Assembly: GCA_018701215.1 (NCBI GenBank)
Contig: JABIWH010000012.1
Location: forward strand, 3,164 to 67,163
Direction of reading: 5' to 3'
DNA from: Rhodospirillaceae bacterium
Lineage (GTDB): Bacteria > Pseudomonadota > Alphaproteobacteria > GCA-2731375
DNA: 64,000 nucleotides
Shown: piece after piece, positions 1 through 64,000 of the stretch
Layout of the letters: every line of letters starts with the position of its first letter
How positions within the stretch are numbered: position 1 is the first letter of the stretch
Translations under genes and position numbers: made by a program
Notes under the pieces: generated by a model
Told to the model about the DNA's origin: nothing
Seen by the model: only the letters and a program-made list of their open reading frames with translations
The model's database searches: none

Positions 1-1
1 G

Positions 2-64
2 GACAGACAGGAAGCGATCAGCGCTTTTGTCGAAAAACGGGCGCCGAATTATACCGGCGAATAG
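2..64 (+). CDS. enoyl-CoA hydratase/isomerase family protein, C-terminal fragment (5' end outside window)
   Basis: Frame-2 translation ...EAISAFVEKRAPNYTGE* matches the conserved crotonase C-terminus. It ends 27 nt upstream of the next CDS. Confidence 0.5.
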   Translation, partial: DRQEAISAFVEKRAPNYTGE

Positions 65-90
65 CCAGCAACCGAGTAGGGATCAGGACC

Positions 91-1260
91 ATGTATTTCG
101 CGGATGAACCCGAACACATCACCATGCTGCGCGATACACTGCGCCGCTTTACCGAACAGGAATGCCCCCGCGAGAAACGCCTGCAATGGCTGGCGGCCCA
201 CGCCTGGCCCCGTGACGTCTTCGCCAAACTAGCGGAATTGGGTGTCTGTGGCCTGACCGTGGAAGAAGATTACGGCGGCCAGGGCCAGGACTGGTACGCC
301 GCCACGGCCGTGATTGAGGAATTGGGCCGGGGCGGGGTATGTCTGGCGGGGCCTTATATCCAATGCGCCTTTTATGGCGGCGGCAATATCTCGGAAAGCG
401 GCTCGGCGGCGCAAAAGGCCGAATTGCTGCCCAAGATCGCCAAGGGCGAGCTGCAATTCGCCTATGGTCTGTCGGAGCCCGATACAGGCGGTGATCTGGC
501 CAACGTACAGACCAAGGCGCATCTGGAAGACGGCGGCGATACGGTGGTCATCAACGGCGTCAAACGCTGGTGTACGGGCGCTGATTGGGCCGACTACATC
601 ATTTGCTTCGTCAATTCCGACCCGGAGGGCGAGAAATATCAAAATCTCTCGATGATCCTGGTACCCACCGATGCTGCCGGTATCACGCGCCAACAATTGA
701 CCCATCGCAATCTGGTCTATACCCACAGCTTCGATGTCTACTTCGATAATGTGCGCCTGCCCAGCGATAGCATCCTGGGCGGCCCGGAGGCCTGGAACAA
801 AGGCTGGCGGGCGCTGGCCGGCCGGTCGTTGGATGTGGAAAAAGTCGAGGTCGCGGCCATGACCTTCGGCCTGGCCCAATCGGCGGTGGAGGAGGCCTGG
901 GAATACGCCCAGCAACGCAAACAGTTCGGTACCGTGATCAGCGGCCATCAGGCGGTGCGCCACGAACTTGTCGAGGCGAAAACCAAGCTGGAAGCCTGCC
1001 GGCACATGCTCTATCACGCCGCCTGGCTGGTCGGTGAGGGCCGCCCGGCGTCGGTGGAAACCAGCATGGCGAAGTTGTTCATCGCCGATGTGGGTGTGGA
1101 GATCGGCCTGGCCTGTCAGCGGGTCCTGGGCGCCTATGGCATGGGGGAGGAGTTCGACATGATGCAGACGGTCACCGATCTGATCGGCATGCCCATCGTC
1201 GGCGGCTCCTCCAACATGCAAAAGAACAACATCGCCAACCGGCTCGGGCTAGCGGGATAA
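91..1260 (+). CDS. acyl-CoA dehydrogenase family protein
   Basis: 389-aa ORF with ACAD N-, middle and C-terminal signatures (YGLSEPDTGGD, RWCTGADWADY, C-terminal helical domain). The antisense ORF 229..1221 is an artefact. Confidence 0.9.
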   Translation: MYFADEPEHITMLRDTLRRFTEQECPREKRLQWLAAHAWPRDVFAKLAELGVCGLTVEEDYGGQGQDWYAATAVIEELGRGGVCLAGPYIQCAFYGGGNISESGSAAQKAELLPKIAKGELQFAYGLSEPDTGGDLANVQTKAHLEDGGDTVVINGVKRWCTGADWADYIICFVNSDPEGEKYQNLSMILVPTDAAGITRQQLTHRNLVYTHSFDVYFDNVRLPSDSILGGPEAWNKGWRALAGRSLDVEKVEVAAMTFGLAQSAVEEAWEYAQQRKQFGTVISGHQAVRHELVEAKTKLEACRHMLYHAAWLVGEGRPASVETSMAKLFIADVGVEIGLACQRVLGAYGMGEEFDMMQTVTDLIGMPIVGGSSNMQKNNIANRLGLAG

Positions 1261-1263
1261 GAG

Positions 1264-1950
1264 CTATTCGCCTGCCTTGTTGATCAGCACCACGTCGTTG
1301 CCGGCGATGGTCAGGGTCGCCGCTGGTCCCATGCCTGACCAATGCGCGGCCAGCCAATGGAAGCTGGCTTCGGAGAAATAGCTGATATGGGTCGGGTCGG
1401 TGATGTAGTGCCAGGTCTTGAACGCGCCTTGGTCACGCACCCGCTTGGTCATGATGCTCAGCCAACCGCCCGGCGCCAGGCGGTCCCATAACTGGTCCAG
1501 CTCCCGCCCCGGTTCGGCCAAATGTTCCGCCACCTCGCTCAAGGTGATGAAATCGTAGGCCCCGGACAGCACGGTTTCATTAGGCGCGTAATACGGATCG
1601 TAAAGGGCCATTTCGTGACCGGCCTCGATAAACATCCGCGATAAAGTTGGCCCCGGCCCGCAGCCAAAATCCAGGCCCTTGGCTGCGGCGGGCAGGCGTT
1701 GGTTGAGCGGTGTAAAAAGTCGATCGAGAAAGCGCCGGTAGCCGGGGTCGTCCGGTTGGTTCTCGTGCAAGTCGTAGTAGGCCTTCTCCTCCCCTGCCGA
1801 GAGATGCTGGCCGCGCGGCACGAACACCAAATCGCAGGTATGGCAGTGCAGATAATTCCGCGTCTTGTCAGCATGGTAGGCCGCGATGCCGGTGCCGTGG
1901 CAGAGCGGGCAGACGTTATCCCCGCTGTTCGGAATGCACATTCGGGGCAT
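1264..1950 (-). CDS. class I SAM-dependent methyltransferase with N-terminal Cys4 zinc ribbon
   Basis: Paired CxxC motifs (CPLCHG...CHTC) followed by the SAM motif I LDFGCGPG. Confidence 0.75.
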   Translation of the reverse strand: MPRMCIPNSGDNVCPLCHGTGIAAYHADKTRNYLHCHTCDLVFVPRGQHLSAGEEKAYYDLHENQPDDPGYRRFLDRLFTPLNQRLPAAAKGLDFGCGPGPTLSRMFIEAGHEMALYDPYYAPNETVLSGAYDFITLSEVAEHLAEPGRELDQLWDRLAPGGWLSIMTKRVRDQGAFKTWHYITDPTHISYFSEASFHWLAAHWSGMGPAATLTIAGNDVVLINKAGE

Positions 1951-3517
1951 CGGCTGCGAAAGCTTCCAGCAGGAACCGCTCCTGGGGTTTTTCCGAAGCC
2001 GTCTTGGGGATTTCCGTCAGCACTTGCAGATAGCTTGGCACGAAGTTGGCTTCCAGCGCGCGGCGGCAAATCGCAAATACTGACTGCGGCTGCAAACTGG
2101 CGCCATCCACCGCAACCACGGCGGCGACAACATCCTTTTCGCCGGGCGCGCCGGATGCCGCGGGCACGCCGTAGACGAAGACATCGCCAATATCCGGGTG
2201 TTCGGCAATAGCTTGTTCGACAAAGCCGGGATTAATGAAATCGCCGTTATGGCGCAGACCGCCGCCCTTGCGGTAATCGAAAAACAGCCAGCCGTCGGCA
2301 TCGCCATGACCGATATCGCCGCTGCGCAGCCAGCCGCCCTCGGTCTTCTTGGTCGAGGCCTCTGTATTCTTGAAATATTCCACCGCCGGTGCCGGGCCTT
2401 TTATGGGCCGCGAGATAATCTCGCCCATGACCCCAGGTGGACATTCCACGCCATCGTCGTCGACAATTTTCATCTCCAGCCCCTTGGGTGCCTTACCGAA
2501 GCTGCCGATGGGGCCAACGCCGATGGGCTTGTAGGCCAGGCCGCCCTCGATGGCGCCATAGAATTCAAAAATATCGACGTTGAAGCGCTGTTCGAACTTC
2601 TCCCAGATGGTCGCCGGCATACCCGCCGAGATCACGAAGCGCACGGGATTATCGCCGTCATTCGCCTGCTCCGGCTCGGCATAGACCGCCGCCGTCATGC
2701 CGCCCAACAGATTGAACACGGTGGCGCCATACTGCCGCGTGATATCCCAAAGCCGTGATTTGGTGAAGCGGCGGGAGATGATGCAACGCATGCCCATGGC
2801 CAGGCTGCTGCCCAGGGTCAGCATCTGGGCGTTGCCATGGGTCAGGGACAGGCCCGTATAGGGCCGATCGCCGGCCTCGAACGGAAAGATCGTACCCAGA
2901 CCGCCATAGCGGCCATTGCGGAAGACCACGCCCTTGGGATCACCCGTGGTGCCGGAGGTATAGAGGATCTGCAAGGGATCGGACGGTCCCGACAGTCGGC
3001 TGTCCACCACCCTGTCCGGGCGCGCATAAACGGCCGCCATGTCTTCGGCGCCAGCAACCTGGGCGACGGTCGTATCGGCCAAACCGTCCTCGCTGCCCAT
3101 CACCAATATCCATTGCAGATTTGGTAGCTGTTCGCGGATCTCCACCACCTGATCAAGGCAGTAATCGGCGCAGATCACGCCCTTGCACTCAGAGTTATTC
3201 AGGGTATAGGCCAGTTTGGCGCCACGTCCACGCGGGTCGATGGGCACGAAGACGCAGGCCGAAATCGATGCCCCGACCATGACATCGACGAATTCCGGAT
3301 GATTGCGCATCATCAGGGCAAAGCGGTCGCCGGGCGCCATGCCACGGGCGATCAGTTCAGCCGCAACTTTGTTGCCGTTGCCCCACAGATCGGCATAGGT
3401 GCGGATTTCGTCCTCGAACCTGCCGCCGCCCTCGAACGTGACCACGTCCAGGTCCGGCTGTTCCTCGGCCTTGACGGCAATCAGATCGGCAAGGATCCGG
3501 GTATCACGCTCGACCAA
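1916..3517 (-). CDS. AMP-dependent acyl-CoA synthetase/ligase
   Basis: 533 aa with the AMP-binding motif YTSGTTGDPKG and ANL-superfamily architecture. The 3' end overlaps the start of the downstream methyltransferase by ~35 nt. Confidence 0.9.
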   Translation of the reverse strand: MVERDTRILADLIAVKAEEQPDLDVVTFEGGGRFEDEIRTYADLWGNGNKVAAELIARGMAPGDRFALMMRNHPEFVDVMVGASISACVFVPIDPRGRGAKLAYTLNNSECKGVICADYCLDQVVEIREQLPNLQWILVMGSEDGLADTTVAQVAGAEDMAAVYARPDRVVDSRLSGPSDPLQILYTSGTTGDPKGVVFRNGRYGGLGTIFPFEAGDRPYTGLSLTHGNAQMLTLGSSLAMGMRCIISRRFTKSRLWDITRQYGATVFNLLGGMTAAVYAEPEQANDGDNPVRFVISAGMPATIWEKFEQRFNVDIFEFYGAIEGGLAYKPIGVGPIGSFGKAPKGLEMKIVDDDGVECPPGVMGEIISRPIKGPAPAVEYFKNTEASTKKTEGGWLRSGDIGHGDADGWLFFDYRKGGGLRHNGDFINPGFVEQAIAEHPDIGDVFVYGVPAASGAPGEKDVVAAVVAVDGASLQPQSVFAICRRALEANFVPSYLQVLTEIPKTASEKPQERFLLEAFAADAPNVHSEQRG

Positions 3518-3527
3518 ATTTACGCTC

Positions 3528-4760
3528 CTACTTACTCAATAATGTCAGACACATGGCTGCGGCATCGCTGCCGATGCTGCCGCCGCCATTGTGGGCCAGG
3601 GCAACCTTGGCGCCCTCGACCTGACGTTTGCCAGATCGGCCCTGTAGCTGCTCGGTTAACTCAACAATCTGCGCGATGCCCGTGGCGCCCACCGGATGGC
3701 CCTTGCGCAGCAGACCGCCGGAGGTATTGACCGGCAGCCGTCCGCCCAGCCTGGTGGAACCATCGCGGATCAGCTCGGACCCCTGGCCCTTACCGCACAG
3801 GCCGATGCTTTCGTAGGTGGTAATCTCCGCCGGCGCCGAGGCGTCATGCAGTTCGATGACGCTCAGGTCCTCCGCGCCCAGGCCGGCCTCCTCATAGACT
3901 TCACGGGCGCAAACCTGGGCCACGGTTTCTTCGCCCTTGGCACGGTCCCAGCCCGAGCGCAGTACGGAGGAGCGCACACGCACCGGATTCTGAATGCCCA
4001 ATTCCCTGGCCTTGCGTTCACTGACCATGACCACCGCCGCCGCGCCATCGCCGATGGGGGAGCACATGGGCCGGGTCAGCGGTTCGGCGATCATTGGCGC
4101 GGCCAGCACTTCCTCCACCGTCATCACGTCCATGAACTGGGCCCGTGGGTTCATGCTGCCATGGAAGGAATTCTTGGCCGAAACGCCGGCTAGATCTTCT
4201 GCCGTGGCGCCGTATTTTTCCATATAGGCGCGGGCGGAGGCGGCATAGATATCCATGAACATGGAACGTTTTTCGCCCGCGCCCGAGGCTGCCTTGTCCG
4301 CGCCCTTGGCCGCCGCTTGCGCGGCCAGCTTGGCCTTGATCTCCACCAAGGCTTCCACATCGACGGCGCCCGAAAAAGCGGCGAAGCTTTTCCGCTTATC
4401 CTCGTGGTACAGCTTTTCCACGCCCAGGGCCAAAACCACGTCATAACAGCCCGACGAGACCATGGCCGAGGCCTGGTTGAAGGCGGTGGAGGCCGAGGCG
4501 CAGGCGTTTTCCACGTTGATCACCGGGATGCGTCCGATGCCCGCATCACGAAGCACCACCTGGCCACGGATGCATTCCTGACCGGTTACCAATCCGGCGG
4601 CGGCGTTGCCCACATAAGCGGCCTCCAGGTCGGATTTATCCAGGCCCGCATCAAGCAGGGCGGCGGTCACGGCCTCCGCGCCAATGGATTTCATGCCCCG
4701 GTCCATATGCTTGCCGAACTTGGTCATGCCGACACCGGCGACGATGGCGTTCATACGCAT
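3528..4760 (-). CDS. thiolase-like protein (SCP-x / lipid-transfer-protein type acetyl-CoA C-acyltransferase)
   Basis: 410 aa with thiolase N- and C-terminal domains (VAGVGMTKFGK, NVENACASAS, C-terminal NTSGGLLRKGHPVGATG). Confidence 0.85.
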   Translation of the reverse strand: MRMNAIVAGVGMTKFGKHMDRGMKSIGAEAVTAALLDAGLDKSDLEAAYVGNAAAGLVTGQECIRGQVVLRDAGIGRIPVINVENACASASTAFNQASAMVSSGCYDVVLALGVEKLYHEDKRKSFAAFSGAVDVEALVEIKAKLAAQAAAKGADKAASGAGEKRSMFMDIYAASARAYMEKYGATAEDLAGVSAKNSFHGSMNPRAQFMDVMTVEEVLAAPMIAEPLTRPMCSPIGDGAAAVVMVSERKARELGIQNPVRVRSSVLRSGWDRAKGEETVAQVCAREVYEEAGLGAEDLSVIELHDASAPAEITTYESIGLCGKGQGSELIRDGSTRLGGRLPVNTSGGLLRKGHPVGATGIAQIVELTEQLQGRSGKRQVEGAKVALAHNGGGSIGSDAAAMCLTLLSK

Positions 4761-4786
4761 GGCGTTTTCCCTTCTCCAATTTAGTA

Positions 4787-5581
4787 CTAAAGCAGCCCTG
4801 CACCCTTCAGGCCGAGCGCATTTTTCAAGAACTCCAGCTCGTCTTCACGTTCGGGCAAGGGGGCCGGACGGGTAAACATACCGTCCTCTTTCAGTCCCGA
4901 CACCACATTTTCATCACGCGGGAAGGGTGTTTGAAAGCTATTCATATGAAATAGTTCCTCGAACGGCTGGCGCGGACGTTGACCGCCCGCCTCCCAATGC
5001 TCCAAAGGATAGCCCACGGTCTGCAGCAGCAGGAACCGCGCACTTTCGGGCACATTGCAGGCATTCAGAATTTCGCGGCCCTTGGGGCTGCCCAAACAGC
5101 AGGTGCCCAGGCCCTGTTCAAAAGCCATCAAGGTCGCTTGCGCGATACCTTGACCACAGTCCAGCTCGCTAATACCGGGATCCTTGAGCGGCCCTCTGAA
5201 TTTATCGAAGAACGGGATCAGTTTGTTTTCCAAGGCGTCATGGCGGGCCGCCTTGTCGCCATAGCCCAAGGCACCGGCCTCAACCAAACCACGCAGGCGG
5301 TCGGATTGTTCATCGACGGCGTCCGGCTGCAGATACCAGACGATAATCACCGGGGCGACCTTAAGCTGCCAGCCCACGACAGCGGCAAACAGGCTGTCGA
5401 TGACATGTTGCGGCGCACTTTCGCGAAAGATCGCCACCGCGCGCAGGCTTTGCACATTACCCCAGTGCGAGGCGATACGGGCGGCTTCCAACATGCGCTG
5501 GATCTTTTCCGGCTCCACCGGCTTGTAAGGTTTCAAGAACCTGATCGAACGCCGCCGGCCAATCGCTTCACGTAGTTCCAT
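4787..5581 (-). CDS. nitroreductase family protein
   Basis: The N-terminal RRSIRFLKP motif and overall 264-aa length are typical of the NADH/flavin nitroreductase fold. Confidence 0.75.
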   Translation of the reverse strand: MELREAIGRRRSIRFLKPYKPVEPEKIQRMLEAARIASHWGNVQSLRAVAIFRESAPQHVIDSLFAAVVGWQLKVAPVIIVWYLQPDAVDEQSDRLRGLVEAGALGYGDKAARHDALENKLIPFFDKFRGPLKDPGISELDCGQGIAQATLMAFEQGLGTCCLGSPKGREILNACNVPESARFLLLQTVGYPLEHWEAGGQRPRQPFEELFHMNSFQTPFPRDENVVSGLKEDGMFTRPAPLPEREDELEFLKNALGLKGAGLL

Positions 5582-5611
5582 GTCGATATCTCCTGGTACC
5601 TATAACCGCAC

Positions 5612-6811
5612 TTAAAATCTTTCCGCCGCCATCAAGCCAAGCAGGTCATTGCTGCCGTCCTCGATCATGCCGATGCGGGCATCGCGCAGCATACGCTCCA
5701 CGGGATGGTCGCGGATGATGCCGGCGCCGCCGAAAATGGTCATGGCCTCGCTCGCCACATCAAAGGCGGTCTGGGTCGAGGTCACCTTGGTGGCAATGGC
5801 ATATTCCAGCCGGGCATCGGCGGTAGTGAAATTCTGCATGCAGACCTGCCAGTTCAGGGCCCGCGCCGCCAGCACCTTGCGAAACATCTCGAACAGGCGG
5901 CCCTTGACGTTTTGATGCTGGATAATCGGCACGCCGCCCTGTTTACGCTCCTTGGCATAGGCCAGCGCTTCATCGAACGCCGCCTGGGCCAAGCCGGAAA
6001 AGCTGATGCCCATGGAGGAATTGGCCCGCGTCAGGATCATCGTGGTGAAATCAGTGTAACGTTCGGGCGGGGCCACCATGTTGGCGGTCGGAATGCGCAC
6101 ATCGTCGAAAAAAATCTCGCCCTGGTTCAAGCTGCGCTGACCGATCTTGTCCGTCGGTTTGCCCCTGGTGACGCCTTTGTCTTTCAGGTCGACCAGAAAG
6201 ACGCCGTGTTTTACCTCTTCGCCGCCGTCATCATAGGTGCAGAACAAGGCGGCGGTCTCGGCGATGGTGCCGTTCGAGACCCAGGCGGATTTTTGCCCGT
6301 TGATGACAATGGAATTGCCGTCCGGGCGGGCGATGCAGTTGGCCCGGCCGCGATCATGTCCCGTGGCCGAAGCGGCGGCATTTACATCCAGCTCATCGCT
6401 GCCATGGTCGGGTTCGGTTATGGCCCAACAGCCGATCTGGTCATAGTTGAACTGTTCCATCAATTCCGGATTATGGGATGCGTTGGCAACCATGGCCGGA
6501 AAGGTGGAGCCGCCCAGGCCAAGGGCCAGCCCGGTATCGCCCCGGCCCAACTCGTAGCCGACCAGGCAGACCAGCCTGGCCTTTTGCGTCCGCGACATAT
6601 CCTCGCCCATGCGCATGCCGGCAAAGCCCAGATCACGGAATTGCCTGTGCGCATCGTAGAGAGGCGAGCCGTCCTCAATGACCTCGTCCGCCGGCAGCTT
6701 GTCCAGCGCCGCGCCCATAGGCCGCAGCACATCCGTGGCGAAGCGGCGCGCGGTTTCCTGCACCGCTCGTTCGGTCTCGTCCAAATCGAGCGGTAGCGCG
6801 AAATCTATCAT
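5612..6811 (-). CDS. acyl-CoA dehydrogenase family protein
   Basis: ACAD domains are present. The ORF-track N-terminal extension to 6976 is rejected; the start is placed at the ATG at 6811 (MIDFALPLD...), which has a GAGGAAGG RBS 7 nt upstream. Confidence 0.85.
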   Translation of the reverse strand: MIDFALPLDLDETERAVQETARRFATDVLRPMGAALDKLPADEVIEDGSPLYDAHRQFRDLGFAGMRMGEDMSRTQKARLVCLVGYELGRGDTGLALGLGGSTFPAMVANASHNPELMEQFNYDQIGCWAITEPDHGSDELDVNAAASATGHDRGRANCIARPDGNSIVINGQKSAWVSNGTIAETAALFCTYDDGGEEVKHGVFLVDLKDKGVTRGKPTDKIGQRSLNQGEIFFDDVRIPTANMVAPPERYTDFTTMILTRANSSMGISFSGLAQAAFDEALAYAKERKQGGVPIIQHQNVKGRLFEMFRKVLAARALNWQVCMQNFTTADARLEYAIATKVTSTQTAFDVASEAMTIFGGAGIIRDHPVERMLRDARIGMIEDGSNDLLGLMAAERF

Positions 6812-6959
6812 GGTTGCCTTCCTCTGTGGGCTGACGGGTCCAGTTTGATGGTAGCGCCGCAAATCGCCTAGGTGATTGACCTCAATCAAGGCAGCTTGTG
6901 CGGGCCGGAAATGCGCCCTAATTTGAGCGCCCGTCGCAACCCATTCGAGGAACCCTCCC

Positions 6960-7988
6960 ATGTCCAACACCAGCAATGACCGCTACCGCATCGTTGGCGC
7001 CCTTGGCTCCCCCTATTCCATGAAACTGCGGGCGATTATGCGCTATCGCCAGCTGCCTCACGATTGGGTCCTGCGTACGACGGCAAACCGGGCCGAGACA
7101 GCGAATGTAAAACCGAACCTGGTGCCCATGCTGCGCTATCCCGGCGAAAGTGATTATCGGGTGGATTCCACCCCCCTGGCCTATGATCTGGAGGCGCGCC
7201 ATCCCGGCCAGCGCTCGATCATTCCCGACGACCCCGGCCATGCCTTTCTCTCCCATCTGCTGGAGGATATGGCCGATGAATGGCTGACCAAGGCGATGTT
7301 CCATTACCGCTGGTACTATGACGCCGATATCTACTATGCCTCGCACTGGATCGCCGATGACGGTTATCCCGAAACACGCGGCGCCGAGCGCGATACCGCC
7401 GCCAAGATGTTCGCTGACCGGCAAATTGGCCGCATGCCCATCGTCGGCTGCACGCCAGAGAACAAGCCGGTAATCGAGGATACCTTCCACCGCGTCCTGG
7501 CCCTGCTGGAAAGCCGGGTCAGCGTCTATGATTTCCTCTTTGGCACACGGCCTAGCCTGGGCGACTTTGGCATCTTTGGCCAACTGAAACCATTATCAAC
7601 GGACCCAACCCCCATGGCGATCATGCGGGCGGAAGCCATGAAAACCGAAAGCTGGGTGCGGCAACTGGACGATGCCTCGGGCATCGATGGCGAATGGCTG
7701 GACCCGGGCGATGACCTGCCGGCGGCGACCATGGGTCTGCTGGCATTGGCCGGGGAATATTATATGCCGTTCCTCCTTGCCAACGCCGACGCCGTCGAAG
7801 CGGGCGAAGACACATTCTCGCTGAATTACGCCAAGGGCCCCTACAGCCAAGGCACCTTTCGTTATCAGCTGAAATGTCTGAGCGAGCTGCGCTACCGCCT
7901 CTCCACCTTAAGCGGCGAGCCGGCGGAGCGGACCCGCGCCGTTTTGCAGCAGACCGGCTGTCTGGATGCGCTCAATTCGCAACGCTAA
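6960..7988 (+). CDS. glutathione S-transferase family protein
   Basis: N-terminal thioredoxin-like GST domain (RIVGALGSPYSMKLRAIMRYRQLP) plus a C-terminal helical domain, 342 aa. Confidence 0.7.
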   Translation: MSNTSNDRYRIVGALGSPYSMKLRAIMRYRQLPHDWVLRTTANRAETANVKPNLVPMLRYPGESDYRVDSTPLAYDLEARHPGQRSIIPDDPGHAFLSHLLEDMADEWLTKAMFHYRWYYDADIYYASHWIADDGYPETRGAERDTAAKMFADRQIGRMPIVGCTPENKPVIEDTFHRVLALLESRVSVYDFLFGTRPSLGDFGIFGQLKPLSTDPTPMAIMRAEAMKTESWVRQLDDASGIDGEWLDPGDDLPAATMGLLALAGEYYMPFLLANADAVEAGEDTFSLNYAKGPYSQGTFRYQLKCLSELRYRLSTLSGEPAERTRAVLQQTGCLDALNSQR

Positions 7989-8833
7989 TCGCGCAATGCC
8001 CGCGCTTGGATGCGGGCGGAATACATCGAAAGCAACCGATGGTCCGCATCCCAGGCGGGCAACGCCGTATAATCGACGGCTTTGGCGAAAGCCGCGATGG
8101 CGTCCTGCAGGGCGCGGTCCAGCGCGGCCAATGTCTTTGGCACGATTTCCGCACTTTCACAGACCGTGGCCAAGGCCAGGACCAAGGCAATCAGCGCCTG
8201 CTCCAATGCTTTGTCGGCGCCCTTTAGTTGCGCCAGTAAGTAGCCGGCACCGGCGAGCATGACGAAGCGCGGCTCGCGCCGGCCGAACTGCCGCATCTGG
8301 TCAATGCCATAAACATTACCAGGCGCCACCTCCGCCGCCTCGAAGCGGGCAAAACCCTGGCTCATGGCGGCGAGAAAACCCGGCGCATCTCTATGGCTGA
8401 GATGAACGCCCGAAATCTGAGTGGGGATCAGGATGCATTGCCCGGTCTCATTTAACGTCACCAGCAAATGATCCAGATGCCGTGATTGCGCCACCCAGGA
8501 CTTGCAGCCATCCAAGGCGAACCCCGCGCCACTGGCCGTAAGCCGTGTGCCGGGATAGGCGGCGGGGTCGGTTTTGTCCTCGGTCGCGGCATAGGCGGCC
8601 CAGCCCTGGCTTGGCACGTCCCCAAAGACATACCGGATTGCCGCCTGATAGCCGGCGATGAAAACCCACGGCAAGCAATCCGCGCTCATGCCGCCCTGTA
8701 GTGCTTGAAGAACCGGCGGCAGTGTATCCAAGCCTTGGCCATGCCAGGCTTTGTACCAGGCAGCCTCGTCCGGTGCCGATATGATTGGCACCTCGCCATT
8801 CAGGAAACGTTCGATCAAGCCGGCGGCCGGCAT
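7985..8833 (-). CDS. hypothetical protein
   Basis: 282-aa ORF filling the gap between the GST gene and the monooxygenase. It is co-directional with the downstream operon. I recognise no motif. Confidence 0.45.
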   Translation of the reverse strand: MPAAGLIERFLNGEVPIISAPDEAAWYKAWHGQGLDTLPPVLQALQGGMSADCLPWVFIAGYQAAIRYVFGDVPSQGWAAYAATEDKTDPAAYPGTRLTASGAGFALDGCKSWVAQSRHLDHLLVTLNETGQCILIPTQISGVHLSHRDAPGFLAAMSQGFARFEAAEVAPGNVYGIDQMRQFGRREPRFVMLAGAGYLLAQLKGADKALEQALIALVLALATVCESAEIVPKTLAALDRALQDAIAAFAKAVDYTALPAWDADHRLLSMYSARIQARALRD

Positions 8834-8845
8834 GGCGTCCTCCTC

Positions 8846-10042
8846 TTAATCCGTAATCCGCTCGGCGGCGCGCAGGGAGGCAATCATCGAGGTGCGCAGC
8901 AGATAGTCGTGGGTCTTTTTCGGATCATCGGAAACCTCGGCCAGAAAATCGCGAAACGTCCGCTGTGCCGCGGGCGTATTGGCTTCGAGGTTCTGCTTGT
9001 TGCGGATAGTCTGGCTGTTGACATAGTCCAGAGCAATAGGCCGGCGCTGCTTCTCGTAAAGGTCCAGCAAACCGTCATCCCCTTCGCCATGCCAGACCTT
9101 GGCCATTTTTCCGGCCAGATTGAAGGCATCATGAATCCCGCCGTTCATGCCCATGCCCCCCAAAGGATTATTGATATGGGCGGCATCGCCGGCAATGAAG
9201 ACGCCGCCCTCGCGGTAGCGCTCCGCCACCCGCTGATGCACCCGGTACAGGGTGGTGTGGGTCCGCTCGTAGGTGTCCGCCATCGAATGGGCCCATTGCA
9301 TGCGGGCCTCGATCCGCTCGGGGTCAAAGATTTCAGCCTCGGTTTCTTCCGGCCTGGTTGGGAACATGGCCCGCCACAGGCCCGGCACCTTGAGCAGGAA
9401 GAACCACTGCTCCGGATCGGCAAAGTAATTCACCAGGGTCAGGTCTGGCATTGCCTCTTCGAACGGATAAGGTGTCGAGACCACCAGAAAGCGTTCGTCC
9501 CAGGTGAAACCCTCGAACGGAATATCCAAGGTTTGGCGCACGACGCTGTTCGCACCCTCGGCACCAATCAGCCAGCGGCCCGTGAAGACCTCCTCGCCAT
9601 CCGGCGTTTTGACCAATGCCGTTACGCCATTTTCGGTCTGACGCAGGCCCGTGATGGCATGGCCAAATCGGATGTCCGCGCCGCCCTGAGCCTCGATCCA
9701 ATCATGCAGCAGGAAGTTCAGCTTGAACTGTTCGCACTGCACCCGGAACGGATGCTCTGTATCATCGGCAAGAACGGAGAAGTCAAACTCCGCCAGGCAA
9801 CCATTGGCGCGGTCGCGGAATTGAAACTTCGGCGCCACCAGGCCTTGCTCGATCAGGCTTTGCGTGGCGCCATAGGGCGCCAGCATATCCAGGGTCGGCG
9901 GATGAAAAGTCGATGCGCGCAGATTTTCGGGCAAGGCGTCCTCGGCCTCGAATACGGTCACGGGAATGCCGGCCTGGGTCAGATAGGCCGCAGCGCTTAG
10001 CCCCACCGGGCCGGCGCCGGCAATCAATATACGATTGGTCAT
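8846..10042 (-). CDS. FAD-dependent monooxygenase (UbiH/PheA-type aromatic hydroxylase family)
   Basis: GxGxxG dinucleotide fold (RILIAGAGPVGLSAAAYL) and the DG/GD motifs (GAEGANSVVR; FIAGDAAHINNPLGGMGMNGGIHDAFNL). The start is set at MTNRIL..., 4 nt after the SDR stop. Confidence 0.85.
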   Translation of the reverse strand: MTNRILIAGAGPVGLSAAAYLTQAGIPVTVFEAEDALPENLRASTFHPPTLDMLAPYGATQSLIEQGLVAPKFQFRDRANGCLAEFDFSVLADDTEHPFRVQCEQFKLNFLLHDWIEAQGGADIRFGHAITGLRQTENGVTALVKTPDGEEVFTGRWLIGAEGANSVVRQTLDIPFEGFTWDERFLVVSTPYPFEEAMPDLTLVNYFADPEQWFFLLKVPGLWRAMFPTRPEETEAEIFDPERIEARMQWAHSMADTYERTHTTLYRVHQRVAERYREGGVFIAGDAAHINNPLGGMGMNGGIHDAFNLAGKMAKVWHGEGDDGLLDLYEKQRRPIALDYVNSQTIRNKQNLEANTPAAQRTFRDFLAEVSDDPKKTHDYLLRTSMIASLRAAERITD

Positions 10043-10046
10043 TTGA

Positions 10047-10814
10047 CTAGGGCGCCGTCCAGCCGCCATCGACCATGATGGTGGTGCCGGTGATCAGGGC
10101 CGCCGCGGGCGAGGCCAGAAAGACCACCGCGCCCAACACATCCTCGATCTTGCCCAGCCGGCCCAGAGGGATCTTGCCCTGCAAATCGGCCACCACCGCC
10201 GGGTCCTTCAAACGTTCCGCCAGCATAGGCGTCGCGATGGCCGTAGGGCCGACGGCGACGACGCGGATATTCTTCGGGGCAAGCTCGACAGCGGTGGATT
10301 TGGTCAACCCTTCGATGAAATGCTTGGTGCCGGAGTAGATCGAGGCGCCCTGCCGGCCCACCTTGCCAAAGGTGGACGACAGATGAATGATTACACCGCC
10401 GCCCTGGCGGTCCATGATCCGGGCGGCGGCCTGAGCCACCAGAAACGCGGCCCGGATATTCAGATTGACCATCAGGTCGAGAGTTTCGATATCGGCCTCG
10501 AGGAAACCCATGGGCACATTGGTGCCGGCGTTGTTGACCAGAATATCCAGACGTTCCAGCCCGGCCATGGCCTCGGTCAAAGCCGCCTGATCTCCGACGT
10601 CGCAGGCCACTGCCCGGCCCTTGCCGCCCTTGGCCTCTATTTCGGCCACCACCGCCTCGACCTCGGCCCCGGTCCGGGCCATGGCGATTACCTCGGCGCC
10701 GGCTTCTGCCAAGGCCAAGGCACAGCCACGGCCAATGCCCCGGCCCGCGCCGGTGACCAGGGCCACCTGGCCATCAACCCGCATGGACGGCAGGACTGTG
10801 TTTACTTCGCTCAT
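10047..10814 (-). CDS. SDR family NAD(P)-dependent oxidoreductase
   Basis: TGAGRGIGRG Rossmann motif and NNAG motif in a classical 255-aa SDR. Confidence 0.9.
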   Translation of the reverse strand: MSEVNTVLPSMRVDGQVALVTGAGRGIGRGCALALAEAGAEVIAMARTGAEVEAVVAEIEAKGGKGRAVACDVGDQAALTEAMAGLERLDILVNNAGTNVPMGFLEADIETLDLMVNLNIRAAFLVAQAAARIMDRQGGGVIIHLSSTFGKVGRQGASIYSGTKHFIEGLTKSTAVELAPKNIRVVAVGPTAIATPMLAERLKDPAVVADLQGKIPLGRLGKIEDVLGAVVFLASPAAALITGTTIMVDGGWTAP

Positions 10815-10840
10815 TTTTCTGCTTCCCTATACGATCAGGC

Positions 10841-12538
10841 TTAGACGATCTCTGAAACCACCACGTTCAACAACACCTGGCGGCGTTCCTCACGCACCAT
10901 TTTCACGGCCCGGGCCAAGGCATCCTGTAATTTATCGGGATCGGTGACCCGTTCGCCATAGCCGCCGCAGGCCGCGATGATCTGCTCATAATCCGGTGCC
11001 GGGTCCAGGCGCGAGAGCGGAATATCGTTGCCGCCCAGGGCCCTGCCGTCGGGATACATTGCCTTGGTGGCCCGGCGCACCGCGCCCCAACCATGATTGT
11101 TGACGACAATGTAGAGGATCGGCAAGTCATAGGCCCGGCCGCAGTAATGCGCCGCCATGGGGTTGCCAAAGAAATACGAGCCATCACCGATGGTGGCAAT
11201 GATCAGATCGTCGGGCGCCGCCAGCTTGGCGCCAAGTGCTGCGCCCAGACCCCAACCCAGGCCGCCCGCCGGGCTCGGCCCGAAATAGCGGCCAGGCTGG
11301 TTGATGCCCGCATGTTGCGGCACCACGCCCATTTCATTGACCAGAATGGCGTCATCGCCCAGATGTTCGCCCACGCACTGGGCCAGCCAGGCGGGATGGA
11401 TGGGATCAGCGGTGCGGGCGTTATCGCGGATGCCTTGCCATTTATCGCGCACGGCCTGGCGTGCCGTCGCCACGGTCTCGCGCCGGATGTCGATTTTACC
11501 TGTATCGCTCCCCGCCATGGCTTCCGCCAGCAGCGGCAGCGCCGCCTTCGCGTCCGCCGCGATCGACAAAGCGGATGGAAAGCCACGGATGGGATAGCGG
11601 CTGAACAACGGATCAGGCGCCAGGTGGATCACTTTGGCGTTTGGGTGCACGGGATCGGTCGCGGGGATCCAGGGTACATCGCAATCCAAGACCAGGACCG
11701 CATCCGCCTTCGCCAAATGTGGCGAGGCCTCGTAATCCAGATGCATGGGATGGTCATTGCCCAGGCAGAGATAGCGGGGCACATGGGTGATAACGGGAAT
11801 GGCGTAGCGTTCCACCAACTCGGCCAGATGCCCCGCGGCCTTGGTGGACTTGCCCACATCCGCCGTAATGATCAGCGGATTGTCCGCCGCCATCAGTATT
11901 TCGGCGGCCTGGGCGATTTGCTCCGGATCGGGGTGGGCGACGCCGGTGGCCGCGGCCCGGCGCGGCGCCAGGGACGGCGTCGCCGGCGCGGCCAGGACCT
12001 CGCGCGGAATGGACAGATACACGGGCCCCGGAATATCGGATTCACAAATGGTGATGGCCCGATCCAGGACGATATCGACCTCCGCCGGGGCGCGCAGCTC
12101 ATAGTCCCATTTAACCAGCTCGCGCAGCATGCCGGCCTGATCGAACATTTCCTGGGCCCAATGAATATGCCGGCTGCGCGTGCCCTCCGCCAAGGGCGCA
12201 TGTTCCGACCATGGCGTCCGGCCGGCCATCAACAATATCGGCACGTTGGTACGGTAAGCATTGGTCAGACCGCAAATGGCATTCGAGGTGCCCACGTTGA
12301 CATGCAGCATCACCGCCAGGGGCTTGCCCTTGATCATGGCATAGCCGTGCGCCATGGCGATGGCGACATTCTCGTGCGGCACAACAAGCGGTTGCGGCCC
12401 GTCACTGCGGTCTCCGGCTTGCGCTATGGCTTCGATAATCGGTGGGAAATCGGTGCCCGCATTGGCCAGAAAATATTCGATGCCCGCCGCCTGCAAGCGT
12501 GCCAGTACCGCATGGCCGACATTTGTTTGATCGCTCAT
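10841..12538 (-). CDS. thiamine-diphosphate-dependent enzyme (acetolactate synthase / benzoylformate decarboxylase-like)
   Basis: 565 aa with TPP_enzyme N, M and C domains, including the ThDP-binding GDGS...N region (ATIGDGSYFFGNPMAAHY...VVNNHGWG). Confidence 0.85.
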   Translation of the reverse strand: MSDQTNVGHAVLARLQAAGIEYFLANAGTDFPPIIEAIAQAGDRSDGPQPLVVPHENVAIAMAHGYAMIKGKPLAVMLHVNVGTSNAICGLTNAYRTNVPILLMAGRTPWSEHAPLAEGTRSRHIHWAQEMFDQAGMLRELVKWDYELRAPAEVDIVLDRAITICESDIPGPVYLSIPREVLAAPATPSLAPRRAAATGVAHPDPEQIAQAAEILMAADNPLIITADVGKSTKAAGHLAELVERYAIPVITHVPRYLCLGNDHPMHLDYEASPHLAKADAVLVLDCDVPWIPATDPVHPNAKVIHLAPDPLFSRYPIRGFPSALSIAADAKAALPLLAEAMAGSDTGKIDIRRETVATARQAVRDKWQGIRDNARTADPIHPAWLAQCVGEHLGDDAILVNEMGVVPQHAGINQPGRYFGPSPAGGLGWGLGAALGAKLAAPDDLIIATIGDGSYFFGNPMAAHYCGRAYDLPILYIVVNNHGWGAVRRATKAMYPDGRALGGNDIPLSRLDPAPDYEQIIAACGGYGERVTDPDKLQDALARAVKMVREERRQVLLNVVVSEIV

Positions 12539-12555
12539 TGTCCGCTTCCCCTACT

Positions 12556-13971
12556 TTATTCGTTTGCAATTATCGCCGTGGCGGCGCTTGCATCATCCAG
12601 CACCGCGTCCAAGTCTACATCGCCCGCGCCGGGCACCTTGATCACCGTAAAGGTGAAATCATCCGCCGCCAGGGGAATGGTCGCATCCAGGCCCATCTTG
12701 GCACCGACGCCTCCGTCCGTGGTGGTCGGGTCCAACTTGGAGGCTTGGGTATTGTTGACCACCAGCAAATCCTGATCCGCCTGAAAGCGCGTTGCGATGG
12801 CCCATTCCACCGCCTCGCCATCATGAATATTGACGTCCTTGTCAACCACGACCACCTGCTTGATATCGTAGTGGGCGGCGAAGGCACCCATCATGATATT
12901 CTTGGCCTGGCCTTCCTGCTTCTTGTCGATCTTGACCACCAGATGATAGCGGCAGATGCCGCCGCGTGAGAGATGCACGTCCAGCACGGCTGGGTCATGG
13001 CGCTGCAGGGATTCCAATATGGTCGCCTCGCGCGGCAGGCCGCCCAGCAGCAGATGCTCCATGCCGCCGCCGACGATGGTGTGGAAAATCGCGCCTTCCC
13101 GGTGCGTGATTGTATCAACCTGGATCACATGGCGGTTGGCGCGGCGGCCGTAATATTGCGGGAACTCGCCGAACGGCCCCTCGGGTTCGGCCACGCCGGG
13201 CAGCACCCGGCCTTCCAGAACGATTTCCGCATGCGCCGGCACCCGAACGTTATTGGTTTTGCATTTGACCATTTCCACCGGTGCGCCGTGCAGGGCGCCA
13301 ACGATTTCCATTTCGTCAAAATCCATGGGCACGATGGCCTGGCTGGCCAATAGAGACGCGGGATCGACGCCGATCACGATGGCGACTTCCAGGGCCTGGC
13401 CGGCTTCCTCGGCCATTTGGCTGTAGGTCCAGGTATGGCGCGGCAACAACAGGACGCCGATGCGGTCCTTGCCGCTGATCTGGCAGCGGTGGATGGAGAC
13501 GTTCTGGATACCGTTCTTAGGATTGCGGGAAATCATCAGGCCGGCCGCGATATATGGCCCACTGTCCAATTCGTTGTGCGTGGGCACGGGCAATTGGCCG
13601 TTAATATCGACGTCTGTGTGCACCACCGCCTGTACCGGAGCGTCCTCGACCTCGACCCAAGGCAGCGGATTACGCACCGCATCCTGATAGCGCGCGATCA
13701 GGTCATCTTCGGATACGCCAAGACAATCACCGATCCATTTGCGCGAGGCCAACAGATTGGCGGCCACGGGTATCTCGTGGCCGTCGGGTTTGGGAAAGAG
13801 CACCGCCTTGTCCAGTTCCAGCTGATCGGAGACCGCGGCCAGTTCATGCACAAGGCCCACACCCGGTTTGGCCACCGCCAGACGGTCGGTGGCGGCAAGA
13901 TGGGTCAGCCATTCGCGCAGATTCTTGCTGCAATGATTGGCTGATGGTGCCGGGGCTTTTTCGGCGGTCAT
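12556..13971 (-). CDS. UbiD-family (prFMN-dependent) decarboxylase
   Basis: 471 aa with UbiD family signatures throughout (the central E...HxxG..E region and the C-terminal VVVVDKDVNIHD). No ubiX-like partner is present in the window. Confidence 0.85.
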   Translation of the reverse strand: MTAEKAPAPSANHCSKNLREWLTHLAATDRLAVAKPGVGLVHELAAVSDQLELDKAVLFPKPDGHEIPVAANLLASRKWIGDCLGVSEDDLIARYQDAVRNPLPWVEVEDAPVQAVVHTDVDINGQLPVPTHNELDSGPYIAAGLMISRNPKNGIQNVSIHRCQISGKDRIGVLLLPRHTWTYSQMAEEAGQALEVAIVIGVDPASLLASQAIVPMDFDEMEIVGALHGAPVEMVKCKTNNVRVPAHAEIVLEGRVLPGVAEPEGPFGEFPQYYGRRANRHVIQVDTITHREGAIFHTIVGGGMEHLLLGGLPREATILESLQRHDPAVLDVHLSRGGICRYHLVVKIDKKQEGQAKNIMMGAFAAHYDIKQVVVVDKDVNIHDGEAVEWAIATRFQADQDLLVVNNTQASKLDPTTTDGGVGAKMGLDATIPLAADDFTFTVIKVPGAGDVDLDAVLDDASAATAIIANE

Positions 13972-13977
13972 AAGAGG

Positions 13978-14403
13978 CTATGCCTCAACTACATTGAAGG
14001 CGGGATAGGCGGTCTCGTCGTTGACGGCATCCCAGGCCAGTTCGACCCGCTGGCCGATGGCAACTTTATCAGGCGCCATGTTCAGGACGTTGCCAAGAAT
14101 GCGCACGCCTTCGTCCAGCTCCACCGTCACCACGGATAGCGGCAGGCGGCCCTCCATGCTGGGACCCGGCACCCGTACGATGGTGCAGGCATAGATCGTC
14201 CCCGTGCCCGCGACCTTGCGCCATTCCAGATTACGCTTGCCGGTATAAAGACTGATGGGCCGGGGATAATGCTGGAACTGCTTCGTATCCGGGCAATACT
14301 GCATCATCAATTGGCCGTCCTTGGTGCCCTGCCAGAAGGCATTGGTATCGACGAAACGGTTGGGCTTCGGCGTCGGGCGGGGTTTGATTTGTTCTTCTGA
14401 CAT
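13978..14403 (-). CDS. Zn-ribbon/OB-fold protein (DUF35), thiolase partner subunit
   Basis: 141 aa with a Cys/His zinc ribbon (YCPDTKQFQHYPRP...C) and an OB-fold. It sits immediately downstream of an SCP-x-type thiolase, as in BbsAB/Ltp2-ChsH2. Confidence 0.8.
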   Translation of the reverse strand: MSEEQIKPRPTPKPNRFVDTNAFWQGTKDGQLMMQYCPDTKQFQHYPRPISLYTGKRNLEWRKVAGTGTIYACTIVRVPGPSMEGRLPLSVVTVELDEGVRILGNVLNMAPDKVAIGQRVELAWDAVNDETAYPAFNVVEA

Positions 14404-14404
14404 C

Positions 14405-15556
14405 CTAAGCCTCCAAAATCATCGCGGTGGATGTGCCCCAGTTTCGGGCGTAGGGAATGACGCCGATCCCGGTGACCAGGGCGTTTTGCGTATTGGCGAC
14501 CTGGCGTTGGCCCGCCTCGCCGAACATTTGGCGCACTGCTTCTGCCAGGTTCAGACCGCCGCTGGCCAAACCTGGCTGTCCCGCCGAAAGCTGCCCGCCA
14601 CCCGTATTCAGCGGCAGATCGCCCTTGCACGATAGATCCGTCGCCATGACATAGTCGCTGCCCTTGCCCTTTTCGCAGAAGCCGAAGTCTTCCATCTGCA
14701 TCATCACCGCGATGGTGAAATCATCGTAGGGTTGGAAGCTGCCGATATCGCCCGGCTTCAGACCGGATTTCTCGAACACCTTGGGCGCCAGCACGCTAAA
14801 GCCGGTCTCGGTGACATCCGCCACCGGGTCGGCACCCTTGAAGTTGGTCACTTCGGCATAGGCCGTGGGGCGGACCATTTTCTCGATACCCAGTTCCCTG
14901 GCCTTGGCCTCGGAGGTGACCAGAAAGGCATTGCCGCCGTCGCAGAACATCACGCAATCCAGCAGCCGTAACGGATCAGCGATCATGCGGGAGTTCATAT
15001 AGTCGTCCACCGTGATCGGCTTTTTCAATTTTTCAAAGGCGTTGTCGTTCATCAGACCGCCTTGCCGCTGGGCAATGGCGATCTTGGCCAAGGCCTCGTA
15101 GTTCAGGCCGTATTGATGTTCATAGCGGCTCATCAACAGACCAAAGGCCGAGGGCGGGCCCAGAACACCCACCGGATCCTGAAACTCACCGCGCCAGGCG
15201 CCGTAATTGGCGCCCCAGTTGGTGCTGGGGGCATCCGCCGACAGCACCACCGCAACCTCGCATTGCCCTTCGCGGATCGCAGCCATGGCGCGGGCCACAC
15301 CCCCCGTGGCGGAACAACCACCCATGCCGCCGTAATTCAGCCAGGTCGGCGACAGGCCCAGGGCCTCGGTCATGTAGAAGGCAAAGAACGGATTGGCGCA
15401 TTCACTCAGCGGTACGGTGACCGACAGGCCGTCGACCCGCGCTATGTCCACGCCGGTTGATGCCAGCAATGCGGCAAACGCTTCACCCGCGAAATCATAG
15501 GCGCTGCGCCCGCTGCGAAATTCCACCGCCGTTTCCGAATAGCCGGCGATGACCAT
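14405..15556 (-). CDS. thiolase-like protein (SCP-x/Ltp type)
   Basis: Thiolase N- and C-terminal domains. The track ORF is trimmed from 16372 to the ATG at 15556 (MVIAGYSETAV...), which is where similarity to the paralog at 48806 begins. Confidence 0.8.
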   Translation of the reverse strand: MVIAGYSETAVEFRSGRSAYDFAGEAFAALLASTGVDIARVDGLSVTVPLSECANPFFAFYMTEALGLSPTWLNYGGMGGCSATGGVARAMAAIREGQCEVAVVLSADAPSTNWGANYGAWRGEFQDPVGVLGPPSAFGLLMSRYEHQYGLNYEALAKIAIAQRQGGLMNDNAFEKLKKPITVDDYMNSRMIADPLRLLDCVMFCDGGNAFLVTSEAKARELGIEKMVRPTAYAEVTNFKGADPVADVTETGFSVLAPKVFEKSGLKPGDIGSFQPYDDFTIAVMMQMEDFGFCEKGKGSDYVMATDLSCKGDLPLNTGGGQLSAGQPGLASGGLNLAEAVRQMFGEAGQRQVANTQNALVTGIGVIPYARNWGTSTAMILEA

Positions 15557-15676
15557 ATTCTCGTCTGACAAGTTCCGCTCCTCCGTAAATTTTCTTCTCT
15601 TACTGTTGCCCTGATTGTAGCCGCGCTTTGCGTTCCATGAATAGCCCGTGATACCGTAATACCTACAGGACCCCAC

Positions 15677-18451
15677 ATGAGGATGCGTCGCATGACCGAT
15701 ATCAAACCAGAAACCAAGCCAGGAACAAAAAAGGTCCCGACCTATTGTTTCCAGTGCGTTTCGGGACCGGATCTGATCAAGGTCGAGGTCGAGGATGGCG
15801 TCGCGGTGCGGATCGAACCGAACCTGAATATTTGCGGCCAGCATCCAGGCCAGGGCACGCCGTGCGTCAAGGCCTATGGCCTGGTGCAGAAAACCTATAA
15901 TCCGAACCGGGTGCAACAGCCCATGAAGCGGACCAACCCCAAGAAGGGCCGCGACGAAGACCCCGGCTTCGTACCGATCAGTTGGGACGAGGCGTTGGAT
16001 ACGGTAGCCGCTAAGATGAAGGAAATCCGTGCCAAGGGGCTGAAGGACAATTCCGGCTATCCGCGCCTGGCGGTCAGTTTCGGCGGCGGCGGCACACCAA
16101 CCCGGTTCATGGGCAGTTTCCCCGCCGTACTCGCCGCCTGGGGGCCGGCGGATCTGGGTTTTGGCGCCGGCCAGGGGGTGAAATGCTACCACTCGGAACA
16201 TCTGTATGGGGAATTGTGGCAGCGGGCCTTTACCCTGGAGGTCGACAGCCCGTACTGCGAATACGTCATCAACTGCGGCAAGAATGTCGATGCTTCCGGT
16301 GGCGCCACGGGCGTTAGGCGTGGTGCGGAGGCACGCCGGCGTGGTTTGAAGCGCGTCATGGTGGAGCCACATCTGTCCGTGACAGGCGCCATGTCTGCCG
16401 AATGGGTGCCCATCAAGGCCAAGACCGATGCCGCGTTTCTATTTGCGGTCATTCACCGCATCATCAAGGAACGTGACTGGGCCGAGGTTTGCGACGTCCG
16501 TTTTCTGAAAGAAGATACAACTTCGCCCTATCTGGTGGGGCCGAACGGCTATTACATGCGCGAACCCAGCACGGAAAAGCCATTGATCTGGGATCTGGCC
16601 GACGGCCAGGCCAAGCCGTTCGATGCCAATATCCAAGACCCGGCCCTGGACGGCAGCTTCAAGGTCACGGGATTGGAAATAGGCGCCGACGATGAAGTCT
16701 GGCGCCATGATGGTGTCGAAGTGAAGCCGGCCTTCCAGGTACTGCTGGATCATATGGAGGAATACACCCCCGATTGGGCCGAGGCCGAATGCGATGTGCC
16801 GGCGGAAACCATCCGCCGCGTGGGTGACGAGTTCGTGGCCCACGCCCGCGTCGGCGAATTCATCGAGATCGAGGGCGAGATGCTGCCCCTGCGTCCCGTA
16901 GGCGTGGCCCTGGGCAAAAGCGTCAACAACGGGCCGGGCGGCTATCACGCGGTCTGGGCCCGGACTTTGTTGAGCGTCCTGGTTGGTGCCATCGAAGTTC
17001 CCGGTTCGAACCTGGGCACGAAAGTGCGTCTGAACCGGCCCGCCAACAACAAGCATCTAAGTGCGGTATCCAGCCGTGACGGCATCATGGACTTCCCCTT
17101 CAACGATACCTCGAAAGAAGGCTGGTCCTCCCAACCGAAAATCCGCAACGGCTATAACTCCCTGGTGCCGCTGTCCTCGTCCTCGCCCTGGGCGCCGGCC
17201 TTGGGCCCGGCCCATCTACCCTGGCTGTTCCAAAAGAAGGCGCCGGATAATTGGCCGCGTCCGACGCTGCCCGATATGTGGATCTGCTACCGCACCAACC
17301 CCGCCATTTCGTCCTGGAACGCGCCTGAAGTCGCCGAACGTATCGCGGAATTTCCCTTCACGCTGTCGTTTGCCTACACCCGGGACGAGACCAATCATAT
17401 GGCGGATATTGTGCTGCCGGAGGCAACGGATCTGGAAAGCCTGCAGCTCAGCCGTATCGGCGGTACCGGCTCGGGCGAACAGTTCTGGAAGCATCAAGGC
17501 TGGATGATCCGCCAGCCGGCGGTGGAACCCGTGGTCGACGCCATGGACATGACCGATATCGCCACCGAGATCTGCCAGCGCGTCGGCATCCTGGGCGAAT
17601 ACAACATGGCCATCAACAAGGGTGCGGCGGGCATGAAGCTGGCCAACAACCAGTTCGACTACAGCCTGGAGCCGGACGTGGCCTATGGGGTGGAGGAGAT
17701 CTGGGATCGCGTGGCGAAAGCCGCCAGCCACGATCTGAGCAACGGCGAGGAAGTCCACGACCTGGCCTGGTTCAAGGAAAACGGCTACATGCTGCGCGAT
17801 TTCGCCCAGCGCGAATGGTACCTCTACCCTTATATGAAGGAGCGTGGCATTCGTTTCGAGCTGCCGTATCAAGAGCGCATCAAACGCCATGGGGTGCAAC
17901 TGGCAAACCGCCTGCACGAGGTTGGCGTGGAATGGTGGGACGGCCAGTTGGAGGATTATGATCCCCTGCCGAAATACGAATCCTTCCCCGATATCTGGAC
18001 CAACTATGTCCGCGAAATGGGTAAGGAGCCCGACGACTATCCCTTCTGGGCCCTGACCGCGCGCAGCATGCAATACGCCTGGGGCGCCAACGTGGGCATC
18101 CCGCTGATCTATGAAGTGGCGGAGAATGTCGCCGGCCATTCAGGCATCATCATGAATATGCAATCGGCGCAGAAAATGGGCATCAACCAGGGCGACCCGG
18201 TGGTGATCGAATCCGCTACCGGCATCACCCATGGCAACGCCGTGCTGCGCCACGGCATCCGCCCGGACACGGTGTTGATGATTGGCCAGTTCGATCATTG
18301 GGCAACGCCCTTCGCCAAGGATCTGAACCTGCCCAGCCTGAATTCGGTGACGGATATCGCGTTGTCCCTGACCGATGGCACGGGCAGTGGGTCGGACATA
18401 GTGCGGGTGAAGATCAGCAAGGATCTTAGATTGCGGAGAACCGGCTCGTGA
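15677..18451 (+). CDS. molybdopterin-dependent oxidoreductase, catalytic subunit (DMSO reductase family), cytoplasmic
   Basis: 924 aa with molybdopterin oxidoreductase domains. It has an N-terminal Cys cluster with atypical spacing, Cx2Cx25Cx10C, and no twin-arginine signal. An alternative start at 15692 has a GAGG RBS. Confidence 0.85.
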   Translation: MRMRRMTDIKPETKPGTKKVPTYCFQCVSGPDLIKVEVEDGVAVRIEPNLNICGQHPGQGTPCVKAYGLVQKTYNPNRVQQPMKRTNPKKGRDEDPGFVPISWDEALDTVAAKMKEIRAKGLKDNSGYPRLAVSFGGGGTPTRFMGSFPAVLAAWGPADLGFGAGQGVKCYHSEHLYGELWQRAFTLEVDSPYCEYVINCGKNVDASGGATGVRRGAEARRRGLKRVMVEPHLSVTGAMSAEWVPIKAKTDAAFLFAVIHRIIKERDWAEVCDVRFLKEDTTSPYLVGPNGYYMREPSTEKPLIWDLADGQAKPFDANIQDPALDGSFKVTGLEIGADDEVWRHDGVEVKPAFQVLLDHMEEYTPDWAEAECDVPAETIRRVGDEFVAHARVGEFIEIEGEMLPLRPVGVALGKSVNNGPGGYHAVWARTLLSVLVGAIEVPGSNLGTKVRLNRPANNKHLSAVSSRDGIMDFPFNDTSKEGWSSQPKIRNGYNSLVPLSSSSPWAPALGPAHLPWLFQKKAPDNWPRPTLPDMWICYRTNPAISSWNAPEVAERIAEFPFTLSFAYTRDETNHMADIVLPEATDLESLQLSRIGGTGSGEQFWKHQGWMIRQPAVEPVVDAMDMTDIATEICQRVGILGEYNMAINKGAAGMKLANNQFDYSLEPDVAYGVEEIWDRVAKAASHDLSNGEEVHDLAWFKENGYMLRDFAQREWYLYPYMKERGIRFELPYQERIKRHGVQLANRLHEVGVEWWDGQLEDYDPLPKYESFPDIWTNYVREMGKEPDDYPFWALTARSMQYAWGANVGIPLIYEVAENVAGHSGIIMNMQSAQKMGINQGDPVVIESATGITHGNAVLRHGIRPDTVLMIGQFDHWATPFAKDLNLPSLNSVTDIALSLTDGTGSGSDIVRVKISKDLRLRRTGS

Positions 18452-20061
18452 ACGATCTATCCAGTAAGCGTTTCGGTATGGTGATCGACCTGAACAGCTG
18501 TGTCGGCTGTCAGACCTGCACTATTGCCTGCAAGCATGCCAACGACACTCCGCCCGGCGTACAATGGCGCCGGGTGATCGATGTGGAATTGGGCACCTTC
18601 CCCAACGTGGAACGCCTGTTCATGGTCACCGGCTGTCAGCATTGCGCCGAGCCGTCCTGCGTGCCGGTCTGCCCCACGGGTGCGACCAAGCAACGGGCCG
18701 ACGGCCTGGTCACCATGGACTACGACCTGTGCATCGGCTGCGGCTATTGCGCCGTCGCCTGTCCCTATCAGGCCCGCACCATCGCACACGAGCAAAACTG
18801 GTACTACGGCCAGCCGACGTTGCAGGAAGCCAAGGTGGCCCATGACGACCGCATCGGCGTCGCCATGAAATGCACCTTTTGTGTGGAGCGCGTGGATAGC
18901 GGCCTGGCAAACGGCCTGACGCCCGGCGTGGACCCTGACGCGACGCCCGCCTGCGCCAGTTCATGTATCGCGACGGCGATCCATTTTGGCGATTTCAACG
19001 ATCCCGACAGCAACGTCAGCCAACTGAGCAACGAAGACAACAGCGTTCAGATGCATGCGGAGCTGGGCAATGATCCCGGCATCAAATACCTCTACGGCCT
19101 GCCTAATTCCATGCCGGGGCGGGAACGCACGGCGGACGACGTGGACGAGCTGGCCTTGCAGGACCCCGCCAATCCGTTGGTGGGCAAGGTACAGAAATTT
19201 TGGGACATGCGCGCGGCGATGAATTTTATCCTGGGCGGCATGAGCACGGGCCTGATCATCTCGGCCTGGCTGGCCTATCTGATGGGCGGCATATCGGAAA
19301 GCGCCCTGGTCGGCGTCAATGTGGTGGCCGGCGTGGGCATGGCCGCGGGTTTGTTCTTCGTGTTTTTGGAGATCGCCCGCAAGCTGCGCTTCCTCAATGT
19401 GTTGCTGCGCCCGCAGACGTCCTGGATGACGCGGGAGACCTATGTGGTGGCGCTGTTCTATCCCACCCTGCTGCTGGATCTGCTCTGGCCCAGCGGTGTC
19501 CTGCATCTGTTGCTGGTCATCGAAGCGGCCGCATTCCTCTATTGCCAGGCCCGCATTCTGCCGGCAGGCAAGGGCATCCCCGCCTGGCGCGCGCCGTTGA
19601 TGCCCTGGATGCTGATCGCCACGGGTTTGCTGGAGGGCACGGGCCTGCTAGCTATTTCCGCCACCCTGCATCCAGCGATGCATTCCGTTGCCCCCCTGGC
19701 GGCGGGCATGGGCGGCGCCCTGGCCGTGATCAATGCCATCCTGTGGCGCAACTACATTGCCAACGCGGCCAGCAACGGCATCGGCCCCCTGCCCCGCAAG
19801 GCCCTGGGCGCCATCAACCTACCCCTGCGCCTGATTGGCCACGCCCTGCCCTTGCTGGGCTTCGCCGCCTTCCTCGGCCTATGGCCCACGCAACCCCTGG
19901 TCGCCACGTTGGCGGGCCTGGGCGCCGTGGTCGGCGGCATCATGTGGAAAATCACGGTGATCACCAAAGCCAGCCATCAGCAAGGTTTCAATCTATCAAA
20001 AGTACCGCAGCGCGGTTCCGGCACACGCGCCGCGCCGGCCAGGATGGGCACGACGGCATAG
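18448..20061 (+). CDS. 4Fe-4S ferredoxin-type electron-transfer subunit fused to NrfD/DmsC-like integral-membrane anchor
   Basis: The N-terminal ~250 aa carry four CxxCxxCxxxCP clusters (DmsB/PsrB-like). The C-terminal ~280 aa form about eight hydrophobic helices. The GTG start overlaps the alpha-subunit stop (GTGA). Confidence 0.8.
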   Translation: MNDLSSKRFGMVIDLNSCVGCQTCTIACKHANDTPPGVQWRRVIDVELGTFPNVERLFMVTGCQHCAEPSCVPVCPTGATKQRADGLVTMDYDLCIGCGYCAVACPYQARTIAHEQNWYYGQPTLQEAKVAHDDRIGVAMKCTFCVERVDSGLANGLTPGVDPDATPACASSCIATAIHFGDFNDPDSNVSQLSNEDNSVQMHAELGNDPGIKYLYGLPNSMPGRERTADDVDELALQDPANPLVGKVQKFWDMRAAMNFILGGMSTGLIISAWLAYLMGGISESALVGVNVVAGVGMAAGLFFVFLEIARKLRFLNVLLRPQTSWMTRETYVVALFYPTLLLDLLWPSGVLHLLLVIEAAAFLYCQARILPAGKGIPAWRAPLMPWMLIATGLLEGTGLLAISATLHPAMHSVAPLAAGMGGALAVINAILWRNYIANAASNGIGPLPRKALGAINLPLRLIGHALPLLGFAAFLGLWPTQPLVATLAGLGAVVGGIMWKITVITKASHQQGFNLSKVPQRGSGTRAAPARMGTTA

Positions 20062-20089
20062 GTTCGGGCATGGCGACAGTCGGGGTCTG

Positions 20090-20626
20090 ATGGTAGATCT
20101 CGATATCCCGCAAAATTCGGCGTCATCTGACTACAGGGGTGAGGTTCACAAATTGAATGATTATTGGATTGATATTGCAAGAATTCTGATACCGGGCGCA
20201 CTGATCGCGACTTTATCAGCGATTATCACAGTAAAACTCGCAATTCGTCGGTTTCACGAAGAAAAGTGGTGGGAAAAAAAGGAAGCCGCTTATACGAGTC
20301 TCTTTGAGGTAATGCACCGACTTAAGAATTACGCCGTACAACACTATGAGCAAGAACTCGATCCGGGGAGCTTCTCCAAAGAATATATGAAAGAACTTGA
20401 AGTCGAATGGCAAAAGGCAAGTCGTGAATATGCGAAGCTGCGCGATCTGGCTTCATTTCACCTCAGCGACGGCGCCCTCGCAGTTCTTGAAAAATTTGAC
20501 AATCAGAAGCAAAAAGCTCGAAATAAATTCGACCTATTTCTTTGGATCGAGGGAGACCTTGAGGCTGTGACTGAATGCCTCGAACAACTTAAGTTAGCCG
20601 CAAAAAAGGACCTCAAAGTGCGTTGA
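20090..20626 (+). CDS. hypothetical small membrane-anchored protein (low-GC island)
   Basis: 178 aa with one N-terminal TM helix (IARILIPGALIATLSAIITVKLAI), followed by a charged helical domain. GC is about 45% against ~65% background. A TTG start at 20153 with a GTGAGG RBS is an alternative. Confidence 0.55.
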   Translation: MVDLDIPQNSASSDYRGEVHKLNDYWIDIARILIPGALIATLSAIITVKLAIRRFHEEKWWEKKEAAYTSLFEVMHRLKNYAVQHYEQELDPGSFSKEYMKELEVEWQKASREYAKLRDLASFHLSDGALAVLEKFDNQKQKARNKFDLFLWIEGDLEAVTECLEQLKLAAKKDLKVR

Positions 20627-20801
20627 ATTCATTCTTTTGGGCTGCTGCTACATTTGTTGCCGCAATCCAGAATTCGCACTTCATTTGACGTCGCATTCCA
20701 GATTTCGGGCGATTGATTGCATTGCCCTATCCAGTTCGCGTATAGGGTGGCCTAGGTGCGCTTACATCCGGTGCCAATGCATCAAAGGACAGGTGGGTAC
20801 G

Positions 20802-21797
20802 ATGAAATTCAAGCAACGCACACTTATGCAAATCGCTGATATGATCTGCGGGAATCTTGAGGGAGAAAAAAATCTCTTTCGATATCGAAGCAGTAGTTAT
20901 CTGACGGAATTTTTCCAAGACTGCGATACCGATTATGAGCATGATGGTTCGACGCGCAAGTATTGGGTCGCAGACACACTTTTGAAAATTCTATCTGAAC
21001 CAAACCTCAACGCAAATACGCCTACAGAAACGTTCTCGCGTGTCATTCAGACTCTCATGGATCAAGGAGATGCCGAAAACGAGAATAAGGAGCGAGAGGG
21101 CGCATTGGTCCTGCTAAACACGGCACTCGCCCGCGAGGGCTTTGAAGCCTTTTACGCGCCCGATAAGCAATGCTACTTGCGCCACATTGCGACAAACACG
21201 ATTGTGAGGACCTCACCCAACCCCCATCGTCCTTTTTCAGAGGCGGAAATCATCCAGCGGGAGCTACTAATCGCTTATCTCAACGACGCCTCAGAAGATG
21301 AGTTGATTGAAGAGGTTTTATTGCCCCTCTTTCGCCACCTTGGTTTTCATCGCGTGACGTCTGCCGGGCACAAAGATAAGGCCCTGGAGTACGGCAAAGA
21401 TGTTTGGATGAGGTTTACTTTGCCTACGCAGCACGTTCTTTATTTTGGCATTCAAGCTAAGAAGGGGAAACTGGACGCATCTGGCACAAGCAAAGCGACA
21501 AACGTGAACGTTGCCGAAATCCATAATCAGGTAACGATGATGCTAGGGCATGAGATTTTCGACCCGGAGATCGGCAAGCGCGTCCTAGTTGATCATGCAT
21601 TCATTGTGGCGGGCGGAGAGATCACTAAAGCAGCGCGTAATTGGCTTGGAAATAAGTTGGATGCCACGAAGCGAAGCCAGATCATGTTCATGGACCGAAA
21701 CGACATTCTGGATTTATTTGTTGTCACAAATGTGCCCCTGCCCGATAGAGCCCAGCCGGATACAGCGCCAATCGACGCAGACACAATACCATTTTAA
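20802..21797 (+). CDS. Mrr-like restriction-endonuclease-fold (PD-(D/E)xK) domain protein with uncharacterised N-terminal domain
   Basis: The C-terminal ~150 aa match the Mrr catalytic-domain pattern (LFRHLGFHRVT...GKDVWM...YFGIQAKKGK...IVAGGEITKAARNW). The start at 20802 has an AGGTGGG RBS, and the track's N-terminal extension is rejected. The region is low-GC. Confidence 0.6.
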   Translation: MKFKQRTLMQIADMICGNLEGEKNLFRYRSSSYLTEFFQDCDTDYEHDGSTRKYWVADTLLKILSEPNLNANTPTETFSRVIQTLMDQGDAENENKEREGALVLLNTALAREGFEAFYAPDKQCYLRHIATNTIVRTSPNPHRPFSEAEIIQRELLIAYLNDASEDELIEEVLLPLFRHLGFHRVTSAGHKDKALEYGKDVWMRFTLPTQHVLYFGIQAKKGKLDASGTSKATNVNVAEIHNQVTMMLGHEIFDPEIGKRVLVDHAFIVAGGEITKAARNWLGNKLDATKRSQIMFMDRNDILDLFVVTNVPLPDRAQPDTAPIDADTIPF

Positions 21798-22099
21798 CAA
21801 TTGCAACAGGTCAATAGAAGAAAAGGAAGAAATTAGATCCTGTCTTGAATTTTGAGTTTTTGGGGCAAATTCCGGACAAATTTACGCCGCGCGGCATGGC
21901 AATATCGAGATAAAACACCAACTGCGAACAGGATGGTTCGGGGAACATGTCGCGGACCACATTATTCGGCAAAATTTAGCAATAATTTACCTCCCTCGGC
22001 CATTATATCGCCGTCACCGGGTCGGCTTGCGCTAATTGTTGATGGCCCTCCCGGCGCCAGTTATCCGCGTACGTTGCGCGGCGACGGAGGAAAGTGTGA

Positions 22100-23038
22100 A
22101 TGACGGACAAGTCTGAATCGGCTGGAACAAGCAGTATCGAGGCGGCAAAGGACGCGGTCGAACAAATTGGCCTGCCCAGCCTGAATATTCTGGTGGTGGA
22201 GGATTACCCGCTCAACCAGGAAGTCATCTCGGCCATGCTGGGCCATCTGGGGCACCGGATCGATATCGCTGAAGATGGTCTGGAGGCCGTCTCGGCGGTG
22301 CTGCGGTTCCGCTATGACATGATCCTGATGGACATCCATATGCCGAAGATGGACGGCAATACCGCCGCCCGCCGCATCCGCTCGTTACCCCGGCCCGAAG
22401 GCGATATTCCCATTATTGCCCTGACCGCCGATGCCTCAATGGAGCAACAGAAACAATGCCTTGCTTCGGGCATGAACGATTATTTGACCAAGCCGATCAT
22501 CCTGCCGGAACTGCTGCAAGCGATGGCCCGGTGCCTGGCGCAGGGGAAAACCCCTGATAGCGGCCGCGGCACACAGCCGGCTGGCGCGAATACGAAAACT
22601 GATTTCGCGCCGGGGTCCGAGGTCGGCACAATCTCCACCCCGGCCTCCGATCCAAAGATGGACCCCGACGTCGTGGTGAAATTCGCCGCCATGGTGGGCT
22701 GGGAGACGGTCACGCAACTGTTGGAAACCTTGGAAAAAGACTTTCCCGAACACCGCAAAATTATTACCCAGGCCGCCGAAATGGGTGAAATCGAAGTGCT
22801 GCGGCGGCAAATCCAGGCCCTAAACGGTGTTCTCAGCCAGTTCGGCGCAACAAAAGTGCAGGAAACCGCGAACGTCGTCGAAACCCTATGCAAGGCGGAC
22901 TTCGGCGCTACAGCGATTGACCTGATACCGCAGTTCCTGAATTTATGCAGCGCTTCCATTGCTGACCTACGCCAGGTCGTCAACGCGGAGGCGCCGGACC
23001 ACGGCCACGGCGATACGGCCGCGCCTCTCTCGATGTAG
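22100..23038 (+). CDS. response regulator receiver protein with C-terminal Hpt-like domain
   Basis: CheY-like REC domain (VVEDYP, ILMDIHMP, ALTA, LTKP), then a helical domain matching the Hpt pattern except that the phospho-His position is Gln (IQALNGVLSQFGA). Confidence 0.75.
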   Translation: MTDKSESAGTSSIEAAKDAVEQIGLPSLNILVVEDYPLNQEVISAMLGHLGHRIDIAEDGLEAVSAVLRFRYDMILMDIHMPKMDGNTAARRIRSLPRPEGDIPIIALTADASMEQQKQCLASGMNDYLTKPIILPELLQAMARCLAQGKTPDSGRGTQPAGANTKTDFAPGSEVGTISTPASDPKMDPDVVVKFAAMVGWETVTQLLETLEKDFPEHRKIITQAAEMGEIEVLRRQIQALNGVLSQFGATKVQETANVVETLCKADFGATAIDLIPQFLNLCSASIADLRQVVNAEAPDHGHGDTAAPLSM

Positions 23039-23057
23039 AGCGTTTCCGCCGGCGCTA

Positions 23058-23155
23058 GAGCAATTTTCAATTAATCGGAATCGCTCTCGCGACGTAAGTA
23101 ATTGGTTCAATTGCCCGATTCTTAAGAGTCCGAGCGCATTTTTTTCGAATGCGCG
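23058..23155. repeat. conserved palindromic intergenic element, copy A
   Basis: ~95 nt nearly identical to the elements at 53701 and 54094 (GAGCAATTTT.GATTAATC..TCGCTYTCGCGAC..AATTR.TTCAATTGC..TCTTAAGAGTCCGAGCGC). It lies between the convergent ends of the response-regulator and MFS genes. Confidence 0.7.
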
Positions 23156-24499
23156 CTAGTCCTGGCTCTCCATATCGTCGACCAGCTCTGCGAAGCTTTC
23201 CTGCACCGCATCGGCATCGGTATCCGAGGCAGTGACGATTTCCTCCAATTCGATATCCGGGTTCATTGCCACGCTCATCGGCGTCGGGGCCATGGCGACG
23301 AAATCGCCCATATCTTCCGACGCCACCGCCTCGCGCCGCAGGCTGCGCCAGATGGCGAACAGACAGAGCAGCGCCATGGCGCCCGCGATGGTGTAAAAAA
23401 AACCTTTCGGCCCTGCCAGATCCATGGCCAGGGCCGCGATGGGCGCGCCTAAAGCCGAGCCCACCGAGGCGACCAACACCAGGGCACCGCTGGCCGCCAC
23501 CATCTGACTGGGGTTGAGATAGTCGTTGGTATGCGCTGTACAGAGCGCATACAGCGGCGTCGAAAGACCGCCGATCAAGGCGATCACCAGATAGGCCGAC
23601 CAGCTGGCACCGATACCATTGCTCGCCACATCCCCGCCGAAGCCGCCCGCAAAGTTTGGCGCGATAACGGCAACGGCCGCACCGGCCGCGCAGGTTGCGA
23701 TGATGACCCAACGCCGCCCGATAACGTCGGAGGCTTTTCCCAAGGGATATTGCAAAAAGACGCCGCCGAGAACCAAGGCCCCCATGAAAAGCGAGATCTG
23801 TCCCACCGAAAGGCCGATTTCGGCGGCATAAACGGCCCCCATACCGAACACCGCACCCATCATGACACCGTTCATGAACATGCCGGAGACCCCCAGGGGC
23901 GAGACCTGGAACAGCTGACGAATGCCGACATTTTCCGAAGTGTTGAATTCCGGCGCCCGGCTGACCGAGAGCAGAATGGGAATGACGGCGATGGAGACCA
24001 GGACGGAAATCAGCACGAACAATTCGTACGATGAAGGCGCGGCGATGTTCAGCATGAATTGTCCCCCCGCCATGCCGCCCAGGGAGATCAACATATAGAA
24101 GCTGAGCAGTTGCCCACGGGTTTCATTTTCCGAGGCGTCGTTGAGCCAGCTTTCCGCCACGATATACAACCCCGCGTAGGCGATACCGGTCACGCAGCGC
24201 ATAAGCCACCAAACCCAGGGGTCAATGATCACCGCATGCAGCAGGATCGAGGTAGAGGCCAATGACGCCATGGCACCGAAACTGCGGACATGGCCGACCC
24301 TGGTGACGATTTTCGGCACGATCGTGGCGCCGACCAGCATGCCGATGAAATATCCCGACATCACCAATCCGGTAGTGGTGACGCCAAAGCCTTCCATGGA
24401 AGCGCGCAAGCCCAGCAACGAGCCCTGCAAGCCATTGCCCAGCATGATCAGGCCAAGGCCCAGAAACAATGCCCAACTATCGGAGATTACCCGTAGCAC
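23156..24499 (-). CDS. MFS transporter
   Basis: 447 aa with ~12 predicted TM helices and an acidic C-terminal tail. Confidence 0.85.
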   Translation of the reverse strand: MLRVISDSWALFLGLGLIMLGNGLQGSLLGLRASMEGFGVTTTGLVMSGYFIGMLVGATIVPKIVTRVGHVRSFGAMASLASTSILLHAVIIDPWVWWLMRCVTGIAYAGLYIVAESWLNDASENETRGQLLSFYMLISLGGMAGGQFMLNIAAPSSYELFVLISVLVSIAVIPILLSVSRAPEFNTSENVGIRQLFQVSPLGVSGMFMNGVMMGAVFGMGAVYAAEIGLSVGQISLFMGALVLGGVFLQYPLGKASDVIGRRWVIIATCAAGAAVAVIAPNFAGGFGGDVASNGIGASWSAYLVIALIGGLSTPLYALCTAHTNDYLNPSQMVAASGALVLVASVGSALGAPIAALAMDLAGPKGFFYTIAGAMALLCLFAIWRSLRREAVASEDMGDFVAMAPTPMSVAMNPDIELEEIVTASDTDADAVQESFAELVDDMESQD

Positions 24500-24588
24500 C
24501 CTGCATCACCTCATGGAGCTGTCGAAATTTAGCGGTCGAAGCTGGCGCCAGATAAAACCCATGGAAACACGCGGATCGTCGCCGCGCC

Positions 24589-25470
24589 TTATTTTGCCAG
24601 ATGTTTCCGCACGTGATCCAGGAATACATCCAACCTATCATGATGGGCCCAGTGGCCGGCGCCTTCGATGGCGGCGACGGAGGCGTTCTGGAAACTTTCC
24701 AGGCGGCCGTCCTGGGCCGGGTCCGTGGCCCAGCTTTCCGTACCGCGAACCAGTAACGTCGGGCAGGTAATGCGCGACCATAGATGGCGCACATCGTCCG
24801 TGGTCAAGCCATAGGGGCGAAAAATGCGCACATAGTTGTCGAACTTCCAACTATAGGTGCCGTCCTCGTTCTGGGTGGCGCCATGCACGGTCAAATGCCG
24901 GGCCTGTTCCTCGGTCAAATGAGGATTCTCTTCCTGCATCCGCCGAAAGGCATCTTCCAGGGAGGCATAGCGCCGGGGCGTGCGGCCCGACAATTTTTTC
25001 AATTCCTCGGCCCATTCGTTCAGGCGGGTATCGATGGTCTTGCCGGCATTCTTGGCCAGATTGGCGGGCGATGAACCCAAACCTTCAATAGCCGTGATGC
25101 TTTTGACGCTGTCGGGGTACAGACCGGCATATTGCAAACTGATCATGCCGCCCAGGGAATGGCTGAGGATGGTCACCGGGGCCATGTTCTTTTGTTGCAC
25201 CAGGTGGGCGATATCGTAGACATATTCGGGCATGGTATAGCTGCCGCCCATGCTCCATTGGCTATCGCCGTGGCCGCGCAGATCCGGCGCGATGATGTGA
25301 TATTCATCGCGGAAGGCCTCCGCCACCCAGTCCCAGTTGCGGCAATGATCCCGGCCGCCATGCACCAACAGCATGGGCGGCGCGCCCTCGTTGCCCCAGT
25401 CCACGTAATGCAGACGCAGGCGTTGCGAGAAATAAACGTGGCTGGCGGGACCGGAAGTGATTGCTGGCAA
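24589..25470 (-). CDS. alpha/beta-fold hydrolase
   Basis: HGG oxyanion motif (LLVHGGRDH), nucleophile elbow GHSLGG and a C-terminal His. Confidence 0.85.
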   Translation of the reverse strand: MPAITSGPASHVYFSQRLRLHYVDWGNEGAPPMLLVHGGRDHCRNWDWVAEAFRDEYHIIAPDLRGHGDSQWSMGGSYTMPEYVYDIAHLVQQKNMAPVTILSHSLGGMISLQYAGLYPDSVKSITAIEGLGSSPANLAKNAGKTIDTRLNEWAEELKKLSGRTPRRYASLEDAFRRMQEENPHLTEEQARHLTVHGATQNEDGTYSWKFDNYVRIFRPYGLTTDDVRHLWSRITCPTLLVRGTESWATDPAQDGRLESFQNASVAAIEGAGHWAHHDRLDVFLDHVRKHLAK

Positions 25471-25500
25471 AGTTTTATCCCCTAATTTTTAGCAGTTAGC

Positions 25501-26523
25501 TCAGGCGGCTTTTTTCAAGTACCGCGAGACCAAGGTCTCGGCGATCTGCACCGCGTTCAGGGCCGCGCCCTTGCGCAGGTTGTCCGAGACCACCCAAACA
25601 TTCAGACCATTTTCAACGGTCGGATCAACGCGGATACGTGAAATAAACGTCGCGTATTCGCCGACGCATTCCACCGGCGTGATATAGCCGCCCGGCTCAC
25701 GCTTATCCACGACCATGCAGCCCGGCGCCTCGCGCAGGATGTCACGCGCCTCGTCATCATCAATCGGGCGCTCGAATTCTATATTCACCGCCTCGGCATG
25801 ACCGACAAAGGTGGGCACCCGCACGCAGGTCGCGGTCAGTTTGATGGCCGGGTCCAAGATCTTCTTGGTCTCGGCCGTCATCTTCCATTCTTCCTTGGTA
25901 TCCCCGTCATCCATGAAGACATCGATCTCCGGGATCACGTTGAAGGCGATCTGCTTGGGGAATTCCCGCGGGCTGGGTTGATCGTTGACGTAGATACCCT
26001 TGGTCTGAATGAACAGCTCGTCCATGGCCTCCCGCCCGCCACCGGAGGTGCTTTGATAGGTGGCGACCACCACGCGCTTGATCTTGGCCCGGTCATGCAA
26101 AGGCTTCAACGCCACCACCAGCTGCGCGGTGGAGCAATTGGGATTGGCGATGATATTGCGCTGGTCATAGCCGGCCAGATCACCTGGATTGACCTCAGGC
26201 ACCACCAGGGGGACATCGGGGTCCATGCGGAAGGCGGACGAATTGTCGATCACCACACAACCGGCCTGAGCCGCCACCGGGCCCCATTTGCGGCTGACGT
26301 CGCCGCCGGCCGAAAACAAAGCGATATCCACGGTAGAGAAATCGAAGGTATCGAGAGCTTTAACTTTCAAGGTCTTCTCGCCATACATCGCATCCCGGCC
26401 AGCCGAACGGGTCGAGGCCAAAGGCACGACTTCATCCGCCGGAAACGTCCGTTCATGCAAAATATTCAACATCTCCCGGCCCACGTTGCCCGTGGCGCCG
26501 ACGACCGCGATCTTGAAACCCAT
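25501..26523 (-). CDS. asd: aspartate-semialdehyde dehydrogenase
   Basis: N-terminal NAD-binding AVVGATGNVG and the conserved Asd core. The start is set at MGFKIAV..., which has an AAGGAATGAG RBS. Confidence 0.9.
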   Translation of the reverse strand: MGFKIAVVGATGNVGREMLNILHERTFPADEVVPLASTRSAGRDAMYGEKTLKVKALDTFDFSTVDIALFSAGGDVSRKWGPVAAQAGCVVIDNSSAFRMDPDVPLVVPEVNPGDLAGYDQRNIIANPNCSTAQLVVALKPLHDRAKIKRVVVATYQSTSGGGREAMDELFIQTKGIYVNDQPSPREFPKQIAFNVIPEIDVFMDDGDTKEEWKMTAETKKILDPAIKLTATCVRVPTFVGHAEAVNIEFERPIDDDEARDILREAPGCMVVDKREPGGYITPVECVGEYATFISRIRVDPTVENGLNVWVVSDNLRKGAALNAVQIAETLVSRYLKKAA

Positions 26524-26615
26524 GGCACTCATTCCTTGTTTCAACAAGATTCGAAAAGGTGTTCGAAAAGGGGCGCATCAATAGCGCCAAACCGAGCTTA
26601 TTTTCAAGTGGTTAA

Positions 26616-27527
26616 TCAAGCAACGCTGACACGGTTTGCCTCCACCCCGACCTCTGCCAATACCCAGTCGCGAAAGGCGCGAACCTTGGGGTGATCCAGG
26701 GCGCGGGCGGGATAAACCATATAGTAGGCATATTCCGCCGGCAGCCCCAGCTCAAAGGGCTTTACCAAGCGGCCGCTGGCCAGGTCGTCGCTGATCAGCG
26801 CGCTGCGGGCCAACGCGATGCCCTGGCCGGCCACGGCGGCATCAATCACCAGCGCCGATAGGTTATAGCCCGGCCCCCGGTCTGGATCGACACCTTCCAC
26901 ACCCGCCGCCAGCAGCCAAATCCGCCATGTCTCGCGCATATCGTCATGCAACAGGGTGTGATGGCGCAGGTCGTCCGGATGGCGCAGGGGATGCGGCCCA
27001 TTTAACAGCTCCGGGCTGCAAACCGGAAATACATCCTCGGTCATAAGCGCAACGACTTCCACGCCGGGCCAATGGCCGTCGCCGTAGCGGATCGCCAGAT
27101 CGACATCATCACGGGCGAAATCGACGATTTCATCGCCGGCTGAAACCCGTACATCGATGTCGGGCTGCAGGGCGCGAAAACGCCCCAGGCGCGGCACCAG
27201 CCAGGCGGACGCGAATGAGGCCAGGGTGGAGACGGTCAAAACACCGCTGTCCTGGCGCTTGGTCAGGCGGTCCGTGGCGGCGGCCAGCAGATCCAGGCAT
27301 TCGCGCACCGCAACCAAATAGTTCTGGCCATTCTCGGTCAGGACAATCGCCCGGCCACGGCGGCGAAACAGCACCAGGCCCAGCCATTGCTCCAACGCCT
27401 TGACCTGATGGCTGATCGCCGCCTGGGTTACGTGCAATTCCTTGCCCGCGCGGGTGAAGCTCAACTGCCGCGCCGCCGCCTCGAAGGCACGCAGGGCATT
27501 TAGGGGCGGAAGCTTTCGATCAGCCAT
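26616..27527 (-). CDS. LysR family transcriptional regulator (GcvA-like)
   Basis: N-terminal HTH (LNALRAFEAAARQLSFTRAGKELHVTQAAISHQVKALE) plus a LysR substrate-binding domain. Confidence 0.9.
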   Translation of the reverse strand: MADRKLPPLNALRAFEAAARQLSFTRAGKELHVTQAAISHQVKALEQWLGLVLFRRRGRAIVLTENGQNYLVAVRECLDLLAAATDRLTKRQDSGVLTVSTLASFASAWLVPRLGRFRALQPDIDVRVSAGDEIVDFARDDVDLAIRYGDGHWPGVEVVALMTEDVFPVCSPELLNGPHPLRHPDDLRHHTLLHDDMRETWRIWLLAAGVEGVDPDRGPGYNLSALVIDAAVAGQGIALARSALISDDLASGRLVKPFELGLPAEYAYYMVYPARALDHPKVRAFRDWVLAEVGVEANRVSVA

Positions 27528-27542
27528 TAATATCTCATTAAT

Positions 27543-27561
27543 TCATTAGATTATCTAATGA
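27543..27561. promoter_or_regulatory. perfect 9-1-9 palindrome TCATTAGAT-T-ATCTAATGA, candidate LysR-type operator
   Basis: Seen directly in the AT-rich divergent intergenic region between the LysR gene and the DUF1127 gene. It has a T-N11-A-like architecture. Confidence 0.5.
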
Positions 27562-27653
27562 TATATATGAAAAACACTCGTTTGTCATCTTCGTGATTTA
27601 CGGCTATATCCTGCTGTACAAGATAACCAATACGCCACGAAAGGAGCATTGCC

Positions 27654-27857
27654 ATGATACGGGCCTTACCGATTACGATTAGAGAAATTGACCTTGGAGT
27701 TATGCTGATGAATGTCGCCAGAACGTTCTATCAATGGCAGGTTCGGGCCGAGCAGCGCCAGCGCCTGGGGGAGCTGGGTCAACATGCCCTCAACGACATG
27801 GGGATTTCACGCAGCCAGGCCAAGGCGGAAGCCCGCAAGCCTTTCTTCTGGAATTAA
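27654..27857 (+). CDS. DUF1127 domain small protein
   Basis: 67 aa with the C-terminal LGELGQHALNDMGISRSQA motif typical of DUF1127. It has an AAAGGAG RBS and is divergent from the LysR regulator. Confidence 0.7.
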   Translation: MIRALPITIREIDLGVMLMNVARTFYQWQVRAEQRQRLGELGQHALNDMGISRSQAKAEARKPFFWN

Positions 27858-27975
27858 CCGCAGAACAACCAGTACGGCGATTCAACATTAGTTGGATCGC
27901 CGTTCGGATTCAGGCTGCACGCGGGCCAGTGAAGGGCTATTCTCTCTGCACATGATTCTGCGGGAGGAGACGGCA

Positions 27976-28818
27976 ATGTTTTCGAGGCACAGATGGCTTG
28001 ATACGGGACTCGGCACGGGCTTGATCATTTTGCTGGCGGCGGCCTCGGCGAATGCCGGCAGCAAGGGCGGCATGTACGACATGAGTTCGATGATCAACGA
28101 AGCCCATCCCTTCGCCGTCCCCAGCTATAACCGCGCGCCAGGCACCATGGCGCCTGCACCAGCCATGCGTCCCATCGCTCCGCCCTCGCCCACTTTGCGC
28201 TACACCCCACCACCACCACCCGTGGCACAAGCCAGTGCCAGCGGTTCGGCACCCTACCGGCCCTTTGGCGACATCGTGGCCGGCGACTGGTTCAGCCGCT
28301 TCTATATCGCCGCCGGCGGCGGCTTGCATTTGCAAAGCGATCTGGACGGCAGCACCGCCGGCGCCTCGTACAGTATTGAATTTGATCCGGGCTTCACCAT
28401 GCATGGCGCCCTGGGCACCTATCTGGGCCGGGACTTCCGCATAGAAGGGGAACTTGCCTATCGCATGGCCGAATATGACCAGGGCACGGCCGGCGGCGCG
28501 ACAAGCATGCCAACCGGCGATCTGAAAATGGCCACGGGCATGGCCAATGTCTACTACGACGTGCACCTGGGCTCGTCCTTCGTGCCGTACGTTGGCGGCG
28601 GCCTTGGCATCGCGCAAATAGAAAGCACCGCCGCGACCATTGGCGGCGTCACGGCCGCAGCCAAGGATGCCACGGAATTCGCTTATCAAGCCATCATTGG
28701 TGTCACTTATGAATACGACCGCAGCTGGAGTTTGGGCCTGGACGCCCGCTATATCGGCACCGCCGACGAAGATGTCTCCGCCACCGCCATTACGTTGAAC
28801 GTGCGCTACAGTCTGTAA
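27976..28818 (+). CDS. outer-membrane beta-barrel protein (Omp25/RopB-like porin family)
   Basis: Signal peptide (MFSRHRWLDTGLGTGLIILLAAASANA), a Pro-rich linker, then alternating amphipathic beta-strands ending in the aromatic-rich ...ITLNVRYSL. GGAGGAG RBS. Confidence 0.75.
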   Translation: MFSRHRWLDTGLGTGLIILLAAASANAGSKGGMYDMSSMINEAHPFAVPSYNRAPGTMAPAPAMRPIAPPSPTLRYTPPPPPVAQASASGSAPYRPFGDIVAGDWFSRFYIAAGGGLHLQSDLDGSTAGASYSIEFDPGFTMHGALGTYLGRDFRIEGELAYRMAEYDQGTAGGATSMPTGDLKMATGMANVYYDVHLGSSFVPYVGGGLGIAQIESTAATIGGVTAAAKDATEFAYQAIIGVTYEYDRSWSLGLDARYIGTADEDVSATAITLNVRYSL

Positions 28819-28824
28819 GGAGGC

Positions 28825-29655
28825 TCAAGCGCCATCGGCGAAGCGGGCATCGCGCCAGGCGATGGCGGCGTTGACACCTTGCTCCTTGCGAATGCGGGCG
28901 AACTCTTGCTTTTCCCATGACGGCGTGGAGTTGATCTCCACATCGAGATCCAGGCCGCTCAACAGCGCCTGGCGCATACCCATGATTTCATAACTGCGGT
29001 TGATCGCCTGCTTGGAAAGCCGCACCGAGACCGAAGCCGAACGCGCAATCTTGATCGCCATGGCGCGGGCCTGCGCCTGCAAATCGTCTTCTGCCACCAA
29101 GCGGTTGACCAGCCCCATACGCAGGGCATCGGACGCAGATAGACGGTCCTCGCCGGTCAGCATCAGTTCCTTGGCCTGTTTCGGGCCGGTTATCCAGGGC
29201 AACAGCATGGCCACGGCGCCGGTGCCGAAGCGCACCTCCGGTTCACCAAATATCGCGCTTTCCGTGGCAATGGTAATGTCACAGGCCAACGAGGCCTCGA
29301 AGGCGCCGGCCAGGCAATAACCGTGTACGGCGGCAATGGTCGGCTTGGGACAGTCCCAGAACTTGATGATAAAATCGAATTGCAGCCCCATCTGGGCCCG
29401 CACCTTGTCGATGCTGTCCAGTTTCCGCTCGCCCGATGCCATCAGGTCAAAGCCGGCCGAAAACGTACGCCCCGCGCCACTGACAATGACCACGTGAACA
29501 TCATCATCCTGGGCGAAATCATCCATTGCGGCGATGCTGGCCTGCATCAACTCGTTGTTGAAAGCGTTCAGCTTGTTGGGACGGTTGAAGGTCAGGAAGC
29601 CAATGCCGTCTTCCCGCCGCGTTAAAATAAGATCCTGCTCGGACACAATCTTCAC
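28825..29655 (-). CDS. enoyl-CoA hydratase/isomerase family protein
   Basis: Crotonase fold motifs (VVIVSGAGRTFSAGFDL, AAVHGYCLAGAFE). Confidence 0.85.
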   Translation of the reverse strand: MKIVSEQDLILTRREDGIGFLTFNRPNKLNAFNNELMQASIAAMDDFAQDDDVHVVIVSGAGRTFSAGFDLMASGERKLDSIDKVRAQMGLQFDFIIKFWDCPKPTIAAVHGYCLAGAFEASLACDITIATESAIFGEPEVRFGTGAVAMLLPWITGPKQAKELMLTGEDRLSASDALRMGLVNRLVAEDDLQAQARAMAIKIARSASVSVRLSKQAINRSYEIMGMRQALLSGLDLDVEINSTPSWEKQEFARIRKEQGVNAAIAWRDARFADGA

Positions 29656-29676
29656 TCCTCAAGGGCCGATATTGTT

Positions 29677-30582
29677 TTAGGGGCCAATACTGTAACTCAG
29701 GCAATTCTCGATGCTGCCTGCCAGCTGCCGCAGCAATTGGCCATAAGCATCCGGGCCGGGCGGGATGGCGACGCCCACGGCATCCAGATTGGCGACACGG
29801 ACAGCCAATCCATCGGCCAGGGTGTCCACTAGTTTGGCCGGAAACCGCGCCTCGCGAAACAGGCAGCGTATCTTGCCTTTTGCAAGGCGCTTGCGAATGG
29901 CCGCGATGCGCCGGGCACCTGGTTTACGGTCCGGCGCGATGGCGATGGCCCCCTGGACATTGGTGCCGAAACGGGCTTCGAAATACTGATAGGCATCATG
30001 CAGCACCAGATAGGGCAAGGGCCGGACAGGTGCGAGAAGCCGGTGAATTTCCAACTCCAAGGCCCGCAGTTCGGCGATGATCCGATCGCCATTGCGGCGA
30101 TATTCCGCGCCATGACCGGGATCGAGATCACTCAGAGCGGCAACGGCGGCGCGCACCATTGCCTGAGCATTGCGCGGGTCGAGCCAAATGTGGGGATCAT
30201 GGCTTTGTTCCCCATGATCCTGGTGCCCGGACCAGATGCCGCCCTCGCGCGCCGGCAGCAAGCGCAGGCCCGGTGCATTCGACAAGGCGACGGTCTTGGC
30301 GCCGCCCGCCAGAGTGGCCAGGGGTTTTTGCAAATAGCCCTCCAAGGCCGGGCCGATCCAAAACACCACGCCGGCACCGGCCAGGGCGCGCGCCTCGGAC
30401 GGGCGCAGGGCGTGGCTATGGGGATCGGCGCCGCTGGACAGCAGCAAATGCGGTTCGCCAAGACCCGCCATCACGCCAGCGATAAGACTATGCGCCGGTT
30501 TCAGGGTAACCACGACCCTGGGCCCGCCCGCGACTGCGGGGGCGGTCACCAGCAGCAAAAATATCAGGAGCAAAATCCGCAT
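29677..30582 (-). CDS. metal ABC transporter substrate-binding protein (ZnuA/TroA-like)
   Basis: Signal peptide plus a His-rich loop (HQDHGEQSHDPHIWLDP) and the TroA-like fold. No permease or ATPase genes are adjacent. The start is trimmed to MRILLLIF.... Confidence 0.7.
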   Translation of the reverse strand: MRILLLIFLLLVTAPAVAGGPRVVVTLKPAHSLIAGVMAGLGEPHLLLSSGADPHSHALRPSEARALAGAGVVFWIGPALEGYLQKPLATLAGGAKTVALSNAPGLRLLPAREGGIWSGHQDHGEQSHDPHIWLDPRNAQAMVRAAVAALSDLDPGHGAEYRRNGDRIIAELRALELEIHRLLAPVRPLPYLVLHDAYQYFEARFGTNVQGAIAIAPDRKPGARRIAAIRKRLAKGKIRCLFREARFPAKLVDTLADGLAVRVANLDAVGVAIPPGPDAYGQLLRQLAGSIENCLSYSIGP

Positions 30583-30593
30583 ATCGACCAAGT

Positions 30594-31334
30594 CTAGTCC
30601 GGGACCAGGCGGTGGGGACGCAAAGCCTGATAGTACGGCTGCGCGGCGGCCAAGAGGTCTTGCAAATGCGCCGGAACCGGCCGGGTGGCTTCGCCTGGCG
30701 CCATGAAGCCGGTTGATTTTTCCACCGCGCCATACCAATGCGCCGCCCACAGCCCATCGCTGTCGCGCCGCCCCGCCGGCCAGGATAGCATGGCAGGATC
30801 AAAGGCAATGCCGGCACGCCGGCACAAGGCCCGCAACATAGCCTCGGGATTGGCCAGGACATCATCGGATTCCAACACCAGTGGAACCTCGCCGGTACGT
30901 TGATGGGCCCATTCAAACAGCCGTTGTTGCTGTGGCAGGCCCAGGTCTTCCAATGTTACCTCGGCCCGCTTTTCGATATACGAGGCCAGAACCCGCGCCG
31001 GATCGCGGATCAGAAATGCGTTCGTTAGGCCATCCAGCCAGTCCATGGCCATATGGGGCAACAGATGGTGGGTCATGTGTTTTTGGTAAAACACCGCCGC
31101 GCCATCGGGCACCGGCCCAATGGCTTTGTCGGCGACCTTTTGCCAATCGTTCTCGTAAGCCGCGATAATCTCCGCCGCCAGTGCGTGGTCCAGGCCCGTT
31201 GCCGCCAGGTAGTGGGCATAGAACGGCTCGTCCCAAACCACCGCATCGGCCCGGTTTTCAAAGGCCCGCATCATGGCGGTGGAAATATTGCGTGGGCCCG
31301 ACCACATGGCGATGCGCACCGCCCCTTGCGTCAT
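30594..31334 (-). CDS. sulfotransferase-family-like protein (putative)
   Basis: 246 aa. The N-terminal GPRNISTAMMRAF resembles the PAPS-binding region of the sulfotransferase family. Its ATG overlaps the TGA of the upstream gene (ATGA). Confidence 0.45.
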   Translation of the reverse strand: MTQGAVRIAMWSGPRNISTAMMRAFENRADAVVWDEPFYAHYLAATGLDHALAAEIIAAYENDWQKVADKAIGPVPDGAAVFYQKHMTHHLLPHMAMDWLDGLTNAFLIRDPARVLASYIEKRAEVTLEDLGLPQQQRLFEWAHQRTGEVPLVLESDDVLANPEAMLRALCRRAGIAFDPAMLSWPAGRRDSDGLWAAHWYGAVEKSTGFMAPGEATRPVPAHLQDLLAAAQPYYQALRPHRLVPD

Positions 31335-32233
31335 GCGCCCGCTTCCCTCTCGCACAGATCCCGGTACAGAGCCTGCAGCCGGGCCGTAACCGGGCCGGTA
31401 TCGCTACCGATCACCCGGCCGTCGATCTCGTGCACCGGGATCAGACCCGCAAAGGTACCGGTGACAAAGGCCTCGTCCGCGTTATAGACATCTTTCAGGC
31501 TGAAGTCCTTTTCCAGAGCGGGAATGGCATTGCCCCGCGCCAGCTGCAGAATATTGGCGCGGGTGATGCCGGCCAGGCAATAGCGCCCCGATGATGTCCA
31601 GACCTCGCCCTTGCGGACAATAAAAAAATGCGTCGAATTGCAGGTCGCGACAAAACCATGCGGATCCAGCATCAGGGCCTCGTCCGCGCCCATCTTGTCG
31701 GCCTGGATGCAGGCAGTGATGCAATTCAGTTTGCTGTGGGTGTTCAGGGCCGGGTCCTGTACGTCCGGGGCGCCCCGGCGCACGTGCACCGTGGCCAGCT
31801 TCAACCCAGGGCCTTCTACCGCCACCTTATATTCCGGGATAATTACCACGGTCGGCGGTGTGATGGTGACCTTTGGGTGCTGATAGGGTGTGGACTTGAT
31901 GCCGCGGGTCACCATCAGGCGGATATGGACATCCGTATCCATGGAATTGCCGGCCAGCACCTCGTCGATCCGGGTCACCATCTGCTCCGGGCTCAGGCCA
32001 ATATCCATATCGATGGCCTTGGCGCCCTCATACAGGCGTTCCATGTGGGCCTCGAGAAACAGCAGGCGGCCCTTGTGCAGGCGAATGCCTTCCCACACCC
32101 CATCGCCCAGCATAAAGCCGGAATCGAAGACCGAGACCTTGGCATCGTCACGGGAAAATAATTCCCCATTGATGGAAATCAGGATTGATGCATTGCGCTG
32201 ATCGTCCAGATAATCGTGGCTGCCGCCTGCCAT
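31331..32233 (-). CDS. class IV aminotransferase (branched-chain-amino-acid / D-amino-acid aminotransferase family)
   Basis: 300 aa with the fold-type IV PLP signature (FDSGFMLGDGVWEGIR...E.H..RL) and a C-terminal GTFAG region. Confidence 0.85.
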   Translation of the reverse strand: MAGGSHDYLDDQRNASILISINGELFSRDDAKVSVFDSGFMLGDGVWEGIRLHKGRLLFLEAHMERLYEGAKAIDMDIGLSPEQMVTRIDEVLAGNSMDTDVHIRLMVTRGIKSTPYQHPKVTITPPTVVIIPEYKVAVEGPGLKLATVHVRRGAPDVQDPALNTHSKLNCITACIQADKMGADEALMLDPHGFVATCNSTHFFIVRKGEVWTSSGRYCLAGITRANILQLARGNAIPALEKDFSLKDVYNADEAFVTGTFAGLIPVHEIDGRVIGSDTGPVTARLQALYRDLCEREAGA

Positions 32234-32241
32234 GTCTTAGC

Positions 32242-32871
32242 CTAGTCCGGCCGGGGTACGGCGAATATGCTGTCCGGCGTGATCGCCGCATAGTCCAGAT
32301 AGCCCAGACGGGCCAGGGGCTGAACCTTAGCGGAATCGATCTTGCCGTCGACAATCACATCATCATCGATATGAATACCCACGACCTGCCCGATCACCGT
32401 GGTATTGGGCACGCCGGTCCGGGTCTCAGGCAGATCGATGATATGCAGTACCTTGCATTCCAGGGCGATGGGTGAATTTGCCACCCGCGGCGGCTTGACC
32501 TGTTCACAAGGTGCGGCCTGCAACCCGGCTTCCGCCATTTCATCGTAACTGGCGGGTGCATGGATCGAGGTGGCGTTCATGGGCTCCAACAGCTCCATGG
32601 TCACCATGTTGAAGACGAACTCGCCGGTATCACGCACATTGGTCAGGGAATCTTTGGGCTCGGTGGTACCGGTCTTATAGCCGTTCGGACAATACATAAC
32701 GCAGGGCGGATCGCCGCACAGCGCATTGAAAAAGCTGTAGGGTGCGAGATTGATAACGCCATTCGTATCGACGGTGGAGATCCAGCCAATGGGCCGGGGT
32801 ACCACCAGGGCGTTATAGACCGTGTGCTTGAACGGGGGCGGCTTCATGCCGTCCTTGGGGTCGAAATACAT
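32242..32871 (-). CDS. flavin reductase family protein (FMN-binding split barrel)
   Basis: 209 aa with the NADH:FMN oxidoreductase-like pattern (PRPIGWISTVD..G.INLAPYSFFN). Confidence 0.75.
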   Translation of the reverse strand: MYFDPKDGMKPPPFKHTVYNALVVPRPIGWISTVDTNGVINLAPYSFFNALCGDPPCVMYCPNGYKTGTTEPKDSLTNVRDTGEFVFNMVTMELLEPMNATSIHAPASYDEMAEAGLQAAPCEQVKPPRVANSPIALECKVLHIIDLPETRTGVPNTTVIGQVVGIHIDDDVIVDGKIDSAKVQPLARLGYLDYAAITPDSIFAVPRPD

Positions 32872-32897
32872 ACTGCAAAGTTCCTCTGTTATTAGGT

Positions 32898-33812
32898 CTA
32901 AATCGGATCCCAGGCGTAATATTCACCGCTGCCTTCCAGGCCATACAGATCCTGGCGCAGGGCCGGCTCCAAAGTGGCGGCCAGATCCTCGGGCGTCCAG
33001 CCGTCGCCCTTGTGCAGGGTGCGGATGGGACGGGGCTGGCTCATCAGATAGATCTCGTTGCCGCGCACGCCGAAAATATTGCCCGTGACATCCTTGGCCG
33101 CCTCGCTGCACAGATATGTCGCCACCGGCGCGATATGCCCGGCCGAGGCGTTTTGGCGGAATTTGTCAAAGGCCTCGGCCATTTCGTCCGAGGTCACGGG
33201 AATAGCCTCGATCATACGGGTCCAGGCAAAGGGCGAGATACAGTTGGAGCGAACGTTGGCCCGCGCCCCTTCCATGGCAATCACCCGCGAGAGGCCCACG
33301 ATACCCATCTTGGCGGCGGCATAATTGGCCTGACCGGCATTGCCCACCAGACCGGAGGTCGAGGTGAAATGCACGAAAGCGCCTGATTTCTGGGGCCGAA
33401 AATGCTCCATGGCGGCGCGGGAGACGTTGTAGGTGCCGTTCAGATGCACATCGATGACGGCTTTCCATTCCTCATCGGTCATTTTGTGGAAATAGGCATC
33501 GCGCAGGATGCCCGCCACATTAACCACCGCGTCGATCTGGCCAAAACTGTCGATGGCTTCCTGTACCATCCGCGCCGCGTCCGCCGCTTCAGCCACCGAA
33601 CCTTGGTTCGCGACCGCCTCGCCGCCGGCTGCCTTGATCTCGGCCACCACTTCATCCGCCGGGGTTTGATCGGTTGCCTCGCCATGCAGGCCAGCCCCAA
33701 AATCATTGACCACTACCTTGGCGCCCGCCGCCGCCAGATCCATTGCCACGGCACGGCCAATGCCACGCCCCGAACCGGTTACCAGGGCTACCTTGCCATC
33801 CATCAGTCCCAT
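32898..33812 (-). CDS. SDR family oxidoreductase, MFE-2-type (3R-hydroxyacyl-CoA dehydrogenase-like)
   Basis: TGSGRGIGRA motif plus VVVNDFG, which is characteristic of the MFE-2 dehydrogenase domain. The start is set at MGLMDGKV..., which has a GGAGGA RBS. Confidence 0.8.
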   Translation of the reverse strand: MGLMDGKVALVTGSGRGIGRAVAMDLAAAGAKVVVNDFGAGLHGEATDQTPADEVVAEIKAAGGEAVANQGSVAEAADAARMVQEAIDSFGQIDAVVNVAGILRDAYFHKMTDEEWKAVIDVHLNGTYNVSRAAMEHFRPQKSGAFVHFTSTSGLVGNAGQANYAAAKMGIVGLSRVIAMEGARANVRSNCISPFAWTRMIEAIPVTSDEMAEAFDKFRQNASAGHIAPVATYLCSEAAKDVTGNIFGVRGNEIYLMSQPRPIRTLHKGDGWTPEDLAATLEPALRQDLYGLEGSGEYYAWDPI

Positions 33813-34128
33813 GTTGCGTCCTCCGCCTCGTTTTGAGTCAAATGTGATTTGTTGCGTTTCTGGACCTGACGCTAGCATTGTCGCGCCCGCCCTGCTATAG
33901 CAAGCCCATGACAAAGTGGATTTGGCGGACTATTTCCGTCGCCGCGCTGCAACAGCCGCGACGACGACGACGTTCCATCCGACGCCCTCAAGATAACCTG
34001 GGCGCCGGCGGGATCAGCCGCGCGTCGCTTCGGCTCAGCTAGAGCCTGGTGGCGGCGGTAATCCGGACCGGCGTCATTTGAAATACCAGGCGCCCCGCTA
34101 GGCGCCCGCCAATCCGGAAGCTCTTAAA

Positions 34129-34626
34129 ATGTTTCAAGTCAGCCTCGAAAAGCCCGCCGACGGTCCCGCGATTGAAAAACTGCTGGATCAATCATTCGGA
34201 TCCACCCGGCTTCAATTAACCGCCTATTGTCTGCGCAACGATACCTCGGCCCTGCCGGAATTGTGCTTCGTCATGCGCGGTGCCAGCTTTCTCTGCGCCT
34301 CGATCCGCTATTGGCCGGTATTGATCGAAGGCAAGCATAAATCCCTGCTGTTGGGTCCCCTTGCAGTAGGACAGGCATGGCGGGGCCAGGGCTTCGGCGG
34401 AATACTGCTCCGCCACAGCCTGGCGCGGGCCAAGGCCCTTGGCCATCAAGCGGTGCTGGTGATCGGCTCGCCGGAATATTACCAGCCGTTTGGCTTTTCA
34501 GCGGAGCTGACCCACGGTCTATCGCTGCCCAAAGCAGTGGACGATGGCCGTTTTCAAGCCTGTGAACTGGCCCCGGGTGCCCTGACCGGGGTTTCCGGCG
34601 CGGTCGCCTCGGCGCGAGACAGCTAG
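34129..34626 (+). CDS. GNAT family N-acetyltransferase
   Basis: Acetyl-CoA-binding motif [19 protein letters not shown] in a 165-aa protein. Confidence 0.8.
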
Positions 34627-35786
34627 ACGACCTTTCGGACTTCGGCCAGGAAATGATTCACGTCGTCACTCAAATTCGTCGATTGCTGGGATAGCGCGCC
34701 GGCGGCGTCCAGGATTTGTCCGGCGGCGCTGCCGGTTTCGCCGGCGCCTTCGGAGACTTTGTGAATATTTTCGGTCACCTCGCCGGTGCCGGCCGCCGCC
34801 TGATCAACGTTTCTGGCAATTTCCTGCGACGCCGTGCCTTGCTCGTCCACGGCGGCGGAAATGGTGCCGGCGACCTCGCTCATCTCGTCAATGGCCTCCG
34901 TGATACTCTGAATGGCGCGAACCGTATCGGAAGTCGCGGATTGTATACTTTCGATTTGGCCGCTGATTTCCTCGGTTGCCTTGGCCGTCTGGCTGGCCAG
35001 GTTCTTCACCTCGGATGCGACCACGGCAAAACCCTTGCCGGCCTCGCCGGCACGCGCTGCCTCGATCGTGGCGTTCAGGGCAAGTAGATTGGTTTGGCCC
35101 GCGATACCGGTAATCAGTTCGACCACGTCGCCAATTTTTTCCGAGGCTGAAGACAAGCCGTCAATTTGCGTCTGTGCATTCTTCGCTTCGATGACTGCAT
35201 TGCCGGCCATCTCGGAGGAGCGTGAGACCTGGCGGCTGATTTCACCAACCGAGGCGGTCAACTCTTCGGCCGCCGTGGCGACGGTCTGTACGTTGGTGGC
35301 AGCTTGTTCAGCCGCCGCCGCCACCGCCGTGGCCTGCTCGCTTGTTCGTTCGGCATTCGCATCCATGGACTTGGCCGATGCCTCGAGTTTCGTCGATGCG
35401 GATGCGACCTGATGGATGGAACCCTGCATGGCCTCGTCGAATTCGGTTATCACACCGGCAAAGGCTTTGGCCCGTTGTTCAATGGCCTCCGTTGCGGCAT
35501 TGATCGTCCGGCTGGCGGAGCCAAAGGCGCCGGGCATGCCCTTTTCCTGGATACGGCGGAAATATTTGTTGCCCGAGACATATTCCAAGGATGCCTCGGA
35601 TTCCCGAATATAGGCATCCGTCCGGTCAATCATCCGGTTGAGGGCAAGGAACACCTCCCTGAAGGCGGGGTGCTCGTCCAGCTCCGTAATACGGGCCTCG
35701 AAATCGCCTTCCGCCACGGCGTTGCAGACCACGAGGGCTTTCTTGATCGCGCCGGATTGAGTGCCGGTTATTCTATCTATGAACAT
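34623..35786 (-). CDS. methyl-accepting chemotaxis protein, soluble (no TM segments)
   Basis: The highly conserved MCP signalling domain is complete ([38 protein letters not shown]), and there is no hydrophobic segment. Confidence 0.85.
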
Positions 35787-35855
35787 TTAGTGTCCTTCTC
35801 CAATTCGCGGGCCAACCATGTCGCCCGCCAAGGCTTGTCGCTCTGGGATTTTTGT

Positions 35856-36380
35856 CTAAAGGGTCGCGATGAACTGATCATAAGCGACACCCTGGTCGCT
35901 CAGCAGTGTGCTGACCATATCGAAAGATGCCAGCATGCCGTCCTTCGCGTTCGGGTGCTTCTGCTCTTCCGCAAGCAACGATTGGTAGAGGGGGATAATA
36001 TGCTTGGTCAGGATGTCCCGGTTGGGCACCCTGCGATTGGAGTGATAGCCAATGGTATTGCCACTGCTATCTTTGCTGGGCGTGACATGTGCCAGGACCC
36101 AGTAATAGTCGCCGCCGTTAGAGCGGTTTATGACATAGGCGAAAATCTCACTGCCGCCTTGGATAGTATCCCACAGCAACTTGAAGACCGAGCGCGGCAT
36201 ATCAGGATGCCGGATTATACTGTGAGGTTGCCCCAGGACTTCTTTTTCCGAATACCCGGCTAAACGCAAAAAGACATCATTGGCATAGGTGATGCGACCC
36301 TTGAGGTCGGTCTTACTGACGATCAGTTCGTGATCCTCGAAAAACCGCTCAGCCCCGGTGATGTGATTGTCCCTGTTCAT
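35856..36380 (-). CDS. PAS domain protein, Aer-like (FAD-binding PAS)
   Basis: ITYANDVFLRLAGYSEKEVLGQPHSIIRHPDMP matches the Aer/NifL-type PAS domain. The start is set at the ATG at 36380 (GGGGAA RBS) rather than the track's TTG. Confidence 0.8.
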   Translation of the reverse strand: MNRDNHITGAERFFEDHELIVSKTDLKGRITYANDVFLRLAGYSEKEVLGQPHSIIRHPDMPRSVFKLLWDTIQGGSEIFAYVINRSNGGDYYWVLAHVTPSKDSSGNTIGYHSNRRVPNRDILTKHIIPLYQSLLAEEQKHPNAKDGMLASFDMVSTLLSDQGVAYDQFIATL

Positions 36381-36464
36381 TAAGAAATTCCCCAAACTCA
36401 ACGGGCGCCGCGCGAGCGGATACAGTCCCCAGATGTGCCCCCATTGAGGTGAAATCTACCGTGA

Positions 36465-36770
36465 ATAGTTTGCGAATTTGTTAATTTGTGAAAAAATCAA
36501 CTCTGCCTTGAGTATATAATATCTGTATAGTAAAAAATTTGGAATAGTGTGAAAATATTATCCAGTAGATGTTACCGTACATATTATTAATATTCTTTTG
36601 CGCAGTAACTAGACAGTTTTTTAGTATATATATTTTTATTATTACTATATTTATTAGAATTATTTTATATATATTTCAAGTTTCTATCCATTTCGTTATA
36701 TTTCATATTCCAGTGTTACAATATGTAATAATTCTAAAGAAATGCCGAAAAACATGATCTTCCGATTATT
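36465..36770. other. anomalous ~300-bp AT-rich tract (~20% GC)
   Basis: Seen directly as runs of TATATA/TTTTATT in a ~65% GC genome. It lies upstream of the PAS gene and downstream of the regulator gene. Confidence 0.9.
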
Positions 36771-36878
36771 GAGACGCTGGCTGCACAGGTGCTCAGACTT
36801 CATGCCAAAGAGGCCTCCATCGTTAAATTGACGCGACGAGGCATATGCAACACGGCCTTTATCTATCGCTGAGGCCGC

Positions 36879-38918
36879 CTACTCCGGCACGCCTGCTCTA
36901 GCCAATCCATCCAGGTATAGAGCCAATTGCTCCGAACTCTTGATGTAAAACAATTTCGCCTTGGCATAGCGACGGGAAAATTCCGGCTGCAGCTTCAGCA
37001 GCGACGTTACCGCGGCCGCACAATCATCCGAACGGCCCAGCTGTCCCAACGCGGCGGTCCGGTGCGCATAGGCCCAATACTGGCAGTTTGGCAGGCGGAT
37101 CGCCTTTTCCGCCCACTGAACGGTTTGCTCGTAGTCCTCGGCAAAAAAATGCGCCAGGGAGCGGTAGGTATAAAAAGCCCATAGCTGCGGGTCATTGGGA
37201 CTGAGTTGGATGGCCCGTTCGAATTGTTCAATGGAGGCTTGCAACCGGCCTTCATACGCCAGGCTATCACCCAGGCCGCAATGGGCCATGGCGAGGCCCG
37301 GATTACGCTCCAGTGCCGTCGTCAGATGGGCCAGGGCCTCGTCATATTCACAACGCGCCAGATGCACCCGGCCCAGCATCATATGGGAGACGGCGTTTTG
37401 CTCGTCGATCGCAACGGCCTTGCGCGCGGCGGTCAGGGCGGCATCCAACGCCGCGGCGCTGGGTTCGGTATCAAAGTAGACCATAGAGAGAACCCGGGCA
37501 TAGGACCACCAGGCGTAAGCCGCGCCAAATTCCGGATCCAGTTCGATGCAACGCAAAAACTGCGTCTGGGCCTCCAGATTGTCGTCTGCGGTAAATTTAT
37601 AAAAGCTGGCGAGGCCGAGGTGATAGCAGCTCCAGGCATCAAGGTTTTCGGTTGACCGGCGCATCACGCGGCTGCGTTCCTCGGCGCCGACTACCGGTTC
37701 GATACGTGCGGCGATGGTTTCGGTAATCTCGTCCTGCACCGCGAAAATATCCGCCAGCCCGCGGTCATAGCGCTCCGACCAGATATGTTCCCGGCTAGCC
37801 GCATCCAGCAATTGCGCCGTGATGCGAACTCTCTCACCAGCCTTGCGGATGCTGCCCTCTACCAGATAATCCACGGCAAGGCGGCCGTATTCACCCTCGC
37901 GCCGGGAGGCGGCCGCTTCAAAATCCGTCGAGGCGTGATGGGCAATCACGGAAAGCCAGCGGTTCCGCGCCAAAGCGGCAACAATATCCGCCGTGATGCC
38001 GGAAGCAAAAAACTCCTGATCCGGCTCCACGCTGAGAGAGGCAAAAGGGCGCACGGTGATCCGGGGTTTGTGGGCCTGCCCCGGTAGGGCGTTGATCATG
38101 GCGGCGGCTCTTGGCACCGGATCAGCCGGCGGGCCTGCGACGGCCGCCACATCAGCCTTGGCGCCAGACGAATTGATCTGCTCGTACAGGGCCTTGATGC
38201 GCGCGCCCGGGTCGACCTGCAACTCGTCGCGCAATATTTTCGCGCAGGCACGGTATTGCTGTATGGCAGCACCCGGCTCGCCCGCCTGAAGATGCACCTG
38301 CATCAAGGCCAGGTGCGCACGCTCGTTCAAAGAATCAAAGGCCAATGTCCGATGCGCCAATTGAATGGCGGCATTGATGTCACTCGCACTCAAGGTCATG
38401 TTGGCCAGACGGTCCAGGACACCAACCGCGGCCTCGTTATAACGGATCCGTTCCGCCCGCAGCCATTCATCGAAGGTGCCGTTCTGCGCCTTCATGTCCG
38501 CCAACAAAGGGCCGCCATACAGCCCCGCCGTCGCCACCAGTTGGGCCGGCTGCACCGGCATCTCCGCCGCCGCCAAATGGGCCAGTTGGGACAACGTCTG
38601 GGCATCGACTTGCACGGCCTCCCGCTGCAACCAGACATGGTTGCGATCCGCCCGCAGGGGGCCGTCATCACCGCCCAAGGTTTTTCGCAGCCGGGAGATG
38701 CATTCGCGCAGGCTTTGTCGGGCCTGATCTTCGAACCGCTCGCCCCACAGCAGCGCCATCAGATCCTCCCGGCTGGAAGAGCGCCCCTGGTTGAGACACA
38801 GATAAACCAGCAAAGCCTGGCGCTTTTTGCCGGTTACAGCCAGAATTTCGCCGCTTTCGTCCGACACCGTCAAACGCCCAAATACTTTAATGGATAGTGT
38901 CTTCATGATTCCTGTCAT
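36879..38918 (-). CDS. winged-helix (SARP/BTAD-like) transcriptional regulator with TolB-N-like central domain and C-terminal TPR repeats
   Basis: N-terminal OmpR/PhoB-type DNA-binding region plus BTAD, a central VRPFASLS..DQEFFASGITADIVAALARNRWLSVIA motif, and TPR-like helical repeats at the C-terminus. Confidence 0.75.
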   Translation of the reverse strand: MTGIMKTLSIKVFGRLTVSDESGEILAVTGKKRQALLVYLCLNQGRSSSREDLMALLWGERFEDQARQSLRECISRLRKTLGGDDGPLRADRNHVWLQREAVQVDAQTLSQLAHLAAAEMPVQPAQLVATAGLYGGPLLADMKAQNGTFDEWLRAERIRYNEAAVGVLDRLANMTLSASDINAAIQLAHRTLAFDSLNERAHLALMQVHLQAGEPGAAIQQYRACAKILRDELQVDPGARIKALYEQINSSGAKADVAAVAGPPADPVPRAAAMINALPGQAHKPRITVRPFASLSVEPDQEFFASGITADIVAALARNRWLSVIAHHASTDFEAAASRREGEYGRLAVDYLVEGSIRKAGERVRITAQLLDAASREHIWSERYDRGLADIFAVQDEITETIAARIEPVVGAEERSRVMRRSTENLDAWSCYHLGLASFYKFTADDNLEAQTQFLRCIELDPEFGAAYAWWSYARVLSMVYFDTEPSAAALDAALTAARKAVAIDEQNAVSHMMLGRVHLARCEYDEALAHLTTALERNPGLAMAHCGLGDSLAYEGRLQASIEQFERAIQLSPNDPQLWAFYTYRSLAHFFAEDYEQTVQWAEKAIRLPNCQYWAYAHRTAALGQLGRSDDCAAAVTSLLKLQPEFSRRYAKAKLFYIKSSEQLALYLDGLARAGVPE

Positions 38919-39062
38919 TGCAGCATTGCACGGGCCGTTGCAGGCAATATCTCACAGTTTATTAACGTTCAAAAGCCTTCTGCCTGACGATGGCACAATG
39001 GGCCGGTGCGATATTGCGTCATCGCGGGCAATACACTGCCCGGTTTAAAAGGGAAAAAACAA

Positions 39063-39839
39063 ATGAGCACTGACATACTTGTCGATGCCGACGCCCTAAG
39101 GGAAGATGTGAAGGATAAGTACCGGGATGTCGCGCTCGACCCGCATGGAGAGTTTCATTTCCATACGGGCCGTCCGCTGGCGAAGCGCCTGGGCTATGAC
39201 AATGCGGTTGTTGGCGCCATGCCTGATGCCGCGGTCGAATCTTTCGCGGGCGTCGGCAATCCATTTTCACTGCGCCCATTGCAGGCCGGCGAGCGTGTCG
39301 TCGACCTTGGTTCCGGTGCCGGTTTTGACTGTTTCATCGCGGCCCAGCAGGTTGGCGCCGAAGGTCATGTCATCGGGATCGATATGACGCCGGAAATGCT
39401 GGCCAAGTCGCGCGCTACGGCCCAGGTGATGGATCTGGCACAGGTTGAATTCCGCGAAGGCCTGCTGGAAGAGCTGCCGGTGGAAGACGGCCAGGCGGAT
39501 GTGGTCATCGCCAATGGCGTGATTAACCTTTGTTCCGACAAACAGCAGGTGTTTGCCGAGATTTGGCGCGTCCTGCGGCCAGGCGGCGTGCTGCAGTTCG
39601 CTGATATCGCCAATGGCCGGCCGGTGCCAGAGGCGGCCGTCAACAATATTGATTTGTGGACTGCTTGAATCGCTGGTGGCATGCCGTGTGCAGGCTGGCA
39701 GAAGATGATGTTGGATACGGGCTTCAAGAACGGGCAGATGGGCCCGCCCGTGGATACATTTGGCGGCGCGGGGGGTGAAACCAATGCGCGCCGGTTCGAG
39801 GTTTTCGGTTACGCCTTCATGGCCCAGAAACCTCTATAG
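39063..39839 (+). CDS. ArsM/AS3MT-like SAM-dependent methyltransferase with in-frame TGA (candidate selenocysteine) at 39666..39668; alternatively a pseudogene
   Basis: SAM motif VVDLGSGAGFD. The ORF stops at a TGA exactly where the catalytic Cys of AS3MT (..LWGE-C-LGGALYW..) aligns (IDLWTA-TGA-IAGGMPCAGW). The same frame continues for 56 more conserved codons to a TAG at 39837. Confidence 0.55.
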
Positions 39840-39916
39840 GCGAGACTAACTTTCGGCCCGTCAGCCTCACCCTCTCAAGTGGCTGGCGGGCCGTTTTATT
39901 TTCAACAGCTGTCTTC

Positions 39917-40972
39917 TTATACTGGCTCCAACGGTGCGTTGAGTTCGGTGTCGGCGACAATGATGCCGCCGCGATTGCCGATTTCGATGCTGCCGTAGCG
40001 TTGCGCATAAACCTCCGGCAAAGGCCGGGCGCCGGGAATAGCCAGCCATAGCCGCAACAGATGGCGGCGGCGGGCCAGATCGCCCCATTCCTCATAGGCG
40101 GTGCGGTCATGCAGCAGGGTATGATTGTGAACAAACAGCAAATCGCCCGGCTGCAATGGGAATTCCAGATTTAAGGCCGGGTCGTCAGCCAGAGCGTCGA
40201 ACATGTCCAGAGCTTCATTCTGGGCATCGCTGAGCTGGGGCACGCCTTCCAGGCGTTGCGCCGAGCGGACATAGTGCGGTGCATAGAGCGCGGAAAGATG
40301 GCCTGCATAGGCATTGAATACGGGAATTTCAAAATATTCCCGACCGTCCGCGGTGACCTCGCCACGCCGATCGGTCGCCATGGGCTCGAACAACAGCTTG
40401 GCCAGATCGGGGCGGCGTTGACGCATTTCGTTGTAGATTGTCATGGAACTGACCAGGCCGGACTGCCCGCCCGACTTGGCGCCGCGCAGACACATCAAGC
40501 CGACAATATCGCAAGAATCAGTGTGATAATTCTGCCGCTCCGTGGTTTGGTAAATGCGCACCGAGGCATCGGTGGTGGAGAGGCCCAGGTCGCAGACATG
40601 GCCCAGAATATGGCCCTTGCCGTTCTGCGAGCGGGCTTTGCCCATGTGTGTGCCGATGCCATAGAACAACGCCGCCGCCATCGCGATGTCATCGGCATGC
40701 GAGGGCAGCCCCCGCAGCGCCACGAAGCCGCGCCCATGCAGGCATTCATGCACCGCCCCGGCGATCACCGGCATGCTCTCGGGCAGGGGGAAATCAGCCT
40801 TGGTCATGGCGGCAATGTCGCCGCCCGCTTCAAGGTATGCGCCTGCCTGGGCTTCCATCTCGGCGACCTGCGCATCGTTCAAGGTGACCAGCCAATCGTT
40901 GGCGGCGGCCTGGTCCGGACCATACCAGGCGGATGGTCCGGTGACTTTCGGCGGTAATTCTGCGATTTCCAA
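39917..40972 (-). CDS. TauD/TfdA-family Fe(II)/2-oxoglutarate-dependent dioxygenase
   Basis: HxD iron motif (YHTDSCD), a distal His (LFVHNHTLLHDR) and the 351-aa length typical of the family. Confidence 0.8.
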   Translation of the reverse strand: MEIAELPPKVTGPSAWYGPDQAAANDWLVTLNDAQVAEMEAQAGAYLEAGGDIAAMTKADFPLPESMPVIAGAVHECLHGRGFVALRGLPSHADDIAMAAALFYGIGTHMGKARSQNGKGHILGHVCDLGLSTTDASVRIYQTTERQNYHTDSCDIVGLMCLRGAKSGGQSGLVSSMTIYNEMRQRRPDLAKLLFEPMATDRRGEVTADGREYFEIPVFNAYAGHLSALYAPHYVRSAQRLEGVPQLSDAQNEALDMFDALADDPALNLEFPLQPGDLLFVHNHTLLHDRTAYEEWGDLARRRHLLRLWLAIPGARPLPEVYAQRYGSIEIGNRGGIIVADTELNAPLEPV

Positions 40973-41087
40973 GACTCAGGCACTCCATGGTAGGTGAAAC
41001 GCGCTACGCTTCGACAAATGTTGCAAATACTCTAGCTAATGTATACTGGCCGTCAAATCGCAATGACTATTCTGGAAGGGTAAGGCC

Positions 41088-42482
41088 ATGAGCTTGGCAA
41101 GCAGTGAGGCAACCTTGGGCGTGATCGAAGAACTGCGGGCATTGTTGGGCGAGCGCCTTTCGACCGCCGATGCGGTGCGCGATGCCCATGGCCGTGACGA
41201 AAGCTGGCACCCGACCGAGGCGCCCGATGCGGTGGCCTTTGCGCAATCGACCGAGGAGGTGTCGGCGATTGTGAAAATCTGCCATGCCGCCGGCACCCCG
41301 ATCATCCCGTACGGCGCCGGCACCTCGGTCGAAGGGCATATTCAGGCGACACGGGGGGGCATCTGCGTCGATGTAGGCGGCATGAACGAAGTGTTGGAGG
41401 TTCACGCCGAAGATCTGGATTGCACGGTGCAGCCCGGCGTACGGCGCAAACAGTTGAACGATTACCTGCGCGACACGGGATTGTTCTTTCCCATTGATCC
41501 CGGCGCCGATGCCTCCATCGGCGGCATGACCGGAACCAGGGCTTCGGGCACCAACGCCGTGCGCTACGGCACCATGCGCGAGAACGTCATGTCGTTGACC
41601 GTGGTTCTGGCCAACGGCGAGGTCATTCGCACGGCGCGGCGGGCGCGCAAATCATCCGCCGGCTATGATCTGACACGGCTGTTCGTCGGCTCGGAAGGCA
41701 CCCTGGGCATCATCACCGAGATTACCCTGCGCCTGTACGGCATTCCGGAGAATATATCTTCGGCAGTGGTGCCGTTTGAGACCCTTGAAGGGGCCGTTGA
41801 TACGACGATCTGCACCATTCAGTCCGGCATTCCCATCGCCCGTATTGAGCTTCTGGATGATGTTCAGATGGATGCGCTGAACAGATATTCCAAGATGGAT
41901 CATCCGGTAAAACCAACACTGTTTTTGGAATTCCATGGCACCGACGCCGGCGTGGCCGAACAGATCGCCATGGTCAAGGCCTTTGGCGAGGATTTCGGCG
42001 CCGGTGAGTTCCAATGGTCCGATCAGCTGGAAGACCGCAATCGTCTGTGGCAGGCCCGCCATGATGTGGCCTATGCCTGCAAGGCGCTGCGGCCCGGTTG
42101 CGAGATCTGGGCCACGGATGTCTGCGTGCCGCTTTCACGGCTGGCGGAATGCATCGCGGAAACCCGCAAGGATCTGGAAGGCGCCTCGATCCCCGCGCCG
42201 TTGTGCGGCCATGTTGGTGACGGCAATTTCCACTTGGCTTTTGTTCTGGACCCAAACGTACCGGCGGAAATGCACGAGGCCGAGGAATTGAACGAACGCC
42301 TGGTCAACCGGGCCCTGGCCATGGACGGCACCTGCACCGGCGAACATGGCGTGGGGCTGGGCAAGCAGAAATACATGCGGGCCGAACATGGCGATGCCAT
42401 CGAGGTCATGCGCGCCGTCAAGGCGGCCATTGATCCCGACAACATCATGAACCCCGGCAAAATGCTGCCGCCGCAAAACTAG
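41088..42482 (+). CDS. FAD-linked oxidase (D-lactate dehydrogenase / GlcD-like)
   Basis: N-terminal FAD-binding PCMH domain (IIPYGAGTSVEGH) and a C-terminal FAD-oxidase domain ending in IMNPGKML. Confidence 0.85.
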   Translation: MSLASSEATLGVIEELRALLGERLSTADAVRDAHGRDESWHPTEAPDAVAFAQSTEEVSAIVKICHAAGTPIIPYGAGTSVEGHIQATRGGICVDVGGMNEVLEVHAEDLDCTVQPGVRRKQLNDYLRDTGLFFPIDPGADASIGGMTGTRASGTNAVRYGTMRENVMSLTVVLANGEVIRTARRARKSSAGYDLTRLFVGSEGTLGIITEITLRLYGIPENISSAVVPFETLEGAVDTTICTIQSGIPIARIELLDDVQMDALNRYSKMDHPVKPTLFLEFHGTDAGVAEQIAMVKAFGEDFGAGEFQWSDQLEDRNRLWQARHDVAYACKALRPGCEIWATDVCVPLSRLAECIAETRKDLEGASIPAPLCGHVGDGNFHLAFVLDPNVPAEMHEAEELNERLVNRALAMDGTCTGEHGVGLGKQKYMRAEHGDAIEVMRAVKAAIDPDNIMNPGKMLPPQN

Positions 42483-42495
42483 CGGAGGGAACGTT

Positions 42496-43476
42496 TTGCA
42501 AAAAGGCAATCTGGGCTCCTTGGGGCCGGTCAGCCGGCTGACCTTGGGCGGCGGCGGTCTGGGCCAGCTGTGGGGCCGGACCGATCGGGCGGAGTGCGTC
42601 GCCACCCTGCGGGCGGCGGTGGATGCGGGCATTGATCTGATCGACCTGGCCTACCGCTATGGCGAGGGCGAGGCCGAGGAGGTATTTGGCGAAGCCTTCG
42701 AGGGCCGCCCGCCGGACGCTGTCCGCATCACCTCCAAATGTCTGTTGGGCAATACACCAGGCGACCAGATTGAAGCCCGCCTGCGGCAATCGATCCATGA
42801 CAGTCTGGCCCGTTTGCGGCTGGAACGCCTGGATCTGTTCTTCCTGCATTCCAACATCGCGCCCGACGGCCACCCCATGCAGCGTCATCCCGACGCCGGC
42901 GCCCGCATGACCGCGCAAAGCGATTTCATCGCCACGGTGCGGCCCTGTTTCGAGGCCTTCGTCGCGGAAGGCTTGATCGCTGCCTGGGGTCTGACCGGCA
43001 TCGGCCATCCCGACGCTATTATTGAATTATTGGCCGATAGGCCGGCGCCGGCGGTGGTGCAATGCATCGCCAATGCCATGGATTCGCCCGGCGCCCTGAA
43101 ATTTTACGACGAGCCGGCCCGGCCCCGCGAGGTGATCGCGGCGGCACAGGCGAACGGTGTAGGGGTGATGGGTATCCGCGCGGTCCAGGCCGGTGCCCTG
43201 ACCGACGCCATCGACCGGGACCTGCCCCCTGATCATGGGGAGGTTCGGGATTACAATCGGGCCGGCGCTTACCGCGCCCTGGCAGCGGAATTGGGCCTCT
43301 CGGCAGCTACCCTGGGTCACCGTTATGCGCTAAGCATGGCCGGTGTGGATACGGTGGTTCTGGGGGTGAAAAACCGCGCGGAACTGGCTGAATGCGTGGC
43401 GGCAGCCGAGGCCGGCCCCTTGCCGGATGATATCATGGCGCGGGTGGATGGCTGTTTTACCGGCAATACCAACTAG
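42496..43476 (+). CDS. aldo/keto reductase
   Basis: AKR TIM-barrel signatures (IDLIDLAYRYGEGEAEEVFGEA..., RLDLFFLH). Confidence 0.85.
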   Translation: MQKGNLGSLGPVSRLTLGGGGLGQLWGRTDRAECVATLRAAVDAGIDLIDLAYRYGEGEAEEVFGEAFEGRPPDAVRITSKCLLGNTPGDQIEARLRQSIHDSLARLRLERLDLFFLHSNIAPDGHPMQRHPDAGARMTAQSDFIATVRPCFEAFVAEGLIAAWGLTGIGHPDAIIELLADRPAPAVVQCIANAMDSPGALKFYDEPARPREVIAAAQANGVGVMGIRAVQAGALTDAIDRDLPPDHGEVRDYNRAGAYRALAAELGLSAATLGHRYALSMAGVDTVVLGVKNRAELAECVAAAEAGPLPDDIMARVDGCFTGNTN

Positions 43477-43488
43477 GGTGAAAAGAAC

Positions 43489-44061
43489 GTGAGCACGGGC
43501 GACGCGATTAATACGGACGCAACCGGCGTCACACGACAGGCGATCGTCCTGGTGGACGAACATGACAATCAAGTTGGTCTTTGCGAAAAGTTGGAGGCCC
43601 ATCGTCAGGGCCTGCTGCACCGCGCATTTTCGGTCATCATCAAGAACGATGCCGGACAAATCCTGTTGCAACAACGGGCAGCCGGCAAGTATCACTCGCC
43701 AGGTCTGTGGGCCAATGCCTGTTGCGGACATCCCGGCGAGGGTGATGATGTGGGCCGGGCAGCACGGCGCCGCCTGGGCGAGGAAATGGGTTTCGAGACC
43801 GATTTATACCCTGGCCGGCAGCACAGCTATCGCGCCGATGTGGGCGGCGGTTTGATCGAAAATGAATTCGTGCATGTCTTCTTTGGCTGTTTCAATGGCG
43901 CCATCATGGCCAATGCCGACGAGGCCGCAGATTACCGTTGGCTTGACGCGGATGCCTTGCTGGCCGAGGTGGCCGCCGATCCGGAAAGTTACAGCACTTG
44001 GTTTCGCGACTATCTATTTCATTTCGGCGATGAAATTATCGCCTGGAAACCCGAGATTTAG
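43489..44061 (+). CDS. idi: isopentenyl-diphosphate delta-isomerase, type 1 (Nudix)
   Basis: LHRAFSVIIKN...LLQQRAAGKYHSPGLWANACCGHP and a downstream E-rich Nudix box (GEEMGFE). Confidence 0.85.
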   Translation: MSTGDAINTDATGVTRQAIVLVDEHDNQVGLCEKLEAHRQGLLHRAFSVIIKNDAGQILLQQRAAGKYHSPGLWANACCGHPGEGDDVGRAARRRLGEEMGFETDLYPGRQHSYRADVGGGLIENEFVHVFFGCFNGAIMANADEAADYRWLDADALLAEVAADPESYSTWFRDYLFHFGDEIIAWKPEI

Positions 44062-44066
44062 CGCGT

Positions 44067-45269
44067 TCAAAGACCCAGAACTTGCTTGGCGACAATATTT
44101 CGCTGAATTTCGTTGGAGCCGCCATAGATGGATGAAGCCCGGAAATTCAGGAATTTCGGCACCGCGGGTACCGCATGGACGGGGCCGATGGGTTCAATGT
44201 TGTTGCCGGGCACACGGGCTTCGGGCTGATAGGCCGCGCCGTAATAATGCACCGCCTCGACCATCAGTTCGGTAACCCACTGATTGGTTTCAGAGCCCAG
44301 AACCTTCATGATCGAGCTGGCCGGACCGGGCCTGCCGCGCTGGACAATTTCGGCAATGGTCCGGTGTTCGGTATATTCCGCCGCCTGTTGCTTAATCTCC
44401 GCCGCCGCGACCTTCAGGGCAAAGGCCGGGTCGTCGCCCAAAACGCCACCGGCCGCCGGTTCGGCAGCCGTAATTTCATGCAGCTTGCCAAGCGACGAGG
44501 CGACCATGGCCGCATAGGCGCTGCCGCCGCGTTCGAACTCCAGCAGATATTTGGCCACCGTCCAGCCGTCGTTCTCCTCGCCCAGACGATTTGCCACGGG
44601 GACCCGCACATCATCGAAGAAAACCTGATTAACCTCGTGATCGCCGGCCAGAGTGATGATCGGCTCGACCTTGATGCCTGGATCGTCCATATCGAACAAT
44701 AGGAAACTGATGCCTTCCTGGCGCTTCTCGGTATCGGCGGTGCGCACCAGACAAAAGATCCGGTCCGCATGCTGGGCCCCGGTTGTCCAGATTTTCGAGC
44801 CGTTGATGACATATTCATCACCGTCGCGGACCGCCCGCGTCTGTAACGAGGCCAGATCCGAGCCCGAGCCCGGTTCGGAATAGCCCTGGCACCAGATATC
44901 CTCGCCCGAGAGGATTCTTGGCAGGTAGTGGGCCTTTTGTTCGTCGGTGCCGAACTGCATGATCACCGGGCCGACCAAGGCCAGGCCCATGAGATAGACC
45001 GTTGGTGTGCCCACCTTGCCGGCCTCGGAATCGTAGATATAGCGCTGCATGGGCGTCCAGCCGGTGCCGCCGTATTCAGCCGGCCAGGTCGGCGCGATCC
45101 AGCCCTTTTCGTAGAGGATCTTGTACCAGCGCTGGCTGATATCGAATTCCGCGAAGACACCGGAATTCAGGCGCGTGGCAGCGCGCAGGTCATCCGTCAG
45201 TTTCTCGTCGAAAAAAGCCCGCACCTCGTCGCGGAAAGCCAGATCGTCGGTACTCATTTCCAAATGCAT
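44067..45269 (-). CDS. acyl-CoA dehydrogenase family protein (paralog 1 of 3)
   Basis: 400 aa. It shares ~70% identity by eye with the adjacent gene at 45336 (WCQGYSEPGSGSDLASLQTRA...). Confidence 0.9.
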   Translation of the reverse strand: MHLEMSTDDLAFRDEVRAFFDEKLTDDLRAATRLNSGVFAEFDISQRWYKILYEKGWIAPTWPAEYGGTGWTPMQRYIYDSEAGKVGTPTVYLMGLALVGPVIMQFGTDEQKAHYLPRILSGEDIWCQGYSEPGSGSDLASLQTRAVRDGDEYVINGSKIWTTGAQHADRIFCLVRTADTEKRQEGISFLLFDMDDPGIKVEPIITLAGDHEVNQVFFDDVRVPVANRLGEENDGWTVAKYLLEFERGGSAYAAMVASSLGKLHEITAAEPAAGGVLGDDPAFALKVAAAEIKQQAAEYTEHRTIAEIVQRGRPGPASSIMKVLGSETNQWVTELMVEAVHYYGAAYQPEARVPGNNIEPIGPVHAVPAVPKFLNFRASSIYGGSNEIQRNIVAKQVLGL

Positions 45270-45335
45270 GGATTTGACCTATCCCTTAGAGCAACTTTTC
45301 AGCATCAAATTGTTGCCAAATTTATGCCGTTTGAT

Positions 45336-46538
45336 CTAGAGCCCCAGAACCAACTTGGCCATGATGTTGCGTTGCACTTCCGAGGAACCGGCATAGATCG
45401 TGGCGGCGCGGAAGTTGAGGTACTTCGGCACCACCGGCACGGATTTCGCCGGGCCAATAGGTTCTGCATTGTTGCCGGGTACGCGGGCCTCGGGCTGATA
45501 GGGTGCGGCGTAATATTGCGTCGCTTCAACCGCCAGTTCCGAGATTAACTGATTGTTCTCCGAACCCAGCACTTTCATCATGGAACTGGCAGGACCCGGC
45601 CGCCCGCGCTGGGCAATTTCCGACATAATACGATGCTCTGTCGCCTGCACCGCCATCTGCCGCACTTCCAAGGCGGCCATTTTGGCGGCAAAAGCATCGT
45701 CCTCGATCAGACGGCCGCCGCCGGTCTGCTCGCTCTCGGCAATGGCGCGCAATTTATTCAATGCAGCTTCCAGTACCGTGGCATAGGCCGCACCGCCGCG
45801 TTCGAACTCCAACAAATATTTGGCCACGGTCCAGCCGTCATTCTCCGGCCCGATGCGGTTGGCGATGGGCACGCGCACATCGTCGAGGAAAACCTGATTG
45901 ACCTCGTGATCGCCAGAGATAGAGATAATCGGCTCGATCTTGATGCCTGGCGTGTTCATATCGATCAGAATGAACGAGATGCCCTCCTGCCGTTTGCCTT
46001 CGGTCGAGGTGCGGACCAGACAGAACATGCGGCTGGCGTGCTGCGCGCCGGTGGTCCAAAGCTTGGTGCCGTTGACCACATAGTCGTCGCCGTCAACAAT
46101 GGCCCTGGTCTGCAACGACGCCAGGTCGGAGCCCGAGCCCGGCTCGGAATAACCCTGGCACCAGACATCCTCGCCGGAGCGGATGCGGGGGAGATAAAAA
46201 TTCTTCTGCTCGTCCGTGCCGAATTTCATCACCACGGGCCCGACCATACGCAGGCCCATGGAGAACAGCCGCGGCGCACCGGCGGCACCGGCTTCGGAAT
46301 CGTAGATATACCGTTGCATGGGTGTCCAGCCGGTACCGCCATGCTCCGTCGGCCAGGCCGGCGCGATCCAGCCTTGTTCATAAAGCGCCGTATGCCAGCG
46401 CCGGCCAATCTCGAACTCGGCAAATACGCCGGAGGTCAAATTCGAGGCCTCGCGCATATCGTCGCTCAACTTGGCATCGAAGAACGCCCGCACCTCGTCA
46501 CGAAAGGCGGCGTCTTCCGCCGTCATGGCCATATCCAT
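45336..46538 (-). CDS. acyl-CoA dehydrogenase family protein (paralog 2 of 3)
   Basis: 400 aa, a tandem duplicate of the gene at 44067. Confidence 0.9.
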   Translation of the reverse strand: MDMAMTAEDAAFRDEVRAFFDAKLSDDMREASNLTSGVFAEFEIGRRWHTALYEQGWIAPAWPTEHGGTGWTPMQRYIYDSEAGAAGAPRLFSMGLRMVGPVVMKFGTDEQKNFYLPRIRSGEDVWCQGYSEPGSGSDLASLQTRAIVDGDDYVVNGTKLWTTGAQHASRMFCLVRTSTEGKRQEGISFILIDMNTPGIKIEPIISISGDHEVNQVFLDDVRVPIANRIGPENDGWTVAKYLLEFERGGAAYATVLEAALNKLRAIAESEQTGGGRLIEDDAFAAKMAALEVRQMAVQATEHRIMSEIAQRGRPGPASSMMKVLGSENNQLISELAVEATQYYAAPYQPEARVPGNNAEPIGPAKSVPVVPKYLNFRAATIYAGSSEVQRNIMAKLVLGL

Positions 46539-46657
46539 CTTTACAAACTCCCTATAAACCGGTGCCGTGCCGATGCTGTACCGGTGCCTCTATAACTGAT
46601 GCCATGGTATAATACGAACCCCAGCCGATAAAGCCGATAAAGAAGCATGCAAAGACC

Positions 46658-47602
46658 GTGAGCCAACATAATAAACCTACATTGGGCATATTCTTCGTGG
46701 TCCTTGGCATGACCGCCATCACCATCAATGACATGTTGATCAAGCTGTTGTCCGGTGACTATCCCTTGCACCAAATCGTCTTCCTGCGTTCCGTCATCGG
46801 CATCGTCTTTAGCCTTGCCCTGGTGCAGTTGGAGGGCGGCTTCGGAATCCTGCGCACGGACAAGCCGTTGCTGCATCTGCTGCGCGGGCTGCTGATGGTA
46901 GTTGCCAACCTGTCATTCTTTGCCGCCCTGGCGGTGCTGCCCCTGGCCGATGCCACGGCGTTGTTCTTTGTCGCGCCCTTGTTTATCACGCTGCTATCGA
47001 TACCCATTCTGGGCGAGAAGGTCGGCATCCGGCGGATCAGCGCCGTACTGGTCGGGTTTGCCGGCGTCCTGGTCATGCAGCAGCCCTGGGCCTCCGAAGG
47101 CCTGGGCACGGGCGAAAGAATTGTCCTGCTGCTGCCCGTACTGGCCGCCTTTACCTATGCCCTGTGTCAGATCATGGCGCGGCGTCTTGGCGCGACGGCC
47201 AAGGCCTCGGCCATGGCGGTCTATATTCAGGGCACGTTCATTTTGGTCAGTCTCGGCTTTTGGGCCGTCGCGGGCGATGGCCGCTATGCGGTGGGCGTCG
47301 ACAACGCAAGTTTGCAGTTTCTGTTGCGGGCCTGGCGCTGGCCCAATGAAGGCGATGCTCTGCTGTTCCTGGCGTTGGGCGCATTGTCCGGGGTGATCGG
47401 CTATTCCATCTCGCAAGCCTACCGCCTGGCCCAGCCGGCAACGGTAGCACCGTTTGAATATATCGCCATGCCCTTGGCGGTGCTTTGGGGCTGGTTGCTA
47501 TGGGACTATCTGCCCAGCGCGCAAATCCTGGTTGGCATCACCTTGATCATGGGCGCCGGCCTTTATGTTTTCCTGCGCGAAAAGCAACGCGGACGGTCCT
47601 GA
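46658..47602 (+). CDS. DMT superfamily transporter (EamA-like)
   Basis: Two EamA repeats with ~10 TM helices. Confidence 0.8.
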   Translation: MSQHNKPTLGIFFVVLGMTAITINDMLIKLLSGDYPLHQIVFLRSVIGIVFSLALVQLEGGFGILRTDKPLLHLLRGLLMVVANLSFFAALAVLPLADATALFFVAPLFITLLSIPILGEKVGIRRISAVLVGFAGVLVMQQPWASEGLGTGERIVLLLPVLAAFTYALCQIMARRLGATAKASAMAVYIQGTFILVSLGFWAVAGDGRYAVGVDNASLQFLLRAWRWPNEGDALLFLALGALSGVIGYSISQAYRLAQPATVAPFEYIAMPLAVLWGWLLWDYLPSAQILVGITLIMGAGLYVFLREKQRGRS

Positions 47603-47746
47603 CGCCGGCGTTTGGCGAACGATCCATAAAAGACCGGGCAAGAAATCCGTTTCCTCGTCAGCGCAAATGCTATGATCGTATCCGGAGTGGCAAGTTATCG
47701 TCCTGAGTTTCAAGGGCCGCGCCATCGGATTGGTAAAGGGTATTCC

Positions 47747-48775
47747 ATGATCAAGACACGTGTAACCGAGTTGTTGGGCATCGAAACGCCCATTATTGAA
47801 GGCGGCATGGCCATTGCCGGAAATGGCGAACTGGCAGCCGCCGTGTCCAACGGCGGCGGCCTGGGCGTAGTGTCGTCGAACCCGGGCTGGAGCAAACAAA
47901 GCGAGCGGACCGAGAACGTGCGCCAGCATCTGCGCCGGGCCAAGGCGCTGACCGAAAAGCCGCTTTGCGCCAATATGTCCTTGCAGCTGATAGGGAAAAA
48001 TCCGGAACGGCATCTGGACATGCTGGTGGAGGAAGGCGTGAAGATTGTCGTCACCTCCGGCGGCAGCCCAGGCGTGCTGACCCAGACGGCCAAGGATTAC
48101 GGTCTGACCGTGATGCATGTGGTCGCCAATGTGCGTCAGGCGCGGCGCTCGGAAGATTCGGGTGTCGATATCGTCATTTGCGAAGGCTATGAAGCCGGCG
48201 GCATCGAGGGCGCGGACGAGGTCACCTCCATGGTCCTGATCCCCAGTGTCGTTGCGGCGGTCTCCATCCCCGTGGTCGGTGCCGGTGGCTTTGGCAGCGG
48301 CCGCGGCATGGTCGCCGCGCTGGCCCTGGGTGCCGAAGGCATTCAAATGGGCAGTGCTTTTCTAGCCACCACCGAATGCCATGTGCACCAGAACTTCAAA
48401 CAGGCGATCGTCGCCGCCGATGATACCGGCACGGTGATGATCCAGCGCATGATCGGCCGTCTGTCCAGGGTCATTAAGACCCCACGCGCATTGCAATTTC
48501 AGGACATGGACAAGCGCGGCGCGGCGGTGGAAATGCAGGAATTCATGGCTGCCACGCCGTCGGATGCCAATATGGATGGTGCGCCGACCATGGACGCGCA
48601 ATGGCATGGCCAGATGGGCGGCGATATGGAGAATGGCGAAGCCGCCGCCGGGCAATCCATCGCCTTTGTCCAGCAGATCAAGAGCGCCTCCGACGTCGTC
48701 CGCGATATCTCGGCGGAGGCCGAGGTCTTGCTTGCCGAGATAGAAAACGGCGCCCTGCGACGGGCGCGCGCATAA
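47747..48775 (+). CDS. nitronate monooxygenase / 2-nitropropane dioxygenase family (FMN TIM barrel)
   Basis: PIIEGGMAIAGNGELAAAVSNGGGLGVV plus the C-terminal IQMGSAFL motif. The start is trimmed to MIKTRV.... Confidence 0.85.
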   Translation: MIKTRVTELLGIETPIIEGGMAIAGNGELAAAVSNGGGLGVVSSNPGWSKQSERTENVRQHLRRAKALTEKPLCANMSLQLIGKNPERHLDMLVEEGVKIVVTSGGSPGVLTQTAKDYGLTVMHVVANVRQARRSEDSGVDIVICEGYEAGGIEGADEVTSMVLIPSVVAAVSIPVVGAGGFGSGRGMVAALALGAEGIQMGSAFLATTECHVHQNFKQAIVAADDTGTVMIQRMIGRLSRVIKTPRALQFQDMDKRGAAVEMQEFMAATPSDANMDGAPTMDAQWHGQMGGDMENGEAAAGQSIAFVQQIKSASDVVRDISAEAEVLLAEIENGALRRARA

Positions 48776-48805
48776 CCGGCTCTTGAAACAATAAGGAGAT
48801 CCGCC

Positions 48806-49969
48806 GTGGCTAATGCAATGCGGGACGTCGCCATTGTCGGCGTCGCAGAATCCGATTTGGGCGTGGTGCCCGATAAGAGCAAATTTCAGCTTTCCGCCGA
48901 AGCCAGCCGGGCGGCACTTGATGACGCCGGGCTGTCGGTCAAGGACGTGGACGGGCTGTTCACCACCATCATCACGGAAGGTGGTCAATTTTCCTCCATG
49001 ATGATGGCGGAATATATGGGCATCACGCCGCGCTATACCGATTCTACATCGCTTGGCGGCTCGTCCTTCGTGGTCTATGTGGAGCACGCGGCGATGGCCA
49101 TCGCGGCCGGCTTGTGCGACGTGGCGCTGATCTGCCATGGCAGCACGAACATTTCCGACCGCGGCGGCAAGGGCGGCCCGGTGTCGCAATCCACCGAAGT
49201 ATTCGGCCCGACCCAGTTCGAAGAGCCCTATGGCGTCTCCACCGTCGGCAGCTATGCCCTTGCCGCTCAGCGCCACATGCACGAATACGGCACGACCTCT
49301 GAGCAGCTGGCCGAAATCGCCGTGGCGACGCGGAAATGGGCCGCCATGAACCCCAAGGCCCGCATGCGCGATCCCATCAGCATCGACGATGTGATGAATT
49401 CGCGGGTCATCGCATCGCCGCTGCATCTACTCGATTGCTGCCTGGTGACGGACGCCGGCGGCGCGGTGGTGTTGACCTCGCTGGAACGCGCCCGCGATCT
49501 GAAAAAGGCCCCCGTGCGGGTACTGGGCGCGGGCGAGGCACATACCCACCGGATGATCAGCCAGATGCCGGATCTGACGCAGACCGCAGCGGCGATTTCG
49601 GGCAAGCTGGCCTTCGAACGGGCGGGGCTGACGCATTCGGACATTGATGTCGCGGAAATCTACGATTCCTTCACCATCACGGTTCTGCTGACCTTGGAAA
49701 GCCTGGGCTTTTGCGCCAAGGGCGAAGGCGGCGCCTTTGTCTCCAACCAACGTACCGCGCCGGGCGGTGAGTTTCCCATGAATACTCAGGGTGGCGCCCT
49801 CTCATACACCCATCCGGGCATGTTCGGCATCTTCACGGTCATCGAAGGCGTGCGCCAGGTGCGCGGCGAATGCGGGCCAAGGCAGGTTCCGGACGCGCGC
49901 GTGGCGCTATGCAACGGCACCGGGGGCGTCTTATCGTCCACCGGTACCATAATTTTAGGGCGGGATTAA
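48806..49969 (+). CDS. thiolase-like protein (SCP-x/Ltp type)
   Basis: 387 aa and paralogous to 14405..15556 (DDVMNSR.IA.PL.LLDC, NT.GG.LS). Confidence 0.85.
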   Translation: MANAMRDVAIVGVAESDLGVVPDKSKFQLSAEASRAALDDAGLSVKDVDGLFTTIITEGGQFSSMMMAEYMGITPRYTDSTSLGGSSFVVYVEHAAMAIAAGLCDVALICHGSTNISDRGGKGGPVSQSTEVFGPTQFEEPYGVSTVGSYALAAQRHMHEYGTTSEQLAEIAVATRKWAAMNPKARMRDPISIDDVMNSRVIASPLHLLDCCLVTDAGGAVVLTSLERARDLKKAPVRVLGAGEAHTHRMISQMPDLTQTAAAISGKLAFERAGLTHSDIDVAEIYDSFTITVLLTLESLGFCAKGEGGAFVSNQRTAPGGEFPMNTQGGALSYTHPGMFGIFTVIEGVRQVRGECGPRQVPDARVALCNGTGGVLSSTGTIILGRD

Positions 49970-49971
49970 TC

Positions 49972-50385
49972 ATGACACGACCATCAGCACTGCCCCCTCT
50001 TCCGCGACCTTATCAGGACACAGCCGCCTATTGGGAGGCCGCCCGCGAGCATCGCTTTATCATCCAGAAATGCAGGGACTGTGGGGAATATCAATTCTAT
50101 CCACGCGGCGTCTGCAGCCATTGCCTGGGCAGCGCATTGGACTGGGAGGAAGCCTCTGGCCGGGCGGAGGTTTATTCCTTTTCCGTCAATTACCGGGCGC
50201 CGCATCCGGGCTTCGCCGAGGCGACGCCCTTTGTGCTGGCCCTGGTCACGTTGGCGGAAGGTCCACGCATGATGACCAACATCGTCGATTGTGATCCGGA
50301 ATCGGTGCGCATCGGCATGGCGGTGACGGTAACCTTCGACGACGTCACGGAAGAAGTAACTTTGCCGAAATTCCGGCCAGCCTAA
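49972..50385 (+). CDS. Zn-ribbon/OB-fold protein (DUF35), thiolase partner subunit
   Basis: CxxC...CxxC ribbon (CRDCGEYQFYPRGVCSHC) plus an OB-fold. The start lies 2 nt after the thiolase stop. Confidence 0.8.
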   Translation: MTRPSALPPLPRPYQDTAAYWEAAREHRFIIQKCRDCGEYQFYPRGVCSHCLGSALDWEEASGRAEVYSFSVNYRAPHPGFAEATPFVLALVTLAEGPRMMTNIVDCDPESVRIGMAVTVTFDDVTEEVTLPKFRPA

Positions 50386-50393
50386 AGCATGGC

Positions 50394-51578
50394 CTACATG
50401 CCCAGAACCAGCTTTGCCATGATATTGCGTTGAATTTCATTGGAACCCCCCGCGATGGAACGGGCCCGGAAATCCAGATAGTGACCGACCACGGTTAATT
50501 CATCCGCCCGGCCAAGGAGTTCGATGTTGCTGTCCCATTCCCGCGCCGCCGGCTGATGTGGTGCGGCGTAGTTGCCGATGATCTCTACCGCGCATTCGCT
50601 GATTTCCTGCACAAGGGTACCGGCACGGGTTTTCAACATCGAGGATGCCGGGCCGATGCGCCCCGTCGCGCTCATTTCCGCGATGACCCGCTGTTCGGTG
50701 ATTTCCACGGCTTGAACGGCCGATGCCAGGCCGGCCAGACGCTGCGCGAAGGTGCCATTGATCATGCCCCGAGCCGCGGCCAATTGTCTTAGGTGCACCA
50801 TGGCGCCTTGCAGGCGGGCGCCCCAGGCGCGGCCGCCGCGTTCGAACTCCAGCAGATACTTCGCCACGGTCCAGCCTTCGTTTTCGGCACCGACACAATT
50901 TTTTTGCGGCACTCTTACATTATCCAGGAAGACCTGATTGACCTCGTGATTGCCGGCCATGGTAATGATCGGCTCCACCGTGATGCCCGGTGTGTCCATA
51001 TCGATCAGAACAAAGGAAATGCCGGCTTGTGGTTTACCGTCGCTCGAAGTGCGGACCAGACAGAACATGCGGCTGGCATATTGCGCATGGGTGGTCCAGA
51101 TTTTGGTACCGTTGATGATGTAATCGTCGCCGTCCTTGTCGGCCCGGCATTGCAACGAGGCCAGGTCCGAGCCCGAGCCCGGCTCCGAATATCCCTGACA
51201 CCAGCTATCCTCGGCCGCCAAGATGCGCGGCAGATAGTAGGCTTTTTGCGCCTCGTTGCCATGGCCCATGATCGCCGGGGCGACCATTTCCAGACCCATG
51301 GGCGCCAGCATCGGCGCATCCGCCAAATGGCATTCGGTGGCGAAAATATGGCGCTGCATGGGCGTCCAGCCCGTGCCGCCATATTCCACGGGCCAACTGG
51401 GCGCGGCCCAGCCCCTGGCATACAGAATCTTTTGCCAAGCCTGGCTGGCCTCGTGCGGGCTACAGATACCCATGGTGCGCTGTCCGGCCTGGCGCAGTTC
51501 CAACGTGAGGTTATCGCTGAGAAAATCCTGAACCTCTTCGCGAAAGGCCTGATCCTCCGTGCCTGTCTCGAGATGCAT
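50394..51578 (-). CDS. acyl-CoA dehydrogenase family protein (paralog 3 of 3)
   Basis: Same family as 44067 and 45336. The start is set at MHLETGTEDQAFREEV by alignment with the paralog N-termini. Confidence 0.85.
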   Translation of the reverse strand: MHLETGTEDQAFREEVQDFLSDNLTLELRQAGQRTMGICSPHEASQAWQKILYARGWAAPSWPVEYGGTGWTPMQRHIFATECHLADAPMLAPMGLEMVAPAIMGHGNEAQKAYYLPRILAAEDSWCQGYSEPGSGSDLASLQCRADKDGDDYIINGTKIWTTHAQYASRMFCLVRTSSDGKPQAGISFVLIDMDTPGITVEPIITMAGNHEVNQVFLDNVRVPQKNCVGAENEGWTVAKYLLEFERGGRAWGARLQGAMVHLRQLAAARGMINGTFAQRLAGLASAVQAVEITEQRVIAEMSATGRIGPASSMLKTRAGTLVQEISECAVEIIGNYAAPHQPAAREWDSNIELLGRADELTVVGHYLDFRARSIAGGSNEIQRNIMAKLVLGM

Positions 51579-51778
51579 TTTGCCAACTACTCCAATCAAC
51601 ATTTTTCTCAGTGTACGCGCCGTTCGACGTGGGGGTGGAGAAAAAAATGCCGCATTTTTCCCTATCCGGGCTTTGACTTAAGCGCCCAGAACGCGTGAAA
51701 TAGCGCAAACGCGCAATCGTAGACGTTGGCTTCGCACGGCCCAGAGAAATACCCTGCGCCAGGAAAGGAATTAATCTT

Positions 51779-53185
51779 ATGACGGATCGAGTGACGGATC
51801 GCGGCAATTCACCGGAAAGCCGGGACATCGCCCATGTTTTGCACCCCTATACCAACCTGGCGACCCATGAAATTACCGGTCCGCAAATCGTCACCAAGGG
51901 ACGCGGTGTCTATGTCACGGACGAAAGCGGCAAGGAATATATCGAAGGCCTCGCCGGCCTATGGTGCGCCTCGTTCGGTTTCGCCGAAGAAGAACTCGTC
52001 AAAGCGGCTACGGAGCAGCTCCGCACCCTGCCCTATTATCACAGCTTTGCGGGCAAGTCGGTGCATCCCGCCATTGACCTGGCGGAGCGGTTGAAGGAAA
52101 TCGCCCCCGTTGAATTTTCCAAGGTGTTCTTTGCCAACTCCGGCTCGGAAGCCAACGATTCCGCCGTCAAGATGGTTTGGTACTTCAACAACGCGCGGGG
52201 CACGCCGAAGAAGAAGAAATTCATCTCGCGCCTGCGCGGCTATCACGGCGTCACCGTAGCCTCGGGCAGCCTGACGGGTCTGCCCTATGCCCAGGCCGAT
52301 TTCGACCTGCCCCTGGATTTTGTCCGCCACACCATGACGCCGGATTATTATCGCGGTGCCGAGGCGGGCGAATCGGAGGAAGATTTCGCCTCCCGCTGTG
52401 CCCAGGCGCTGGAAGACATGATCCTAGAAGAGGGTCCCGAGACCGTGGCCGCCTTCATCGCTGAACCGGTGATGGGCGCCGGCGGCGTGATCGTGCCACC
52501 CAAGACATATTTCGAGAAAATCCAGGCGGTCCTGAAGAAATACGACGTGCTGATGATCGCGGACGAAGTGATCTGCGGCTTCGGCCGTACCGGCAATATG
52601 TGGGGTAGTCAGACCTTTGGTATCAAGCCTGACATTCTGACTTGCGCCAAGGCGCTGTCATCGGCCTATCTGCCGATCTCGGCCGTGATGATCAGCGAGG
52701 AGATTTTCCAGGGTCTGCGCGGCAATTCGGAAAAACTTGGCCTGTTCGGCCACGGCTATACATACTCTGCCCATCCCGCCTGTGCCGCCGTCGCCGTGCG
52801 GACCCAGGAATTGATGCAGGAGCGGGATATCATCGGCCATGTGAAGGCGGTATCGCCGCACTTCCAGAACCGGATCGCCACCCTGGGTGATCATGCCATG
52901 GTTGGCCAGGCCCGCGGCGTTGGCCTGATCGGCGCGGTGGAAATCGTCGCTGATAAGGCAAGCAAGCGTTCCTACGACCCCGCCGCCAAGGTCGGCGCGC
53001 TGATCCAGAACGCGGCCCAGGAACATGGCCTGATCACCCGCGCCATGCCCGGCGATATTCTGGGTTTCTGCCCGCCTCTGATCATTTCGCCAAGCGAAAT
53101 CGACGAGATGTTTGACCGCTTTACCAGGGCCCTGGACGAGACCGAAATGCAGTTGAAGCAGCAGGGCGCCAGCGCCGCGCAATAA
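51779..53185 (+). CDS. class III (omega) aminotransferase, aspartate aminotransferase family
   Basis: 468 aa with the PLP-lysine region (ADEVICGFGRTGNMWG...T.AKALSSAY) and the LHPYTNL N-terminus. Confidence 0.85.
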   Translation: MTDRVTDRGNSPESRDIAHVLHPYTNLATHEITGPQIVTKGRGVYVTDESGKEYIEGLAGLWCASFGFAEEELVKAATEQLRTLPYYHSFAGKSVHPAIDLAERLKEIAPVEFSKVFFANSGSEANDSAVKMVWYFNNARGTPKKKKFISRLRGYHGVTVASGSLTGLPYAQADFDLPLDFVRHTMTPDYYRGAEAGESEEDFASRCAQALEDMILEEGPETVAAFIAEPVMGAGGVIVPPKTYFEKIQAVLKKYDVLMIADEVICGFGRTGNMWGSQTFGIKPDILTCAKALSSAYLPISAVMISEEIFQGLRGNSEKLGLFGHGYTYSAHPACAAVAVRTQELMQERDIIGHVKAVSPHFQNRIATLGDHAMVGQARGVGLIGAVEIVADKASKRSYDPAAKVGALIQNAAQEHGLITRAMPGDILGFCPPLIISPSEIDEMFDRFTRALDETEMQLKQQGASAAQ

Positions 53186-53293
53186 CCCGGCGCCGTATTT
53201 CTGGACTAGGGCGCCCAACAGCGGGCTGTCCAATGAAAACCCGCCGCGTGATTGCTCGCGCGGCGGGGTTCAAGGAAGAGCTTCGAAACAGCG

Positions 53294-53551
53294 CTAGTTT
53301 TTCTTGGCAGCGCAAGGATTGCAGGGGCTGCAAGCCTTTTTCGCGGCACAGGGATTGCAGGCGCCACAACCTTTTTTCTTGGCGGCGCAGGGATTACAGG
53401 CACCGCAGCCTTTTTTCGCGGCACAGGGATTGCAGGATTTCGCCGCCGGCGCGCAAGACGCCAGGGCGCTTGGCAGGGTCGCGGTCGCGGTCATCGCCGC
53501 AATGGCGACGGAGCCGAGGACGATTTTTACTCTAGCGGTCGGGTTTGACAT
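53294..53551 (-). CDS. secreted cysteine-rich repeat mini-protein
   Basis: GGAGG RBS and a signal peptide ending ALA|S. The mature ~54 aa consist of four tandem C-x-x-C-N-P-C-A-A-K-K units. The repeats are also visible at the DNA level (53330-53440). Confidence 0.6.
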   Translation of the reverse strand: MSNPTARVKIVLGSVAIAAMTATATLPSALASCAPAAKSCNPCAAKKGCGACNPCAAKKKGCGACNPCAAKKACSPCNPCAAKKN

Positions 53552-53700
53552 TTTATTGGCCTCCAAATCAGATCTCTAAGGTCGGTTTTTTTTCATGACT
53601 ACGCAGGTGCAATTTGGCTGGTCCCTTGGGACAACGCCAATCACTTGCGATCACGAGACCTTGAGCGGAGGCCGCGGCTGCCAGAGCGGGTCGAAAATTG

Positions 53701-53797
53701 GAGCAATTTTTGATTAATCAGGGTCGCTTTCGCGACTTAAGCAATTAATTCAATTGCGCTCTCTTAAAAGTCTGAGCGCTTTCGCTTCCGATGCGCC
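53701..53797. repeat. conserved palindromic intergenic element, copy B
   Basis: Same ~95-nt family as 23058 and 54094. It lies between the 49-aa ORF and the Cys-rich gene. Confidence 0.7.
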
Positions 53798-53947
53798 CTA
53801 ACGGCCGACGCGGGCTTCCAGCATCTGGGCGGAAAGGCTGATGCCCTTGGCCACGGGGTGCTCGGTTGCGTACAGCGGGCACGTGGCCTGGTTGGTTTCC
53901 TGACCCAGCCGCGAAATCATCATGGCAATTTGCTTTACCAGTTTCAT
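53798..53947 (-). CDS. small ORF (49 aa), hypothetical; not in supplied ORF track
   Basis: ATG at 53947 with AGGA 9 nt upstream. It encodes MKLVKQIAMMISRLGQETNQATCPLYATEHPVAKGISLSAQMLEARVGR and is flanked by element copies C (5') and B (3'). Confidence 0.4.
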   Translation of the reverse strand: MKLVKQIAMMISRLGQETNQATCPLYATEHPVAKGISLSAQMLEARVGR

Positions 53948-54093
53948 GGTCTTGTCCTAGCGATCTAATTGGTGGTTTCGGCTGCGCGGCTGCCGCATCG
54001 CCTTTTGTCACGAGGGTGAGATAGGCCTGCTTGGGTGCCGGGACAATTGCAAAAATTAGAGGCTAGGCATGCGCTGCCCGCATGGCTTTATTT

Positions 54094-54180
54094 GAGCAAT
54101 TTTTGATTAATTCGGAGTCGCTTTCGCGACTTAGACTATTGATTCAATTGCTCTTTTCTTATGAGTTTGAGCATGCTTTA
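54094..54180. repeat. conserved palindromic intergenic element, copy C
   Basis: Same family as the other two copies. It lies between the SDR stop (54203) and the 49-aa ORF. Confidence 0.7.
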
Positions 54181-54202
54181 AAGAAACACTCTCTAAGAAA
54201 TT

Positions 54203-55012
54203 CTAAAGACCCATGCCGCCATCGGCATGGATGGTTTGGCCGGTGATATAGGCGGCATCGGGCGAGAGCAGGAATTCAATCAGGGCCGCGATTTCATCAG
54301 GCTGGCCCAGGCGCCCCAGGGGAATACGCTCGGCGGCCCGGCGCCAGCTTTCCGCATTCAAGGCGGCATGCGCGCCTGCCTGTTTCTGGACATAGCCGGG
54401 CGCAACACAGTTCACCGTCACGCCATGGGGTGCCAGGTCCACCGCCAGGGCGCGGGCCAGGGCTTCCAACCCCGCCTTGGCCGCGGCGCTTGCCGGCATC
54501 GACACGCCATCAAGTTGAAACCGATGCGCCACAAACGAAGATACCGCCACCACCCGGCCCACCTCGGCGGCCTGCAACAAAGGCATGGCGGCCCGGCAAA
54601 GGCGGTGAAAGCCGCCGGTTATGGCCGCCAGGCTGTGCGCCAGGGCATCATCTTCCAAACTTGCCAAGGGCGTTTTGTCGGCGAAACCGGCGTTGGCGAC
54701 CAAACCGTCCAAACGGCCTTCGCTTGCCACCGATGCAATCAGGTCCGCGGCAACGCCTGTATCGGCCAGATCACCTAACAATAAATGGCTCCGTCCGCCC
54801 TTGGCCTCGACCGCCCTGGCGACCTCTTCGGCACCCGTCCGGTTGGCACGGGTGTGGATGAACAACGTGATATCCGGTGCGGCCAGACGCCGGCATAAAG
54901 CCGCGCCAATCCCGCTGGCCGCGCCGGTCACCAGGATTGTACGGTTCCGATTTTCATTTTGTGGGTTCAATCTGGCAATCTCCCTGCGGCAAGTCGTTGC
55001 TAAATGCCGCAA
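54203..55012 (-). CDS. SDR family oxidoreductase
   Basis: TGAASGIGAAL Rossmann motif. The track start is a TTG, and an in-frame TTG at 54970 with an AGGGAG RBS is an alternative. Confidence 0.8.
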   Translation of the reverse strand: MRHLATTCRREIARLNPQNENRNRTILVTGAASGIGAALCRRLAAPDITLFIHTRANRTGAEEVARAVEAKGGRSHLLLGDLADTGVAADLIASVASEGRLDGLVANAGFADKTPLASLEDDALAHSLAAITGGFHRLCRAAMPLLQAAEVGRVVAVSSFVAHRFQLDGVSMPASAAAKAGLEALARALAVDLAPHGVTVNCVAPGYVQKQAGAHAALNAESWRRAAERIPLGRLGQPDEIAALIEFLLSPDAAYITGQTIHADGGMGL

Positions 55013-55125
55013 TCCGGTGGTGACAGCGGTAACACTCTTTTTACCGGAATTTTGCTACTTTAGCATTGCCGATGGTGCGCTGAAATACCATCTAGCTTTG
55101 CAGCAGTGAAAGTTGAAGACCTACT

Positions 55126-55608
55126 ATGCCGGAGCAAGACCAAGCCGCCCCGCGACAACGGGGCATGCCGCAAACCATGACCCGCGCCCAGATCTGGGGC
55201 CGGCGTGTAATGCTGGCGGTTCTGTCCCTGGTTCTTGCCATACCCGTGGTCAATATGCGCCGCCTGATGACCGAGGGGATACCGACAGGACTGCAGCATG
55301 GCAACATCAACTATGCCTACGTTATCGGCATGTTCTTTTCGGTGCTGCTGGTTCTGGTCTGGTATTTTGCCTACAAGGGGCGTGGCCAGGCGCGAATCAT
55401 GTTGGGCATCATATATTTGGTAACCACGTCTGTTACCGTGGTCGTGCCCCTGACATTGTTGTTCCTGGGCACAACCCTGCCGCCGTCCTGGCCTATCAGC
55501 ATCAGCCTGGCGGCGGTCTATGGCCTGGCGGGCTGGGTATTGTTGGTCTCCAGCAACATCAAGGCCTTTCAACTCTACCAGCGGCAAGCGAAAGCCACGT
55601 CGCGATAG
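55126..55608 (+). CDS. hypothetical membrane protein (4 predicted TM helices)
   Basis: 160-aa ORF with four hydrophobic segments. The start is uncertain. Confidence 0.5.
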   Translation: MPEQDQAAPRQRGMPQTMTRAQIWGRRVMLAVLSLVLAIPVVNMRRLMTEGIPTGLQHGNINYAYVIGMFFSVLLVLVWYFAYKGRGQARIMLGIIYLVTTSVTVVVPLTLLFLGTTLPPSWPISISLAAVYGLAGWVLLVSSNIKAFQLYQRQAKATSR

Positions 55609-55732
55609 GCGGCCACGCGGCAAACACATTGCACAACCAAGCAAGCGCCGCCCGCAGGGTCTGCTGGCGCTGGCGCTCGGGCCGCACTATCGTAGTGCTG
55701 ATTCTGTTGTGCACGTTTTGATCGCATAGACC

Positions 55733-56443
55733 GTGGAAATGCTGAATACCGCAATGATCCTGGCCGCCGGTCTGGGCAGCCGCATGGGTGCCTTGACCGA
55801 GACACGGCCAAAACCGCTGCTTGAAGTCGGTGGCCGCGCCATCATTGATCGGGTGCTGGACCACTTGGTCGATGCGGGCGTCAGGCGCGCCGTGGTCAAT
55901 TTGCACCATGGCGCCGCGCTCTTGCGCCAACATCTGAACCGCCGCAAAGATCTGACGATCGAATTCTCGGACGAGAGCGATGGCCTGATGAATACCGGCG
56001 GCGGCGTGGCCAAGGCGCTGCCGTTGCTTGGCGCGGGGCCATTCTTTGTCATCAACGGCGATGTCATGTGGCTGAACGGCATGCGCAACACTCTGGCCGC
56101 CCTGGCGGCCCGGTTTCAGCCTGAACAAATATCCGCCTTGCTGTTGATGCAGCCGACGGTCGGCGCCGTCGGCTATGGCGGGGTGGGAGATTTCGGCATG
56201 CTGCCCGACGGCCGATTGTACCGCCGCCCGGAAAACGAGGTCGCGCCGTTTATCCATGCCGGCATCCAGATCCTAGCACCGTCATTGTTCCTGGACTGCC
56301 CCAAGGCGCCATTTTCGCTCAACCGGATCTATGATCAGGCAGCCGGTCAGGGCCGCTTGTACGGTTTGCGGCACGAAGGCCAATGGATGGAGCTAAACCG
56401 CCCCGAGGGGCTGGCCGCGGCCGAAAGCGCCCTGGAGGTCTAG
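55733..56443 (+). CDS. nucleotidyltransferase family protein (MurU / sugar-1-phosphate nucleotidylyltransferase-like)
   Basis: AMILAAGLGSRMG...PKPLL glycosyltransferase-A-like NTP-transferase motif. Its position upstream of addB matches alphaproteobacterial synteny. Confidence 0.8.
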   Translation: MEMLNTAMILAAGLGSRMGALTETRPKPLLEVGGRAIIDRVLDHLVDAGVRRAVVNLHHGAALLRQHLNRRKDLTIEFSDESDGLMNTGGGVAKALPLLGAGPFFVINGDVMWLNGMRNTLAALAARFQPEQISALLLMQPTVGAVGYGGVGDFGMLPDGRLYRRPENEVAPFIHAGIQILAPSLFLDCPKAPFSLNRIYDQAAGQGRLYGLRHEGQWMELNRPEGLAAAESALEV

Positions 56444-56447
56444 GGCA

Positions 56448-59390
56448 ATGGCTGGCGAGGCCCATGTTTTCAACATCGCCGCCGGCGACGGCTTTTCCGA
56501 CCGCCTGGTCGAGGGCCTGCTGCTGCGTTATGGCGGCGATCCACTGACCATGAACCGGGTCACTCTGCTGCTGCCGACCCGGCGCGGCATGCGGGCGGTG
56601 CGCGATGCTTTTCTGCGCCAGACGGGCGGGCGGGCCATGCTGTTGCCACGCATGCAGGCAATCGGCGATGTGGACGAGGAAGAATTGTTGTTTGATCCCG
56701 CCTTCGATGCATTGCACGGCGGCGAGCTGTTGGAGCTGCCGCCGGCGATAACCGGCCTGCGCCGCCAACTTTTGCTGTTGCATCTGATTGCCCGCCACCG
56801 CGGCATCGACCCGGCCCAGGCAGCCCCCCTGGCCCGGGAATTGGCGGATCTGTTGGACCGTTTGCAGACCGAGGATGTGCCCCTATCGGCGCTGGAAGAT
56901 CTGGTGCCGGACGACCTGGCGGCCCATTGGCAGCAAACCTTGGAGTTCCTCAATCTGTTGGCGGCGCCCTGGCGGGCCTTGTTGGCGGCGGAAGGCTGCA
57001 TGGACCAAAGCGCCCGGCGCAATGTATTGCTGCGGGCACAGGCGGAGCGCTGGCGTCTTGCACCGCCGCAAGACCCGGTCATTGTCGCCGGCTCCACCGG
57101 TTCCATTCCCGCCACCGCCGCTCTCATCGCCGTGGTGGCGCATCTGCCCCAGGGCGCGGTGGTGCTACCCGGACTGGATATGTTCTCGAACGAAACGGCC
57201 TGGTCGGCGGTGGATCAGAGCCACGCACAATTCGGCCTGTGCCAATTGCTGCAGCGGATCGGCGTGGATCGGACCGGCGTGCAGCCCTGGCGGGGTGCTG
57301 CGGACGAGAGCCCGCGCCACCATTTGCTGCGCGAAGCCCTGCGCCCGACCGAAACGACGGAGCAATGGCGCCAGCTGCCGGCGCTGGATGCCACTGCCGC
57401 CGCCGGTCTGGTGCGCATTGACTGCGCCGACGCCATCGAAGAAGCCGGGGTGATCGCATTGTCTCTGCGCCGGGCGTTGGAGACAGCGGGGCGTAGCGCG
57501 GCCCTGATCACGCCTGACCGTGGCCTGGCTAGGCGGGTGGCGGTGGAGATGAAACGTTGGGGCGTCGCGGTCGATGATTCCGCCGGCCTGCCTCTGGCCA
57601 GCACCCCGGCGGGTTCCTTCCTGCGCCTGACGGCGGAAATGCTGGGCAGCGCGCTGGACCCGATCGATTTGCTGGCGACATTGAAACACCCCTTGGCCCT
57701 GGCTGGGCGCGAGGCCGGCGCCCTGAAGGCCGCAGCGCGGGATATTGACCGCCATGCCCTGCGCGGGCCGCGCCCGGGCCCGGGCTTTGACGGTTTGGCG
57801 GCGGCGATGGCGGCGGCCCGCCATATGACGGACCGGGCCAGGACATTGCTGGATGATTTGACCCGGCATGGGACAGAAGCATTGTCATTGTCTGGGCGGG
57901 AGGCGGTTGATTTAACGGATTTACTGTCGGCCCATGTTCGCTTCGCAGAATGGCTGGCAACGGACCGGGACGGCCAATGCCATCTCTGGGCCGGTGATGG
58001 AGGCGAAGCCGCCATGCGCTTCATCGCCGATCTGCTGACCGCCGCCGCTGGCTTGCCGGTAATGGCGGCGGGCGGCTACGCCAGCCTGTTGAACAATTTG
58101 ATGGTCGGACAGGTGATCCGTCCGGCCTTTGGGCTGCATCCACGCCTGCATATCTGGGGCCCCTTGGAAGCGCGCCTGCAACAGGCGGATCTGGTAATTC
58201 TGGGCGGCCTGAACGAAGGCACCTGGCCGGCGGGCGCCGAGGCCGACGCCTGGCTGAGCCGTCCCATGGCCGCCAAGCTGGGCCTGGCCGCGCCGGAGCG
58301 GCGGATCGGTCTGGCCGCGCATGATTTTGCCCAGGCTGCCTGTGGCACTGAGGTCATTCTGACCCGCGCCGCAAAAGTAGATGGTACACCATCGGTGCCC
58401 TCGCGCTGGCTGTTGCGGTTGGAGCAGGTGCTGACAGCCGCCGGATTGACGCTGGCGCGAAAACCGGCGGACGAACTGCGCGCCTGGCAGGAGCAATTGG
58501 ATGCCGCCCCTGGCCCGCCCCGGCCCATACAAGCGCCCGAATGCCGCCCGCCACTGGCCGCCCGGCCCCGGCAGATGTCCGTGACCCAGGTGGAAACCTG
58601 GATCCGCGACCCTTATGGCGTTTATGCCCGCCGCATACTTGGCTTGCGCGCCCTGGACCCCATCGCCGCCGATCCTTCGGCTGCCGACTACGGCAACGCC
58701 GTGCACCAGGCACTGGAGATGTTCGCCCGGGAATATCCCGATGAAATCCCAGCCGACGCCGATGCCGCTCTGCTGAGCATGGGACGCAAGGCCTTTGGCG
58801 AAATGCTCAACCGTCCTGGCGTCCGCGCTTTTTGGTGGCCGCGCTTTCAACGTATCGCAGCCTGGTTCCTGGCCCAAGAGGGCGAACGCCGCCCCGGCAT
58901 TCTGCCCCTGGCGACCGAGGCCAAGGGCAGCTTGGTATTGCCGGGCCCAGCAGGGTCCTTTGAATTGACCGCGATCGCCGACCGCATCGACCGCCTGGCG
59001 GACGGCAGCCTGGGCATCATCGACTACAAAACCGGCGTGGCGCCGCGCGAGAGCGAGCTGCTGCGTGGCGACGCGCCGCAATTGCCGCTTGAAGCCGCCA
59101 TTGCGCAGTCTGGCGGTTTCAATGATGTGCCCGGCACGCCCGTCTCTACCTTGAGCTACTGGCGGGTTTCGGGCGGGCGCCAAGCGGGCGAGATCAGGGA
59201 TATCAAGGCCGATGGCGGCGATCTGGCGGAGCAGGCCCGGCAAGGCTTGATCAATCTAATCGCGCATTTCGATGATCCGGAAACCGCCTATCGCTCCCGC
59301 CCCCGCCCGGCCATCGCGCCGCGTTTTTCCGACTACGACCATCTGGCCCGGATCAAGGAATGGTCCGCCGGCGGCCCCGGCGATTTTTAG
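56448..59390 (+). CDS. addB: double-strand break repair protein AddB (alphaproteobacterial type)
   Basis: 980 aa with a C-terminal PD-(D/E)xK nuclease region (GIIDYKTG) and an inactivated helicase-like N-terminal domain. It lies immediately upstream of addA. Confidence 0.85.
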   Translation: MAGEAHVFNIAAGDGFSDRLVEGLLLRYGGDPLTMNRVTLLLPTRRGMRAVRDAFLRQTGGRAMLLPRMQAIGDVDEEELLFDPAFDALHGGELLELPPAITGLRRQLLLLHLIARHRGIDPAQAAPLARELADLLDRLQTEDVPLSALEDLVPDDLAAHWQQTLEFLNLLAAPWRALLAAEGCMDQSARRNVLLRAQAERWRLAPPQDPVIVAGSTGSIPATAALIAVVAHLPQGAVVLPGLDMFSNETAWSAVDQSHAQFGLCQLLQRIGVDRTGVQPWRGAADESPRHHLLREALRPTETTEQWRQLPALDATAAAGLVRIDCADAIEEAGVIALSLRRALETAGRSAALITPDRGLARRVAVEMKRWGVAVDDSAGLPLASTPAGSFLRLTAEMLGSALDPIDLLATLKHPLALAGREAGALKAAARDIDRHALRGPRPGPGFDGLAAAMAAARHMTDRARTLLDDLTRHGTEALSLSGREAVDLTDLLSAHVRFAEWLATDRDGQCHLWAGDGGEAAMRFIADLLTAAAGLPVMAAGGYASLLNNLMVGQVIRPAFGLHPRLHIWGPLEARLQQADLVILGGLNEGTWPAGAEADAWLSRPMAAKLGLAAPERRIGLAAHDFAQAACGTEVILTRAAKVDGTPSVPSRWLLRLEQVLTAAGLTLARKPADELRAWQEQLDAAPGPPRPIQAPECRPPLAARPRQMSVTQVETWIRDPYGVYARRILGLRALDPIAADPSAADYGNAVHQALEMFAREYPDEIPADADAALLSMGRKAFGEMLNRPGVRAFWWPRFQRIAAWFLAQEGERRPGILPLATEAKGSLVLPGPAGSFELTAIADRIDRLADGSLGIIDYKTGVAPRESELLRGDAPQLPLEAAIAQSGGFNDVPGTPVSTLSYWRVSGGRQAGEIRDIKADGGDLAEQARQGLINLIAHFDDPETAYRSRPRPAIAPRFSDYDHLARIKEWSAGGPGDF

Positions 59391-59403
59391 GGCGATTTCT
59401 GGT

Positions 59404-62400
59404 ATGCGCGCCACCGATCAACAACGCCTGGCCGCCGACCCCGGCGCTTCCGTCTGGGTAACCGCATCGGCGGGAACCGGCAAGACCCATGTCCTAACCG
59501 ACCGGGTGCTGCGCCTGTTGTTACGGGATTGCCCGCCCGAACGCATTTTGTGCCTGACCTTCACCAAGGCGGCGGCGGCGGAAATGGCCAACCGCCTGCA
59601 CCAAAGATTGGGCGCCTGGGCCGTGGCCGATGACGCCACGCTGTCCCAGGCGTTGATGGACCTGACCGGCCAGAGTTTCGAGGCCCAGGACATGAACCTG
59701 GCCCGGCGCCTGTTTGCCCGTGTGCTGGATACGCCCGGCGGCCTGAAGGTGCAGACCATTCATTCTTTTTGCGAGGCCCTGCTGCGCCGTTTTCCCCTGG
59801 AGGCCCGCCTGGCGCCGCATTTCCAGGTCATGGACGAACGGCAGGCGGATGAGATCCTGCAAGGGGCACTGGAAAGTATCCTGGAACAGGACGCTTTGAC
59901 CCCCGCACCGCTGGTCGCGGAATTGACCGCCCTGGTGGATCAGGAGACCTTCAAGGGCTTGATGGCCAATCTCTCGTCTGATCGGGGGCGGTTGCAACGG
60001 CTGCTCGATCAACCCGGTGGCCTGGACGGTTTGCTGGCCAGCATGCGCCAGAGCCTTGGCCTAGGTGAAGACGAGGGTGAATTGGCAATTTTGAACGCGG
60101 CCGCCGATCCAAACAATTTTGATGGCCCTGGATTGCTGCGCCTGGCGCAACAGATGTTGCAAGGCGGCAAGCTTGAAATGCGCCACGGCCAGGCCATCGC
60201 CGATTGGCATGGCGCGCCCGAGACGCGGGTAGCGCGCTTCGATACCTATCTGGCGGGCTTTTTCACCAAGGACGGCCAGGGCACGCCCTATGCCAAACCG
60301 CTGACCAAGAAGAGCATGGAGACTATTCCGGACGGCCTGGATATCCTGGGCGAGGAGTGTCTGCGTCTGGAGGATGTCCGCCAGCGGCGCAATGCCGTGC
60401 GGGTGGCCGCCGCCACGGAATTGCTGTTGCGTCTGGGTGCGCGGCTGATCGCGGCCTATCAACGCGAAAAGGACCGCCTGGCCCTGCTGGATTACGATGA
60501 CCTGGTCTTAAAGGCCGGCTATCTGCTGTCGGTAGGCAGCAGTACCGAATGGGTGCTCTACAAACTGGACGGTGGTCTGGATCACATCCTGATTGACGAA
60601 GCCCAGGACACCAATCCCGAACAATGGCAGGTGGTCCGCACCTTGGCCGATGAATTCTTCACCGGTGACGGTGCCTATGAAGATGGCGATGACAGCCTCA
60701 TGGGTACACCCCGGACCTTGTTCGCAGTGGGCGATGTAAAGCAATCCATCTACAGCTTTCAACGCGCCGACCCGGCCGCCTTTCAGGCCATGCGCAATCA
60801 TTTCGCGGCCCGCGTGGGCGCTGCCAAACGACGCTGGCATCCGGTGGAGCTGGCGCTGTCCTTCCGCTCGACCCCGGCGGTACTGGAGGCGGTCAACGCC
60901 ATCTTCGCCGACCCAGAAGCCAGCGACGGCCTGATTTTTGCCGATAACGAAGCCGTCCGCCATATTCCCAACCGCGCCACGGATGCCGGATTGGTGGAGA
61001 TCTGGCCGACCGAGCAGCCGGAAACCGTCGAAGAACAGCCTGCCTGGGCCCCGCCAACCGAACAGCGCTACCAGGACAGTCCCGTGGCGCGCCTGGCCAG
61101 GCGGATCGCCAAGCAGGTTGAAGAATGGCTGCAACAGAAGGAAATGCTGGTCGCCCAGGGCCGCCCTATCGGCCCCGGCGATATTCTGATCCTGGTGCAG
61201 CGCCGCGCCAATTTTGTCGAGGCCATGGTCCGCGCCCTGAAACGCCGGGGCATTCCCGTCGCCGGCGTCGACCGCATGGTCCTGACCGAGCAATTGGCAG
61301 TCATGGATCTGATCGCCCTGGGCCGCTTCCTGTTGTTGCCGGAAGATGATTTGAACCTCGCCGTGGTCCTGAAAGGCCCACTGATCGGCTGGGACGACGA
61401 CAAGCTGTTTGCCCTGGCCCATGGCCGCCGAGGCAGCCTGTGGGATGCCTTGCGGGAGCACGGGGCGAATGGGGAAGATCCGGCCTATACCGCATTGTCC
61501 GAATTGCTGGCAAAGGTCGACTTCGCACCGCCATTCGAATTGTTTGCCGAGTTACTGGGCGCGGGTGGGGGCCGGCGGCGCATCCTGGCGCGCCTGGGCC
61601 CGGATGCCAACGACCCCATCAACGAATTCCTCGATCTCGCATTGTCCTATGAGCGTGATCATGCGCCCAGCCTGCAAGGCTTTCTGCACTGGCTGGAGCG
61701 CGGCGAGACCCAGATCAAGCGGGATTTGGACCAGGGGCAGGATCAAGTCCGGGTGATGACCGTACATGGCGCCAAGGGCCTGGAGGCGCCTATTGTCTTT
61801 CTGGCGGATACCGTGCGGGCGCCGGACAAAACGCCGGCTCTATTGTGGCCGCGAAGCCAAAATGATCAGCATGATCAACATGATCAACGGGGCGGCGCAA
61901 CACCCTTGTGGGCGCCGATCCGCGCCATGGAAGAAGAGGTCATGCGCCAGGCCCGCGCGCAGGCCGAACAGGACCGGGACCGGGAATACCGCCGTCTGTT
62001 CTATGTCGCCCTGACGCGGGCGGCGGAGCGGCTGTATATCTGCGGTTTTGAAGGCAAAAGCGGACGCAAGGATCATTGTTGGTACGAAATGGCCTGGCGA
62101 ACCCTGGACAGCATGCCCGAAATCGAGCGGCCGGCGGAATTGAATGGCGGCCTGCGCCTGGCCAACCCGCAGACCTCGGAGGTGCGCCCAGGGCCCATCC
62201 CGGCGCCGCCAACACTGCACGGCCTGCCCAGTTGGGCCGGCCAGCCCGCGCCCATGGAGCCGGTCCCCCCCCGGCCCCTGGCGCCTTCGCGCCCCGATGG
62301 GCCGGAGCCCAGCGTGGCCAGCCCTCTGGGCGAAGACGGCCAAGCCCGCTTCCAGCGCGGCAATCATATCCACCGTCTGTTGCAAACCCTGCCGGATTTG

Positions 62401-62838
62401 GCGGAAAATCAACGCGAAGAGGCCGCCGCACGCTATCTTGCCCTGCCCGCACATGTGCTGGATCAGGCGCAACAGGCTGAAATATTGGCCGAAACCATGG
62501 CGGTGTTGCGGCATCCTGATTTTGCCGCGATTTTTAGCCCGGATGCCAGGGCGGAGGTGCCCTTGACGGCATTATTGTCGGGACGGGTGGTCAGCGGCCA
62601 AGTGGATCGTCTGCTGGTGACCGATTCGGAAATCCTGCTGATCGACTACAAAACCAACCGTCCGCCGCCAAAATCGGTTGCCGACGTCGATATTACCTAT
62701 TTGCGGCAACTGGCTGGTTACCACGCTATTCTACAGGAAATTTACCCTGAAAAATCAATATATTGCGCGCTTTTGTGGACGATGGACGCGAACTTAATGG
62801 CGATCGATGGGGCAATTTTAAAGGCATATGCGCCTTGA
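59404..62838 (+). CDS. addA: double-strand break repair helicase AddA (UvrD-like helicase-nuclease)
   Basis: Walker A (ASAGTGKTHVL), UvrD helicase motifs and a C-terminal nuclease (IDYKTNRPP). The start is trimmed to MRATDQQRL..., 13 nt after the addB stop. Confidence 0.9.
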   Translation: MRATDQQRLAADPGASVWVTASAGTGKTHVLTDRVLRLLLRDCPPERILCLTFTKAAAAEMANRLHQRLGAWAVADDATLSQALMDLTGQSFEAQDMNLARRLFARVLDTPGGLKVQTIHSFCEALLRRFPLEARLAPHFQVMDERQADEILQGALESILEQDALTPAPLVAELTALVDQETFKGLMANLSSDRGRLQRLLDQPGGLDGLLASMRQSLGLGEDEGELAILNAAADPNNFDGPGLLRLAQQMLQGGKLEMRHGQAIADWHGAPETRVARFDTYLAGFFTKDGQGTPYAKPLTKKSMETIPDGLDILGEECLRLEDVRQRRNAVRVAAATELLLRLGARLIAAYQREKDRLALLDYDDLVLKAGYLLSVGSSTEWVLYKLDGGLDHILIDEAQDTNPEQWQVVRTLADEFFTGDGAYEDGDDSLMGTPRTLFAVGDVKQSIYSFQRADPAAFQAMRNHFAARVGAAKRRWHPVELALSFRSTPAVLEAVNAIFADPEASDGLIFADNEAVRHIPNRATDAGLVEIWPTEQPETVEEQPAWAPPTEQRYQDSPVARLARRIAKQVEEWLQQKEMLVAQGRPIGPGDILILVQRRANFVEAMVRALKRRGIPVAGVDRMVLTEQLAVMDLIALGRFLLLPEDDLNLAVVLKGPLIGWDDDKLFALAHGRRGSLWDALREHGANGEDPAYTALSELLAKVDFAPPFELFAELLGAGGGRRRILARLGPDANDPINEFLDLALSYERDHAPSLQGFLHWLERGETQIKRDLDQGQDQVRVMTVHGAKGLEAPIVFLADTVRAPDKTPALLWPRSQNDQHDQHDQRGGATPLWAPIRAMEEEVMRQARAQAEQDRDREYRRLFYVALTRAAERLYICGFEGKSGRKDHCWYEMAWRTLDSMPEIERPAELNGGLRLANPQTSEVRPGPIPAPPTLHGLPSWAGQPAPMEPVPPRPLAPSRPDGPEPSVASPLGEDGQARFQRGNHIHRLLQTLPDLAENQREEAAARYLALPAHVLDQAQQAEILAETMAVLRHPDFAAIFSPDARAEVPLTALLSGRVVSGQVDRLLVTDSEILLIDYKTNRPPPKSVADVDITYLRQLAGYHAILQEIYPEKSIYCALLWTMDANLMAIDGAILKAYAP

Positions 62839-63027
62839 CGCGTCGGGTCGGGCTACCTACCCTTTTAGACTAAGGTGAATTATTGACGCAGCGTAAGGAC
62901 GGGTGCTATGAACCCGCCGCTTTTGGGCTGCGCGGTAATAAATACGCGAGAATAGTGACGCGAGAATAATGACACGGCAATTAGTACGCAGCGATAAGAG
63001 CGCTGCAAAGAAGAATTGGAAAAGACC

Positions 63028-63348
63028 ATGACCACGAAACCCGTCTCCGACGACTCGTTCGAAAGCGACGTACTGAACGCCGAAGGGCCGGTGGTGGTGG
63101 ATTTCTGGGCTGAATGGTGCGGCCCCTGTAAACAGATCGCCCCAGCCCTGGAAGACATCGCAGCCGAGCTGGGCGACAAGGTCACGATCGCCAAGGTCAA
63201 TATCGACGACAATCCCTCCATTCCGGCAAAATATGGTGTGCGTGGCATTCCCACCTTGATGTTGTTCAAGGACGGTGAAGTCGCCTCCATGAAGGTTGGT
63301 GCCTTGCCCAAGGGCAAGATCCAGGAATGGATAGAGGAATCGATCTAG
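63028..63348 (+). CDS. trxA: thioredoxin
   Basis: WCGPCK active site in a ~106-aa protein. Its position after addA is conserved in alphaproteobacteria. Confidence 0.9.
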
Positions 63349-63377
63349 CCCGTTTCCCAAAGCGCCGCTCGGACGGC

Positions 63378-64000
63378 TCAGGCCGGTTTCAACTCGTCTT
63401 GCGGGTCGGTAGCCAGAACGCTGCCAACCAAGTGCAGCGTGCCGCAAATCAGCACCCTGGGTGCCGCGCTGCCCGTGCAGTCGGCCATGATACGCGCCAG
63501 CGCGTCCGCCACGCCATCGACGGGTGCCGCATCCAGACCCTGTCCACGTGCCGCCCTGACGATATCTCCAGGCGCCATGGCCGCGCCTTCGTCGGCTATG
63601 CCGACCGCATGTAGTTTCGGCGCCAAGGTTCGAAATGGCGCCAGGAAGCCGGCCGCATCCTTGTTCCGCAACATTCCCATGATCAAATGTAACCGCCTGG
63701 GCGTTTCGTCCCGTGCCTGCCAGTCTTGCATGGTTTGGGCCAGGGCCTCGCCGGCGCCGGGGTTATGACCGCTGTCCAGCCATAGCTCGCCGTCCGGAAC
63801 CAGTTGATCATACAATGGACCCTGGCGGAGACGCTGCAAGCGGCCGGGCCAGTGCACCTTGCTCAGGCCGGCGGCCATATTGGCCATGGACACGGAAAAC
63901 CCGAGCAAGTTTTGCAGGCAGGCCAGGGCAAGGCCGGCGTTTTGCACCTGATGCAGTCCCGCCAGGGCCGGCATGGGCAGTTGCAGCACACCCTTGTCTG
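63378..64000 (-). CDS. folC: bifunctional folylpolyglutamate synthase/dihydrofolate synthase, C-terminal part (5' end beyond window)
   Basis: Mur-ligase C-terminal-domain pattern (GRLQRL...LWLDSGHNPGAGEAL...ICGTLHLVG). The ORF is open to the window edge. Confidence 0.7.
   Translation of the reverse strand, partial: DKGVLQLPMPALAGLHQVQNAGLALACLQNLLGFSVSMANMAAGLSKVHWPGRLQRLRQGPLYDQLVPDGELWLDSGHNPGAGEALAQTMQDWQARDETPRRLHLIMGMLRNKDAAGFLAPFRTLAPKLHAVGIADEGAAMAPGDIVRAARGQGLDAAPVDGVADALARIMADCTGSAAPRVLICGTLHLVGSVLATDPQDELKPA

Follow-up and report, generated by a model that had tools for sequence, protein, structure and literature searches.

Bufferins are copper-binding RiPPs that are modified by MNIO enzymes and exported by the Sec pathway (PMC11626156). 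In sulfur oxidation, SoxA-family cytochromes carry out the oxidative conjugation of thiosulfate to the carrier thiolate of SoxYZ (PMC4423706), and transporters of the YeeE/YedE family, whose member SoxT accompanies sox genes, move thiosulfate, zero-valent sulfur or selenium (PMC11582611). FGE recognises the motif C-x-P-x-R in its substrates (PMC4505483, PMC2459300), while the lipoprotein-pathway RiPPs of Chryseobacterium, ChrA/ChrH, are made from Cys precursors with a lipoprotein-type signal (PMC13056109). Metallothioneins such as SmtA/BmtA are cytosolic, contain about 20-30% Cys at CxxC spacing among Lys, Ala, Ser, Gly, Pro and Asn, are free of aromatic residues and are disordered without ligand.

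The locus described here shares features with each of these systems. It is a short gene in a window of 64 kb, by which is meant the whole stretch of DNA that was analysed (64,000 nucleotides), and it comprises the following parts.

53294..53551, minus strand: CDS of an 85-aa pre-peptide (ORF list and translation), ATG at 53551 and stop codon at 53294-53296
53459..53551, minus strand: putative signal peptide, aa 1-31, MSNPTARVKIVLGSVAIAAMTATATLPSALA (rule-based, from the hydropathy profile and lipobox pattern)
53297..53458, minus strand: mature repeat region of 54 aa (translation)
53298..53436: DNA tandem repeat, which is the coding repeat (Tandem Repeats Finder, period 36 with 3.7 copies or 75 with 1.9 copies)
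53560..53564, minus strand: Shine-Dalgarno sequence GGAGG, 8 nt upstream of the ATG (read from the sequence)

The initial annotation had described an 85-aa ORF behind a GGAGG ribosome-binding site, a Sec signal peptide over its first 31 aa with cleavage after ALA, and a repeat that is tandem at the DNA level as well. All three were borne out, and the strand, which had been left unstated, is minus. An alternative in-frame TTG at 53566 falls inside or past the ribosome-binding site, so the ATG at 53551 is the likely start. By rule-based reading, residues 1-31 have the n/h/c layout of Sec signals, with R7 and K9, a hydrophobic core at 10-26 and A-L-A at 29-31; the end of this segment also fits a lipobox, L30-A31-S32-C33, as a pattern match ([LVI][ASTVI][GAS]C), for which the orthologs have LAAC or MAGC. 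The putative cleavage site would be the one after A-L-A for SPase I, or the one at L-A-S-C, before C33, for SPase II. The peptide would be exported via Sec, a lipid anchor being at most possible.

The mature peptide reads SCAPAAKS-CNPCAAKK-G-CGACNPCAAKK-KG-CGACNPCAAKK-A-CSPCNPCAAKK-N, with three Cys per repeat unit at CxxC spacing. This sequence had been given correctly before; its Cys and Lys had been miscounted as 13 and 9 and are 12 (22%) and 10 in 54 residues. The peptide uses only seven residue types (A, C, K, P, N, G, S), aromatics and His being absent. AlphaFold2, run on the window peptide with the family alignment, returned an unusable model (pLDDT 44) with no fold, and the apo-peptide is predicted to be disordered, with four copies of (C-x-x-)C-N-P-C-A-A-K-K.

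The gene is real and conserved. Its orthologs (loci L001-L005 and L011-L015) are 73-95% identical to it, the signal peptide being the most conserved portion, and pN/pS was 0.10 across 8 orthologs for the signal-peptide codons (first 33 codons), the last 13 codons being excluded since their ends are unequal in length and the value there is meaningless. The four CNPCAAKK cores differ from one another by synonymous changes only. These two observations, together with the conservation of the ribosome-binding site, of a promoter-like element and of a terminator, establish the gene as real. Homolog searches and a comparison of repeat number between strains had been proposed earlier; the first search returned 289 homologs, and repeat number does differ between close relatives, which encode proteins of 60, 71, 84 and 85 aa. 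The initial annotation had also considered that the ORF might lie by chance over a non-coding DNA tandem repeat, which now has negligible probability. The repeat is indeed visible in the DNA, and shadow ORFs of similar length are present in other frames of the gene region, but the low pN/pS and the purely synonymous changes between units argue against chance, as do the conserved signal peptide and flanking elements and the same protein-level motif in hundreds of homologs across classes.

Three further elements flank the coding sequence.

53612..53640, minus strand: putative sigma-70-type promoter (from conservation among orthologs)
53641..53664, minus strand: conserved block TCAAGGTCTCGTGATCGCAAGTGA, immediately upstream of the -35 element (ortholog comparison)
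53237..53270: terminator hairpin separating the peptide gene from the aminotransferase gene convergent with it (inverted repeat and ortholog conservation)

GGAGG is present in every aligned ortholog. The putative promoter has a -35 element TTGGCG (53640->53635), a 17-nt spacer and a -10 element CCAAAT (53617->53612); the pattern TTGGC-N17-GCCA(A/G)AT is common to all aligned orthologs (two with one-base changes), with a spacer of variable sequence. A consensus promoter scan did not flag 53612-53640, and a weak site from the scan was rejected as it overlaps the ribosome-binding site. The block above the -35 element recurs upstream of every ortholog with 0-5 mismatches, including those with another upstream neighbour gene, and has no further occurrence in the window or in 170 related loci. 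It is a possible candidate for an activator or operator site; it is missing upstream of the paralogous clusters, and no evidence was found for a shared regulon. On the minus strand the terminator hairpin reads CCCCGCCGCG...CGCGGCGGG and then TTTTC, with 15-nt arms that are 87% complementary; among orthologs the stem is kept and the loop is variable. The peptide gene is interpreted as a self-contained transcription unit. The initial annotation had asked whether the flanking palindromes regulate the gene. The one at 53237-53270 is the conserved terminator; the nearer copy of a hairpin-bearing 54-nt repeat lies in a stretch that is absent from the closest relatives and is therefore no conserved regulator of the peptide gene. 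No match was found in Rfam over 52800-54400 at E<=1, i.e. no known riboswitch or sRNA. Another of the flanking palindromes is a 10-nt one at 53691-53713. In L002, a related locus, a cyclase gene occupies the place between the peptide gene and the SDR gene; the 49-aa ORF at this position in the window is not a remnant of it.

The repeat, called here the NPC repeat, is an undescribed family with no model, annotation or paper, in agreement with the earlier remark that the CNPCAAKK unit was not a recognised one. A Pfam scan of the peptide at E<=10 gave zf-CXXC (PF02008) alone, at 19.3 bits against a gathering threshold of 26.5, and no metallothionein family, PF02069 included; NCBIfam gave no match. 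Literature searches on the CNPCAAKK-type repeat, on DUF6969, on FGE together with RiPPs and on P460 together with cysteine-rich proteins brought up no relevant paper. The family comprises 314 clusters at 50% identity, mostly from marine Alphaproteobacteria, with at least 451 loci in species-representative genomes, and the repeats occur in hundreds of marine species of Alpha- and Gammaproteobacteria. In the family alignment the N, P, C, A, A and K of the repeats hardly vary between distant taxa, and Cys is invariant. In many homologs that are not orphans, the signal peptide and the first Cys are separated by a conserved (I/L)-x-L-A-(A/S) stretch. The window clade, in which L-A-S-C directly precedes the first Cys by pattern match, resembles ChrA/ChrH (PMC13056109); in other clades the first Cys is too distant from the hydrophobic core for a lipobox, and the NPC side differs further in being without MNIO.

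With bufferins the peptide shares a Sec signal peptide and conserved Cys (PMC11626156). However, it has no DUF2282 or BUF_6/12Cys homology (no Pfam/NCBIfam match), and DUF692/MNIO and DUF2063 were seen neither in the window or the Pfam-annotated contexts nor among the recurrent neighbours of 89 loci. The partners here are instead an FGE-like protein and DUF6969, repeats are also fused to haem domains, and copper is only a candidate ligand.

The initial annotation had taken the peptide for a Cys- and Lys-rich exported repeat mini-protein, which is genuine and has its Sec signals, and further for a metallothionein or metal chelator, a claim drawn from composition and unsupported as stated. Such a Cys-rich, aromatic-free composition is that of metallothioneins, and with 12 Cys in 54 residues the peptide falls within the 15-30% Cys, no aromatics or His, and CxxC/CxC spacing by which they are recognised. 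A periplasmic sponge of this sort, bufferin-like in function, would chelate or buffer Cu(I), Zn, Cd or Hg through its CxxCxxC thiolates. In addition to its few residue types, its three Cys per unit and the apo form without predicted fold, such a role would fit a cupredoxin-like neighbour in 12-17 related loci, the Cu(I) that the FGE superfamily binds via two Cys (PMC12123546; the FGE-like partner keeps a CxxC), and the precedent of bufferins as Sec-exported Cys peptides that buffer copper (PMC11626156). Yet the Cu(I) sites known from the periplasm are built from Met/His or modified Cys (PMC11626156), and the cupredoxin-like protein, as read from its sequence, is without His/Met copper ligands. 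Metallothioneins are cytosolic, and the NPC peptide is exported, shares no homology with them (none of their Pfam families matched) and has enzyme and haem partners. Its near-invariant non-Cys residues N, P, A, A and K would be unusual for a metallothionein, and free thiols become oxidised in the periplasm. Nor does the gene context resemble theirs: neighbour clustering and Pfam tables, as distinct from a dedicated search, yielded no recurrent metal efflux, resistance or metal-sensing genes in the 170 related loci and the window, and the recurrent partners are of thiol and haem type. A metal sponge is possible but rather unlikely, and the partners point to thiol, sulfur or haem redox, or to Cys modification, at least as strongly as to metal storage.

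Two partner genes recur. DUF6969 lies within 8 kb in 50 of 79 species-level loci (29 are without it), and a periplasmic FGE-like protein is found in 34 of the 79. In the reverse direction, among DUF6969 loci with >=2.5 kb on either flank, 15 of 23 carry an NPC-repeat ORF and 8 have no repeat gene. A YeeE/YedE-family transporter is a neighbour in 12 loci, and some clusters also hold a DUF302 protein and the cupredoxin-like protein beside this transporter. MsrB, HAD, SDR, acyl-CoA dehydrogenases and aminotransferases were rejected as partners, their presence being clade-specific synteny. The window copy is an orphan paralog: DUF6969, the FGE-like protein and the cupredoxin-like protein gave no tblastn match in the whole 64-kb window, so its link to these partners is by repeat homology only. 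Two related MAGs hold both kinds of locus. The CAYWYB MAG, the second-closest relative found, has an orphan ortholog (L001) and a DUF6969/FGE-like cluster (L020) on separate contigs, and likewise the more distant JAJFGG MAG (L013 and L021).

The FGE-like protein matches PF03781 at full length (E 1e-43 to 4e-42) and shares the FGE-sulfatase fold domain (PMC2459300, PMC12123546), with two invariant Cys in what is presumably the active-site segment. A hydrophobic signal-like stretch precedes the domain in about 20 ORFs whose called start adjoins it; the remaining ORFs have called starts further upstream. The protein has an invariant GGSWDD.GCG.CR, whose Cys are lacking in the aligned relatives ToxD, pFGE and PorK, and an invariant C-x-x-C between GGSW and AAR, where FGE has a Cx4C pair. 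Its similarity to FGE is no greater than that to ToxD or CalU17. When FGE chains are aligned to it by HMM, the alignments end before the CxxC segment, and HMMER aligned this C-terminal segment to PorK and pFGE only, both without Cys. Its Ser and two Cys presumably correspond to the FGE catalytic-Cys segment, with the register against human FGE set by hand. DUF6969 has no signal-like stretch in ORFs with a clear start and carries 7 invariant His, 6 of them in a short motif stretch. Its AlphaFold2 model is confident (pLDDT 86, pTM 0.89), and neither its sequence nor its model (Foldseek, E<=0.001) matched the PDB. It counts more than 4,000 protein clusters, none of which has a known function.

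The tight linkage of repeat genes to two enzyme-like proteins raises the reading that the peptide is a RiPP-like precursor whose N-P-C units are recognition sites for DUF6969, the periplasmic FGE-like oxidase or both. DUF6969 would act before export and the FGE-like protein after it, converting Cys to formylglycine, for example, which could cross-link with a neighbouring Lys, or to another thiol-derived group, and the modified product would be the active one. Such a role would suit the near-invariant N, P, C, A, A and K in distant taxa, the Ser and two Cys in the FGE-type segment under this hand-set register, the invariant His and confident but unmatched model of DUF6969, and the (I/L)-x-L-A-(A/S) stretch, which could be a leader; there is a precedent in bufferins, where modification comes before Sec export (PMC11626156). 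The C-N-P-C unit shares Pro at +2 with C-x-P-x-R (PMC4505483, PMC2459300) but has Ala in place of Arg at +4, so the repeat departs from the canonical FGE motif, and no sulfatase is involved. The FGE-like protein resembles ToxD or CalU17 as closely as it does FGE, no enzyme gene lies nearby in the window clade and in many further loci, no RRE, protease or exporter genes were seen in the clusters, and the repeats also occur within large haem proteins, which is atypical for RiPPs. On balance such a precursor is unlikely. A bolder proposal, conceivable though it would be somewhat surprising, is that the NPC repeat is the substrate of a new modification system in which DUF6969 and the FGE-like protein make a new thiol-derived group or cross-link, DUF6969 being proposed as a His-rich metalloenzyme and the FGE-like protein as a periplasmic copper-type oxidase.

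Roughly half of the repeat proteins carry a fused haem domain, which is P460-like in some and SoxA/TsdA-like in others. A census of 170 loci counted 77 short stand-alone proteins, 51 P460 fusions and 18 SoxA-like fusions, and many of the stand-alone proteins are encoded next to fusions. In P460 fusions the repeats always lie between an N-terminal hydrophobic segment and the haem domain; in SoxA-like fusions they flank the haem domain on both sides, and some fusions have a LysM insert. The P460-like domain is divergent, as its match to PF16694 is weak (28.4 bits, cut-off 27). Its family assignment has further evidence in a C-terminal CxxCH, in precomputed PF16694 matches at two loci (L009, L170) and in a profile whose PDB matches are all P460-family chains (best E 9.3e-5). 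The profile of the repeat-flanked haem domain matches SoxA 1h31_A over the whole domain (E 2.5e-6, 30.7 bits), a modest score that falls on the N-terminal, non-catalytic haem domain of SoxA, with weaker matches to further SoxA chains and to TsdA; the NCBIfam SoxA model stayed below threshold (21 vs 110 bits). Its CxxCH aligns to SoxA C76/C79/H80 and an invariant Cys to SoxA Cys114, which is the axial-ligand position. Cys114 is reported to be a haem ligand by Bamford et al. 2002.

A structural part is also conceivable for the repeat. It would be a Lys-rich spacer or tether, stiffened by disulfides and with a lipid anchor at Cys33, which binds anionic components of the envelope or sets the distance of the haem domain, the short proteins being degenerate or decoy copies. 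The lipobox-like L-A-S-C, LAAC or MAGC of orthologs, the position of the repeats in P460 fusions, the LysM inserts and the freely variable repeat number are consistent with a tether. It would leave unexplained the enzyme partners, the repeats on either side of the SoxA-like domain, the strict N-P-C conservation and the many stand-alone short proteins beside fusions, and it is improbable.

The explanation favoured here, tentatively and short of an even chance, is that the peptide belongs to a periplasmic reactive-thiol array that cooperates with haem and thiol-oxidase partners, most plausibly as a sulfur carrier. It would be a free-standing copy of an undescribed periplasmic NPC-repeat module of marine Proteobacteria, an unfolded peptide presenting closely spaced reactive thiols that may act as carrier or redox buffer on behalf of the haem and thiol-oxidase partners. 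Sulfur species may be carried as Cys-persulfide or Cys-S-thiosulfonate, much as the SoxY arm is loaded for SoxAX. Before that, the FGE-like/DUF6969 pair may process the cysteines; in this lineage the pair would be encoded elsewhere in the genome. The gene, its export signals, its family, neighbourhoods and fusions are observed, and we infer every step of this chemistry from them. The likeness to SoxYZ/SoxAX lies in a SoxA-related haem domain beside exposed Cys, comparable with the loading of thiosulfate onto the SoxY Cys arm (PMC4423706), and in the YeeE-type transporters that accompany some NPC clusters as SoxT accompanies sox genes (PMC11582611). The peptide differs in having no SoxY/SoxZ fold or GGCGG C-terminus (no family match, no predicted fold) and in its many Cys per module, against one per SoxY chain, and most NPC fusions carry the P460-like domain instead of a SoxA-like one. 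P460 proteins are known for nitrogen, not sulfur, chemistry, which counts against a sulfur carrier, as does the modest SoxA-like match to a non-catalytic domain. The partners are also non-obligatory, given the 29 loci of 79 without DUF6969 nearby and the 8 of 23 DUF6969 loci without a repeat, and the composition is also metallothionein-like. Incidental inspection of the contexts noticed neither SoxZ nor sox genes beside the clusters. The near-invariant N-P-C-A-A-K would sooner be expected of a motif recognised by an enzyme than of a simple carrier arm.

The NPC-repeat family is undescribed, and sulfur carrier, metal binder and modified peptide are each candidate roles for it. DUF6969, an uncharacterised subfamily of FGE-like proteins and two types of haem domain are linked to the repeat, and solving its chemistry would give a function to all of these families. 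The outcome may be a second route to exported metallophores derived from Cys, one that does without MNIO, or a sulfur-carrier system of a new kind, or a new Cys modification. If the proposal of a new modification system were true, there would be a new class of Sec-exported modified peptides and of protein-borne prosthetic arms, with the arms supplying P460-like and SoxA-like haem enzymes that take part in the cycling of marine sulfur or nitrogen. The question is directly testable because cultured strains carry repeat genes, namely Denitrobaculum tricleocarpae R148, Pelagibius sp. Alg239-R121, Hwanghaeella sp. 1Z406 and Hoeflea sp. TYP-13. Gene callers often fail on the repeat; in Hoeflea sp. 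TYP-13, for example, the gene was called on the wrong strand.

The peptide gene of the window is genuine and its product carries export signals. The elements in and around the gene are as follows.

ATG at 53551 to stop codon at 53294-53296, minus strand: peptide ORF, 85 aa, MSNPTARVKIVLGSVAIAAMTATATLPSALA followed by SCAPAAKSCNPCAAKKGCGACNPCAAKKKGCGACNPCAAKKACSPCNPCAAKKN
53564->53560, minus strand: GGAGG, the RBS of the peptide gene, 8 nt 5' of the ATG
53640->53612, minus strand: putative -35/-10 promoter element, read from the conserved TTGGC-N17-GCCA(A/G)AT
53641-53664, minus strand: conserved block TCAAGGTCTCGTGATCGCAAGTGA, directly 5' of the putative -35, with two GTGAT(C/T)G half-sites 10-11 nt apart
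53237-53270: terminator hairpin, stem conserved and loop variable among orthologs
53298-53436: coding tandem repeat
53453-53464 (aa 30-33), minus strand: lipobox-like L30-A31-S32-C33, a pattern match
53707-53760 and 54101-54154: 54-nt direct repeat, 78% identity, each copy with the hairpin GTCGC-TTTC-GCGAC
53798-53947, minus strand: 49-aa ORF between the peptide and SDR genes

The DNA-level tandem repeat that the initial annotation reported in the coding region was recovered by Tandem Repeats Finder. A fortuitous ORF lying over such a repeat is excluded, as the four CNPCAAKK cores differ only synonymously (TGC/TGT, CCC/CCT, GCC/GCG/GCT, AAA/AAG) and the first 33 codons of eight orthologs (the window and the related loci L001, L002 and L011-L015) gave a pS of 0.405 and a pN of 0.040, hence a pN/pS of 0.10. 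Repeat number, for which variation among strains had been proposed as a check, does vary: near-identical relatives encode peptides of 60, 71, 84 and 85 aa. At nucleotide level, contigs of uncultured MAGs of marine Rhodospirillaceae are ~88% identical to the window. The GGAGG is preserved across orthologs, and so is the promoter-like element, with a variable spacer and single-base changes in two of them. All orthologs have the TCAAGGTCTCGTGATCGCAAGTGA block 5' of the gene; it is absent from the rest of the window and of the 170 related loci, and may be a regulator site. Together with the terminator, these conserved signals mark the gene as a predicted monocistronic unit, flanked by genes for a class-III aminotransferase and an SDR.

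In the predicted signal of the peptide, a basic n-region with R7 and K9 precedes a hydrophobic core, and A-L-A occupies residues 29-31. The mature 54 residues are restricted to A, C, K, P, N, G and S, and a recount gives 12 Cys (22%) and 10 Lys, slightly correcting the 13 and 9 first stated. The lipobox fit of L-A-S-C, which is LAAC or MAGC in orthologs, suggests that the window-clade peptide may be lipid-anchored at its first Cys instead of soluble.

The peptide is a member of an undescribed repeat family. The initial annotation had placed the CNPCAAKK unit outside described families, and this holds: Pfam returned only a sub-threshold zf-CXXC match, NCBIfam returned none, and the motif was not found in the literature searched. 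Homologs, whose absence that annotation had named as grounds for refutation, are plentiful, though without a family name: a word-indexed search gave 289 matches, species-representative genomes have at least 451 repeat loci, and clustering at 50% identity gives 314 clusters in a set of 1.84 billion representatives. The family-wide invariant core is N-P-C, then A-A-K. The main hosts are marine Alphaproteobacteria (Rhodospirillaceae, Sneathiella, Kiloniellaceae, Pelagibius, Denitrobaculum, Hoeflea, Anderseniella, Hyphomicrobiales), while a number of hosts are Gammaproteobacteria and one belongs to Nitrospinota.

The 170 loci contain 153 distinct repeat ORFs that are complete. Of these, 77 encode short stand-alone proteins resembling the window peptide, 51 have a C-terminal P460-like domain, 18 have an internal haem domain between repeats, and seven have other layouts. 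With a Pfam score of 28.4 against a cut-off of 27, the P460-like domain is just above threshold, and its profile matches only P460-family structures (best E 9.3e-5). The internal haem domain profile matches SoxA of Rhodovulum sulfidophilum (1h31_A) over the full domain (E 2.5e-6), and TsdA and further SoxA chains match more weakly. In the alignment to 1h31_A, the CxxCH of the domain pairs with C76/C79/H80, and its invariant Cys pairs with Cys114. Bamford and colleagues reportedly described Cys114, in 2002, as the Cys ligand of that SoxA haem. SoxA-family enzymes join thiosulfate to a carrier-protein thiolate (PMC4423706). In some P460 fusions (P0266, P0285), a LysM-like peptidoglycan-binding segment separates the repeat blocks. 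Public gene calls fail over the repeats, for example at L170 8745-10355 (Hoeflea sp. TYP-13) and L009 6274-7836, giving a 98-aa wrong-strand ORF and reducing the P460 domain to a truncated protein of 112-148 aa; annotations hence lack most of the long fusion proteins.

The family is tied to an FGE-sulfatase-domain protein (FGE-like), DUF6969 (PF22308), the two haem domains and, in a subset of clusters, YeeE-type transporters. DUF6969 lies within 8 kb of the repeat gene in 50 of 79 genome loci and a distinct FGE-like protein in 34 of 79, both minimum counts, as many contigs are truncated. Conversely, 23 DUF6969 loci extend 2.5 kb or more to each side of the gene, and in 15 of these an NPC-repeat ORF is present. 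A typical operon (L009, L025) reads DUF6969, FGE-like, short repeat peptide, repeat-haem fusion; a gammaproteobacterial variant (L010, L043, L054) includes a cupredoxin-like protein. Twelve loci have an accessory gene for a YeeE/YedE-family transporter, ten have one for DUF302, and 12-17 have one for the cupredoxin-like protein. The latter (L010 5484-5942, L087 7101-7595, ~15 other loci) is periplasmic, ~150 aa, with a weak cupredoxin-like C-terminus and a conserved Cys in S-C-P-L-N, and lacks His and Met copper ligands and a family model.

Partner genes are absent near the window gene and across the whole 64 kb, the window clade being orphan, unlike more distant homologs. Two related MAGs, CAYWYB (L001, L020) and JAJFGG (L013, L021), each combine an orphan ortholog with a full cluster that lies on a separate contig, and the window lineage therefore probably has the DUF6969/FGE-like enzymes.

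The FGE-like protein carries PF03781 at full length, a hydrophobic, signal-like N-terminus (in ORFs with a clear start) and the invariant segment GGSWDD.GCG.CR...AAR. It is no nearer to FGE than to ToxD or CalU17, and its Cys pair is missing in the aligned ToxD, pFGE and PorK. FGE holds Cu(I) by two Cys and oxidises the peptidyl Cys in C-x-P-x-R (PMC12123546, PMC2459300, PMC4505483). The NPC repeat shares Pro at +2, but has Ala, not Arg, at +4. DUF6969 has 4,379 homolog clusters, none named, no signal peptide and seven invariant His (in motifs such as HYP.GD, QYYYHAHR and EHGHFHTF); its AlphaFold2 model is confident, yet has no significant PDB neighbour.

The main weakness is that the mechanism of the window peptide is drawn entirely from homologs; the window copy has no partners nearby. 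Tentatively, we favour a periplasmic array of reactive thiols, plausibly unfolded, which would serve as carrier or redox buffer for haem and thiol-oxidase partners, sulfur species being the most coherent ligand. Two close rivals are a metallothionein-like sponge, which is somewhat unlikely, and a precursor of a modified peptide, which is rather unlikely. Neighbour clustering and Pfam tables gave no recurrent metal-resistance or metal-sensor gene. Both rivals are partly compatible with the carrier role, and a purely structural tether is distinctly improbable. Bufferins (PMC11626156), SoxYZ/SoxAX and metallothioneins come closest among known systems. Each has the same general logic, but the NPC-repeat system has none of their defining components. 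We rate it among exported Cys-rich peptides with dedicated partners; it may be categorically new if the DUF6969 and FGE-like chemistry is new.

Further neighbours were observed. MsrB (SelR) and a HAD hydrolase follow the DUF6969/FGE-like cluster in one alphaproteobacterial clade (L017, L019-L022, L030, L031, L034, L060, L078), which may reflect clade-specific synteny or an oxidative-stress link. An SNase-like (PF00565) gene lies directly 5' of stand-alone P460-repeat fusions (L049 7258-7767 and nine other loci), with DUF6969 and FGE-like not nearby. Possible regulators are an ECF sigma factor and DUF3379 anti-sigma pair divergent from the gammaproteobacterial cluster (L010 2057-3321) and a response regulator divergent from the peptide gene (L006, L007).

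The exact 14-mer hairpin of the 54-nt repeat occurs in 64 kb only in its two copies, which flank the 49-aa ORF; the copy nearer the peptide gene falls within a ~100-nt stretch missing in the closest relatives, L001 and L014. The repeat is possibly an intergenic element, either small and mobile or REP-like. The 49-aa ORF, called in L001 and conserved in L014, has no family match on record. In L002 (7922-9703) and L015 (5922-7703), an inserted adenylate/guanylate cyclase-TPR gene of 593 aa separates the SDR gene from the peptide gene; on comparison, the ORF was rejected as a remnant of the cyclase gene of L002. Both insertion loci keep the upstream conserved block of the peptide gene, downstream of the insertion.

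What the first reader, a model, noticed from the sequence alone, without database searches (positions are those of the whole stretch)
53701..54180. Family of ~95-nt conserved palindromic intergenic elements (three copies in 64 kb), two of them bracketing a tiny ORF
Three intergenic segments (23058-23155, 53701-53797, 54094-54180) share a nearly identical ~85-95-nt sequence, GAGCAATTTT(T)GATTAATC-GG.GTCGCTTTCGCGAC-TTA..AATT..TTCAATTGC-CTCTTAA.AGTC.GAGCGC. The consensus is a long imperfect inverted repeat. An outer stem GAGCAATT/AATTGCTC and an inner stem GATTAAT/ATTAATT flank a perfect GTCGC-TTTC-GCGAC hairpin tip. Copy A adds a second hairpin (AGCGCATT-TTTTTCG-AATGCGC). Copy B contains the palindrome TGATTAATCA. 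This looks like a REP/MITE-like palindromic unit or a structured RNA (sRNA, attenuator or terminator) family. Copies C and B sit immediately 5' and 3' of an untracked 49-aa ORF, upstream of the Cys-rich secreted gene. A ligand- or protein-responsive regulatory RNA is therefore also conceivable.
Basis: seen in the sequence. Interest (0 to 1): 0.6.

Follow-up and report, generated by a model that had tools for sequence, protein, structure and literature searches.

The report
Small mobile repeat at gene ends
The three repeats are old copies of a roughly 100-base mobile DNA element with no genes of its own (a MITE-type repeat) that is scattered through a small group of marine low-oxygen Alphaproteobacteria, usually beside stop codons. 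It is a new family of a familiar kind, not a regulatory RNA.

Summary
Three AT-rich copies (cores 23058-23156, 53701-53798, 54094-54193, all on the + strand) share one ~100-nt architecture: a 58-nt hairpin, a 15-nt linker and a 25-nt hairpin. A genome-collection scan found the same element only in nine related marine Alphaproteobacteria/Rhodospirillaceae MAG species. There were 126 hits in about 0.74 Mb, roughly one per 20 kb. Conservation stops abruptly at (Y)TA|GAGC...GCTC|TA(G).

Orthologous sites in sister species lack the element and carry a single TA. At the site of the third copy, two lineages have independent insertions 9 nt apart, and a third species has the clean empty site. The best reading is a non-autonomous transposable element that duplicates a TA target, like RUP with IS630. 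The transposase was not found, so the enzyme is inferred.

In 40% of copies a junction TA(G) is the stop codon of a neighbouring gene. The element's G...C ends regenerate TAG. Nothing supports a strand-specific RNA. There is no Rfam hit, no G-U/A-C asymmetry, mixed orientation, no terminator-like tail and no positional conservation between species.

The 49-aa ORF is a real lineage-restricted gene. Its being bracketed by two copies is coincidental. This is a new member of a known kind, of modest interest.

The parts
23058..23156 (+). Copy 1 core (99 nt): hairpin 1 at 23058-23116, linker at 23117-23131, hairpin 2 at 23132-23156. It is flanked by TA at 23056-23057 and 23157-23158.
   Evidence: nhmmer E = 4e-26. 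Coordinates come from alignment A2. The copy is present in all six contigs of the same population and absent from the sister species L094-L098.
23156..23158 (-). Stop codon (TAG) of the MFS transporter gene 23156-24499. It is made of the last base of copy 1 plus the right-hand TA.
   Evidence: The sister species have the stop at the same position (CTA on the + strand) with no element.
53701..53798 (+). Copy 2 core (98 nt): hairpin 1 at 53701-53759, hairpin 2 (degenerate) at 53774-53798. The left flank is TG (53699-53700) and the right flank is TA (53799-53800).
   Evidence: nhmmer E = 5.5e-25. The copy is absent at the orthologous place in L099, L126 and L125, which keep the 49-aa gene.
53798..53947 (-). 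49-aa gene (MKLVKQIAMMISRLGQETNQATCPLYATEHPVAKGISLSAQMLEARVGR). Its stop codon is the junction of copy 2. It is not part of the element.
   Evidence: Called as a 49-aa gene in four species. Against L099 there are 7 synonymous and 4 conservative changes, and the ORF is 93% identical against 73% for the upstream spacer. Only one 50%-identity cluster exists among 1.8 billion representatives. There is no Pfam match.
54094..54193 (+). Copy 3 core (100 nt): hairpin 1 at 54094-54153, hairpin 2 (degenerate, GCATG type) at 54169-54193. The right flank is TA at 54194-54195. On the left, TA at 54089-54090 is followed by three extra T.
   Evidence: nhmmer E = 7e-24. The empty site is seen in L126. L099 has an independent insertion of another subfamily 9 nt away.
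54203..54205 (-). Stop codon (TAG) of the SDR gene 54203-55012, 7 nt beyond the TA flanking copy 3. In L099 this same TA is the insertion site.
23039..23055 (+). 17-nt piece AGCGTTTCCGCCGGCGC lying between the response-regulator stop TAG and the TA of copy 1. It may be a remnant with GAGCG...GCGC ends. This is uncertain.
   Evidence: Seen in the sequence. The sister species have a TAA stop and an unrelated spacer here. Not tested further.

Best explanation
The three segments are copies of a ~100-bp non-coding mobile element of the bacterial MITE type. Its consensus is (Y)TA | GAGCAATTTTCAATTAATYGGAGTCGCTNTCGCGACTTAAGTRATTGGTTCAATTGCTC - TATTYTTAAGAGTCY - GAGCGCATTTTCTTCGAATGCGCTC (or GAGCATGTTTCGAAGAAACATGCTC) | TA(G).

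It most likely moves when a transposase encoded elsewhere in the genome recognises its GAGC.../...GCTC hairpin ends and inserts it into a TA dinucleotide, preferably in Y-TA-G. The TA is duplicated, as in IS630/Tc1-mariner elements and their MITEs such as RUP. Because the element begins with G and ends with C, both junctions read TAG going inward. An insertion into the TA of a TAG or TAA stop codon therefore leaves the neighbouring gene with a TAG stop at the same position. That makes gene ends harmless landing sites.

The window's copies are old (about 72% identical to each other), fixed in their population and independently acquired. The pair around the 49-aa gene is a coincidence of two such insertions.

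Shown here: copy number, boundaries, TA flanks, empty sites, the association with stop codons, and the lack of signs of an RNA function. Inferred: the enzyme class and whether the element is still active.
For: Copy number and host range: a 21-base core pattern matched 87 stretches in 185,579 species genomes. All 80 stretches listed by the tool are from nine related marine Alphaproteobacteria/Rhodospirillaceae MAGs. A profile search of those loci plus the window found 126 copies, 115 of them full length, in about 0.74 Mb.

Sharp ends: column conservation rises from 0 to near maximum at TA|GAGC and falls back to 0 after GCTC|TAG.

Insertion polymorphism with a single TA at empty sites:
- Copy 1: the sister species have ...ccgCTAttcctg where the window has ...gcgCTA[99 nt]TAgtcctg. 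The intergenic spacers are 43-46 nt against 117 nt.
- Copy 2 is absent in L099, L126 and L125.
- Copy 3: L126 has the empty site cttTAGactttctTAAGA. The window has an insertion at the second TA. L099 has a different-subfamily insertion at the TA of the stop codon.
- Among the MAG loci, 5 of 8 between-species comparisons are clear empties.

Flanks: the Y-TA ... TA-G context holds even for the 65 copies not at stop codons.

Stop codons: 44 of 109 copies have a junction TA(G) used as a neighbouring gene's stop, against 11.6% expected from the available TA sites (p = 2e-14). One TAA-to-TAG conversion is seen, L054 (empty) against L056 (filled).

Further support: identity among copies within a genome differs between hosts (0.88 in BS150m-G9, up to 0.99; 0.72 in the window), consistent with bursts of amplification at different times. 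In the literature, IS630 targets the TA in CTAG, ISY100 duplicates TA, and the 107-bp RUP has TA targets and is thought to be mobilised by IS630-Spn1.
Against: No autonomous partner was found.
- There is no multi-copy or transposase-like protein in the ~0.74 Mb sampled.
- A metagenome scan for the element's left end followed by non-element sequence found only one case, and that is an unrelated IS5-family IS abutting a truncated copy.

The terminal inverted repeat is minimal: 4 bp perfect, and 9 of 11 in one subfamily.

Sequence alone cannot tell a duplicated TA from an element that carries its own 3' TA and inserts 3' of a YTA target, which is the IS200/IS605 or REP/RAYT style. The flank preference is mildly asymmetric (left C 57% / T 33%, right G 83% / A 14%), which a symmetric TA duplication does not predict.

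Tandem arrays have 2-nt spacers that are not TA. Copies 3 and L099 have 2-3 extra bases between the TA and the left end.

No presence/absence polymorphism was seen within a population, so current mobility is not shown.
Confidence: 0.8

Rival explanations
1. It is a hairpin element moved as single-stranded DNA by an HUH/Y1 enzyme, either REP/REPIN with a RAYT or an IS200/IS605-derived palindromic element. The two terminal hairpins are the recognition structures. The left YTA is the target, the right CTA belongs to the element, and there is no target duplication.
For: Both ends are hairpins whose feet are the element's ends, and each is headed by (C)TA on its own strand, so the unit looks like two inverted hairpin modules. 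The inverted terminal repeat is only 4-11 bp. Hairpin 2 exists in two forms that differ by three consecutive compensatory pairs. One subfamily has a hairpin-preserving insertion in the tip of hairpin 1. Direct tandem arrays exist. Flank preferences are asymmetric. No DDE partner was found.
Against: There is no GTAG head, and the hairpins are long and AT-rich, unlike REPs. The hairpins abut the ends instead of being subterminal as in IS200/IS605. Neighbouring copies on one contig are as often opposed as co-oriented (14 vs 13), unlike the strand-biased IS200/IS605 elements. No Y1 transposase gene was seen next to any copy, though this was not searched rigorously. TA lies on both sides against a single TA at empty sites, which is the textbook signature of a TA duplication.
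Confidence: 0.12
2. It is primarily a functional structured RNA module, such as a 3'-end stabiliser, terminator, sRNA or cis-regulator, that has spread through the genome. The copies around the 49-aa ORF would regulate that ORF or the Cys-rich gene.
For: 92% of stem positions are paired across 109 copies, and there is covariation in hairpin 2. Copies are enriched in convergent intergenic regions (35% vs 21% of gene pairs) and at gene 3' ends. Copy 3 folds much better than shuffled sequence (z = -4). MITEs in other bacteria are known to be co-opted as RNA elements (review PMC10969869).
Against: There is no Rfam match at any threshold. Orientation relative to the upstream gene is not fixed (29 co-oriented vs 18 opposed in tandem gene pairs). 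There is no G:U over A:C excess. No terminator-like sites fall within the window copies. Copies 1 and 2 fold no better than shuffles (z = -1.2 to -1.8). The elements are not conserved at orthologous sites in sister species that keep the same genes. The covariation comes down to a few subfamily-founding events.
Confidence: 0.07
3. It is a chance similarity or an assembly artefact.
For: None beyond the fact that all carriers are metagenome-assembled genomes.
Against: E-values are about 1e-24. The same copies recur in independent assemblies from NCBI, ENA and JGI samples. There are 126 copies across nine MAG species.
Confidence: 0.01

Closest known systems
RUP (repeat unit of pneumococcus), the 107-bp MITE of Streptococcus pneumoniae thought to be mobilised by IS630-Spn1
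   Same: Size is about 100 bp and copy number about 100 per genome. It is intergenic and non-coding, its insertions are flanked by TA, and it is presumed to be mobilised in trans (PMC2229807).
   Different: There is no sequence similarity. RUP's terminal repeats match a known IS in the same genome, whereas no partner was found here and the terminal repeat is only 4-11 bp. RUP tends to land in IS elements, while this family lands at gene ends and stop codons. The host is an uncultured marine alphaproteobacterial lineage.
IS630 / IS870 / ISY100 (IS630-Tc1-mariner transposons)
   Same: They insert into TA and duplicate it. IS630 prefers the TA within CTAG. IS870 uses the TAG of its CTAG target as a stop codon. 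The Y-TA-G flanks and the TAG junctions here follow the same logic.
   Different: Those are autonomous ~1.1-kb elements that encode a DDE transposase. No such gene or matching ends were found here. With IS870 the stop codon serves the IS's own ORF, whereas here it serves the host's neighbouring genes.
Correia/CREE (Neisseria) and ERIC/IRU (enterobacteria) MITEs
   Same: They are 100-150-bp elements flanked by TA that form hairpins and sit near gene ends, where they can affect transcripts (own knowledge; Correia and related elements are reviewed in PMC2229807 and PMC3184786).
   Different: Those fold as one long hairpin formed by their two ends. This element has two separate hairpins, one at each end. 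There is no sequence similarity, and no IHF site or promoter was identified here.
REP / REPIN / BIME elements with RAYT transposases
   Same: They are many-copy intergenic palindromes, paired hairpin modules in inverted orientation, and occur in tandem arrays (PMC2817692 listed; own knowledge).
   Different: REPs are 20-40 nt, GC-rich, headed by GTAG and lack target duplications. Here the hairpins are 58 and 25 nt, AT-rich, headed by (C)TA-GAGC, and TA lies on both sides.
RIMEs, Sm-repeats and CIR repeats of Alphaproteobacteria
   Same: They are intergenic mosaic repeats of about 100 nt, made of two palindromes, in alphaproteobacterial genomes, with no known function (PMC2573895; PMC2229807).
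   Different: They occur in different hosts (Rhizobiaceae, Caulobacter). No sequence comparison was possible with these tools. Their mobility and target sites are not established.

Membership tests
Bacterial MITE (non-autonomous DNA transposon) | Short (under ~300 bp), with no transposase gene | tested here: met
   Cores are 98-100 nt. The consensus is too short for a gene.
Bacterial MITE (non-autonomous DNA transposon) | Many dispersed copies with sharp common boundaries | tested here: met
   126 copies in ~0.74 Mb. Conservation drops to zero outside TA|GAGC...GCTC|TA.
Bacterial MITE (non-autonomous DNA transposon) | Target-site duplication, seen as one copy at empty sites | tested here: met
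   TA lies on both sides against a single TA in the orthologous empty sites of sister species. Caveat: sequence alone cannot exclude an element-borne 3' TA.
Bacterial MITE (non-autonomous DNA transposon) | Terminal inverted repeats | tested here: inconclusive
   Only GAGC/GCTC is perfect. The match is 9/11 in the GCATG subfamily and 6/11 in the GCGCAT subfamily (read from the consensus).
Bacterial MITE (non-autonomous DNA transposon) | A cognate autonomous IS with matching ends in the same genomes | tested here: inconclusive
   Not found in the ~0.74 Mb sampled or in a metagenome scan for the left end. Whole carrier genomes could not be scanned.
IS630/Tc1-mariner-mobilised MITE (RUP-like) | Insertion into TA with a 2-bp duplication; CTAG preference in the IS630 lineage | tested here: met
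   Flanks are Y-TA ... TA-G in 109 copies, and the empty sites agree. A 4-bp duplication is excluded, because the left Y is C in 57% and T in 33% of copies while the right C is 94%.
IS630/Tc1-mariner-mobilised MITE (RUP-like) | Ends resembling those of an IS630-family element; transposase with HTH and DDE domains in the host | tested here: inconclusive
   No IS630-like gene was found in the sampled loci.
REP/REPIN (RAYT-associated) | 20-40-nt GC-rich imperfect palindrome with a conserved 5' GTAG | tested here: not met
   The hairpins are 58 and 25 nt, the element is 36-45% GC, and the head is (C)TA-GAGC.
REP/REPIN (RAYT-associated) | A RAYT gene flanked by the repeats | not tested
   No profile scan of all locus proteins was possible. 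No multi-copy protein lies near the copies.
IS200/IS605-derived palindromic elements | Strand-specific insertion, so copies on one replichore are co-oriented | tested here: not met
   Adjacent non-tandem copies on the same contig: 14 co-oriented and 13 opposed.
Described structured RNA family (Rfam) | A match to a curated covariance model | tested here: not met
   0 hits at gathering score in the window. Nothing overlaps the elements at E <= 1 in three consensus-rich loci. Only noise appears at E <= 5 around the finding.
Intrinsic terminator | GC-rich stem-loop followed by a T run, oriented with the upstream gene | tested here: not met
   No terminator-like site falls within any of the three window copies. 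Orientation to the upstream gene is mixed.

The most novel reading that the evidence does not exclude
The element is a stop-codon-homing mobile repeat. Its G...C ends are an adaptation that lets it land in the TA of TAG or TAA stop codons while rewriting them as TAG. Its long activity, together with that of shorter relatives sharing the same GAGC/GCTC ends, would then have helped make TAG the commonest stop codon in this lineage (41-47% of stops). It may be driven by an enzyme other than an IS630-type transposase, since none was found and the ends are hairpins rather than long inverted repeats.
Probability: 0.12. Interest if true: 0.6.

Novelty: new member of a known kind. Interest (0 to 1): 0.3.

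Why it matters
The finding adds an undescribed MITE family from uncultured Alphaproteobacteria of marine low-oxygen waters (Black Sea, Caspian Sea, Saanich Inlet, Arabian Sea), a group for which no small mobile repeats appear to have been described.

In practice, the elements explain AT-rich 'conserved intergenic motifs' that could otherwise be annotated as sRNAs or riboswitches. They can break or confuse assemblies, and they give presence/absence markers for separating closely related populations.

Biologically, the one notable point is the tight link with stop codons. Forty per cent of copies supply or share a neighbour's TAG, and one TAA-to-TAG conversion was observed. This happens in genomes where TAG is unusually the most frequent stop. 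The case shows cleanly how a transposon's end sequence can make gene ends safe landing sites.

Tried and rejected
1. Parent IS. I looked for orphan element ends in the loci, for multi-copy proteins, and ran tblastn with an IS630 transposase sequence recalled from memory (its one marginal hit, in L047, is a response-regulator gene read on the wrong strand). A metagenome scan for the 20-nt left end followed by non-element sequence gave AT-rich chance hits, indel variants of the element, and L113. In L113 a 452-aa IS5-family transposase (DUF772 + DDE_Tnp_1) follows the element's left end. Full copies of that IS (L122-L124) have their own ends (AGTCGTCTGTTAA... / ...TTAACAGMCGACT) and unrelated flanks. 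So L113 is an IS inserted into or beside a copy, not the parent.

2. A 4-bp (IS5-type YTAR) or 3-bp duplication is rejected. The left Y and the right C do not match in about a third of the copies, and the empty TTA site in L054 becomes CTA at the right junction of L056.

3. Correlated non-TA flanks, which would have proved a duplication. Left and right non-TA flanks are independent (17 observed, 15.9 expected), so this test is uninformative.

4. Decayed elements behind TAG stops. There is no excess of AGC after TAG (5.4% vs 6.5% after TAA).

5. A second family of short TA|GAGC...GCTC|TA palindromes. Only 5 were found against ~2 expected, so this is anecdotal.

6. Similar DNA in plasmid records and the core pattern in viral contigs: nothing found.

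7. RNAalifold run on its own predicted only hairpin 2 and an odd small helix. The two-hairpin structure was then tested explicitly.

8. Empty sites among the MAG loci at 80-85% identity were often too diverged in the spacers to give clean junctions. The cleaner cases came from protein-anchored look-ups.

Full report
**1. The observation.**
The three segments are real and homologous. A profile built from them finds exactly those three places in the 64-kb window (E = 4e-26, 5.5e-25, 6.8e-24). The next best hit has E = 0.69. All three lie on the + strand and are AT-rich, 36-45% GC against 60% for the window.

Family-wide conservation and the 109-copy alignment A2 put the cores at 23058-23156, 53701-53798 and 54094-54193. 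Each core has a 58-nt hairpin 1 (GAGCAATT...AATTGCTC, tip AGTCGC-TNTC-GCGACT), a ~15-nt linker containing TTAAGAG, and a 25-nt hairpin 2. The 'extra' hairpin of the first copy is therefore part of the consensus. It is degenerate in the other two copies.

**2. A dispersed family restricted to one clade.**
I scanned one genome from each of 185,579 species with a 21-base core pattern. It matched 87 stretches, and all 80 listed are from nine marine Alphaproteobacteria/Rhodospirillaceae MAG species. These come from the Black Sea at 150 m, the Caspian Sea at 150 m, Saanich Inlet, the Arabian Sea and similar samples.

- A profile search of those loci plus the window gave 126 copies, 115 of them full length. 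Beyond the seeding copies this is roughly one per 20 kb, the same density as in the window.
- Nothing similar turned up in viral contigs or plasmid records.
- The window's own organism is an abundant population also assembled as GCA_018649745.1, GCA_018694955.1 and GCA_018657215.1. It is not among the species representatives that were scanned.

**3. Anatomy of the ends.**
Information content is zero in the flanks. It rises abruptly at (Y)TA|GAGC and falls abruptly after GCTC|TA(G).

- On the left, the base before TA is C in 57% and T in 33% of copies.
- The first element base is G in 98% and the last is C in 94%.
- The base after the right TA is G in 83%.
- The same context holds for the 65 copies that are not at stop codons.

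Hairpin 2 comes in two forms, GAGCGCAT...ATGCGCTC and GAGCATGTT...AACATGCTC. They differ by three consecutive compensatory pairs, and different hosts favour different forms.

**4. Mobility: empty sites.**

*Copy 1.* All six contigs of the window's population carry it. Two sister species (response regulator 81% and 78% identical) have a 43-46-nt spacer with no element. One of these sisters carries the family elsewhere in its genome. The MFS stop codon (CTA on the + strand) is at the same place in all of them. The empty site reads ...ccgCTAttcctg and the filled site reads ...gcgCTA[99 nt]TAgtcctg.

*Copy 2.* L099 (SDR 88% identical), L126 (85%) and L125 (83%) all keep the 49-aa gene with its TAG stop. 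None has an element after it.

*Copy 3.* L126 shows the empty site, cttTAGactttctTAAGActgccATGCGG. The window has an insertion at the second TA, cttTAGaatttctTA[element]..TAaagccATGCGG. L099 has a degenerate copy of a different subfamily at the TA of the SDR stop codon, cttTA[element]..TAGaatttctTAAGGcagcaATGCGG. So two lineages were hit independently, 9 nt apart.

*MAG loci.* Five of eight between-species comparisons at element sites are clear empties, shorter by about 60-107 nt.

Within populations (99.9-100% identical flanks) no presence/absence polymorphism was seen. The window copies are only ~72% identical to each other, whereas copies in BS150m-G9 average 88% and reach 99%. The window copies are therefore old, and other hosts had more recent bursts.

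**5. Stop codons.**
Using my own codon-usage gene caller, 104 of the 115 full-length copies are intergenic. In 44 of the 109 aligned copies a junction TA(G) is the stop codon of a flanking gene. In 29 cases the stop is on the left, in 19 on the right, and in 4 on both. Only 11.6% of the TA sites available in spacers and stop codons are stop-codon TAs (p = 2e-14).

Because the element starts with G and ends with C, both junctions read TAG going inward, so a hit in TAG or TAA preserves a stop in place. One conversion is visible. The empty site in L054 has TTA (a TAA stop on the other strand), and the filled site in L056 has CTA (TAG).

In the window, the MFS gene and the 49-aa gene both end in such junction codons. 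Genes ending near elements use TAG in 70% of cases. Unexpectedly, TAG is also the commonest stop far from elements, at 41-42%. I found no trace of decayed elements behind those TAGs. The simplest reading is that TAG-rich gene ends offer many preferred, harmless targets.

**6. Is it an RNA?**
- Rfam gives nothing at gathering score in the window, nothing overlapping the elements at E <= 1 in three loci with nine consensus-like copies, and only noise at E <= 5 around the finding.
- The two-hairpin structure is well kept, with 92% of cells paired, but the covariation is concentrated in the two hairpin-2 subfamilies.
- G:T and A:C mismatches in the stems are about equally common (158 vs 130), so neither strand is favoured as an RNA.
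- Orientation relative to neighbouring genes is mixed (convergent 34, co-oriented 29, opposed 18, divergent 15). Orientation between neighbouring copies is mixed too (14 vs 13).
- No terminator-like site falls within the window copies.
- Two of the three window copies fold no better than shuffled sequence.
- Positions are not conserved between species.

A secondary, co-opted effect on transcripts cannot be excluded, but it is not what defines the family.

**7. Mechanism.**
Three features are the signature of TA-duplicating DDE transposition: TA on both sides against one TA at empty sites, a Y-TA-G context, and dispersed copies in both orientations. IS630 inserts into the TA of CTAG, ISY100 duplicates TA, and the 107-bp RUP of pneumococcus is the classic MITE of this kind. 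IS870 even uses the TAG of its CTAG target as a stop codon.

The enzyme here is inferred, not shown. No transposase with matching ends was found. The one promising metagenome hit, L113, turned out to be an unrelated IS5-family element next to a truncated copy.

Several points keep an HUH-type hairpin-recognising mechanism alive as a minority rival. The inverted terminal repeat is only 4-11 bp. Each end is instead a hairpin. Flank preferences are mildly asymmetric. Tandem arrays have 2-nt spacers that are not TA. Two copies have 2-3 extra bases at the left junction. Against this rival are the mixed orientation, the lack of a GTAG head and the hairpins abutting the ends.

**8. The tiny ORF and the bracket.**
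The 49-aa ORF is called as a gene in four species. It differs from L099 by 7 synonymous and 4 conservative changes, and it is more conserved (93%) than its upstream spacer (73%). It has no Pfam match and forms a single cluster among 1.8 billion representatives. It is a real but lineage-restricted small gene.

A more distant relative, L103, lacks both the ORF and the elements. The two flanking copies were acquired separately. Copy 2 is found only in the window's species, and copy 3 sits at a different TA from the copy in L099. The bracket therefore has no regulatory meaning that the evidence supports.

**9. Verdict.**
This is a previously undescribed MITE family of a known kind, with a neat stop-codon-compatible end design and an unidentified transposase.

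| Claim | Confidence |
|---|---|
| Non-autonomous mobile element | about 0.8 |
| IS630-like, TA-duplicating mechanism specifically | about 0.5 |
| Interest score | 0.3 |

Noticed in passing
window-wide and loci L001-L087: TAG is the most frequent stop codon in this lineage: 26 TAG, 18 TAA and 12 TGA in the window, 41% TAG among genes far from any element, and 42% among ORFs of at least 300 aa. To my knowledge this is unusual for bacteria, where TAG is normally the rarest stop. The cause is unknown.
   Followed up: partly
window 20000-22000: A low-GC island (45-50% against 60-68% in the flanks) holds two ORFs with no Pfam family on record (20090-20626 and 20637-21797). It lies between the Fer4 protein gene and the response-regulator gene. 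The sister species L094-L097 have only ~230 nt there, so it looks like a recent insertion.
   Followed up: partly
window ~53575-53670 (minus strand), upstream of the Cys-rich gene 53294-53566: A conserved leader, CTCAAGGTCTCGTGATCGCAAGTGATTGGC, is followed by the hairpin TTGTCCCAAGGGAC. It is kept in L099 and L126 and partly in L103, although the surrounding spacer diverges. It contains a direct GTGAT...GTGAT repeat. It may be an operator or a leader RNA. There was no Rfam hit.
   Followed up: partly
window 53294-53566 (-); L065:580-1662: The 90-aa secreted protein is built from C-N-P-C-A-A-K-K repeats and has only a weak sub-threshold zf-CXXC match. The repeat number varies between species (71, 83 and 90 aa). 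The same repeats occur in a 360-aa protein that carries a CXXCH haem motif.
   Followed up: no
L113:1-1557; L122:2320-3880: An IS5-family insertion sequence (DUF772 + DDE_Tnp_1, 448-454 aa, ends AGTCGTCTGTTAA / TTAACAGMCGACT) is very widespread in metagenomes, mostly as ~1.5-2-kb contigs. In L113 it abuts a truncated copy of the repeat.
   Followed up: yes
L108:3279-3374, L116:1193-1285, L117:7567-7662, L121:334-426: A subfamily of the repeat carries a 12-14-nt palindromic insertion in the tip of hairpin 1 (GTCGCC-ACCAAAGCTTATTTGG-CGCGAC). The insertion lengthens the hairpin rather than breaking it.
   Followed up: no
L057:3515-3832, L008:7645-7861, L084:2472-2681: In head-to-tail tandem arrays of the repeat, the copies are separated by exactly 2 nt that are not TA (AG, CA, CT). 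In two independent arrays the downstream copy starts GGGC instead of GAGC. This is unexplained.
   Followed up: no
L043:544, L076:7481, L077:4266, L082:1462, L009:6707: There are short (33-47 nt) palindromes with the same TA|GAGC...GCTC|TA ends. Some sit between convergent stop codons, and one is an internal-deletion derivative of the main family. There are too few to call a family (5 found, ~2 expected).
   Followed up: partly
L045:1181-1394 (-): A cobalamin riboswitch (RF00174, 86.6 bits) lies in one of the Black Sea MAG loci. It is unrelated to the finding.
   Followed up: no
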